Source of the DNA: Desulfotalea psychrophila LSv54
GTDB taxonomy: Bacteria > Desulfobacterota > Desulfobulbia > Desulfobulbales > Desulfocapsaceae
Direction: 5' to 3'
DNA: 32,000 nt
NCBI RefSeq assembly: GCF_000025945.1
Contig: NC_006138.1
Coordinates: 900,001 to 932,000 of the forward strand
Translations under genes and position numbers: made by a program
Notes under the pieces: model-generated
What the model was told of the DNA's origin: nothing
Database searches by the model: none
Seen by the model: the letters and a program-made list of their open reading frames with translations, nothing else
In this document: in pieces, positions 1 to 32,000 of the stretch
Layout of the letters: every line of letters begins with the position of its first letter
How positions within the stretch are numbered: the stretch's first letter is position 1

Positions 1-168
1 CCACAGCTTTACATCAAAGATTTCTACAAATGTGACCCTGAGACCAAGCCACGTGTTATGAAGAATATTTGTAACGAATTAGTTCGTGAGCAACGTCTTA
101 TGTTCTGGTCTTCTGGATCAACCACCATGTACGGTGTACCAGAGAGAATTAAGAACGAAGAAGGCTGA
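1..168 (+). CDS. 3' end of an unidentified protein-coding gene (partial, runs off the window edge)
   Basis: Frame 1 is open from base 1 to TGA at 166-168 (...KNICNELVREQRLMFWSSGSTTMYGVPERIKNEEG*). A strong terminator follows immediately. Product not recognised. Confidence 0.5.
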   Translation, partial: PQLYIKDFYKCDPETKPRVMKNICNELVREQRLMFWSSGSTTMYGVPERIKNEEG

Positions 169-200
169 TAGACTCTTTTTGAGTTTGTTATGATTCAGGA

Positions 201-239
201 AGGGCCCATGGAGAGTTATCTCTATGGGCCCTTTTTTTA
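201..239 (+). terminator. Rho-independent terminator
   Basis: 12-bp stem AGGGCCCATGGA / TCTATGGGCCCT (one G-U pair), 8-nt loop, then a T7 run at 232-238. Confidence 0.85.
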
Positions 240-251
240 TGGAAGGGAAAA

Positions 252-1004
252 ATGTCTCAGATTATTAGAATAGCAGAAACTGCTTCGACCAATATTCTTG
301 CCAAGGAGTATGCCCGGGCCGGGGCAGACCATGGCTCTGCCATTATTGCTGAAAACCAAACGGCAGGGCGGGGGCGTTTAGGTAAGCAGTGGCAGTCTAT
401 TAGGGGAACAGGACTCTACTGTTCCATTATTATCCGACCACAACAGCTACCGCGTACAGAGTACCATAAACTTACCCTGGTAACAGGGCTTGCTGTGGCC
501 CTCTCTCTGGAGTTTCTCACGGCAAAATCCTTCCAGCTGAAGTGGCCCAATGATGTCTACTATAAAGGGGTGGGGAAGTGTGCAGGAATACTCTGTGAAT
601 CTGTCCTTGGAACTAATCCTCGCTCAGATTATCTGATTGCGGGTATTGGCATTAATGTGAATACCCGGCAAGAGGAGTTTGATGCTGAAGTTGCAGGTCG
701 GGCAGGATCCTTATTTTCGATCACAGGAGAGGAACTCTGCATAGACCATGTTTTCAACTCTGTTTATGAGCAGATTTTGGCCCAGGTCGACGAGTTTTTT
801 AGCGGAAATTTTTCCTCTATTCTATCGCAATGGCGACAGAGGGATATGCTGGCGGGGAGAAAATCCTGCTGGCTGACCATGGCGGGAGAAAGCGTTGAGG
901 GCATTGCAGAGGGGGTAAGTAGTAGTGGCCAACTTTATATAAGAGATGCGAGTGGAGAGCGACATGAGGTGCTCTCTGGTGATGTACAGCTTGTCAGAGC
1001 GTAA
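252..1004 (+). CDS. birA: Biotin--[acetyl-CoA-carboxylase] ligase, group I (no N-terminal HTH domain)
   Basis: 250 aa. Carries the biotin-ligase signature GRGRLGKQW (GRGRxGRxW) and a KWPND motif. GGAAGGGA lies upstream of the ATG. Confidence 0.9.
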   Translation: MSQIIRIAETASTNILAKEYARAGADHGSAIIAENQTAGRGRLGKQWQSIRGTGLYCSIIIRPQQLPRTEYHKLTLVTGLAVALSLEFLTAKSFQLKWPNDVYYKGVGKCAGILCESVLGTNPRSDYLIAGIGINVNTRQEEFDAEVAGRAGSLFSITGEELCIDHVFNSVYEQILAQVDEFFSGNFSSILSQWRQRDMLAGRKSCWLTMAGESVEGIAEGVSSSGQLYIRDASGERHEVLSGDVQLVRA

Positions 1005-1127
1005 TAGCTGTCCATCGAAATTGTATAGGGTTATGTCACTGTGTTCAACTCTTGCCGTGAGGGAGAGCACTAGCTCAATGCCTTGAGCCAGTGCCCTTAT
1101 AGCGGTCAGATTTCTAGGCTTGTCCTC

Positions 1128-2291
1128 CTAGAGTCCTGCAGCACTCTTTAACTCCTCTATCTTATCTGTACGTTCCCAAGGGAACTCTACATCACTACGT
1201 CCAAAGTGGCCGTAGGCTGCTGTCTGGCGATAAATTGGGCGGAGTAGGTCAAGTTGCTGAACGATGGCCTTGGGACGAAGATCGAAGTTTCCTAGAATAA
1301 GCTCTTTAATTGCCGCATCAGAGATTCTTCCTGTGCCAAAGCTATTGACGTTGATGGAAACAGGCTGGGCTATACCAATGGCGTAGGCAACCTGTATCTG
1401 AAGTTCGCTGGCAATACCAGCTGCCACCAGGTTTTTGGCGACATAGCGACCATAGTATGCAGATGATCTATCAACCTTGGATGGATCCTTTCCTGAGAAG
1501 GCACCACCACCGTGCAGGGCCTTGCCTCCGTAGGTATCGACGATAATCTTACGACCGGTAAGGCCGCAGTCACCAACCGGGCCTCCAATAACAAAACGGC
1601 CCGTGGGGTTAATGAAGAACTTGGTGTTGGCGTCAATCATATCAGCGGGCAGGGTCGGCTTGATAATCTCCTCCATTACCGCCTCTTTCAGATCGTTGTA
1701 ACTGATAGATTCATCGTGCTGGGTAGAGAGGACAACAGCGTCAATTCTTTTGGGTATCTTGTTCTCATACTCAATGGTTACCTGGCTCTTGGCATCGGGT
1801 CTGAGCCAGGGGAGAATGCTGCTTTTGCGTACCTGAGCCTGTCTACGGGTAAGTCTGTGGGCCAGGGTAATGGGCATGGGCATGAGGACATCGGTTTCAT
1901 TGCTGGCATAACCAAACATCAAGCCCTGATCGCCTGCTCCCTGATCAAGGTCAATACCTGCACCCTCATTAACGCCTTGGGCGATATCGGGTGACTGCTT
2001 GTCAATAGTGGTCATGACAGCGCATGATTGCCAGTCGAAGCCCATCTCCGATGAGTTGTAGCCAATCTCTTTAATAGTGTTGCGTACTACCTCGGGCATA
2101 TCAACCCAGGCTGAGGTGGTAATTTCACCGGCGATAAGTGCCATACCGGTGGTAACGAGGGTCTCGCAGGCAACTCGTGCCTGTGGATCTTGCTCTAAAA
2201 TAGCATCAAGAATAGCATCGGAAATTTGATCGGCCACCTTGTCAGGATGGCCTTCTGATACAGATTCTGATGTAAACAGGTAATTTGACAT
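1128..2291 (-). CDS. metK: S-adenosylmethionine synthetase
   Basis: [18 protein letters not shown]..., [12 protein letters not shown] and GGGAFSGKD motifs. Start is trimmed to ATG at 2289-2291, which has GGAGAC 7 nt upstream. The ORF-track start at 2324 adds 11 non-conserved residues. Confidence 0.97.
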
Positions 2292-2532
2292 AAAAAGTCT
2301 CCTTTTGTTACATATGTAAAGCATCTATTGCTTCTTGAAATAGTCGTACAGAAAATACCCACTATACATAATGGCGCAAGGTTTTTAGGATAATAAAAGG
2401 AGAAAAACGCAAAAACGATAATTAATGCGATATAAGATCCTCTGTGGTATCAATAAAGAGAGGTGTCCTGTTATGAAGAGATGGAGTGTGGATATCTATA
2501 GTGATTGAAATGATTTTTTCTTGGTGAAACAT

Positions 2533-3504
2533 ATGTCTATAGAAGCAGCGAAAAAGGTATTGGAAATAGAGGAACAGGGGCTTGCTGCCGTTCGTGAAAA
2601 TATTGGTGAAGAGTTTCTTGCCGCCGTTGAGGCTATTGTTAACTGCCCCACTCGGCTGGTAATCACGGGGATTGGTAAATCAGGTATTGTCGGTCAGAAA
2701 ATATCGGCGACCCTTAACAGTATAGGTACAAGTTCTTTTTTTCTTCATCCCGTTGAGGCCCTGCATGGCGACCTGGGGATGGTGATGGCAACGGATGTCG
2801 TTTTGGCAATCTCCTATTCAGGTGAAACGGCTGAGCTTAATGGTCTACTCAGAAGTTTAAAGGCTCGTGGCAACACTATTATTGGTATGACGGGAGGGGC
2901 AAAATCCACCTTGGCCATGGCATCGGATATTTTTCTTAATATACGAATTCCTGCCGAGGCCTGTCCACTTGGGCTTGCCCCCACCACATCGACCACCGCA
3001 ACCATGGCCTTAGGAGATGCCCTAGGCGTTGTTTTGCTTAATCGTAAGCAGTTTAAGGCTGAGGATTTTAGATTCAATCACCCCGGTGGTTCCCTGGGCG
3101 AGCGTCTTAAGGTGAAGGTTGCTGAGGTGATGATTACCGGTAGTGATATGCCCATGGTGGCGCCTGACCAAGATGCCATTGCTGCCCTAGCGGAGCTGAA
3201 CAGTAAAAATGTTGGAGCTGTTCTGGTGGTAGCTGATACAGGAATGCTCGCAGGAATTATTACCGATGGCGATGTTCGCCGTTATGTCCTCGATGCAGAG
3301 GCCCTGGAGGGGCTGTGTGCCGCGGATCTGATGACTAAGCATCCACTTACCATTGGTGACGGGGTGCTTGCTGCTGATGCTCTGAGCATAATGCAACAGC
3401 ATGAAGTGACTGTTCTTCCCGTGGTTAGCGAGGAGATGCGGTTAGTTGGTCTTCTCAATCTGCATAAGCTACTTGGCAAGGGTGAGTTCCGCTTTTTGAT
3501 TTAA
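2533..3504 (+). CDS. kdsD: Arabinose-5-phosphate isomerase (KpsF/GutQ/KdsD family; SIS domain plus two CBS domains)
   Basis: SIS motif VITGIGKSGIVGQKISATLNSIGT, then a C-terminal CBS pair (MITGSDMPMV..., LMTKHPLTI...). The ATG at 2533 is preferred over the TTG at 2521. Confidence 0.88.
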   Translation: MSIEAAKKVLEIEEQGLAAVRENIGEEFLAAVEAIVNCPTRLVITGIGKSGIVGQKISATLNSIGTSSFFLHPVEALHGDLGMVMATDVVLAISYSGETAELNGLLRSLKARGNTIIGMTGGAKSTLAMASDIFLNIRIPAEACPLGLAPTTSTTATMALGDALGVVLLNRKQFKAEDFRFNHPGGSLGERLKVKVAEVMITGSDMPMVAPDQDAIAALAELNSKNVGAVLVVADTGMLAGIITDGDVRRYVLDAEALEGLCAADLMTKHPLTIGDGVLAADALSIMQQHEVTVLPVVSEEMRLVGLLNLHKLLGKGEFRFLI

Positions 3505-3529
3505 GGGTAGGTCAGAGTATCCAGAGGTT

Positions 3530-5866
3530 CTAGTCGGCCTCTGGGCGAGGAGCAAATTGCCACTGATCTGTGGCTTTGTTGTATGCATAGTACATGACAA
3601 GGGTTAGTGGGCGATTCTGTGAAGTATCTGTTGCCTCCATTCTGTAAATGAGTTTTCCTGCTTCATCCTTAATAAATAGGATCTTGGGGGCCAGTAGCGT
3701 CTCTGGGGTAGCTGCGGGGTAATTTTCCAGGAAAATATCTATTTGCTGCCTCTGCAGAGCCACTCTTTTTTCTTCCACAAATTGTTCATTCTTTAGCATC
3801 TTCAGGTCTGAACTCATCTCCTCTTGTATTTGAATAAAGGCGGTCTCCTCGGCAAAGGCGCTTTGCTTGATAGTCTTGGCAATGTGTTGGTATGTTTTTA
3901 TTGCCTGGGCAAAGAGTTTAGCCTCTTTGTAGTTTTCACCGACCTGTTGATTTTGGATGATCTCTGTTTGCAGTATAATTCTTTTCAGTTTTTTGCTGCT
4001 CATGGCACTGTCTTCTTCTGGATCCGAGAGACCTTTGCCTTCAAGATTGGTTATAGCCCTCTTGTAGGCGGCAATGGCCTGCTCCCACTCTCCATTGGTA
4101 AAGGCTTCATTTCCCTGAGCAATCATTATGTAGAGTGCTATTTTACTGATTTTGTTTTCTGTTTCTGCTGCGGAGTTCTGCTTGGCCAGGGGATTGTCTT
4201 TTATTTTTTCCAAGGCATCGCGGTAGATCGGGAGGGCCTGGGCCCAGCTTGCAGTTTTGTAGAGTTTCTCCCCCTTCTCCGTGAGTTGCTGAAAGGCGCA
4301 TTCTTTGAGGCTAAACCTTATATCCTGCAAGGCGTGCTCAATTGCTGATCCAACTAATGTCTGGGCTTTCTTCTGGGCAGTTTGCAGCAGGGGTTCAGCC
4401 GATTTACAGCCATTTCTCTTATATTCAGTCAGGGCCCTCTCATGGGCCTGGTAAAAGCTTATCTCTGCTTTTGTCTGAAGCAGAATTTTTTTTTCTTTAT
4501 CCGTTTTGGCAATTGATCTTGCTTGGCGTAATCCTGCATTTGTTTTGGGCCAATCCCTGTTTGTTATGGCCGTTTGTACCTGAGCTATGACGGTACTAAA
4601 GGTAATAATTTTTTCCTGAGATTTTTTGTCTTGCCCTTTTTTATTAGAGAGATTAGCAGTTAGTCCTTGCCTGATCTGGGCAGAGAGGAGTATCTCTTTG
4701 CTCTTGGCCTCTATGCTAGAGAGCTTTTTACCGTAGAAAAGGGAAGAGGCTGAACTTTTTACCTGGGCACTTTCACAGAGAGCCTGTGCTGTTCTAAACT
4801 CTTTTCGTTCAAGGGCCGTTATGCACTGTTGATAGAGTCCTGTTGCCGATGTGGCTCTCCCCGTATCCTTAAAAAATTGTAAGGCGATGATTGCTGAGAT
4901 AATCGCGAAGAGGATAAGGGTGGGCAGAGGCGATATTCTGCCAAGGATATTTTGTTTTTTACTCTCTTTTGTTGGCAGGGGATTCTTCGCCTTTTTTCCT
5001 TCAAGAATAATTGCCTGTTCGAGACGCTTAATATTATCCTTAACATCGTAAAGATCAGAGACTTCTTCAAGGGCTTGGCGATACTTATCCAAGGCGCTCT
5101 GCGTTTCGCCATTTTCTTCATGGAGGCGGGCCTCTTTCTGCTTTTTCTGGGCGACGAGAAGAGCCTTGTCAGCTCTCTGTTGAAATGAACGACGTTCATT
5201 AAAGGTTGATTCGGTGGGAATTGCCTGTAGTTCTCTGTTGAGTTGGTTGAATCGTTTTTGGGCCAGGTATTCTTGGAGGAGAGAGAGATTATATCCCCTC
5301 TCTTTATCTGGAGTTGTGGCCTGCCCCTCGTCTGTGGGGCTTGATTCCAGAGAGATGGCGTCAAAGTTTATTGAAAAGTCGTCCTCTCTTACCTCTGGAA
5401 GGCTCGGGGCTATGGCTGTTTGCGCTAGCTCTGCCAGGGGAAAGTTGTCGGCGTGAGCAGCATACCATTGAGCCGCTCTTTCATTGAAGGCATTTTCTTT
5501 TGAGTAGACCTCACCTGTTATCATCCGAGATATAAATTCAACCAGTTCGGCACATGTTGTTTTGTCGGTCCAAAAATTGCCAAGACAAATTGCCCCAGGA
5601 TCAAAATCTGGGTGGAAGGTTGGGGTCAGTGGTTTGCAGTTGGGTGGGAAAAGTGGGAAACCAAAGGGGATTGAGAGTAATATGGCATGATGTTGCGATA
5701 GGCTGATTTTCTCTTTATCCTCAATGAGTCCTGTCAGTTGATAGCTGACCTCTGCCTCCTTGCCGTTTGTAGGGCTGTGAGGGGTAACCGTGATAAATTG
5801 ATGATCTGTAAAATAGGCGATCAGCTCTTTAATTGTCTCATCCTCTTGTGGCCTTGCAACTGACAT
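3530..5866 (-). CDS. Bitopic membrane protein: N-terminal UBC/E2-like domain, coiled-coil linker, single TM helix, C-terminal TPR-like helical repeats and a small beta-rich C-terminal module
   Basis: Uninterrupted 778-aa ORF. Residues ~58-135 match the E2 core pattern (FPLFPPNCKPLTPTFHPDFDPGAICLGNFW...). A hydrophobic 22-mer spans residues 311-332 and is preceded by a Lys/Arg-rich stretch. YxxAlxxy-type helical repeats follow the TM helix. Confidence 0.85.
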   Translation of the reverse strand: MSVARPQEDETIKELIAYFTDHQFITVTPHSPTNGKEAEVSYQLTGLIEDKEKISLSQHHAILLSIPFGFPLFPPNCKPLTPTFHPDFDPGAICLGNFWTDKTTCAELVEFISRMITGEVYSKENAFNERAAQWYAAHADNFPLAELAQTAIAPSLPEVREDDFSINFDAISLESSPTDEGQATTPDKERGYNLSLLQEYLAQKRFNQLNRELQAIPTESTFNERRSFQQRADKALLVAQKKQKEARLHEENGETQSALDKYRQALEEVSDLYDVKDNIKRLEQAIILEGKKAKNPLPTKESKKQNILGRISPLPTLILFAIISAIIALQFFKDTGRATSATGLYQQCITALERKEFRTAQALCESAQVKSSASSLFYGKKLSSIEAKSKEILLSAQIRQGLTANLSNKKGQDKKSQEKIITFSTVIAQVQTAITNRDWPKTNAGLRQARSIAKTDKEKKILLQTKAEISFYQAHERALTEYKRNGCKSAEPLLQTAQKKAQTLVGSAIEHALQDIRFSLKECAFQQLTEKGEKLYKTASWAQALPIYRDALEKIKDNPLAKQNSAAETENKISKIALYIMIAQGNEAFTNGEWEQAIAAYKRAITNLEGKGLSDPEEDSAMSSKKLKRIILQTEIIQNQQVGENYKEAKLFAQAIKTYQHIAKTIKQSAFAEETAFIQIQEEMSSDLKMLKNEQFVEEKRVALQRQQIDIFLENYPAATPETLLAPKILFIKDEAGKLIYRMEATDTSQNRPLTLVMYYAYNKATDQWQFAPRPEAD
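4871..4936 (-). other. Predicted transmembrane helix (residues 311-332, ISPLPTLILFAIISAIIALQFF)
   Basis: 22 consecutive apolar residues. The upstream flank KKAKNPLPTKESKKQNILGR is strongly basic, so the positive-inside rule places the E2-like domain in the cytoplasm. Confidence 0.75.
5426..5866 (-). other. UBC (E2 ubiquitin-conjugating enzyme)-like domain, residues 1-147; candidate catalytic Cys94 codon at 5585-5587
   Basis: AILLSIPFGFPLFPPNCKPLTPTFHPDFDPGAICLGNFWTDKTTCAELVEFISRMI aligns with canonical f.l.i.fp.dYPfkPPkv.F.t.iyHPNi...G.ICLdiL...W.p..ti..vL.si. The domain call rests on motif recognition only. Confidence 0.7.
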
Positions 5867-5896
5867 AATTACCCGATAATGTAAAATTTTTACGTG

Positions 5897-5924
5897 TTTA
5901 GCATAGCTATATTGGTTGCTATAA
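5897..5924 (+). promoter_or_regulatory. Candidate sigma70 promoter for the cNMP/DUF4388 gene
   Basis: TTAGCA (5897-5902), 16-nt spacer, TATAAT (5919-5924), lying in the divergent intergenic region. Confidence 0.35.
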
Positions 5925-6021
5925 TAAATACTATCAGTAAATGCAATTTTACTATTGTTCTATTTTAATAGAGGTGCTGAGGCAGGGTCTCTCTCTCTTC
6001 TACCTCGTCCCAGTGAGAATT

Positions 6022-7107
6022 ATGCTTAAAAAACCACTTTTCTTTCGAATAATTGAGCAAAAAAATTGTCCCATCTATGCAAAAGGGGAGCAATTTTTCT
6101 TATCAGAAAAGAGTTTTTCTTCTCCTGCCGGGAAAGATGCATGTTTAATTTTAGTTCGAAATCTGATAGAGCTCTTGTTTCAGCTCAGGGGGCAGTCTCG
6201 TTCTGAAACAGAGGGTCTTGTCTTTAATTGTAGCGGTTGTGTTGGCTTAATAAAATATAAAATTATTGAGTGCAGGGAAAAAAGAGACGTAGATCTTGTT
6301 CCGCTAGGTGTGAGTCTGGAACGGATCATTGAAGGTGCCTATGGGTTTGATATAAATAGTCCCTTTCTCCGTGCCCTCTCTGTAGATGGCCTTGATGGCA
6401 TTTTAGAGAAGTTTAAATTTGTTGAGCTTTGTTCTGGAGCGGTGCTTATGCAAAAGGGAAAGCGCAACTCCTCTCTCTATCTCCTGCTTGAGGGAGAGCT
6501 TCTTGTGGAAGATGGAGGTTTTATCCTGGGACGATTTTCCGCAGGAGATATTTGTGGTGAGATGAGTTATTTGGGAGCAGACCTTGCCGTCTCAACTATA
6601 CGGTCTAGTCGGGCAAGTAGATTACTTGCCATAGGCAGTAGCGATTTTGCCGAGTTGGTTTTTGCTAAGCCTGCAGTGCAGTTATTTATGGCAAAACTTA
6701 TGGCCCAGAGATTAGCCCGCAGTAATGCGGAGCGATCCCGTGATTTGCAGTCCTGCATGTCCGGGCGTCTTGATACGATTGCTGCCGCGGAACTATTGCA
6801 AATTTTCCATATGAATCAAAAAACGGGCATGCTCTTTCTGGCCCTGCGCGGAGGGCAGGCAAGTGTTTTTTTTCTTGAGGGGAGTGTAGTGCGCGCCCTC
6901 TATAAGGGCTTGGTTGGAAAAGAGGCCTTCTTTGCAATTTTAGTTGAAAAAAAAGGACGTTATCGATTCACCACAGGGCTTAGTCAGGAGGATATGAAAT
7001 CACCGGTAATCGGTGATTTCATGTCGATTTTGCTGGAGGGCATTCAACAGGTCGATGAGGCAGAACCTCAGGGGTCTTGCAGTCGGGACTTAGCTGCGAT
7101 TTTTTGA
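6022..7107 (+). CDS. Multi-domain regulator-like protein: N-terminal Cys-containing module, cyclic-nucleotide-binding-like (CAP_ED) domain, C-terminal DUF4388 domain
   Basis: CAP_ED-like segment LMQKGKRNSSLYLLLEGELLV...GDICGEMSYLG. DUF4388-like segment GRLDTIAAAELLQIFHMNQKTGMLFLALRGGQASVFFLEGSVVRALYKGLVGKEAFFAIL. Start is placed at ATG 6022 (MLKKPLFF...); the upstream ATG at 5941 is possible. Confidence 0.8.
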   Translation: MLKKPLFFRIIEQKNCPIYAKGEQFFLSEKSFSSPAGKDACLILVRNLIELLFQLRGQSRSETEGLVFNCSGCVGLIKYKIIECREKRDVDLVPLGVSLERIIEGAYGFDINSPFLRALSVDGLDGILEKFKFVELCSGAVLMQKGKRNSSLYLLLEGELLVEDGGFILGRFSAGDICGEMSYLGADLAVSTIRSSRASRLLAIGSSDFAELVFAKPAVQLFMAKLMAQRLARSNAERSRDLQSCMSGRLDTIAAAELLQIFHMNQKTGMLFLALRGGQASVFFLEGSVVRALYKGLVGKEAFFAILVEKKGRYRFTTGLSQEDMKSPVIGDFMSILLEGIQQVDEAEPQGSCSRDLAAIF

Positions 7108-7132
7108 AAAGCCCTGTTCATCAGGCCGCTCT

Positions 7133-7756
7133 CTACTCTTTGAATGGGGCCAATTCTAAGATATCCAAGAAGTTATCCACGTGAAAATTCGCATTGAGAT
7201 CCTTGTTTCTAAAGGCAATAAGAGGAACTCCGGCACTGGCAGCCTGTTGCTCATCCATAGTTGTATCTCCAATATGAATAGCCTCCTCAGGCTTACACCC
7301 AAAATGTTCTAATATTTCCAACATGCCATCGGCAGCAGGTTTGGGCCGTTTTGAGTTAACAGCTGTCATGACCTTGCCAAAATATTTTTTCAGCCCGTAG
7401 CTCTCTAACAGGGTCTCCATTGTTTCACTTCTATTGGTCGATATGGCTAGGTGAAAACGGTCTTTGATTGTCTCCAGGAAAACCGGTAGGTCTTTTTCCA
7501 TGTTCATATGACGGAGGAAGGAGCTGTAGTCGGTGTTTGCCCGTAGTCCTTCTATCTCTTGCATTGACTGCTCTGGATAGTTGCGAAAGATGTGTTTGAG
7601 GGCGTTTGTCACATTTGCGGCATGGACATAGTTAAGCTCGTCCTCATCCATGGGGGGGTGGCCAAGTTGGTCGAGGAGATAATTATAGTAGCTTTTGTTG
7701 AGATTTTTGGAGTCGAACATCACTCCGTCGCAGTCAAAGATAACAAGCTTGAGCAT
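7133..7756 (-). CDS. HAD-superfamily hydrolase (subfamily IA, phosphatase-like)
   Basis: Motif I at the N-terminus (VIFDCDGVMFDS), motif II (AISTN) and motif IV (HIGDTTMDEQ). Confidence 0.85.
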   Translation of the reverse strand: MLKLVIFDCDGVMFDSKNLNKSYYNYLLDQLGHPPMDEDELNYVHAANVTNALKHIFRNYPEQSMQEIEGLRANTDYSSFLRHMNMEKDLPVFLETIKDRFHLAISTNRSETMETLLESYGLKKYFGKVMTAVNSKRPKPAADGMLEILEHFGCKPEEAIHIGDTTMDEQQAASAGVPLIAFRNKDLNANFHVDNFLDILELAPFKE

Positions 7757-7854
7757 GGGCTATCACCGGGGTATTGATTTATGCGTTGAGTTAGGGGATG
7801 GGTTGTAATCCGTGGAGGCTTTTCTGCTAGCAACTGGGTAGGCAGGAAGCTGTG

Positions 7855-7902
7855 CTTATAAATATGGCCCCTCCTGCTAGGACTTCTGCTGGCAGGAGGG
7901 GC
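7855..7902 (-). terminator. Probable intrinsic terminator downstream of secDF
   Basis: 11-bp GC-rich stem GCCCCTCCTGC (7867-7877) / GCAGGAGGGGC (7892-7902). On the minus strand it is followed by CAUAUUUAUAAGC. Confidence 0.5.
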
Positions 7903-7919
7903 ATTGTTAAAAGAGTAAC

Positions 7920-10484
7920 CTAAGCCTTTTTCTTTATGGTTAACAGAGGACTTGCAATAAAGATAGAGGAGTAGGTTCCAACGATGATACCAATAAGCAG
8001 GGTAAAGGAAAAATCGTGAATTACCGGGCCACCCATAAGGAAAAGAACAAGGAGGACGAGAACCGTGGTCAGGGAAACAATAATTGTTCGACTGATAACC
8101 TGATTTACACTGTTGTTAATGATAGAGAAAAAAGAGTCGTGTTTATCGGCTTTTTGGGTGTTTTCTCGAATACGATCAAAGACAACAACGGAGTCATTAA
8201 GCGAGTAGCCTGCCAGGGTTAGCAGGGCCGTGACAATAAGCAGGGTGATCTCTATATTCATCAGCCAGCAAAGACCGAGTACCACTAAAACATCGTGGAA
8301 GGTTGCAGCGGCTGCCGCAAGTCCAAAACGAAAGTCAAATCGCAGGGCGAGGTAGAGAATAACACCAACCATGGATATGACGATGGCGAGGATTGCCTTG
8401 TCTCGTAATACGGCACTGACCGATGAACCGATTTCAGATTGGCTTTCAAGGGTGAAGGTCTTATCGGTTATTTTGCTACCGAGAATCTTATCAGCTTGTT
8501 CGCTCAAGTTGGCAACGGTCTCATCGGACTTTTTCAACTTGATCATGAGCTGATGTTCGTTCTCTACCTCCTGCAGGTTTGCTCCTTCAAGAGGGGTACC
8601 TTTGAAGGCATTACGTACTTCAGACATGGAAAAGTCACTGCTTACCTTGTACTGCAATAATGAACCACCGGAGAAATCAACACCAAGGTTGGCGGCACCA
8701 CGGCCAATTTGAATAACGGCAAAAAGGCCAATGATCACCATGACAGTAGATATGGTAAAGGAGATCTTACGCAGGCTGAGATAGTCAATTGATGGTCTCT
8801 TCACCAGCTCCATGAATTTCAGGGTCTTCATTGGTCTGATGGAGTTGATTGTTTCAAACATGGTGCGTGAAAAGAAGAGCGCTGTGAAGAGGTTGAAGAT
8901 AATACCCAGGGAGAGGGTAATGGCAAAACCTTTAATTGGGCCTGTTCCAAAGAGGAAGAGGGCCATTGCTGTAATAAGTGTTGTTACCTGGGAATCGACA
9001 ATGGTCCAGAAGGCCTTATCGAATCCTGCATTAATACTTGCCCGTACAGATTTTCCGAGGGTGTACTCATCACGCATTCGTTCAAAGATGAGGACGTTGG
9101 AATCGACGGCCATACCAATGGAGAGAATGATACCTGCAATGCCCGGTAGGGTAAGGGTGGCATTGAGAATGGCAAGCCCGGTGAAGAGGAGGAGGATATT
9201 GAGGAAGAGGGCTGTGTTGGCTATAACACCGGAGAGACGGTAGTAGATGGCCATGAAGATCAAGACCAACAGGGTGCCAAAGAGACCAGAGTAGAGACCC
9301 TTGTTAATAGAGTCCTGGCCAAGACTTGCGCCTACTGTGACATTTTGGATAATATCAACCGGTGCAGGCAGGGCTCCAACACGGAGGACAATGGCCAGAT
9401 CGGCCGCATCTTCGTGGCTGAAGGAGCCTGAAATTTGCGCGGACCCGCCGATAATTCGTTCCCTGATAACGGGGGCAGAGCGAACAACATTATCCAGGAC
9501 AATGGCCATTCTACGCCCAACATTCTGTTCGGTGATTTTGGCAAAGACTCGGCCGCCACGACCTGTCATGTCCAGACTGACATAGGGTTCGTTAAAGGTG
9601 CCGCCAATACGTACCTGGGCATCTTTGATCATGTCACCGGTCATCAAAACCTTGTTTTCAAGCAATAGGGGGGTGACGATCTCTTTGCCTGTTTTAGGGT
9701 CTATGTCTTTTTCAAAATAAATTGAAGTCCCTTCGGGCAGAAGAGATTCAATAGCGCGATTAAGCTTTACTGTATCCTCACCATCCTGCCACTTCTTTGT
9801 ATCCCGGGCCTGGTTGATGATCTGTCTGAGATTAACACCTGGGGTGTCGGAAACTACTTTAAATTCAAGTTGAGCTGTATCGCCGAGGAGTTTAAGTGCT
9901 CGTTTTGGATCCTTGACCCCGGGAAGTTGGATGACGATCTCATCGTTGCCCTGGCGGATGATAACAGGTTCGGCAACACCAAATTGATCGATACGGTTTC
10001 TGATGATCTCAAGAGACTGGTTGACGGCATTATCGTAAATAAAATCTTTCTTCTCTTGGGTGAGAGTAAGGGCTATGCGGGGAAAAGAGCCCTCCTTGTT
10101 ATCAATGCGAACATTGATGTTAGGGAATTCACTGTCGATGATAGTTTTTACTTTGCCTATTGCGCTGGCGTTGGGCAGGGTGAAGACAATGGTGTCTGCT
10201 TGGCCCGAGGGGGTGCGTACGGCACTTATAGACTCTTCTGCCAGGGTGTCCTTGAGGTCGTTGGCTGCAAACTGGAGGGCATTTTCTTCAGCCTTGGGCA
10301 GGTTGACCTTGAGGACGAGATGCATGCCACCCTGAAGATCAAGTCCTAACCTCAGTCCTTCAGGTGCCATATATTTCTTCCACCAATCAGGCGTTGAAGA
10401 ATAGAAGGAGGGCATGAGCGTGATACCAGACATGCAGACCAGGCAAAAAAGGAGGACAAGTTTAATTTTTAATTTCGATTTCAT
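7920..10484 (-). CDS. secDF: Fused protein-export membrane protein SecDF
   Basis: A SecD-type periplasmic domain and 6 TM segments are followed by a SecF-type half (...GVDFSGGSLLQYK..., ...AATFHDVLVVLG...) in one ORF. Start is taken at ATG 10482-10484 (MKSKLKIKLVLLF, AAGG upstream). The alternative ATG at 10523 lacks an SD. Confidence 0.9.
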   Translation of the reverse strand: MKSKLKIKLVLLFCLVCMSGITLMPSFYSSTPDWWKKYMAPEGLRLGLDLQGGMHLVLKVNLPKAEENALQFAANDLKDTLAEESISAVRTPSGQADTIVFTLPNASAIGKVKTIIDSEFPNINVRIDNKEGSFPRIALTLTQEKKDFIYDNAVNQSLEIIRNRIDQFGVAEPVIIRQGNDEIVIQLPGVKDPKRALKLLGDTAQLEFKVVSDTPGVNLRQIINQARDTKKWQDGEDTVKLNRAIESLLPEGTSIYFEKDIDPKTGKEIVTPLLLENKVLMTGDMIKDAQVRIGGTFNEPYVSLDMTGRGGRVFAKITEQNVGRRMAIVLDNVVRSAPVIRERIIGGSAQISGSFSHEDAADLAIVLRVGALPAPVDIIQNVTVGASLGQDSINKGLYSGLFGTLLVLIFMAIYYRLSGVIANTALFLNILLLFTGLAILNATLTLPGIAGIILSIGMAVDSNVLIFERMRDEYTLGKSVRASINAGFDKAFWTIVDSQVTTLITAMALFLFGTGPIKGFAITLSLGIIFNLFTALFFSRTMFETINSIRPMKTLKFMELVKRPSIDYLSLRKISFTISTVMVIIGLFAVIQIGRGAANLGVDFSGGSLLQYKVSSDFSMSEVRNAFKGTPLEGANLQEVENEHQLMIKLKKSDETVANLSEQADKILGSKITDKTFTLESQSEIGSSVSAVLRDKAILAIVISMVGVILYLALRFDFRFGLAAAAATFHDVLVVLGLCWLMNIEITLLIVTALLTLAGYSLNDSVVVFDRIRENTQKADKHDSFFSIINNSVNQVISRTIIVSLTTVLVLLVLFLMGGPVIHDFSFTLLIGIIVGTYSSIFIASPLLTIKKKA

Positions 10485-10627
10485 CGGTAACCTTGCGGAT
10501 TTCTTTTTTATATTTGGCGTCATGCATAAGTGAAAGAAACCACTTATACCTTGTCATACCATGGGGGGTATGCGCAACAGGCACGCAACAATAATGAGCG
10601 ATCTAGAATGATTCTCCAAACCTTACG

Positions 10628-10655
10628 ATTATACTCTAAAGCCTAAATCTTGCAA
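10628..10655 (-). promoter_or_regulatory. Candidate sigma70 promoter for secDF
   Basis: The minus strand reads TTGCAA, 16-nt spacer, TATAAT, about 125-165 nt upstream of the candidate secDF starts. Confidence 0.4.
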
Positions 10656-10784
10656 GTTTATGACTAAAAAATATCGAGAGAAACTGTGCCCTTGGGATTT
10701 TGTTTCTGAGGTGTTTGAGGGAAAATGGGAAATGACCAGACAGGACAAAGCTTATCTGTCTGTTTCTCCGTGGTAAAGAGGCGG

Positions 10785-11549
<765 letters not shown>

Positions 11550-11607
11550 GGTGTGCTCTTATCGTGTGGAGAAGGGTTCTGGTGGATGAGTCCAGTCATT
11601 GCCTTAA

Positions 11608-11642
11608 GAGAAGAGGGGGCGGCTTAGGCCCCCCCTCCTCTC
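11608..11642 (-). terminator. Possible terminator hairpin downstream of bamD
   Basis: Imperfect GC-rich inverted repeat GAGAAGAGGGGGC...GCCCCCCCTCCTCTC. The U-tract on the minus strand is weak. Confidence 0.35.
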
Positions 11643-11666
11643 AGACTGGCTTTGTCGTAGGAGTCT

Positions 11667-12464
11667 TTAGCGATTGGGCTCGGTGTTAATCGTATTGTCC
11701 TCATCGTCGGCGACCTTAGTCCAATCGGGCAACTTAAAGTCAGGAAACCAAGAGAAAAGAGGGCGACGCGGTGGATTGCCAGCCTGTATTTCTGCCAGAA
11801 TCTTCTCTGCCTTGGGGATTACATTGGTATTTGGGTAGGCGGTGATAAGGTATTCCAAGCGGGTCTCTGCCTGTTCGTATTTTTCTGTTCTCAGATAAAA
11901 TTCAATGACGGCAAATTCATGATCTGCCAGGAATGAAATTGCCTCTGCAATATTTTTTCTGGCGTTGGTAGTATAGGGCGAATTGGGGAATGCCCTGAGT
12001 AGTTGGCTGAAGAAATCGACAGCCCTGCGGGCAACAATGGGGTCCCGGTCAATACGATCAATTTGTTTGTAATTAGACATGCCCTTTTGGTACATGACGT
12101 AGGGAATCGCCTCATTAGTTGGGTGACGATCCTCAAAATCCTGATATTGAGCAAGGGCTTCGGGGTATTTATCCATATAGTAATTACAGTCGGCAGCCTT
12201 GAGCTCTGCAAGTGGGGCTTCGGGGCTAAATGGGTATTTTTCAAGAATTTCTTGAAAATAGGAGATAGCGCCAAAATATTTTCCGACATTGTAATCTTCC
12301 ATACCTTTTATGATCAGGTCGTTAGCAGGAAATTCAAGGTCAGGTTTTTCGTAGGTGATATCAAACATTGATTTCATGTCGGCGCAACCACCTAGAAGAG
12401 ACATGGCAATGATAATGATGGCAAAGCTGTGCAGAGATTTTCTCACAAAATGTATTCCGTTCAT
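11667..12464 (-). CDS. bamD: Outer-membrane protein assembly factor BamD (YfiO-like TPR lipoprotein)
   Basis: Lipoprotein signal with lipobox LLGGC, then TPR-like repeats. Length (265 aa) and layout are typical of BamD. Confidence 0.8.
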   Translation of the reverse strand: MNGIHFVRKSLHSFAIIIIAMSLLGGCADMKSMFDITYEKPDLEFPANDLIIKGMEDYNVGKYFGAISYFQEILEKYPFSPEAPLAELKAADCNYYMDKYPEALAQYQDFEDRHPTNEAIPYVMYQKGMSNYKQIDRIDRDPIVARRAVDFFSQLLRAFPNSPYTTNARKNIAEAISFLADHEFAVIEFYLRTEKYEQAETRLEYLITAYPNTNVIPKAEKILAEIQAGNPPRRPLFSWFPDFKLPDWTKVADDEDNTINTEPNR

Positions 12465-12545
12465 TTTTTATTCCAAGAGGGATTGGTCTATGATGGCTGT
12501 TTTCGTCTTCCGGCGATCAGGCTACTTGCAGGAAGACGAAAAGAA

Positions 12546-13481
12546 TCACTTGAGGTTGTTGAGGTATTCTTCGGCAGCCAGTACAGCTACAGCACCTTCA
12601 CCCGCCGCGTTAATTACCTGACGGACATCTTTGCTAATGATATCTCCTGCTGCCATAACACCGGGAACCGATGTACGGGTCTCGATGTCAACGGGGATAA
12701 AACCCCATTTGTCGGCCTGTAGCTTTTCAAGGGGCAGGCAGCTGTTTAGGGGAGTAATACCCACAAAAATGAAGATGCCATGGGCATTAAGGGTTGATTT
12801 ATTACCATCTTTATCGATCAGCTGGATTCTTTCAACACCGTTTTCGCCTTCAATGGCCGTCACTTGAGAGTTCCAGATGAACTCAAGTTTCTCATTGGCC
12901 AGGGCAGATTCCTGCAGGACCTTTGTCGCCCGTAGTTCTTCGCGCCTGTGGATAACCGTTACCTTGCTAGCAAACTTTGTCAGATATTCAGCCTCCTGAA
13001 TTGCGGTGTTTCCACCACCAACAACGGCAACCTCCATATTTCTGTAAAACGGCGCATCGCATGTGCCACAATAGGAGACACCCTTGCCTCGCATCTCTTC
13101 TTCTCCAGGCACCTTGAGGGAATTTGCCCGGGCACCGGTACAGATGACCAAGGTGTCGAAGGTAATTGTCTGGCCATTATCGAGTTTGAGGGATTTTTTC
13201 TTTGGATCATCGAGGTTGACGGAGAGGACCTCCGCCATAAGGCTGTTGAGATCAAATCTCTTGGCCTGGGCAGACATCTTTTCAATAAGATCAAAGCCGG
13301 AAATTCCGTCGGGAAAGCCAGGGTAGTTATCAATCCAGTCGGTAAGAAGTACCTGTCCGCCGTGTGCACCTCGTTCAATCAGCACATGGTTAAGGCGAGC
13401 CCGGGCTGCGTAGAGTCCTGCGGATAAACCAGCTGGCCCGCCGCCGAGTATTACCAATTCGTAATGTGTAGTTTGTTCCAT
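12546..13481 (-). CDS. trxB: Thioredoxin-disulfide reductase (low-Mr type)
   Basis: FAD motif ILGGGPAG, redox centre CGTCDAPF (canonical CATCDG), NADPH motif VVGGGNTA...HRREELRA. Confidence 0.95.
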   Translation of the reverse strand: MEQTTHYELVILGGGPAGLSAGLYAARARLNHVLIERGAHGGQVLLTDWIDNYPGFPDGISGFDLIEKMSAQAKRFDLNSLMAEVLSVNLDDPKKKSLKLDNGQTITFDTLVICTGARANSLKVPGEEEMRGKGVSYCGTCDAPFYRNMEVAVVGGGNTAIQEAEYLTKFASKVTVIHRREELRATKVLQESALANEKLEFIWNSQVTAIEGENGVERIQLIDKDGNKSTLNAHGIFIFVGITPLNSCLPLEKLQADKWGFIPVDIETRTSVPGVMAAGDIISKDVRQVINAAGEGAVAVLAAEEYLNNLK

Positions 13482-13499
13482 AGGAAAATCACTTGCTAA

Positions 13500-13553
13500 A
13501 GGAAAAAGAACATCTCTGTCCTGGGCAGAGGATTACCTTTGTTCAGGACAGAG
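13500..13553 (-). terminator. Hairpin between trxA and trxB (terminator or attenuator)
   Basis: Perfect 10-bp stem CTCTGTCCTG (13514-13523) / CAGGACAGAG (13544-13553). On the minus strand it is followed by AUGUUCUUUUUCC. Confidence 0.5.
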
Positions 13554-13567
13554 TGAATAAATGGATT

Positions 13568-13894
13568 TTATAGAGCCTTGTTGCAGAGATCAACCAACTG
13601 TGTTTTACCAACTGCGCCGGTGAGCTGATCTATGGCCTCGCCATCTTTGAAGAGAATGATGGTTGGGATTGCCCTAATGCCATATTTGCCAGGAGTGTTA
13701 GGGTTGTCATCAACGTTCATCTTGGCAATGGTGACTTTTCCATCAAATTCGTTAGCGAGGTCTTCAATGACAGGGCCAATTGCCTTGCAGGGACCACACC
13801 ATGGGGCCCAAAAATCAACCAAAGTTGGTTGGCCTGAGCTGATTAATGTATCAAAATCTCCATCATTAACCTGCTGGACTTTTTCTGATGCCAT
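13568..13894 (-). CDS. trxA: Thioredoxin
   Basis: 108 aa with the WAPWCGPCK active site. Confidence 0.97.
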   Translation of the reverse strand: MASEKVQQVNDGDFDTLISSGQPTLVDFWAPWCGPCKAIGPVIEDLANEFDGKVTIAKMNVDDNPNTPGKYGIRAIPTIILFKDGEAIDQLTGAVGKTQLVDLCNKAL

Positions 13895-14229
13895 TGTGTT
13901 CTCCTTGTTTTGGTTAAATGAGTGTGTGTAATTTTTATATAAAAAGCTGAAATATTAAAAATATAGACGATTTTACCTTTTCATCCTTTCTCTTACAAGT
14001 AAATAGTGAAGAGCTGAAATAGGCAAGTAATTGTGAAAGTTTGTGCTTTATTTTTAACCCTGTACAAATTCCTACCCTGCTCATTCTTGACAAGAAAATC
14101 AAGTGCAGGGCCTGGAGTAAAAGAAAAAACTGTGGCGTGATATGTTGAGCGTTGTATTTTGTCCTAAAGTTTTTTAATTCAAAAGAATAAAAATTCCGTG
14201 TCCTTTTTTGGGTATGGTGAGGAGATAGT

Positions 14230-15522
14230 ATGGAGTCGTTGAAATCAAAAAAATTATTTGCAGAAGCCAAAAAAGTTATCCCCGGTGGGGTAAACAGTCC
14301 TGTTCGAGCCTGTCTCTCTGTTGGTTGTGACCCACTCTTTATAGAGCGCGCCGAGGGGAGTTATATTTACGATGCTGATGGGCAAAAGTACCTTGATTTT
14401 GTCAACTCCTGGGGGCCAATGATCATGGGGCATGCCCATCCGGATATAATCAAAGCCATACAGGATGCGGCGGTGTATGGCACCAGTTATGGTGCCCCGA
14501 CCAGTTCTGAGGTTGATCTCGCCTCCATGGTTGTTGAGGCTGTGCCGTCCATTGAGAAGGTGCGTTTTGTCAGCTCTGGTACCGAGGCGACCATGAGTGC
14601 GGTTCGCCTTGCCCGTGGCTATACAGGTAAAAATGTTATTGTTAAATTTGATGGCTGTTATCATGGTCATGCCGATTCTTTTTTAGTTAAGGCCGGTTCC
14701 GGTGTCCTGACCCTTGGTATTCCCGGTAGTCCCGGTGTGCCAGAGGATATTGTTAAAAACACCATCTCAATTCCCTACAATAGTGTTGAGGCCCTGGAGA
14801 CAACCCTGCGTGATGCCGATTTGAATATTGCCTGTGTTATAGTTGAACCTGTTGCCGGCAATATGGGTTGTGTGCCGCCAGCTCCGGGATTTCTGCAAAA
14901 ACTGCGAGAAATTACCGCAGAAGAGGGCATTGTTTTGATCTTTGACGAGGTTATCACAGGCTTTAGACTCTCCTACGGTGGTGCTCAACAATATTATGGG
15001 GTTACTCCGGATTTGACCTGTCTCGGTAAGATTATTGGCGGAGGCCTGCCCGTTGGTGCCTATGGTGGTAAGGCCGATATTATGAACAGTGTTGCCCCAG
15101 ACGGTCCTGTCTATCAGGCGGGCACACTCTCGGGAAATCCTCTTGCCATGGCTGCTGGTAAGGCTGCTCTGAAGTTGCTTCAGCAGGATGGATTCTATGA
15201 GGACTTGAACCAAAAATCCGCGGCCTATGCCGATGGTTTGCTTGAGGTGGCCGGGAGAGTTGGGCTACCTATGCAACTTAATCGGGTAGGTTCAGTGATG
15301 ACCTCATTTTTTACTGCGACGCCTGTCACTGACTTTGAAACAGCAATGAAGGCAGATACCGGACTTTATGGAAGGCACTACAGGCAGATGCTTGATTCAG
15401 GTATTTACCTTGCCCCGTCTCAATTTGAGTGCTCTTTCATGTCAAGCACTCATAGCGATGCAGATCTAAAAAGAGCGCTATTAGAGACAGAAAAGTCATT
15501 TTCTCTATTGAAAAATGCATGA
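14230..15522 (+). CDS. hemL: Glutamate-1-semialdehyde 2,1-aminomutase
   Basis: 430 aa. Typical N-terminus ...AKKVIPGGVNSPVRA..., class-III aminotransferase fold, PLP-lysine region GKIIGGGLPVGAYGG. Confidence 0.96.
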   Translation: MESLKSKKLFAEAKKVIPGGVNSPVRACLSVGCDPLFIERAEGSYIYDADGQKYLDFVNSWGPMIMGHAHPDIIKAIQDAAVYGTSYGAPTSSEVDLASMVVEAVPSIEKVRFVSSGTEATMSAVRLARGYTGKNVIVKFDGCYHGHADSFLVKAGSGVLTLGIPGSPGVPEDIVKNTISIPYNSVEALETTLRDADLNIACVIVEPVAGNMGCVPPAPGFLQKLREITAEEGIVLIFDEVITGFRLSYGGAQQYYGVTPDLTCLGKIIGGGLPVGAYGGKADIMNSVAPDGPVYQAGTLSGNPLAMAAGKAALKLLQQDGFYEDLNQKSAAYADGLLEVAGRVGLPMQLNRVGSVMTSFFTATPVTDFETAMKADTGLYGRHYRQMLDSGIYLAPSQFECSFMSSTHSDADLKRALLETEKSFSLLKNA

Positions 15523-15602
15523 AAAATCATTGACTTTCAATAGGGGCCATGGTAGGAAAAAGTTCTATAGAAAAAATCTATACCTCTTTAGGAGGTGGAT
15601 CA

Positions 15603-15845
15603 ATGTCTAACGCAAAAAATGAGTTTGTTCAGTTGCTTGCAAACTACGGTCATGTGGGTTTTACCTTTGTCGCTTGTATTGTTCTTGGTTTTGGTGGTGG
15701 AATACTGCTTGATCAAAAGGTTTTTGACGGCAGAACTGCGCCTTGGTTCACCTTTATCGGCTTAGCCTTTGGTATTGTCGCAGGATACAAAACCCTACTG
15801 GAAGTCCTCTTTAAAAATAATAAAGAAGCAAATAAAAATGATTAA
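15603..15845 (+). CDS. atpZ: AtpZ/AtpR-type small membrane protein of the ATP synthase operon (ATPase_gene1 family)
   Basis: Two hydrophobic helices (GFTFVACIVLGFGGGILLD, FTFIGLAFGIVAGY) directly upstream of atpI-atpB-atpE. The ATG at 15603 has AGGAGG upstream. Confidence 0.7.
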   Translation: MSNAKNEFVQLLANYGHVGFTFVACIVLGFGGGILLDQKVFDGRTAPWFTFIGLAFGIVAGYKTLLEVLFKNNKEANKND

Positions 15846-15855
15846 GAGGGTTTGA

Positions 15856-16278
15856 GTGGTTGACGATTTAGCAAATTTGCAAAAAATGCAGGTAACGAGT
15901 TGGCTGTGTTTGGCTGTGATGACCATAGGGTCTGCTTTTGCGTTTTCTCTCTCTTTTGCGTTGTCTGTTTTTGTTGGTGGTGTTATATCCATCCTCAGTT
16001 TTTGGGCCTCGCACACAGACGTTGTTAGGTTTGTGACGGCGTTGACAGAGACTTCTGACCCGGAACAACGTAAAGAGAGGGCCAAGAAGGGCAAGGGTGG
16101 TTACTTGCTTAAGTTTTGGATACGAATTGCAATTATAGGTGTTATCTTGCTTCTGCTCATTAAAAGCGGAGAGATTAACATCTTTGGACTAATTTTGGGT
16201 TTGTCAACGGTAGTGTTTACGATCACGATTACCGCGGTAAATGTGGTTATGCACTATTTCTTCAGCGGAAGGAGGTAA
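15856..16278 (+). CDS. atpI: ATP synthase protein I
   Basis: 140-aa four-helix hydrophobic protein located between atpZ and atpB. The GTG start at 15856 has AGAGGG upstream; ATG 15886 is an alternative. Confidence 0.7.
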   Translation: MVDDLANLQKMQVTSWLCLAVMTIGSAFAFSLSFALSVFVGGVISILSFWASHTDVVRFVTALTETSDPEQRKERAKKGKGGYLLKFWIRIAIIGVILLLLIKSGEINIFGLILGLSTVVFTITITAVNVVMHYFFSGRR

Positions 16279-16286
16279 AAGGAGTT

Positions 16287-17009
16287 ATGGAACATCCGAT
16301 ACTGTTCATTTCAATTATTTTGGAAAAGTTGGGATTGCCTGTGCCACATGGCCCTGTTGGTCAGACGTTTCTAGAAAAAATGTGTGAACCATACATGACT
16401 TACACATGGCTTGTTATGGCGTTCCTGTTTTTGGTGTCTAAGTTTACCCTGGGTAATTTAGAAATTATTCCAGGAAAAGGGCAGAATTTTTGGGAAATGA
16501 TTATTGGTGGTATGGATGATTTCTTTGCCGATAATATGGGCAGGGAGATGGCAGATAAGTTTTTTCCAATGATAGCTACCTTTGCCCTCTATATTGCAGT
16601 TGCCAACCTCATTGGTCTGATTCCAGGATTTATGTCTCCCACTGCCAGTATTAACACCACCCTGGCGTTGACTCTTATTGTCTGGGCTACCCATCATGTC
16701 ATCGGTTTTAAAGAGCATGGTCTTGGTTATTATAAGCATTTTATCGGGCCCATGAAGTGGTTGGTTCCTCTTATGCTACCCATTGAGCTTATCAGTAACT
16801 TTGCAAGACTTCTTTCTCTCTCCATTCGTCTCTTCGGTAATATTATGGCGAAGGAAGTATTGCTTGGTATCCTCTTTGGACTTGCAGGTATGTTCTTTGC
16901 TCCACTGCCAATTATGGTACTTGGTGTTTTGGTATCGCTTGTCCAGGCAATGGTTTTCGTACTCTTGACAGTTGTATATTTTGCTCAGGCGCAAGAGCAC
17001 GCGCATTGA
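16287..17009 (+). CDS. atpB: F0F1 ATP synthase subunit a
   Basis: Conserved helix-4 region LSLSIRLFGNIMAKE with the essential Arg; strong SD GGAAGGAGG. Confidence 0.95.
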   Translation: MEHPILFISIILEKLGLPVPHGPVGQTFLEKMCEPYMTYTWLVMAFLFLVSKFTLGNLEIIPGKGQNFWEMIIGGMDDFFADNMGREMADKFFPMIATFALYIAVANLIGLIPGFMSPTASINTTLALTLIVWATHHVIGFKEHGLGYYKHFIGPMKWLVPLMLPIELISNFARLLSLSIRLFGNIMAKEVLLGILFGLAGMFFAPLPIMVLGVLVSLVQAMVFVLLTVVYFAQAQEHAH

Positions 17010-17106
17010 TAATAAAACGAAGATAATTTCTCTCAATAGGTGAGAGAAACACTTTAGCAGTATAAATAGAAGAAGGCCAAAAAAACTATTTTAAAGGAGA
17101 ATAAAC

Positions 17107-17358
17107 ATGGAAGGTAACATTCAACTCGCTCTTATTTGTGTAGGTGCTGCTCTCTCTATTGGACTTGCCGGTCTGGGTGCTGGTATCGGTATTGGTTCCG
17201 TTGGACAGGGCGCTTGTATGGGTCTTGCACGTAACCCAGAAGTTCAGCCTAAATTGATGGTTTTCATGATTCTCGGTATGGCTCTTGCTGAGTCTATTGC
17301 TATTTACGGACTCGTTATTTCTTTGATTCTTCTCTATGCTAACCCTCTTTTGGGATAG
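17107..17358 (+). CDS. atpE: F0F1 ATP synthase subunit c
   Basis: 83-aa hairpin proteolipid with a GxGxGxG helix 1, polar loop ARNPE and the carboxylate in MALAESIAIYGLV. Confidence 0.95.
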   Translation: MEGNIQLALICVGAALSIGLAGLGAGIGIGSVGQGACMGLARNPEVQPKLMVFMILGMALAESIAIYGLVISLILLYANPLLG

Positions 17359-17390
17359 TCTGAGCGAAATAAGGTCGATTGAGACTGTTG

Positions 17391-17429
17391 AGGGAGTGTG
17401 GGTTTTTTTACCTGCACTCCCTTTTTTTG
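17391..17429 (+). terminator. Rho-independent terminator after atpE
   Basis: Stem AGGGAGTGTGGG / CCTGCACTCCCT followed by T7. Confidence 0.8.
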
Positions 17430-17509
17430 TTTGTTGTACATTGGGATAATCGTGCTTAAATATTTTCTGTCTTTTTGTTTAAGCTAATATCTCTTAAGGG
17501 GAGTATACG

Positions 17510-18841
17510 ATGAAGTTTCATTTAATAAGTCTTGGCTGTGCTAAAAATCTTGTGGATTCAGAGGTTGTTCTCGGCTGTTTGCGGGATGCCGGTTGGGAGA
17601 TGACAGATGAGCAAGATGCTGATCTTTTGCTGGTCAATACCTGCGGTTTTATTCAGCCTGCCGTTGAAGAGGCCGTGGAAGAAATTCTTGCCTTGGTGGA
17701 TATTAAAGCCGATTTTCCCGAGAAGAAAATTGTGGTTTTGGGTTGTTTGGTGCAGAGATATAAGGAGCAACTCCTTGAGTCACTGCCGGAGGTGGATCTC
17801 TTTGTGGGCACCGAGGGTGTAGCGAATATTGCCGAGTATGTTGGCAAGCTTATAGCTGGTGAGGAGCAGGATAAGGTTATTATGCCGACTGAGTTTCTGA
17901 TGACGGCCAAGGTGCCTCGTCAGCAATCCACTCCATTTTTTCGGGCCTGGGTAAAGATTACCGAGGGCTGTGATAACCGCTGCTCCTACTGTATGATCCC
18001 ATCTATTCGTGGCCCACTGAGAAGTCGCTCCGTGGCAGATGTGCTTGAAGAGGTGCAGGCAATGGTGGCCAGTGGCGTGCAGGAGATATCTCTTATTGCC
18101 CAGGATCTTACCGCCTATGGTGATGATCTCGGTGACGATGTCAATTTGCTTGTTCTTTTAAAAGAACTGCTTGCTAAAACATCTGTTCCCTGGATTCGTC
18201 TGCTCTATCTCTATCCCTCAGAGCTTTTGGATGAGCTGTTGCAGCTTATGGCCGCCAATCCTCGAATTGTTAAATATCTTGATATTCCTATCCAGCATGT
18301 CAATGATCGTGTCTTACACTTGATGAACCGCCCTTATGGAAGGGCAGATCTAGAGGAGTTTGTGGATAAGGCCCGTGCTCATATGCCTGATATTGCCCTG
18401 CGCACAACCTTTCTTGTCGGCTTTCCTGGTGAAACAGAAGAGGAGTACGCTGAGATTGGAGAATTTCTCAGGGTGAGGAAACTTGATCATGTCGGTGTCT
18501 TTCCCTACTCAAATGAAGAGGGCGCACCTTCCGAGCATTTTCCGGATCAGGTGGATGATGAGATCAAGGAGAGTCGCTGTGCCCGTTTATTAGAGCTGCA
18601 ACAGGAGCTTTCCACGGAGATCCAAAAGAAGTATGTGGGTACTGTGCAGAAGGTACTGGTAGAGGGGGTGAGTGAGGAGACTGATCTACTGCTTGAGGGA
18701 CGAACTCAGTACCAGGCAGCAGATGTTGATGGCCGTGTCTATATTAATGAGGGCCAGGTTGTTGCAGGTGAAATTGTTGACATACTGATAACAGATTCGC
18801 AACAGTATGATCTCGTTGGCGGTGTTGTTAGCGTGGAGTAA
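17510..18841 (+). CDS. rimO: Ribosomal protein S12 methylthiotransferase RimO
   Basis: MTTase N-domain (SLGCAKNLVDSE), radical-SAM CDNRCSYC and a C-terminal TRAM domain. The 443-aa length is typical of RimO rather than MiaB. Confidence 0.9.
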   Translation: MKFHLISLGCAKNLVDSEVVLGCLRDAGWEMTDEQDADLLLVNTCGFIQPAVEEAVEEILALVDIKADFPEKKIVVLGCLVQRYKEQLLESLPEVDLFVGTEGVANIAEYVGKLIAGEEQDKVIMPTEFLMTAKVPRQQSTPFFRAWVKITEGCDNRCSYCMIPSIRGPLRSRSVADVLEEVQAMVASGVQEISLIAQDLTAYGDDLGDDVNLLVLLKELLAKTSVPWIRLLYLYPSELLDELLQLMAANPRIVKYLDIPIQHVNDRVLHLMNRPYGRADLEEFVDKARAHMPDIALRTTFLVGFPGETEEEYAEIGEFLRVRKLDHVGVFPYSNEEGAPSEHFPDQVDDEIKESRCARLLELQQELSTEIQKKYVGTVQKVLVEGVSEETDLLLEGRTQYQAADVDGRVYINEGQVVAGEIVDILITDSQQYDLVGGVVSVE

Positions 18842-18852
18842 ACTGCCGCCAG

Positions 18853-18890
18853 TAAAATGTGATAGGATGAATTCACCCTATCACATTTCT
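18853..18890. terminator. Bidirectional terminator hairpin between convergent rimO and ihf
   Basis: Perfect 12-bp stem AAATGTGATAGG (18855-18866) / CCTATCACATTT (18877-18888) with a 10-nt loop and A/T-rich flanks on both sides. Confidence 0.65.
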
Positions 18891-18894
18891 GCTC

Positions 18895-19182
18895 TTATTT
18901 CTTTCGTTTGAGATCGACCTGCTCTCGTAGGTCTTTTCCTACCTTGAAAAAGGGGAGCTTTTTTGGCTTCACCTTGATTTTTTTTCCTGTTTTTGGGTTA
19001 CGTCCTTCGTAGGATTCGTATTGTTTTACGACAAAGCTACCAAAACCACGTATTTCTATGCTGTCACCCTTTGCCAGGGCTTCTGTCATGGTATCAATTA
19101 CGGTATTGGTGATAGCAGCAGCCTCGCGGTGGGGTATATTGACGTCTTGAGACAAAGCCTCTATAAGTTCTGACTTGTTCAT
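18895..19182 (-). CDS. ihfB: Integration host factor / HU-family DNA-binding protein (IHF beta-like)
   Basis: MNKSELIEAL...IEIRGFGSF...GRNPKTGKKI...FKVGKDLRE. Start is trimmed to ATG 19180-19182, which has GGAGGA upstream. Assignment to the beta subunit is tentative. Confidence 0.85.
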   Translation of the reverse strand: MNKSELIEALSQDVNIPHREAAAITNTVIDTMTEALAKGDSIEIRGFGSFVVKQYESYEGRNPKTGKKIKVKPKKLPFFKVGKDLREQVDLKRKK

Positions 19183-19359
19183 GTTTTCCTCCGAGTTAGA
19201 GAGTTCTCTGGTAGCTGTCGAGTAACTCCTAGAGATAGTGTGATATTTACTCTGCGGCACTAAAGAAATGATATCACTTTCAAAAATAAAAAAGGAAGTT
19301 TTTTCTGAAAAACAATGAGATAAAGGTTGTTTTTTATAAGAAAGAAAAAACTTATACTA

Positions 19360-19397
19360 CAATGTGGTACCTCGAAGTGCGAATAGATACCACATTG
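19360..19397. repeat. Perfect 10-bp inverted repeat (hairpin) in the ihf-rluB intergenic region
   Basis: CAATGTGGTA (19360-19369) and TACCACATTG (19388-19397) flank an 18-nt loop. On the minus strand a T-rich run (GTTTTTTCTTTCTT) starts 9 nt downstream. Confidence 0.6.
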
Positions 19398-19640
19398 TCT
19401 GTTATTGCGCAAACTTCATTGTAATTGTGTGCGCTTACAGGGCATTGTCTCTCGGGGGATTCCGGCCAATCAATCCCGGCACTAGGAAAAAAATATCCTT
19501 ACTTTGTCCTGAGACAGACTCCGACATCGTAACGACTCGGAGCCATGTTCTGTCTGGATCCTATTCGAAAATTTTATCTAACATGGCCAAATAACAATGA
19601 TAAAACATTAACTATCTTTTATCTCTTGTAAATAGGAGGG

Positions 19641-20364
19641 TTAGCTTTTTTTTGCGAAGATTAAATTTATTTCGGTGGGAGAAAGCCTTTTGAATTGGCC
19701 AGTTGCCAGTGTTTGCAGTTCCAGCTTACCGTAGGCGATCCGTTTGAGGTGGTTAACAGGGTGGCCAATAGCGGCAAACATTTTTTTAACCTGATGCTTG
19801 CGTCCTTCGTGGATGGTGATGGCAACCTTGGTGCTATGTTTTTTTTGTGAGAGAATCTTTACCCTTGCAGGAGCGGTTGGCTTTCCCTCCAAAAGGATAC
19901 CCTGTTCAAGGCGCTGCAGTTTGGCCCTTGAGGGGGTGCCGCTGAGGTCAGCCTCATAGGTTTTAAAGGTTTCGTAGCTGGGGTGGCAGGGTCTTTTGGG
20001 CAAGATCGCCATCGTTGGTGAGGAGGAGAGCACCCTCCGTGTCAAAGTCAAGTCGACCCACGGGGAAAACTCTCTCATTAATGCCATGGAGAAGATCGGT
20101 TACCACCGGACGTCCCTGTGGATCTGATAGGGTTGTAACATATCCCTTTGGTTTATTGAGCAGGTAGTAGACCTTTTGCTCTTCTTCCTTAACCAGTTTG
20201 CCATCAACGGTAATCTTGTCGATGTCTGGAGTTATTTTTGTGCCAAGGATGAGGACTGTTTCACCGTTAAGGGTGACCCGGCCATCAAGGATGAGCTGCT
20301 CCGCTTTGCGACGGGAGCAGATGCCGGAGGCGGCTAAAAATTTTTGCAGGCGAACTGGAGACAT
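19641..20364 (-). pseudogene. rluB: RluB/RsuA-family pseudouridine synthase interrupted by a single +1 nt frameshift
   Basis: The S4 domain (MSPVRLQKFLAASGICSRRKAEQLI) and catalytic region (VFPVGRLDFDTEGALLLTNDGDLAQKTL) lie in one frame. HPSYETFKTYEADL...IHEGRKHQVKKMF lies in the next frame. Deleting one C near plus-strand base 19986 restores LLTNDGDLAQKTLHPSYE. The span is 724 nt, which is 3n+1. Confidence 0.85.
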
Positions 20365-20956
20365 AATATTATAGGACTTGATTGTTGATGGGGGGCGATG
20401 GGTGAGAGTGCTTTTTTCTATCTTGCAAAAAATCTTCGTGATATTCATCTTCACTGAGATGGTGCGCAACACGAGGGCTATTTGATCAAATGCCTGATTG
20501 ATCTCTTTACTGTTGAGTCGTGCAGAGAGGAGGTCGGCAAACTCTTTTCTACCCAGTAGTTGCAGAAGGTTGGAAAAAGAGATGCGGTCGAGCTTTTCGC
20601 TGAGGCCGAAACAGATTTGAGGTGTATCAGGGAGCATAGTCAATCCTATCATATTGAAGTTATTTCATAATAGACCTTTTTTTTGCAGAAGGCATTCATT
20701 TTTTAAAGTGTTGCCTTTCGCAGGAGCTGGGCCTGGGGTGCCGGGGCTCATTCCTCAATGAAAGAACATGTGCTACAATAATTTTTGAGAGCCCGCTTTT
20801 TTCTGCGCTAGAGGAGGAGTAATATATTTCTTTTCTCACAATCAGTCAATATTGTTAGAATGTCATGTGAAAACTATTTTATAAGAAATCTGAGCATATG
20901 GGGCTGGGCTTAGGGGTTAGGAGATTTTTCTATTAAGAATAAAGGGCTATGTTAAA

Positions 20957-21475
20957 ATGATTTTTCTTGTTGGTTATAGGGCAGTTGGCAAGACAACCCT
21001 GGGGAAAAAGCTCGCCAGGGAAATAGGCGCTGACTTTGTTGATCTTGATCGGTATATCTGTGAGGCAGCGGGGAGAACGGTTGAGGAGATAGTGGCAGTT
21101 GAAGGTTGGCAGGGGTTTCGCCTGCGTGAACGGGAGGCAATGCTTGCCGTTGCTGCTGAGGAGAGGCATCTTGTGGTGGCCACGGGTGGTGGGGCAGTTC
21201 TTCACCAGGATCTTTGGCCTATGTTGAAAAAAAAGGGGTTTGTTGTCTGGCTTACAGCAGAACAGGGGACATTATGTAAAAGGCTTTCGCGCAGGGCTCA
21301 GGATCCCGGTCGTCCCTCACTAACTGGGCAAGAGATGAGTGCAGAGGTGGAGAAGGTTTTAAGGGAGCGCCTGCCTCTCTATGATGCTGTTGCCGATGTT
21401 TCTGTGGCGACGGATCGACTATCAATAGTTGATGCCATCGAGCAGGTTCTTGATTATTATAGGAAAACTATTTGA
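20957..21475 (+). CDS. aroK: Shikimate kinase
   Basis: 172 aa with P-loop GYRAVGKTTLG, then DLD and GGG motifs at the spacing typical of AroK. Confidence 0.88.
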   Translation: MIFLVGYRAVGKTTLGKKLAREIGADFVDLDRYICEAAGRTVEEIVAVEGWQGFRLREREAMLAVAAEERHLVVATGGGAVLHQDLWPMLKKKGFVVWLTAEQGTLCKRLSRRAQDPGRPSLTGQEMSAEVEKVLRERLPLYDAVADVSVATDRLSIVDAIEQVLDYYRKTI

Positions 21476-21546
21476 ATTTGTGCCGAATAAATAATTAATA
21501 TGTGTGCTTTTCCAGGGACTTCCAAGCAAAAACAGGAGATAGTATT

Positions 21547-22551
21547 ATGACAATAAAGATTGGCATCAATGGTTTTGGACGTATTGGACGTAATATCTTT
21601 CGGGCACTGAGCAAGGATGAGGCATTTGCCGATATAGAGATCGTTGCAATCAATGACCTCAGCGATAATGCTACTCTTGCTCATCTCTTGAAGTACGATT
21701 CTATTATGGGGGTCTATGACAGAGAGGTGGGGAGCGACGCTGATGGCATTATTGTTGATGGAAGGCATATAGCTGTTTCAAGTCATCGAACTCCTGCAGA
21801 CATTCCCTGGGGAGAGGTGGGTGCTGACTATATTGCAGAGTGTACCGGTATTTTTCGTGATGCCGAGTCTGCTCAGGGCCATATTGATGCCGGGGCCTCT
21901 AAGGTAGTTATCTCCGCTCCTGCCAAGGGGGCTGTTAAGACCATTGTTATGGGCGTTAATGAGGATGAGTATGATGCAACTCTTCACCATATTGTCTCCG
22001 CTGCCTCATGTACCACAAACTGCCTGGCCCCCTTTGCCAAGGTGATTCTTGATAATTTTGGTATATCTCGTGGCCTGATGACTACCATTCATGCCTATAC
22101 GGGCGATCAGCGCCTGTTGGATTCTCCTCATGCTGACCCTCGCAGAGCCCGGGCCGCAGCCCTCTCTATGATTCCTACCAAAACAGGCGCTGCCGCGGCG
22201 GTATCTCTGGTCATTCCTGAACTGAAGGGGAAATTTGATGGTCTTGCCGTACGGGTTCCCACCGCCAATGTCTCTTTGGTTGATGCTGTGATGGAGGTCG
22301 AGAAGGAGACAAGCGTGGCAGAGGTGAATCAGGTCTTAAAAGAGGCTGCTAACCGATATCTTGGTTATACTGATCTGCCCCTTGTTTCCATTGACTTTCA
22401 GGGGAATCCCCACTCTTCAATCATCGACGCCCAGTCCACCAAGGTAATTGGCAAAAGCGTCAAGGTGATGAGCTGGTACGACAATGAGTGGGCCTATTCT
22501 AACAGGATGCTTGATCTGATACTGCATATGGATGCCCGTAGGGCCCTGTAA
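21547..22551 (+). CDS. gap: Type I glyceraldehyde-3-phosphate dehydrogenase
   Basis: INGFGRIGR, active site SCTTNCLAP and WYDNEW. Start is trimmed to ATG 21547, which has CAGGAGA upstream. Confidence 0.96.
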   Translation: MTIKIGINGFGRIGRNIFRALSKDEAFADIEIVAINDLSDNATLAHLLKYDSIMGVYDREVGSDADGIIVDGRHIAVSSHRTPADIPWGEVGADYIAECTGIFRDAESAQGHIDAGASKVVISAPAKGAVKTIVMGVNEDEYDATLHHIVSAASCTTNCLAPFAKVILDNFGISRGLMTTIHAYTGDQRLLDSPHADPRRARAAALSMIPTKTGAAAAVSLVIPELKGKFDGLAVRVPTANVSLVDAVMEVEKETSVAEVNQVLKEAANRYLGYTDLPLVSIDFQGNPHSSIIDAQSTKVIGKSVKVMSWYDNEWAYSNRMLDLILHMDARRAL

Positions 22552-22577
22552 GTCGGTAGGTGGGGATAAATCTTTTA

Positions 22578-22614
22578 GGGGGAGGCACTGGCTGGTGACC
22601 TTCCCTTTTTTTTG
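22578..22614 (+). terminator. Rho-independent terminator after gap
   Basis: Stem GGGGAGGCAC / GTGACCTTCCC (one bulge) followed by T8 at 22606-22613. Confidence 0.7.
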
Positions 22615-22695
22615 TTTTATGAGAGTGCTATTTTCCCTGTACTCAGGCCTCTCCGCTACCCCTATAAAAAATTGTTACTCTTCTTAGGTATAACT

Positions 22696-25600
22696 ATGGA
22701 TCGTCATGATGTTGGTCAGGTTTTGCAGTCCGATGCCCTGAAGGCAAACCTTCTGGAAACGGCAGGCACTGTTGAAATTGATAGTGAATTACTGCTACTT
22801 CTCTCAGCTGTAAAGAAGTATCGGGGTCTTCATAAGACTTTGGAAAAGTTGCTCTATGAAATTTGTCATCCTTTTCGAAACTGGAAACTTATTCTTCCCC
22901 AGTTTCGAAGTTATACCCTGAAGAATACAGGGCATTATTTAAAGGATGAGTCCGGTCCAGAGGCAGTAGGGCTTTTTGCCCGTCTGTTTTTTGAGGCCAT
23001 AGAGGATGTGCGTCGAGATCCCGTCCTGCTTGCTCAGGCAGTGGCGGCTCTGCTTATCTGGCTAGAGAAGCTGGCAAAGGATTTACCTGAGGGGAGGCAA
23101 GAGGCGTTTGAGCCTGTCCTGACCGATATCTTTTCCCGCCTCACTCGTTTTGATGAAGAGGATGAGGCCGCGATGATGCAGATGGTTTATGGCCAGTGTT
23201 CTCTGGCGGGGTTGGTTCGTGCCCGCCTGAGCTCTTCTGAGACGGAGGGGGCGGATTGCTCTTCCCTGGTCAGGCTCTATGAGATGGTTTTACACAGGAC
23301 CTATGCCTACTGGCTCTTGGAAGATGATCCCCTCCAGTGGTTTTTGATGAGATGCAAGATGGTTGCCAATGATCTTACTGCAAGGGAGACGTTTAAAGAT
23401 ATCTCCCATCTGTCCATGCAGTCGCGCTTGACTGAACTCAAGCGTATTCGTCAGGAAACAGCAGGTGTCGCGACCCTCAGGGCCATGCTAGGACTTGCCT
23501 CTCATATTGATATTGTTCGTTTTTATCGGGCGATCCCCGATAAGCTTGCCGAGTTAGATATCGTCTCCGACTGTTTCGCTAAAGAGGATGCGGCAAGTTC
23601 TAATTTTAACGAAAATAGAAAGATCCTCTTTCTCTTTAAAATAATGGATACAGAGGGGCTACATCTTGTCCACGAAGAAACCCTCCGGGAAATTAACAGA
23701 AGCCTGGTTCAGTTAATTCGCCAGCAGACCTTTGAGGAGATTGAAGAGTTTCTTTTGGCAACTTTTGAACTGTTGGAGGTCAATGTAAGGAAGTACCCAC
23801 ATACCTCTCTGCAGTGTATTCAGGTTTTGGGTGGTGAGGTCTTTGACCGGAGCAACAGCCGCATGGTGGAGGCATTTTTGTGGGGAGTGGTTCGCTTTGG
23901 CTTTCAGCATGCCAATGTCGTTGGGGTGGATGAGAATTGGCAACCTCTGACTAACCCTGCCCATCTGGCCAATATTCGAGTGTGGTTGCATTTAATCATG
24001 CGGGAGCCAAAGTGGTGTGCGACCCTCTTTTCTGCCCTTATCATTCATATTAAACTTTCGGGCACCTGCATTAAGGATACGGATCTTTTTCAGCGTGATA
24101 TTACCGAGCTACTTAACCATCCCATTAAGCCCGTCTATAATCTCTGCAAACAGTTCGCCAAGCTTATGCCCGTTTTTTTTAATGAGATAGGATCTGAAGG
24201 GGAGTTACGCGATGTCTCTACAGAACTTGATGAGATGCATCGGCGAAAAGATGTCCTTATTCACTTTCTGAGAAAGCAGGGGCATGTGGAGAGTTCCAAT
24301 CTTATTGTCGATTTTATTAAGGCAATTTTTCTTTTCTGGCAGACAAAGGACAAGAGTAAATTACAGCCTCATGTTCCGGATGAGGTCTATGTCCAGGTCT
24401 CTTCCGAGGGACGATATGTTGATGAAGCACATAGGCTTACCCTGCGATTGTGGCAGGAGCAAAATCTGAAAAATGTCTCCGACCTTCTTGGTGTTGATGA
24501 GGAGACGATGGCGGAGTTTTTGCTTCGTCAGCAGGATATTGATCCCCGTGAGGTGCGCCGTTTTGAGCTGTTGGTTCGTATGTTTAAGTTGCTCCATGCC
24601 AAGTATCAGCTGAGCTTTCAGGATTTGCGTCCAGAACTTCTTGCCGCGGCCAAGAACGGTTTTCCGCAAATGAGAGACCTGCTCGATAGGCTTGATCAGA
24701 AGGATGTTCGGCAAAGTTTGTCGGCTCTTTTGCAGAGCCTGCTTGCCCTTAAGGAGATTATCCTCTCCGAGGAGAGTTTTGAGGCCCGGGAGGATATTTA
24801 CTATAAGAGGCATATTGCCGTAGATATTCCATCTGTTTATGGTCGCTATAAGGAGCGTAAGTTTGACGCCCTGAGTCTCTCCTTTCGTCTGGAGAATCAT
24901 GCCAACATCTATCTGGAAAAATTGGCCGGCACCATCAACCTGGCCATGATCACTCAGGCAACTTTTTATGATATTATTGGCTGCCTGAAGCTCTATATTC
25001 AGGCCCTCAGTGTCGACGGTATCAGCTCTCGTAAATTGGTGACCAGTCTCTCTCTGCTTAAAAACTCGCTTAAGGTACGGCGTTTTTCCTATACCCAGTA
25101 TCTGGATATCTTTAAGGGGATGTCCGAGGGGGTAAAGGATATTATCTATGCCTTTTACACAAATATCCATCAGAACAATCTCTCTATCATTATTCCTCAG
25201 CTGAGTCGAGAAGAGGTGATGCAGAAGTATAGATCGCTCTATGATGAGGATATGGGCATCTCTGTTCATCGGGTTTCCGAGGCCTTTTTGCGTGAGCTTA
25301 TCTCTTCAACATTTGGCCTGCAACATCTGGATAATTTTATTTTGCAGATTCTTGCTACCCTTGAAAATCAGCGGGAGATGCTTTCGGAGAGAAATCTTGA
25401 TCTGCTTATGACCTACAATCCCAATAGGGCTATTTCTGAGCTGCACAATCCTAATCCTCTTGCCAGTAATCTCATCTATCTTGGCAATAAGGGCTTTAAT
25501 CTGGCAACCCTTGCCGCTGATAATAAGCCCATTCCGCCTGCCTTTGTCATTACCACCGAGGTCTTTCGTTGTCGTAATATTGTCTTTGGCTATTCAGAGG

Positions 25601-26961
25601 CGAGACAGCAGTTTATGGGCAAGATTAGAAGATCGCTGACGGAGTTGGAGGATAGTCAGGATAAGTTTTTTGGCTCATCGGACAGACCTCTGCTTCTCTC
25701 CGTTCGAAGCGGTGGCGCCATTTCTATGCCGGGGATGATGGCCACGGTTCATAATGTTGGCTTTAATCAGGAGATTATTCGGGAGTATGCGCGCAAACAT
25801 GGTGAGGGATATTTTGCCTGGGATAATTATCGTCGCTTTCTTCAGTCCTGGGCAATGATCTGTGATGTTGATCGAGAGGATTTTCAGGCCCTTATGGATT
25901 CGGCCAAACAGAGGCACGGGGTGCGCCTTAAACGGGATTTTACCTCGGCGCAGATGGAGGAGTTGGCCCTCTCGTATTATCAACTTGTCTGTGAAAAAGG
26001 GGTGGTTATTCCGGATAATCCCTGGTTGCAGCTGGTCGGCGCTATAGAGCTTGTTCTTGATTCCTGGCACACGACCAAGGCAACTGATTATAGGAGGGTT
26101 ATGGATCTCTCTGAATCCTGGGGGACAGCCGTTATTGTCCAAACCATGATATATGGTAATAAGAGCAGTCGCTCAGGTTCGGGTGTTGTCTTCACCTCTC
26201 ATCCATATCGTAAGGTGCAGCGGGTGGCCCTCTGGGGTGATTATGCCTATGGTAGTCAGGGGGAGGATATTGTTTCCGGGCTGGTCACCAGTTATGCTAT
26301 CTCCATGGAGCAGGCCCAGCTTGATGGTCGTTCTGCGGAGAACACCCTGGAACGAAAATTTCCGAAAATATATGCCGAGCTGCTCAGCATGTCACGGGAA
26401 CTTGTCTACGGGAAGGGGTGGAACCCTCAGGAGATAGAGTTCACCTTTGAGGGAGAGGAGGCTGACCAGCTCTATATCCTTCAATCCCGGGATATGATTA
26501 CTATCAAGAAGAAGGAACACCTTCAGGTCTTTGAAGAGAGCGTGGCCCTGCAGGAGGCGTATCTGGGCCATGGTGTTGGTGTTTCTGGTTCTGCCCTCTC
26601 CGGCTTGGCCGTTTTTACCGAAGAGCATATCGCAGAGATTCGGGCTCGGGATGCAGATGTACCCCTGATTCTTATTCGTCAGGATACTGTGCCGGAGGAC
26701 ATTAAGATTGTTGATCTGGCGGATGGTCTGCTTACCTCACGGGGTGGTCAAACCTCCCATGCCTCCGTGGTTGCGGTGCGTCTTGAAAAAACCTGTGTTG
26801 TTGGCTGTCGCAGATTAAAGGTCTTTGAAACTCTGGGCTATTGTGAGATCAGGGGGAAACGGATCCATTTTGCTGATCCTGTCTCTATTGATGGGCGAAG
26901 CGGTCAGCTCCTGGTGGGTATTCATCCCATTAAAGAAGAGTATCATATCCTGCCTATTTAG
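22696..26961 (+). CDS. Large PPDK/PEP-synthase-family dikinase-like protein: ~920-aa uncharacterised helical N-terminal region, PPDK-type ATP-grasp domain, phospho-histidine swivel domain; no PEP/pyruvate TIM-barrel
   Basis: Uninterrupted ORF. The C-terminal 500 aa match PPDK motif by motif (LGNKGFNLATL, PLLLSVRSGGAISMPGMMATVHNVGFN, YRRFLQSW, GTAVIVQTMIYGN, SGSGVVFT, QGEDIVSG, EIEFTFE, LYILQSRDM, LLTSRGGQTSHASVVAVRL). Start is placed at ATG 22696, downstream of the gap terminator. The TTG at 22612 lies inside that terminator. Confidence 0.85.
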   Translation: MDRHDVGQVLQSDALKANLLETAGTVEIDSELLLLLSAVKKYRGLHKTLEKLLYEICHPFRNWKLILPQFRSYTLKNTGHYLKDESGPEAVGLFARLFFEAIEDVRRDPVLLAQAVAALLIWLEKLAKDLPEGRQEAFEPVLTDIFSRLTRFDEEDEAAMMQMVYGQCSLAGLVRARLSSSETEGADCSSLVRLYEMVLHRTYAYWLLEDDPLQWFLMRCKMVANDLTARETFKDISHLSMQSRLTELKRIRQETAGVATLRAMLGLASHIDIVRFYRAIPDKLAELDIVSDCFAKEDAASSNFNENRKILFLFKIMDTEGLHLVHEETLREINRSLVQLIRQQTFEEIEEFLLATFELLEVNVRKYPHTSLQCIQVLGGEVFDRSNSRMVEAFLWGVVRFGFQHANVVGVDENWQPLTNPAHLANIRVWLHLIMREPKWCATLFSALIIHIKLSGTCIKDTDLFQRDITELLNHPIKPVYNLCKQFAKLMPVFFNEIGSEGELRDVSTELDEMHRRKDVLIHFLRKQGHVESSNLIVDFIKAIFLFWQTKDKSKLQPHVPDEVYVQVSSEGRYVDEAHRLTLRLWQEQNLKNVSDLLGVDEETMAEFLLRQQDIDPREVRRFELLVRMFKLLHAKYQLSFQDLRPELLAAAKNGFPQMRDLLDRLDQKDVRQSLSALLQSLLALKEIILSEESFEAREDIYYKRHIAVDIPSVYGRYKERKFDALSLSFRLENHANIYLEKLAGTINLAMITQATFYDIIGCLKLYIQALSVDGISSRKLVTSLSLLKNSLKVRRFSYTQYLDIFKGMSEGVKDIIYAFYTNIHQNNLSIIIPQLSREEVMQKYRSLYDEDMGISVHRVSEAFLRELISSTFGLQHLDNFILQILATLENQREMLSERNLDLLMTYNPNRAISELHNPNPLASNLIYLGNKGFNLATLAADNKPIPPAFVITTEVFRCRNIVFGYSEARQQFMGKIRRSLTELEDSQDKFFGSSDRPLLLSVRSGGAISMPGMMATVHNVGFNQEIIREYARKHGEGYFAWDNYRRFLQSWAMICDVDREDFQALMDSAKQRHGVRLKRDFTSAQMEELALSYYQLVCEKGVVIPDNPWLQLVGAIELVLDSWHTTKATDYRRVMDLSESWGTAVIVQTMIYGNKSSRSGSGVVFTSHPYRKVQRVALWGDYAYGSQGEDIVSGLVTSYAISMEQAQLDGRSAENTLERKFPKIYAELLSMSRELVYGKGWNPQEIEFTFEGEEADQLYILQSRDMITIKKKEHLQVFEESVALQEAYLGHGVGVSGSALSGLAVFTEEHIAEIRARDADVPLILIRQDTVPEDIKIVDLADGLLTSRGGQTSHASVVAVRLEKTCVVGCRRLKVFETLGYCEIRGKRIHFADPVSIDGRSGQLLVGIHPIKEEYHILPI
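25468..26958 (+). other. PPDK-like nucleotide-binding (ATP-grasp) plus swivel phospho-His module; predicted catalytic His codon at 26758-26760
   Basis: See the motifs listed for the parent CDS. GGQTSHAS corresponds to the GGxTSHAA phospho-carrier motif of PEP-utilising enzymes. The protein ends ~65 aa after it. Confidence 0.8.
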
Positions 26962-27253
26962 AATTGGTTTGTTCGGGCTGGAAGAATGAGCGGAGATCGA
27001 TGAGCATTTTTCTAATACGTTTATCGGTAATTGAATTACGGATAAACGTATGATCTCTCTTGGATGTAACAAGGCCCTGAGCCCTGAGTATATTGAGATG
27101 CTGGGAGAGATTTGGGTGACTTGTCTGCAGTTGGGCAAGTAATTCCCCTGTGCTGCACTCCCCTTCAAGTAATAGATAGAGGACCTTGAGGCGAATAGGG
27201 TGTCCCATTGTCTTGAGGATGGCAGAAGTTGCTTCCAGGTATGTATCTTGCAT
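26954..27253 (-). CDS. ArsR/SmtB-family winged-helix transcriptional regulator
   Basis: ILKTMGHPIRLKVLYLLLEGECSTGELLAQLQTSHPNLSQHLNILRAQGLV matches the ArsR HTH core. Start is taken at ATG 27251-27253 (99 aa). The ORF is open up to 27391, a 46-aa basic extension. Confidence 0.75.
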   Translation of the reverse strand: MQDTYLEATSAILKTMGHPIRLKVLYLLLEGECSTGELLAQLQTSHPNLSQHLNILRAQGLVTSKRDHTFIRNSITDKRIRKMLIDLRSFFQPEQTNSK

Positions 27254-27635
27254 AAATTGTTGGTTTTGTTTGTTGTTTTTCTTTTTGTCGAGTGTGGCTT
27301 TTGCCTGATACCATCTCTTCCTATCCCGTTGGCTATCTTTCTGAGAATAGCTCCTAATTTCCTTTGTAGCAAGATATGGATGACTTAACATAAAAATGTT
27401 GGCTTCTTTATAAGGGATATGGTTTATTTATATCAATTTCTTTGATGATTCGTGGGTGGAGTTGTTGGGGCTCTTGAGTAAGCGGAGCTACTTACATTCT
27501 GTGAGAAGAGTTAGTAGCTGAAGAAAAACATTGCCTCAACCCATATTTACGATATCAAAAAACATTGAGATGTAGGGATATAGGATAGGGACATTTTTTG
27601 TGGGACGAACATTAATTGTAAGAAGAGGGACAATC

Positions 27636-29631
27636 ATGAGTGATATGAAGCCAAAGATTGAGAGCTTGTTGCAAGAGGATCGCCTTTTTGCGCCACCAGT
27701 TGCGGGGAAGAGTACAGCCTATATTTCCAGTATGGCAGAATATGAAGAGATTTATAAGCGCTCCATTGAAGATCCGGAAGGTTTTTGGGCGGAACGCGCT
27801 GAAGAATTGGTCTCTTGGTCGAAGAAATGGCACACTGTCCTGGAGGCGGATTTTGCTGTTCCCATGGTTAAATGGTTTGATGGTGCGACCCTGAATGCTT
27901 CTTATAACTGTTTGGATCGTCATATAGAAAATGGCCTTGGTGATAAAAAGGCCCTTATCTGGCAAGGTGAGCCGGAAGATGACTGCATAGAGTATACCTA
28001 TAGCGAGCTTCTTGCCGAGGTATGTCGTTTTGCCAATGTCCTGAAAAAAAAGGGGGTTCAGCGGGGTGATAGGGTTTCTGTCTATCTGCCTATGGTGCCA
28101 GAACTTACCATTGCCCTTCTTGCCTGTGCCCGGATCGGTGCGGTGCATGCAGTCGTCTTTGCCGGGTTTTCAGCAGCAAGTCTTGAAAATCGTCTCCAGG
28201 ATTGCGGGGCAAAGGTACTTGTTACTGCCGATGCTGTTCTGCGTGCCGGTAAGACCATTCCCCTCAAGCCCAACGCCGATGAGGCGCTTGAAGAGTGTGA
28301 TCTGGTTGAGCACTGTATTGTGGTAAAGCGGGCCGGAAATGAGGTCGAGATGGAGGAGGGACGTGATAGCTGGTGGCATGAGGATGTCGCCGCCTCTGAT
28401 ATCAGTGATCAGTGCCTGCCCGAGGAGATGGAGGCAGAGGATATTCTGTTTATTCTCTATACCTCCGGATCCACCGGTCAACCTAAGGGGGTTGTTCACA
28501 CCACCGGCGGATATCTTACCTACGCAATGCATACCACTCAGTGGGTTTTTGATCTTAAGGGGGATGATGTCTACTGGTGTACGGCAGATATTGGCTGGAT
28601 TACCGGTCACTCCTATATTGTTTATGGTCCTCTTGGCTTGGGCGGTACCTCTCTTATGTTTGAAGGAGTTCCCTCTTATCCCGATGCTGGCAGGTTCTGG
28701 CGAATTGTTGAAAAGTTTAAGGTCTCAATTTTTTATACGGCCCCCACTGTTATTCGGGCCCTGATGCGTTCCGGTACGGATCCGGTTGATCGTTACGATA
28801 TCTCTTCTCTTCGTGTTCTGGGCTCTGTTGGTGAGCCTATTAATCCAGAGGCCTGGATGTGGTACCATACCCATATTGGCAAGGGTCAGCTTCCCATTGT
28901 CGATACCTGGTGGCAGACCGAAACCGGGGCAATTATGATTGCTCCCCTGCCCTACGCTACGCCACTTAAGCCCGGAGCAGCAAGTAAACCTCTGCCCGGT
29001 GTTGATGTAGCTGTCCTCAATGAGGAGGGTAAAGAGGTCGGCCCCAATGAGGGTGGACGCTTGGTTATTCGTCAGCCATGGCCGGGGATGTTCCGTGGTG
29101 TTTATGGTGATTCGGCCCGGTTTAAAACCAACTATTTTGAGGCTTATCCCGGGGTATACGATGCCGGGGATGGCGTCCGCTGTGATGAGGATGGCTATTA
29201 CTGGGCGATGGGCCGTCTTGACGGCGGTTATTAATGTTTCGGGCCATAGAATGGGATCGGCCTCAGATAGAATCGGCTCTTGTTGCTGATGTGCGGCAGT
29301 GGGTGAGGCGTCAGTTGTGGGTATTCCACATCCTGTTAAGGCTCAGGCTATCTATGCCTTTGTTACCCTAAACAATGGCGTGTAAGAGACCCCTCAGCTT
29401 GTGCTAGAACTTCCAGCCCATGTGTGCAGTGGAATTGGACCAAGTGCCTCTCCTGATGTTATTCAGTATGCCCCTGGTCTTCCTAAGACGAGAACCGGTA
29501 AGATCATGCGTCGGGTTTTACGTAAAATTGCCGAGGGTGATTTTGATAATTTTGGTGATACCAGTACCCTTGCCGATCCAACGGTGATAGAGAGGTTAAT
29601 TCAGGGACGGGAAGTAGCAACTGGTAAGTAG
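27636..29631 (+). pseudogene. acs: Acetyl-CoA synthetase (AMP-forming), 3' part disrupted by three indels and an in-frame TAA
   Basis: The gene is intact to codon ~530 (YTSGSTGQPKG, WWQTETG, DEDGYYW). It then changes frame at ~29223-29227 (VINVSGHRMGSA), ~29263 (IESALVAD) and ~29290-29292 ([28 protein letters not shown]). TAA lies at 29383-29385, followed by ...[20 protein letters not shown]...* ending at 29631. The span is 1996 nt, which is 3n+1. Confidence 0.85.
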
Positions 29632-29893
29632 TGCAAAAGCAAGTATTACTTAATTTTATTATGCCATATAGGGGGTTTTGTCGAACTTTGTGTGGCATTT
29701 TTTTGTTTTTCTTGTAATATCAGGGCCACGTTCATTTATTTATTAAGTAACTGTTTGACATGTTGTGGTTTTTTGTCGAATAATATTATTAGGTTAGGGC
29801 GTAATGGTGTTTTTCTAGGGAGACAGTGTGTGGCGTTGCTTACCGGCTTTTACGTCACAATATACTGATATTTTATATGAAAGAGAGGGTGTT

Positions 29894-31240
29894 ATGCGTA
29901 ATCACTGGAGTGGCAGTATGGGGTTTATCCTTGCTGCTGTAGGATCTGCTGTTGGGCTTGGTAATATTTGGAAGTTTCCGTATATCACAGGAATGAATGG
30001 TGGCGGTGCCTTTGTTTTAGTTTACCTGGTGGCTATTTTACTCTGTGGTATGCCCCTGTTGATGGCGGAATTTGCCATTGGTCGTCACTCGCAAAAGGAT
30101 GTTGTCGGTTCCTTTAGAGATCTGATGCCAAAATCAAAGGGATGGCAGATTGTCGGTTGGTTAAACCTCTCAGCTGCCTTTATCATTCTCTCCTATTACG
30201 GTGTTATTGCCGGTTGGACCCTGTTTTACCTCTTTGAAGCGGTAACTAATAATTTCGCCGGTCAGAGCCCAGAGGCAATTGATGCAGTCTTTGGTGGACT
30301 TGTTACCAGCCCCACTACTCAGCTTCTCTGTCTGACCTACTTTACCATTCTTGTTGTTATCGCTGTTGCTTCTGGTATCCAGAAGGGTATTGAGCGTTGG
30401 AATAAGGTGATGATGCCGACCCTCTTTGGTATTGTTGTTGTTTTGGCCCTCTACTCCCTTACCACTCCGGGAGCAGTGGCTGGTTGGAAGTTTATGCTCT
30501 ACCCTGACTTCTCCAAGTTGACCATGGGAGGTGTGCTTGAGGCTATCGGTCACTCTTTCTTTACCCTCAGTATTGCCATGGGTATCTTGGTAACCTACGC
30601 AAGTTATATGGATAAGAAAGAGAAGATCTTTCCCGTTGCCATCCGGATCGCCTTTCTTGATACCGTTGTGGCCATTGGTGCCGGTCTTGCTATTTTTCCA
30701 ATCGTATTCTCCTTTGGTATGGAGCCTGGTGCCGGTCCTGGTCTTATCTTTAAGACTCTGCCCAAGGCATTTGCCCAAATGCCCTTTGGTAATGTGTTGG
30801 GAACCCTGTTCTTTGTCCTGATGGCCTTTGCTGCCCTCTCTTCTGCTATTTCTCTTCTTGAGGTACTTACCGCTTTTGCCATTGATGAGAAGAAGTATGA
30901 TCGTAAGAAGGCAACCATTATCATGGCTATTGCCGTCTATATTGCCGGTATTCCCTCTGCCCTTTCCTACTCTACCTTTTCTGATATCACCATTTGGGGT
31001 GGCATGCCTATCCTGGATGGTCTTGACCATATGGCAAGTAACTATATGCTGCCAATCGGTGGTCTGTTGATTGCTGTTTATGCAGGTTTTATTGTTGATA
31101 AGCGTATTCTGCAGGCAGAGATTACAGAAGATGGTGCTAAGTATGTGAAGGTCTTTAGGGTGTGGTATTTCACCATCCGTTACGTGACCCCCGTACTCGT
31201 TTTTGTAGTTTTTCTTAAGAGTGTTGGCCTGCTTGGCTAG
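29894..31240 (+). CDS. Sodium-dependent transporter, neurotransmitter:sodium symporter (NSS/SNF) family
   Basis: N-terminal signature W.[24 protein letters not shown] (here [27 protein letters not shown]) and ~11-12 TM segments. Start is trimmed to ATG 29894, which has GAGAGGG upstream. Confidence 0.9.
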   Translation: [448 protein letters not shown]

Positions 31241-31261
31241 TTTTCTCGGCCTCCTCTGTAT

Positions 31262-31299
31262 AAAAGCTCTCAGCCTTAAGGCTGGGAGCTTTTTTTTTG
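31262..31299 (+). terminator. Rho-independent terminator after the NSS transporter gene
   Basis: Stem AAGCTCTCAGCC / GGCTGGGAGCTT with a TTAA loop, followed by T9. Confidence 0.85.
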
Positions 31300-31760
31300 T
31301 CCGAAGGGCAGGGGCGAGGGATGGGGGCATGTTGGCAAATGGATGATTTTTGCCCAGGCATGATATGGGGATTAACCTTGTATTTTTAGGCTGTTATTTT
31401 ATCACCCTGTGCTGGGGCTATTTATGGCAGGCCAGGGGCTGATGGTGGGGAGCTTGCCTGATAAAAATTGAGAAGACATTTGATATATATGCAAAAGTAT
31501 TGTTTGTATAGCCTCCGCTGCCGGGTGAATCCGAGCCTCTTTGCGCATCCTGACCCTTGTTTTCTATTGGATTTTTTTTGTAAAATTCACGGAGATGCTT
31601 GAATGTGACGGCATAACGGGTTCTATTACATCATGTAGAAGGATTAAAACACTGTTGTTTGCAGAATGTTTCTCTATCCATTTTAGTTTTAGAGGCAACG
31701 GTCTGTTTTCTCTGCAAGCTCAATATTCTAGATTAAAAAACTGCCGATAAAAGACACGCT

Positions 31761-32000
31761 ATGAAAGGAAATGAAATTCGCTCAAGGTTTTTGGAGTATT
31801 TTAAGGGTAACGGTCACACCGTTGCTGAAAGTTCTTCATTAGTTCCCAAGGATGATCCCACTCTGCTCTTCACCAATGCGGGGATGGTGCAATTCAAAAG
31901 GGTTTTTATGGGGGATGATAAGAGAGGATATGTCCGAGCTGTTACCAGTCAGAAATGTGTTCGGGCAGGAGGAAAACATAACGATCTGGAGAATGTAGGT
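31761..32000 (+). CDS. alaS: Alanine--tRNA ligase, N-terminal 80 codons (continues beyond the window)
   Basis: [46 protein letters not shown]...[15 protein letters not shown] is the canonical AlaRS N-terminus. Confidence 0.95.

Follow-up and report, generated by a model that had tools for sequence, protein, structure and literature searches.

The minus-strand open reading frame at 3530..5866 of the window (i.e. the whole 32-kb stretch that was analysed, Desulfotalea psychrophila LSv54 NC_006138.1, 900,001-932,000, to which all coordinates below refer) encodes a 778-aa membrane protein that begins with a domain of the ubiquitin-conjugating (E2) fold. Our preferred explanation, held with about even confidence, is that this domain is an orphaned operon-type E2 that has turned into a pseudo-E2 binding module within a scaffold or signalling protein that spans the membrane. 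The reading frame is present exactly as originally predicted, and its product is 100% identical to one D. psychrophila protein in a database comparison. The E2-like domain is followed by a linker, a helical bundle, a transmembrane (TM) helix, a TPR-like solenoid and a C-terminal beta module, which are arranged, together with two codons of interest and the neighbouring genes, as follows:

3530..5866, minus strand: whole gene, 778-aa bitopic inner-membrane protein (ORF list; full-length AF2 model, pLDDT 82).
5429..5866, minus strand: UBC/E2-fold domain, residues 1-146, predicted to be cytoplasmic (Pfam UQ_con, family profile versus PDB, AF2, Foldseek).
5570..5614, minus strand: equivalent of the active-site loop, residues 85-99, HPDFDPGAICLGNFW (translation, column identities).
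5585..5587, minus strand: codon of Cys94, where E2s have their catalytic cysteine (alignment to the UBE2C catalytic Cys).
5636..5638, minus strand: codon of Cys77, in the PPxCKP motif of strand beta4 (family alignments).
5294..5428, minus strand: disordered acidic linker, residues 147-191 (AF2 pLDDT <50 over 147-191).
4988..5287, minus strand: five-helix TPR/MIT-like bundle, residues 194-293, predicted to be cytoplasmic (AF2 helices).
4871..4936, minus strand: single TM helix, residues 311-332 (hydropathy; preceded by a basic disordered segment).
3722..4870, minus strand: TPR-like alpha-solenoid, residues 333-715, predicted to be extracytoplasmic (AF2 helices 357-715, Foldseek).
3533..3721, minus strand: C-terminal four-stranded beta module, residues 716-778 (AF2 strands 724-771, packed on the last long helix).
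2521..3504, plus strand: convergent neighbour, SIS+CBS protein of the KdsD type, 25-bp gap (ORF list, Pfam).
5941..7107, plus strand: divergent neighbour, cNMP-binding and PatA_N (DUF4388/PATAN) protein (Pfam).

The original prediction had seen an E2 core in the N-terminal residues, with a His-Pro-Asp motif, Cys94 (at the codon listed above) and Trp99, and had proposed HMMER and AlphaFold with Foldseek as checks on this domain; all three elements are present, and in a real UBC/E2-fold domain. Pfam UQ_con (PF00179) matches residues 60-142 on profile positions 47-132 (E=6.8e-5), and although the score of 22.9 bits is under the Pfam gathering cut-off of 27, the UBC/E2 homology stands because it is supported by the family profile, which retrieves 108 distinct PDB sequences at E<=0.01 (the 60 listed are all E2-type chains). 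The best match is UBE2C (6e-6), with Cys94 falling on the catalytic Cys, and a phmmer search of the protein itself against PDB sequences returns E2s only. The AF2 model of residues 1-146 (pLDDT 87.1, pTM 0.83) yields 383 Foldseek matches (PDB, E<=1e-3), of which the 50 listed are all canonical E2s, with TM-scores of 0.61-0.71 overall and 0.65-0.71 for the top matches. The modelled secondary structure (helix 5-18, beta-meander 25-79, the active-site loop, and helices 105-116 and 129-137) has the N-terminal helix, four-strand antiparallel meander, active-site loop and crossover helix of the UBC fold. As judged from profiles and model, residues 1-146 are a genuine UBC/E2 fold, with a resemblance well past chance. 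The 778-aa protein has no Pfam UEV or RWD match, no Pfam Prok-E2 match over its full length even at E<=10, and no PADLOC match. The earlier description of the architecture as undescribed goes too far as regards the domain, since automatic annotation at NCBI and UniProt already uses the names 'ubiquitin-conjugating enzyme E2' and 'UBC core domain-containing protein'; in the literature, no study of the D. psychrophila E2-like protein was found.

The closest relatives outside the family are E2s with HPN and Cys, which match the family profile at E ~1e-30 to 1e-35, compared to ~1e-5 for eukaryotic E2s. The one outgroup context examined (L008/L093) is a complete YukD-Ubl/ThiF/JAB/VWA-FHA/Prok-RING/E2/E2 operon with two Prok-RING proteins and two E2s (816-932 aa). 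Both of these E2s have predicted TM segments, which runs counter to the premise of the original prediction that prokaryotic E2s are soluble. Going by these scores and this context, the D. psychrophila family probably descends from operon-type E2s. Operon-type E2s and the D. psychrophila protein have Cys77, His85, Pro86, Cys94 and Trp99 in common, while the C-terminal regions of the operon-type E2s are not related to those of the D. psychrophila protein. The named hosts of operon-type E2s are Sumerlaeota, and relatives of the operon's E1 belong, where named, to Planctomycetota, Sumerlaeota and Hydrogenedentes. That a eukaryotic E2 was acquired recently (by horizontal transfer or as effector-like mimicry) might be read from the best PDB matches, which are eukaryotic E2s, but this is because few bacterial E2s of such type have been solved. 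The far stronger match to bacterial operon-type E2s, the fixed syntenic chromosomal position across a whole bacterial order and the unremarkable GC content of the gene all speak against such an acquisition, as does the inner-membrane type of a protein in which no secretion features were found. With the Foldseek match being unambiguous, the same holds for a chance motif match, and both are effectively refuted.

The gene was found in 129 GTDB species genomes, and among the 80 listed every named record is from the Desulfobulbales; its distribution and synteny show it to be a single-copy, vertically inherited gene of this order. At the loci compared, the order SecDF, HAD, PATAN, gene, KdsD, MetK, DsrD, DsrAB is kept, and the nearness to the dsr genes is block synteny, not an operon. 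Both neighbours are those originally named (kdsD across the 25-bp gap and a cNMP/DUF4388 regulator). The KdsD-type gene is convergent downstream in 62/64 loci and is a synteny marker, a functional link not being implied. The PatA_N-type gene, which in 65/76 genome loci lies divergently no more than 1.5 kb upstream, is a frequent but not obligate partner gene: at locus L007 the neighbour has PatA_N only, and in the P0162 lineage it is absent.

That no E1, Ubl or DUB partner is nearby, as had also been claimed, was confirmed for the window and for ~10 kb either side of the gene at 92 related loci. The ORFs of the 32-kb window give no Pfam match to E1, Ubl, JAB or RING and include no small ORF ending in Gly-Gly, and no homolog of ThiF, JAB, RING or VWA was found in the window and the 92 other loci (1.58 Mb), save at the operon locus from which the queries themselves came. 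The Ubl-E1-JAB-RING operon is confined, among the loci compared, to the surroundings of the operon-type E2s (group C), being absent at the D. psychrophila locus and at all Desulfobulbales loci.

Regarding the membrane topology, the hydrophobic segment ISPLPTLILFAIISAIIALQFF has a K/R-rich upstream flank (seven K/R upstream of the TM versus two downstream in the D. psychrophila protein), and the TM helix runs over 313-353 in the AF2 model. In 39/39 homologs there is one TM, seen as a single strong hydropathy peak whose relative position does not change, with a K/R-rich flank upstream, by which the predicted N-in bitopic topology, with the E2 domain on the cytoplasmic side, is supported. Between the E2 domain and the membrane, the linker (147-191) has a conserved acidic-hydrophobic motif with the family consensus DTLxxxDxSxDFDxLxLE, and the helical bundle has weak Pfam matches to TPR_7 and MIT at residues 240-272. 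Behind the membrane, helices 357-715 (~360 aa) form an alpha-solenoid in the AF2 model for which Foldseek matches TPR proteins (~1e-5 to 1e-3), while Pfam TPR matches are all under the gathering cut-offs (best TPR_7, 25.5 versus 27.9). The large extracytoplasmic domain that had been predicted is borne out structurally, and the solenoid is best called TPR-like. The near clade has two invariant cysteines in this region, Cys348 (codon 4823-4825) and Cys364 (codon 4775-4777), between which there may be a periplasmic disulfide. The original prediction's small beta-rich module at the C-terminus is also real, having four strands behind a long helix in the AF2 model. It is conserved in groups A and B (B being the Arg-type orthologs described below), with homology to the Arg-type ortholog at E=5e-24, and as no Pfam match and no credible PDB sequence match were found for it, this helix-plus-four-strand module appears to be novel, without a known family.

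The active-site loop lies in the most conserved stretch of the protein (mean column identity of 0.85 over residues 76-100). An invariance check on His85, Cys94 and Trp99 had been suggested, and it came out differently for the three: His85 and Trp99, like Pro86, are invariant in 150/150 family representatives, whereas position 94 is Cys in 87, Arg in 39 and another residue in 24, with Cys being kept only in the near clade. There it is found in 38/39 near relatives and in 78/80 species genomes (codons TGC 48, TGT 30), and judging from these sequences Cys94 is clearly under purifying selection, though only in the Desulfocapsaceae-type clade that includes D. psychrophila. Such selection, combined with the top conservation of the active-site loop, fits what a working thiol enzyme should show. 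It is conceivable, albeit unlikely, that a competent E2 operates in the Desulfocapsaceae, its Cys94 accepting a beta-grasp protein of the ThiS/MoaD/YukD type from an unlinked E1 (a MoeB/ThiF paralog). Tethered to the membrane, this E2 would modify cytoplasmic or membrane targets depending on what state its periplasmic TPR domain is in, and the Arg orthologs would be secondary pseudo-enzymes. The alignment of Cys94 on the catalytic Cys, the invariant His85-Pro86 and Trp99, and the nearest relatives examined being operon E2s with E1 and Ubl (and likewise with predicted TM segments) all fit such an enzyme. The lack of E1, Ubl, JAB and RING near the gene does not, and neither (weakly, as names are given for a minority only) does the absence of any Desulfobulbales name among the best 120 relatives of the outgroup operon's E1.

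The third residue of the His-Pro-x motif also counts against a competent E2. The Asn of HPN in E2s is required for isopeptide formation and not for thioester formation (mutagenesis); it is kept in 18/18 operon-type (HPN+Cys) outgroup members, while D. psychrophila reads HPD instead of the HPN of the UQ_con superfamily, and D87 is found in 125/150 family representatives. Moreover, at least 11 Cys/non-Cys changes at position 94 are required on the family tree, with Cys94 being lost in the orthologs of Desulfobulbus and Ca. Electrothrix (to Arg94) as well as in at least ten further lineages. The proteins concerned are full-length syntenic orthologs, which carry either Arg (as do the Desulfobulbaceae orthologs examined, among them those of Desulfobulbus propionicus and Ca. 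Electrothrix, i.e. cable bacteria) or Lys, Ser, Ala, His and others. For the Arg type, this follows from the homology of the C-terminal region given above and the same synteny, and groups A and B have nearly all other conserved N-domain positions in common. The cytoplasmic thioester chemistry that had originally been proposed is weakened by this pattern and by the change of the HPN Asn to Asp throughout the TM-TPR family. Since full-length syntenic orthologs function with Arg or other residues in place of Cys94, the conserved core function of the family would seem to need no thioester. The Arg-type orthologs may have a relocated thiol, as 25/39 of them have a Cys at position 117, and the loop after helix alpha2 in which this position lies borders the active-site cleft in E2 structures.

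Instead of carrying a Ubl, the cysteines could serve a thiol sensor or switch, in which reversible oxidation or persulfidation of Cys77/Cys94 would alter binding by the E2 domain; this we consider distinctly improbable. Such chemistry would be relevant to a sulfate reducer, and the gene is near dsrAB, although this nearness is the block synteny described above and the redox reading is derived from sequence. Cys77 and Cys94 co-vary: Cys77 is present without exception in groups A and C, and 37 of the 39 Arg94 members have V/A/I at position 77. Within group A, Cys77 is kept in 100% of the proteins, also in those without Cys94, and two acidic residues, D87 and D89, flank the Cys94 site. However, Cys77 may be a mere buried structural residue, because UBC9 has a Cys at the equivalent position without known redox pairing.

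With neither E1 nor Ubl nearby and the Cys replaced in sister lineages, a repurposed binding or signalling module is therefore likelier than a working enzyme. According to the preferred explanation, an operon-type HPN+Cys E2 domain would have been orphaned through loss of all operon partners, its HPN would have become HPD, and it would have been fused to the acidic disordered linker, the small helical bundle, the TM, the periplasmic TPR-like solenoid and the C-terminal beta module. The E2-derived domain would then be a UEV-like module that binds proteins on the cytoplasmic side of a transmembrane protein, whose TPR domain in the periplasm may bind a putative envelope partner or ligand; the architecture is what suggests a role in signalling. 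In the Desulfocapsaceae-type clade, Cys94 and Cys77 might also be thiol-reactive, in a regulatory role or as a remnant. The conservative alternative raised by the original prediction (a non-catalytic UBC/UEV-like module) thereby suits the family, taken together, better. The D. psychrophila protein itself keeps a selected Cys94, and because of this retention some residual thiol chemistry may persist in its clade.

Compared to canonical eukaryotic E2s (UBE2C, UBC9, UBE2D), the D. psychrophila protein is alike in helix alpha1, the four-strand meander, the His-Pro-x loop, the Cys, the Trp and the crossover helix. It differs in its HPD, in its sub-threshold UQ_con score, in being bacterial and fused to a TM and a periplasmic TPR-like domain, in having no E1, Ub or E3 nearby, and in a Cys that varies among orthologs. 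In UEVs and pseudo-E2s (Mms2/Uev1a, Tsg101 UEV, RWD-like) the UBC fold is without Cys, as it is in the Arg94 orthologs, whereas the D. psychrophila clade retains the Cys, has an invariant His-Pro (a motif that classical UEVs usually lack) and is membrane-anchored. The tail-anchored ER E2s Ubc6, UBE2J1 and UBE2J2, whose luminal tail is short and whose partners are ERAD E3s, also hold a cytosolic E2 domain to the membrane by a single TM C-terminal to it, but here ~445 extracytoplasmic residues lie behind the TM and no Ub system is evident. A further parallel is the transmembrane anti-sigma factor DdvA, whose periplasmic TPR region (PDB 8rw5) is matched in Foldseek with E=6e-4 and a low TM-score, and which likewise combines a partner-binding domain in the cytoplasm, N-terminal to its only TM, with a large helical-repeat domain in the periplasm. 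The TPR-like part alone matches, and there is neither a ZAS domain nor an adjacent ECF sigma gene, so this is an analogy of architecture and not a homology of output domains. Among bacterial systems, the eukaryote-like Ubl-E1-JAB-RING-E2 operons (Prok-RING systems) were reportedly described by Burroughs, Iyer and Aravind in 2011; their E2s keep HPN and Cys and sit in an operon, while the D. psychrophila protein is partnerless. A related archaeal cascade is reported to have been reconstituted (PMC5654768). Proteins of the Prok-E2 type either are fusions with E1 and JAB or share an operon with them, and they are without the classical HPN-type motif (PMC1779556). Relative to Prok-E2_A to E, CBASS Cap2, BilB and Bub, the D. 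psychrophila protein is nearer to classical UQ_con, partnerless, and without a Prok-E2 match.

There remains a slight chance that the Desulfocapsaceae possess a working membrane-tethered E2-type thiol enzyme which, having no dedicated operon, would be charged by a housekeeping MoeB/ThiF-type E1 with a Ubl resembling a sulfur carrier, or else non-canonically, and would couple the state of a periplasmic TPR sensor to the covalent modification of targets in the cytoplasm or membrane, with a pseudo-enzyme conversion in the Cys-to-Arg orthologs of cable bacteria. If so, free-living bacteria would have a ubiquitin-like conjugation pathway that is constitutive, non-operonic and not one of defence. 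For annotation, the Arg-type proteins pose a problem, being automatically named "ubiquitin-conjugating enzyme E2" while no thioester is possible at their position 94. The bacterial E2-like proteins studied so far come from mobile, sporadic operons with E1, Ubl and JAB, many of them in phage defence, whereas here an E2 fold of the classical type is fixed as a partnerless, single-copy, membrane-anchored core gene in an order of sulfate reducers and cable bacteria. With one clade keeping a selected Cys and its sister clade a conserved Arg, the rest being kept, the family amounts to a natural experiment, and thus to a clean system for how pseudo-E2/UEV-type modules arise and for what the E2 fold does once it no longer carries ubiquitin, or where it never has to.

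Retranslation returned the open reading frame, residues 85-99 (HPDFDPGAICLGNFW) and the Cys94 codon as originally predicted. The product matches a Desulfotalea psychrophila database protein at 100% identity, which NCBI names 'ubiquitin-conjugating enzyme E2' and UniRef 'UBC core domain-containing protein':
3530..5866, minus strand, E2-like gene, 778 aa (ORF call)
5585-5587, minus strand, codon of Cys94 (translation)

That the N-terminal domain carries an E2 core was borne out by profile, model and fold comparison. Of the Pfam families that the original prediction had brought up, UQ_con matched (residues 60-142 onto profile positions 47-132, E=6.8e-5), at 22.9 bits, i.e. below the gathering cut-off of 27, while Prok-E2 and RWD, like UEV, had no match to the complete protein at a threshold as loose as E<=10; NCBIfam gave spurious TPR-type matches alone, far under their cut-offs. 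Among all PDB sequences, phmmer with the N-terminal 163 residues found E2s exclusively, and a profile built from 27 family N-domains reached 108 distinct PDB sequences at E<=0.01, with all 60 of those listed being E2-type chains and UBE2C the best match (6e-6), its catalytic Cys aligned with Cys94. The AF2 model of residues 1-146 (pLDDT 87.1, pTM 0.83) has the canonical element order (helix, beta-meander, loop, two helices), and 50 of the 50 matches listed by Foldseek, out of 383 PDB matches at E<=1e-3, are canonical E2s (TM 0.61-0.71). The E2 resemblance is thus not a chance motif match.

The full-length AF2 model (pLDDT 82) gives the following layout:
residues 1-146, UBC domain
residues 147-191 (window 5294-5428), acidic linker, disordered
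residues 194-293, five-helix bundle with weak Pfam matches to TPR_7 and MIT
residues 293-312, basic segment, disordered
residues 313-353, long helix with the transmembrane segment inside
residues 357-715, alpha-solenoid
residues ~672-778 (window 3533-3850), C-terminal helix-plus-four-strand module
residues 724-771, four beta strands

A single strong hydrophobic segment lies at the same relative position in 39/39 close homologs and is enriched in K/R on its upstream side, in agreement with the single N-in transmembrane helix that had been claimed. A bitopic N-in/C-out topology follows as a prediction, because there is no signal peptide and the N-terminal region spans 310 residues. Cys348 and Cys364, located just outside the membrane, do not vary within the near clade, as would fit a disulfide in the periplasm. 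The claimed TPR-like domain corresponds to the alpha-solenoid, and Foldseek matches to the full model include E2s, TPR proteins such as P58IPK and OGT (~1e-5 to 1e-3) and, at 6e-4, 8rw5, an anti-sigma factor that spans the membrane and has its TPR region in the periplasm. The small beta-rich C-terminal module is likewise present, as the four strands of the model; its helix-plus-four-strand form belongs to no Pfam family and lacks a credible PDB relative by sequence, and designed Kelch-repeat proteins, which appeared as PDB profile matches, were judged spurious (zero significant stretches). At family position 745 in this module, ~83% of members have Cys and D. psychrophila has Ala. A motif in the acidic linker is kept across the family (consensus DTLxxxDxSxDFDxLxLE; DDFSINFDAISLE in D. 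psychrophila) and may serve as a short linear motif for docking.

A first homology search yielded 39 full-length relatives, and when one genome per GTDB species was scanned, 129 species genomes proved to encode a relative. All named records among the 80 listed belong to the Desulfobulbales (Desulfotalea, Desulforhopalus, Desulfopila, Desulfofustis, Desulfobulbus and Desulfoprunum). At all loci inspected the position of the gene within a housekeeping block is the same: SecDF, (CxxCxxCC), HAD and the divergent cNMP/PatA_N gene precede it, and convergent KdsD, MetK, (AhcY), (BirA), DsrD, DsrBA and PGI follow. The gene is a vertically inherited core gene and apparently monocistronic. Unlike its relatives, D. 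psychrophila has no CxxCxxCC-domain gene between SecDF and HAD (window 7757-7919) and no adenosylhomocysteinase gene after MetK (window 1005-1127). Since the whole block is syntenic from SecDF to DsrAB, adjacency is a poor guide to function, and a functional link through the neighbourhood was rejected: KdsD, convergent downstream at 62/64 loci, resembles plain synteny, and the divergent PATAN gene, present upstream at 65/76 loci, has been lost in several lineages (it is absent from the Desulfofustis-like set and the lineage of family protein P0162).

The first ATG of the cNMP/PATAN ORF (5941-7107, plus strand) leaves a 74-bp intergenic region, with two sigma-70-like promoter matches on the plus strand at 5860-5925. 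In tblastn against orthologs, alignments usually start at about query residue 35, and the in-frame ATG at 6022 (MLKKPLFF...) seems the more plausible start. Elsewhere in the window, a pseudouridine synthase gene (19641-20652, minus strand) is seemingly split into two overlapping ORFs, one (19963-20652) with an S4 domain and PseudoU_synth_2 profile positions 2-64, the other (19641-20087) with positions 119-152, which suggests a frameshift, pseudogene or sequencing error. A 1449-aa ORF (22612-26961, plus strand) has PPDK_N and the PEP-utilizers mobile domain (Pfam) in its C-terminal ~450 residues and no Pfam match in its N-terminal ~1000, making it an unusually large protein of the PEP-utilising type.

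The absence of E1, Ubl or DUB genes nearby, as first claimed, extends to the related loci. The 32-kb window holds no E1, Ubl, JAB or RING gene and no ORF of 50-160 aa ending in Gly-Gly, and when the nearest complete operon supplied its E1, JAB, RING and VWA proteins as tblastn queries, no match came up in the window or the other loci (1.58 Mb in total), the sole matches among the 92 other loci being at the queries' own operon locus. Membership of a defence system was also rejected: PADLOC has no match for the E2-like protein, and its matches for the cNMP neighbour stem from the cNMP-binding domain alone.

With the N-domain as profile, an exhaustive search collected 1198 cluster representatives at E<=1e-3, of which 602 reach E<=1e-10 and 148 E<=1e-30. 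His85 and Trp99, which the original prediction had proposed to test for invariance together with Cys94, are invariant in the alignment of the best 150 representatives, as are P71, P75, P86 and A131, whereas position 94 varies: 87 representatives have Cys there, 39 have Arg and the remaining 24 another residue (S, A, K, H and others). Three groups can be distinguished: group A, to which the D. psychrophila protein belongs (HPDFDPxAIC[LI]GDFW, one transmembrane segment, ~800 aa); group B, with Arg94 (HPDIDPDAIRIADFWQ, the same one-segment architecture, 790-1040 aa); and the operon-type outgroup C (HPNxDPxAICIGDHWA, architectures variable). By parsimony on a neighbour-joining tree of N-domains, there were at least 11 changes between Cys and non-Cys, and within group A Cys94 is sporadically replaced by H, S, N, F, A, K or Y.

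Group B, found in Desulfobulbus propionicus MAGs and in Ca. Electrothrix (cable bacteria), the Arg94 proteins of which NCBI automatically names 'ubiquitin-conjugating enzyme E2', is represented by:
locus L007, 4650-7661, group B ortholog (proteins P0110-P0160)

Its members are true orthologs of the D. psychrophila protein, beyond mere similarity. The gene of group B protein P0129 sits in the same order (CxxCxxCC, HAD, divergent PatA_N, the gene itself, KdsD, BirA, DsrD), and the C-terminal 250 residues of P0129, including the terminal beta module common to groups A and B, align to the D. psychrophila protein at E=5e-24. Both groups have the loop PFG[FY]PHFPP, HPD, D89, W99, N128, A131 and W134, and differ at positions 66, 70, 94 and 96 (among those at least 80% conserved in both) and at 77, where 37 of the 39 group B members have V/A/I in place of Cys; essentially all other conserved N-domain positions are common to both. 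For the Arg-type orthologs a relocated catalytic Cys may be considered at position 117, which lies in the loop that follows helix alpha2 and borders the E2 active-site cleft: Cys117 is present in 25/39 but is not universal, and in 3/39 the domain is devoid of Cys.

The key result is that the catalytic Cys is not a family-wide feature. Full-length syntenic orthologs keep all structural and surface signatures save the thiol, so that Ubl thioester transfer cannot be the conserved function of the family. This should not be taken too far, since within group A Cys94 is under purifying selection: it is kept in 38/39 close homologs and 78/80 species genomes, both synonymous codons are widespread (TGC 48, TGT 30), and no other stretch of the protein is as conserved as residues 76-100. 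That Cys94 and Cys77 are retained and selected in the Desulfocapsaceae-type clade would suit an E2 that is still active there, charged by an unlinked E1 and Ubl, which we regard as unlikely, or a thiol or redox switch in that clade, which is less likely still.

Operon-type E2s are the closer relatives by family profile, group C scoring ~1e-30 to 1e-35 vs ~1e-5 for eukaryotic E2s. The gene context of group C comes from a single metagenomic case (L008 and its longer version L093):
L093, 3096-15299 (also L008), complete bacterial ubiquitin-like operon

Its order is a YukD-like Ubl (89 aa), ThiF E1, JAB, a small transmembrane protein, VWA+FHA, Prok-RING_1+RDD, Prok-RING_1 and two large E2s (932 and 816 aa). 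It is presumably of the type of the prokaryotic RING-containing ubiquitin-like systems of Burroughs, Iyer and Aravind (2011). Both E2s score above the UQ_con gathering threshold and have predicted transmembrane segments, against the initial premise that prokaryotic E2s are soluble; a common C-terminal architecture with the E2-like protein was rejected, no similarity being found. One named group C member comes from Ca. Sumerlaeota, and relatives of the operon E1, where named, from Planctomycetota, Sumerlaeota and Hydrogenedentes; none of the best 120, most of them nameless, carries a Desulfobulbales name, which is weak evidence against such an E1 in that order. The residue equivalent to the HPN Asn is Asp throughout groups A and B and Asn in 18/18 group C members, so that the N-to-D change coincides with the emergence of the TM-TPR fusion and the loss of partners. 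In the most economical reading, an operon-type E2 would have been captured in the Desulfobulbales ancestor and fused there to a transmembrane helix and a periplasmic TPR-like domain, with HPN turned into HPD and its operon partners (E1, Ubl, JAB and RING) lost. The synteny, the order-wide distribution and the closer bacterial relatives speak against a eukaryotic HGT or effector origin; a transfer from eukaryotes, like a chance match, is practically excluded.

The architecture had been put forward as undescribed. Automated annotation already says E2, so detection of the domain is not new, and membrane-associated E2s already exist in prokaryotic operons, so the protein is not categorically new; a full-text search, with the two most relevant Aravind-group papers beyond its reach, found no literature on the family. 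In the matched passages of a 2006 survey (PMC1779556), D. psychrophila occurs solely in species-abbreviation lists and the E2-like protein is not mentioned.

The reading we favour, at about even probability and with a small chance kept for functions outside those named, is that the domain binds partners as a UEV-like pseudo-E2 module, within a transmembrane scaffold or signalling protein of which it forms the cytoplasmic end. For a bacterial member of the E2 superfamily it is unusual to be a partner-less, order-wide core gene, and the family presents a natural Cys/Arg dichotomy between sister clades, cable bacteria included.

Follow-up and report, generated by a model that had tools for sequence, protein, structure and literature searches.

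The locus and the architecture of its product

Within the window, a stretch of 32,000 nucleotides from Desulfotalea psychrophila LSv54 (contig NC_006138.1), a gene for a giant dikinase follows gap on the same strand and runs at its 3' end into a convergent ArsR-family gene (Table 1). The first possible start of the dikinase ORF is TTG 22612. Since the N-termini of orthologues match ATG 22696 instead, we took the latter as the start, and the resulting product is 100% identical to a D. psychrophila protein annotated as 'PEP/pyruvate-binding domain-containing protein'. The ArsR ORF, whose stop codon occupies 26954-26956, overlaps the dikinase just as the earlier note on this DNA had described. 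Such ArsR neighbours occur in 29 loci, nearly all from Desulfobulbia; the ORF reflects lineage-specific synteny and is probably not part of the dikinase system.

The same note had placed a terminator behind gap. The MFE structure does contain a hairpin with UUUUUUUU behind its bulged stem of 13 bp, but it escaped a simple terminator scan and its folding z-score of -0.97 is not significant, so that the terminator is only plausible. Because this hairpin and its U8 tract lie between the two genes, co-transcription of gap and the dikinase is doubtful in D. psychrophila. In relatives the spacer is often just 18-200 bp.

Table 1 Features of the dikinase locus, in positions of the window
Feature	Positions	Strand	Evidence
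gap, canonical type I GAPDH, 334 aa, conserved genomic partner	21547..22551	+	TIGR01534, 428 bits (cutoff 367)
Hairpin + U8 between gap and dikinase, possible intrinsic terminator	22577..22613	+	MFE structure
GAPDH-associated giant dikinase, whole gene, 1,421 aa, stop TAG 26959-26961	22696..26961	+	ORF list
Variable helical N-terminal region, residues 1-295	22696..23580	+	AF2 model; low conservation
Conserved core, no recognised fold, residues 306-915; putative acceptor-binding/catalytic domain	23611..25440	+	AF2; conservation
PPDK-type ATP-grasp nucleotide-binding domain, residues 925-1270	25468..26505	+	PF01326, E 5e-27; TIGR01828; PDB 1kbl
Swivelling phospho-histidine domain, residues 1296-1410	26581..26925	+	PF00391, E 3e-15; PDB 2fm4
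Phospho-carrier His1355 codon (cat), GGQTSHA motif	26758..26760	+	Translation and sequence
ArsR-family regulator ORF, convergent, overlapping the dikinase 3' end by 8 nt	26954..27391	-	HTH_5, E 2e-14

Judged from its sequence, the product is a three-part protein, in which a variable or unrecognised N-terminal region of ~920 residues is fused to a PPDK-type ATP-grasp domain and a swivel-His module, with no PEP/pyruvate domain. Pfam places PPDK_N (PF01326) at residues 972-1219 and the PEP-utilizers mobile domain (PF00391) at residues 1324-1403. In phmmer searches of PDB sequences, residues 16-507 of Clostridium symbiosum PPDK align to dikinase residues 927-1408 (E 7e-76) and the PPDK central domain (PDB 2fm4) aligns to the swivel domain (E 1e-15), which bears out the earlier reading of the last ~500 residues (~925-1410) as PPDK-like up to the phospho-carrier His. 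Among NCBIfam models, TIGR01828 (PPDK; cutoff 843) aligns through its positions 17-335 at 349 bits, and NF004531, a short-PPDK model of 534 positions, gives 277 bits (cutoff 456); the latter, also PRK05878, we take to be the Rv1127c-type truncated PPDK of Actinobacteria. Other dikinase models score far below PPDK (PEP synthase 67 bits, rifampicin phosphotransferase 21 bits).

The protein contains the motif GLLTSRGGQTSHASVVAVRL, whose His is residue 1355 and is encoded exactly where claimed, and it stops 66 residues further on (~65 in the earlier note). A Pfam search of the full protein found no PEP/pyruvate TIM barrel. Because the tail past the His measures at most 77 residues in all 90 full-length relatives, none of them has this barrel either. 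Conservation of the catalytic residues in orthologues, on which the earlier note had staked its reading, is high: K932 is kept in 90/90 family members, E1248, Q1263 and R1265 each in 89/90, Thr-Ser-His in at least 86/90 and His1355 itself in 83/90, so that the catalytic set overall is found in 83-90 of 90. R1004, the SMPGMM loop, E1246 and T1353-S1354 are conserved as well.

In one lineage a hemerythrin sensor domain is fused to the dikinase. There the His has become Tyr and the ATP-site Arg is lost while the invariant N-terminal residues are retained, and the N-terminal domain may therefore serve a role independent of phosphotransfer.

A conserved N-terminal core in a multi-phylum family

Searches of Pfam, NCBIfam, PHROGs, PADLOC and PDB sequences gave no match to residues 1-920, and the AF2 model of the region is nearly all-helical. 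The earlier description of a helical region devoid of known motifs thus holds, a single beta-hairpin at about residues 698-719 aside. Residues 1-295 are variable: 47 diverse members share a mean pairwise identity of 0.20 here, with just 1% of columns at least 90% conserved, and the alignment of many distant members starts only at about residue 270-330. The core (306-915), modelled with AF2 from a diverse alignment, reached a pLDDT of 91.9 and a pTM of 0.90. The structure search that the earlier note had proposed, run with Foldseek on this confident model, returned no PDB match at E<1e-3 and TM scores of at most 0.2. The weak, non-significant Foldseek neighbours of the N-terminal region (TM<=0.2) are all protein-binding solenoids.

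Near-invariant columns make up 12.5% of core residues 306-560, compared with 14.8% of the His domain. Forty-seven core residues are at least 95% conserved, mostly Arg, Lys, His, Asp and Glu; they include H423, R428, D461, D463, E501, R505, D512, R517, D519, H523, R526, K527, H530, E532, E699, K704, H706, Y715, Y718, E720, R731, E862, R866 and D879. Such charged conserved residues are as expected of a predicted site for an anionic phospho-substrate and a metal. Moreover, the invariant N-terminal residues are identical whether the genomic partner is a long or a canonical GAPDH (see below), which fits better with a shared small-molecule ligand than with a partner-specific protein interface. The near-invariant charged columns support the earlier suggestion that the non-PPDK part would be the acceptor-binding domain, and this remains the best reading; the acceptor we infer below.

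The protein is no orphan, as it had been called, because its N-terminal region defines a large family in several phyla. It is common to 1,104 word-index matches and, at the 50% identity level, to 559 clusters; the family occurs in at least 588 species-level genomes, with hosts in Desulfobulbia, Syntrophobacteraceae, Nitrospirota, Actinomycetota, Acidobacteriota and Myxococcota. Public names of its members, PPDK or PEP synthase, are all automatic and derive from nothing but the two shared domains. A literature search found no paper on this dikinase family.

Genomic pairing with GAPDH

The earlier note had left gap as an incidental neighbour, which the distribution does not support. GAPDH is the sole neighbour family that recurs in all three locus sets (112/170 loci); its adjacency is the one conserved neighbourhood feature in every set and the strongest functional clue, and the association is far above chance. 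Counting loci with adequate flanks, a GAPDH gene lies near the dikinase in 59/71 Desulfobulbia-like and 57/60 distant metagenomic loci, leaving 12 (cable bacteria included) and 3, respectively, with no gap nearby. Three arrangements occur, with gap upstream on the same strand, downstream on the same strand, or downstream and convergent; the first, at a distance of at most 600 bp, is found in 53 of the 71 Desulfobulbia-like loci. Single loci from Syntrophobacteraceae, Thermodesulfovibrio, Miltoncostaeaceae and one further lineage show the pairing as well.

Distant lineages mostly pair the dikinase with a dedicated GAPDH paralogue of 408-453 residues carrying four lineage-specific insertions. 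The pairing is reciprocal: three of three long GAPDHs picked blind have a dikinase 24-92 bp upstream, and all their other neighbours differ. All examined neighbour GAPDHs (44 long, 72 short) keep the catalytic Cys and His, together with the residues aligning to a Thr and Args that we take to be the GAPDH phosphate site. By sequence, the partner GAPDHs look catalytically competent.

Some loci extend the pairing into an operon of the type gapS-dikinase-gapL-pgk-tpiA-secG (L143), and Desulfobulbia loci read glgA-like-gap-dikinase; these operons place the dikinase in triose-phosphate and gluconeogenic metabolism. Since PGK is encoded in the dikinase operon in at least nine loci, the dikinase is not a simple replacement for it. 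The glgA-like gene codes for a GT5 glycogen synthase and closely precedes gap in 53 loci, nearly all of them in Desulfobulbia (47/53, set A), and is thus probably lineage synteny. Locus L173 has an alpha-glucan phosphorylase two genes upstream, and at one Syntrophobacteraceae locus the dikinase context comes after rpoN-hpf-ptsN-rapZ-EIIA(Man).

Proposed function and relation to known systems

We propose that the protein is an active swivel-His phosphotransferase with a functional link to GAPDH, and that its novel domain is where the acceptor binds, a reading to which we give a probability of about three in four. By homology, the C-terminal half (~925-1410) would load a phosphoryl group from ATP onto His1355 through a pyrophosphoryl-His intermediate, the gamma-phosphate passing to Pi and AMP + PPi being formed. 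From its C-terminal tether, the His domain would then swing to the core (306-915), which would stand in for the PEP/pyruvate TIM barrel and bind the phosphoryl acceptor. The earlier proposal of an ATP-dependent phosphotransferase of unnamed substrate stands as far as architecture and catalytic residues go; the isolation from neighbours that came with it does not survive the GAPDH pairing.

As to the acceptor, the most plausible candidate is 3-phosphoglycerate, with 1,3-bisphosphoglycerate as the product, though at clearly less than even odds. The neighbouring GAPDH would be supplied by 3-PG + ATP + Pi -> 1,3-BPG + AMP + PPi. PGK plus GAPDH is endergonic in the gluconeogenic direction under standard conditions, and the dikinase might offer an AMP-forming, strongly driven alternative to PGK, much as PPDK and PEP synthase do with respect to pyruvate kinase; in reverse, it could rebuild ATP from AMP + PPi. 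The superfamily acceptors known to us are hydroxyl or enolate oxygens, and a carboxylate acceptor would be new; in succinyl-CoA synthetase, an ATP-grasp domain and a mobile phospho-His do yield an acyl phosphate. Taken together, the general statement and this reaction form the best explanation, at somewhat less than even odds. If true, this would be an undescribed step in the central sugar metabolism of anaerobes, hinted at by GAPDH pairing across phyla.

Alternatively, the PPDK module may only autophosphorylate, with the helical N-terminal scaffold docking GAPDH or phosphorylating a protein and the flux through the GAPDH step tuned to ATP/AMP/PPi without small-molecule turnover. A precedent is VadK (Rv1127c) of M. 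tuberculosis, a PPDK truncated to its ATP-grasp and His domains; it is reported to autophosphorylate on His422 and to interact with two enzymes of the pathway that it tunes, methylcitrate synthase and methylcitrate dehydratase (bioRxiv 10.1101/2025.10.30.685616). The short-PPDK score of 277 bits, the nearly all-helical N-terminal region with its solenoid neighbours, the insertions of the long GAPDH as possible docking surfaces, the hemerythrin fusion and the rpoN-hpf-ptsN-rapZ-EIIA(Man) context all speak for such a regulator. Against it, the solenoid matches are non-significant, VadK itself works without an extra domain, and the core is conserved as in an enzyme, in mostly charged positions that are the same for both GAPDH partner types. 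Such a regulator is the main rival but unlikely, with clearly less weight than the best explanation above.

Two further readings are improbable, to a similar degree. One is a structurally novel PPDK, whose N-terminal core would be a non-homologous substitute for the TIM barrel and whose gap/pgk/tpiA surroundings would be a general gluconeogenesis cluster. The nucleotide and His domains are indeed nearest to PPDK, gene contexts are glycolytic or gluconeogenic, and public annotations all say PPDK or PEP synthase. However, those names are automatic, we know of no PEP-utilising enzyme that lacks the TIM barrel, and the reciprocal pairing is with GAPDH and its dedicated paralogue rather than with enolase, phosphoglycerate mutase or pyruvate-metabolising genes. 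The other is the earlier note's isolated phosphotransferase for a metabolite or xenobiotic unrelated to the neighbours, like rifampicin phosphotransferase or flavonoid phosphate synthetase. The architecture would allow it, and the 15 well-flanked loci that have no gap neighbour fit it; the size and spread of the family, the GAPDH association, the silence of PADLOC and the 21 bits on the rifampicin phosphotransferase model (cutoff 999) speak against it, and strong purifying selection and chromosomal, housekeeping-type contexts against a resistance or accessory role. Least probable is a glycogen-binding dikinase that phosphorylates glycogen as plant GWD does: GWD has ~1,400 residues and likewise no PEP domain, and glgA-like or alpha-glucan phosphorylase genes lie nearby in some loci, but the former look like lineage synteny, Pfam found no carbohydrate-binding module, the universal partner is GAPDH rather than a glycogen enzyme, and the order here, ATP-grasp then His, is opposite to that of GWD, in which the His precedes the nucleotide domain.

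Among known systems, PPDK (EC 2.7.9.1; C. symbiosum PDB 1kbl/1dik) is closest in its ATP-grasp and swivelling phospho-His domains. Because these are homologous and the catalytic Lys, Arg, Glu, Gln, Arg and Thr-Ser-His are kept, both enzymes should share the first two partial reactions. PPDK carries a C-terminal PEP/pyruvate TIM barrel and holds its His domain between two others, whereas the dikinase family has a 920-residue N-terminal extension instead of the barrel and its His domain sits C-terminally on a single tether. VadK and the dikinase are both PPDK derivatives minus the PEP/pyruvate domain. VadK has ~490 residues without a third domain and serves the methylcitrate cycle, compared with 920 additional residues of enzyme-like conservation and a link to GAPDH and triose phosphates here. 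Its partner enzymes PrpC and PrpD are encoded near Rv1127c.

Rifampicin phosphotransferase, PigC/RedH, phenylphosphate synthase, flavonoid phosphate synthetase and GWD follow the same logic of an ATP-grasp domain, a mobile His and an acceptor domain of their own; the rifampin enzyme is reported to have just such a layout of three domains, an ATP-grasp, a rifampin-binding and a His swivel domain (PMC4844700). In the dikinase the acceptor domain would be N-terminal and is unrelated in sequence to theirs, the nucleotide and His domains belong to the PPDK subtype and not to that of PEP synthase, and the context is central metabolism rather than secondary metabolism or resistance. The RPH, PigC and RedH models of NCBIfam score 20-31 bits on it, with cutoffs of 999 and above. 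PGK, found in the same operon in some genomes, has no relation to the dikinase in sequence or fold and converts ATP to ADP, in contrast to the predicted ATP -> AMP + PPi/Pi; if our best guess is right, both would make 1,3-BPG and be coupled to GAPDH.

Architecture and conservation of the dikinase family

We placed the start of the dikinase at the ATG at 22696, which matches the N-termini of all orthologues and yields a protein of 1,421 aa. Pfam recognizes only two domains in it, PPDK_N (PF01326; residues 972-1219, E 5e-27) and the PEP-utilizers mobile domain (PF00391; residues 1324-1403, E 3e-15), and phmmer against PDB sequences aligned residues 927-1408 with residues 16-507 of Clostridium symbiosum PPDK (PDB 1kbl) at an E value of 7e-76. 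The phospho-carrier His1355 lies in the motif GGQTSHA, the protein ends 66 residues past it, and Pfam finds no PEP/pyruvate-binding TIM-barrel domain in the dikinase. The 3' end shares 8 nt with a convergent ArsR-family ORF, which leaves no room downstream for a remnant of the barrel. The earlier note had described the two PPDK domains, the position of the carrier His codon, the early stop and the 8-nt overlap correctly, as judged by Pfam, phmmer and translation. It had seen no frameshifted TIM-barrel remnant, and we likewise rejected one: the ArsR ORF directly follows, and the barrel is absent from every family member, since the tail past the His has a median length of 67 aa and never exceeds 77 aa in 90 relatives.

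Residue conservation was counted over an alignment of these 90 full-length members. The ATP-grasp Lys K932 and the P-G of the SMPGMM loop are present in 90/90, E1248, Q1263 and R1265 in 89 each, E1246 in 88 and R1004 (the Arg of VRSG) in 84, while T1353, S1354 and H1355 of the carrier motif are kept in 86, 87 and 83, respectively. The key His and ATP-grasp residues, whose conservation in orthologues the earlier note had made a point of its reading, are thus retained in 83-90 of 90. Such conservation supports an ATP/Mg2+-dependent autophosphorylation that would take place on His1355, as in VadK (M. tuberculosis Rv1127c). The exceptions come from one seemingly truncated or frameshifted member and one 1,540-aa lineage. 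In the latter, which carries an N-terminal hemerythrin domain and lacks a GAPDH neighbour, Tyr replaces the carrier His and Gly replaces R1004, yet the invariant N-terminal core residues are retained; this lineage may represent a derived sensor or pseudo-enzyme.

Residues 1-920 gave no real match in Pfam, NCBIfam, PHROGs or PADLOC (bPH_1 and SarA/Rot matches, at E 0.09-0.23, were far short of cutoff and discarded), and the N-terminal alignment, run as a profile against all PDB sequences with hmmsearch, reached a best E of 0.25. Residues 1-295 are variable, with a mean pairwise identity of 0.20 and 1% of columns at least 90% conserved, and residues 306-915 form a conserved core. Near-invariant columns make up 12.5% of residues 306-560, compared with 14.8% of the His domain and 19.9% of the ATP-grasp domain. 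Altogether 47 N-terminal residues, the majority charged or polar, are at least 95% conserved in the 90 full-length sequences.

With an alignment of close homologues alone, the AlphaFold2 model of residues 1-920 was of middling quality (pLDDT 73), and the generic solenoids that Foldseek matched to it, at a TM of about 0.14, were treated as meaningless. Modelling the core alone (residues 300-920) from 57 diverse sequences gave a pLDDT of 91.9 and a pTM of 0.90. The core model is helical, with one beta-hairpin made by the invariant EDIYYKRHIAVDIPSVYGRY stretch. Foldseek of this model against 350,542 PDB chains returned nothing at E<1e-3, the matches having a TM of at most 0.2 and all being generic helical repeats. 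As to whether the N-terminal region is a known domain, a check that the earlier note had proposed, the family databases, the PDB sequences and Foldseek all answered in the negative; the core is a domain predicted with confidence that has no relative of solved structure.

The earlier note had called this protein an orphan, which proved wrong. A word-index search with residues 1-920 alone retrieved 1,104 proteins; the best 120 of these are nearly all ~1,420 aa long with the same two Pfam domains, are 61-71% identical and come from Desulfocapsaceae/Desulfobulbales such as Desulfomarina, Desulfopila, Desulforhopalus, Desulfosediminicola and Desulfocastanea. Across 1.84 billion cluster representatives, phmmer found 559 clusters at E<=1e-3 (194 of them at E<=1e-30), including full-length proteins of 1,350-1,540 aa down to 29% identity. 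Named members belong to Syntrophobacteraceae, Thermodesulfovibrio (Nitrospirota), Miltoncostaeaceae (Actinomycetota), Myxococcota and unclassified Thermodesulfobacteriota, and, with each GTDB species represented by a single genome, at least 588 loci were found, among them cable bacteria (Ca. Electrothrix), Desulfurivibrio and Desulfocicer vacuolatum. All names are automatic ('pyruvate, phosphate dikinase', 'PEP/pyruvate-binding domain-containing protein' or 'PEP-utilizing enzyme'). The family, present in at least 588 species-level genomes, thus goes everywhere under the name of PPDK or PEP synthase yet has no PEP/pyruvate-binding domain. Where the metabolism of sulfate reducers, cable bacteria, syntrophs and Nitrospirota has been reconstructed from those names, the wrong function has likely been assigned.

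Positions of features in the window and in dikinase-family loci from other genomes or metagenomes (L handles; coordinates local to each locus)
Feature	Position	Strand	Basis or remark
Dikinase-containing ORF	22612-26961	+	ORF listing
Phospho-carrier His1355 codon, cat	26758-26760	+	translation
Dikinase stop, TAG	26959-26961	+	sequence
Bulged 13-bp hairpin, then U8	22577-22613		between gap and dikinase; folding z-score -0.97, not significant
aroK directly upstream of gap	20957-22551
Acetyl-CoA synthetase gene	27600-29631	+	ORF ends 29234
Acetyl-CoA synthetase, first piece	27747-29222	+	frame +3, tblastn
Acetyl-CoA synthetase, second piece	29191-29622	+	frame +1, tblastn
rluB-type pseudouridine synthase	19656-20364	-	frames -3/-1, junction near 19975-19985
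N-terminal residues at least 95% conserved (among others)	H423, R428, D461, D463, E501, R505, D512, R517, D519, H523, R526, K527, H530, E532, E699, K704, H706, Y715, Y718, E720, R731, E862, R866, D879		dikinase numbering
Long GAPDH examples	L006:12106-13332, L007:12209-13447, L089:11211-12464, L005:13319-14680, L171-L173:7001-~8270
Hemerythrin-fused 1,540-aa member	L088:7001-11623		P0312, cluster P0164
rpoN-to-GNAT cluster, Syntrophobacteraceae	L005:3070-7947		precedes dikinase
Alpha-glucan phosphorylase	L173:1-1981		two genes upstream

Genomic coupling to GAPDH

In the window the gene order is aroK, gap, dikinase, convergent ArsR-family gene and acs, and three Desulfobulbia genomes show a glgA-like GT5 gene, gap, dikinase, a convergent YgaP-like/ArsR pair and acs. 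Taken alone, the Desulfobulbia order might reflect nothing but synteny. Four deep lineages, however, also have a GAPDH-family gene beside the dikinase, and there all other neighbours differ: it lies about 1 kb downstream in Syntrophobacteraceae, 20 bp downstream in Thermodesulfovibrio and 35 bp downstream in the fourth lineage, and it overlaps the dikinase by 4 bp in Miltoncostaeaceae.

We quantified this adjacency on 170 loci in three locus sets. Among Desulfobulbia-like loci, the canonical 334-aa gap is upstream in 59 of the 71 with adequate flanks (of 84), 53 times within 600 bp. Scanning metagenomes with the actinobacterial member as lead query gave 80 loci with 27-49% identity to that member, and a GAPDH neighbour was found in 57 of the 60 with adequate flanks (32 long GAPDHs downstream on the same strand, 16 long downstream and convergent, 9 short upstream). 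Unbiased clustering of all neighbouring ORFs ranked GAPDH first (112/170 loci), and GAPDH is the only neighbour family recurring in all three sets; glgA-like, ArsR, acs, YjbQ, aroC and alaS neighbours are confined to Desulfobulbia. No gap was found nearby in 12 Desulfobulbia-like loci with good flanks, Electrothrix included, and in 3 distant loci. One locus (L143) reads gapS, dikinase, gapL, pgk, tpiA and secG, as confirmed by Pfam, gapS and gapL being the short and long GAPDH genes; with variants in eight further loci of one clade, the module there sits inside the classical operon.

The long GAPDHs, 408-453 aa and annotated solely as generic GAPDH, score 274-329 bits against a TIGR01534 cutoff of 367 and carry four insertions that canonical GAPDH lacks. 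In 44/44, Cys and His of the catalytic site are kept, and so are the residues aligning with the Thr and Args that we take, from what is known of GAPDH, to form the phosphate site. N-L-G-R-[E/D] stands in place of the canonical I-N-D, where both the alignment and the NAD/NADP preference are ambiguous. For a reciprocal test, three long GAPDHs were picked solely for their resemblance to the Thermodesulfovibrio protein; their sources were an Acidobacteriota MAG, a 'Dissul...' MAG and a metagenome. All three had a gene for a 1,387-1,391-aa PPDK_N plus PEP-utilizers protein 24-92 bp upstream, with other neighbours unrelated. Dikinase and long GAPDH form a module, and the long GAPDH appears to be a distinct subfamily that is a dedicated partner of the dikinase.

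The spacer between gap and dikinase is merely 18-200 bp in many relatives. In D. psychrophila, co-transcription of the two genes is uncertain because of the hairpin followed by U8 between them; a simple promoter/terminator scan found no enrichment and missed this bulged hairpin. No Rfam family reached the gathering threshold on either strand of the window (1-32000).

Several further features of these neighbourhoods were recorded. The place that aroK occupies upstream of gap in D. psychrophila is taken in three relatives (L001, L002 and L004) by a glgA-like GT5 glycogen synthase gene, L002 having aroC then glgA there. A small YgaP-like membrane gene separates dikinase and ArsR in relatives, and since it is missing in D. 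psychrophila the ArsR gene overlaps the dikinase. An arsenate link through an ArsJ-type GAPDH was rejected, the ArsR neighbour being lineage-restricted and the window GAPDH scoring under the cutoff of the ArsJ-associated model. In Syntrophobacteraceae, one lineage only (13 similar places), rpoN-hpf-ptsN(EIIA-Ntr)-rapZ-EIIA(Man)-GNAT precedes the dikinase, which raises the possibility of a link to the nitrogen/regulatory PTS; PTS enzyme I has a homologous swivel-His domain. One further locus (L173) has an alpha-glucan phosphorylase gene nearby, and in 7 loci (e.g. L078/L085; cluster 18) a ~645-aa protein, by eye a GspE/PilB-type secretion ATPase, is encoded directly downstream.

Within 10 kb two housekeeping genes are broken, while the dikinase ORF of 4.3 kb is uninterrupted. 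A frameshift seems to affect the acetyl-CoA synthetase gene: its ORF ends after 544 aa, compared with 651-664 aa in relatives, and tblastn with the Desulfomarina orthologue recovered it in two pieces, indicating either a pseudogene or a sequencing error. The rluB-type gene is split over two frames relative to the 239-aa Desulfomarina orthologue.

Proposed reaction and competing readings

The model we favour starts from four observations: the domain architecture, the catalytic residues and the third domain, both conserved, and the linkage of the gene to GAPDH genes. In this model the dikinase would be an active swivel-His phosphotransferase whose novel domain binds the acceptor and which is functionally tied to GAPDH. 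We give this general model a probability of about 0.75. ATP would load His1355, by homology with AMP and PPi as co-products, the module being PPDK-like and not PEP-synthase-like (349 vs 67 bits). The His domain, tethered at its C-terminal position, would then pass the phosphoryl on to a site within the N-terminal core. Our best guess for the acceptor is 3-phosphoglycerate, which would be converted to 1,3-bisphosphoglycerate (1,3-BPG) for the adjacent GAPDH; this specific reaction is put forward tentatively and is more doubtful than the general model. Because GAPDH is a specific and reciprocal partner, a shared metabolite is the simplest link, and 1,3-BPG is the labile acyl-phosphate substrate of GAPDH. 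Several considerations suggest 3-phosphoglycerate. The dikinase coexists with PGK as PPDK and PEP synthase do with pyruvate kinase; PGK plus GAPDH is endergonic in the gluconeogenic direction, and an ATP-to-AMP drive would aid energy-limited anaerobes; the glgA-gap-dikinase order in Desulfobulbia fits the anabolic direction; and succinyl-CoA synthetase, in which an ATP-grasp and a mobile phospho-His make an acyl phosphate, is a chemical precedent.

The main rival is a VadK-like regulator, in which the helical N-terminal region is a scaffold that docks GAPDH. VadK is a PPDK cut down to the same two domains, and a preprint describes its autophosphorylation on His422, by mass spectrometry, and its interaction with methylcitrate synthase and methylcitrate dehydratase (bioRxiv 10.1101/2025.10.30.685616). 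A GAPDH-docking scaffold would fit the VadK principle, and both the hemerythrin-fused, His-less lineage and the PTS-Ntr context in Syntrophobacteraceae hint at sensing or regulation. Yet the conservation of the core is enzyme-like, and its invariant residues are the same for either GAPDH type, as would be expected of a shared small ligand more than of an interface tailored to one partner. Were the regulatory reading true, the principle of PPDK remnants as metabolic regulators would reach beyond mycobacteria into many phyla of anaerobes. One lesser rival is a true PPDK of novel structure, with the PPDK-like module on its side and the PEP/pyruvate domain missing throughout the family. Another is a glycogen dikinase: the glgA link is restricted to one lineage, a carbohydrate-binding module was not found in the dikinase and the domain order is wrong. 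The orphan phosphotransferase of the earlier note, without link to its neighbours, keeps the same chemistry and has the recurrent GAPDH gene against it.

Returning to the phosphotransferase model, its furthest extension is speculative and, in our estimate, unlikely: dikinase and dedicated long GAPDH would be a new two-enzyme route of lower glycolysis/gluconeogenesis in anaerobes, in which an AMP-forming '3-phosphoglycerate dikinase' with a new-fold domain makes or consumes 1,3-BPG and hands it to GAPDH. To our knowledge, the steps between 3-phosphoglycerate and glyceraldehyde-3-phosphate are usually held to be universally PGK plus GAPDH. If true, this would be a third ATP-to-AMP 'dikinase bypass' in central carbon metabolism, beside PEP synthase and PPDK, and sulfate reducers could link triose-phosphate flux to the AMP and PPi pool from sulfate activation. 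The family in any case offers a putative acceptor domain with a confidently predicted fold, a testable GAPDH-coupled hypothesis and an undescribed dedicated GAPDH subfamily. We found no publications on the dikinase family, its N-terminal domain or the long GAPDH, which is absence of evidence only, as subscription journals were outside coverage; VadK was the one related precedent to come up. The phosphotransfer engine is already known; the putative acceptor domain and the partner are new, and the reaction is probably new.

Comparison with known systems

No PADLOC or PHROGs family matches the dikinase as an anti-phage defence or phage protein. With PPDK (TIGR01828) it shares the ATP-grasp domain with the catalytic Lys, Arg, Glu, Gln and Arg, and the swivelling domain whose T-S-H motif holds the phospho-carrier His. 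In contrast to PPDK, it has no C-terminal TIM barrel and stays under the NCBIfam equivalog cutoff (349 vs 843 bits), only the first ~335 model positions being matched. Against PEP synthase (pyruvate, water dikinase; TIGR01418) it scores 67 bits with a cutoff of 740, the His-domain region alone matching. The two-domain short PPDKs of NF004531, which we take to be the VadK (Rv1127c) type, are about 490-534 aa long, whereas the dikinase, at 277 bits vs a cutoff of 456, has 1,421 aa with an extra conserved 920 aa. Rifampicin phosphotransferase (NF041857; 21 bits vs a cutoff of 999) has its rifampicin-binding domain between ATP-grasp and His, where the dikinase has no insert. Glucan, water dikinase has N-terminal carbohydrate-binding modules, none of which Pfam finds here, and its His domain precedes the nucleotide-binding domain, whereas in the dikinase the ATP-grasp comes first. 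Judged by sequence, the dikinase falls outside each of these five families and is a predicted working member of the swivel-His dikinase superfamily: a single polypeptide holds the ATP-grasp and the PEP-utilizers mobile domain, both with intact catalytic residues, and adds a conserved, confidently modelled third domain as its putative acceptor domain.
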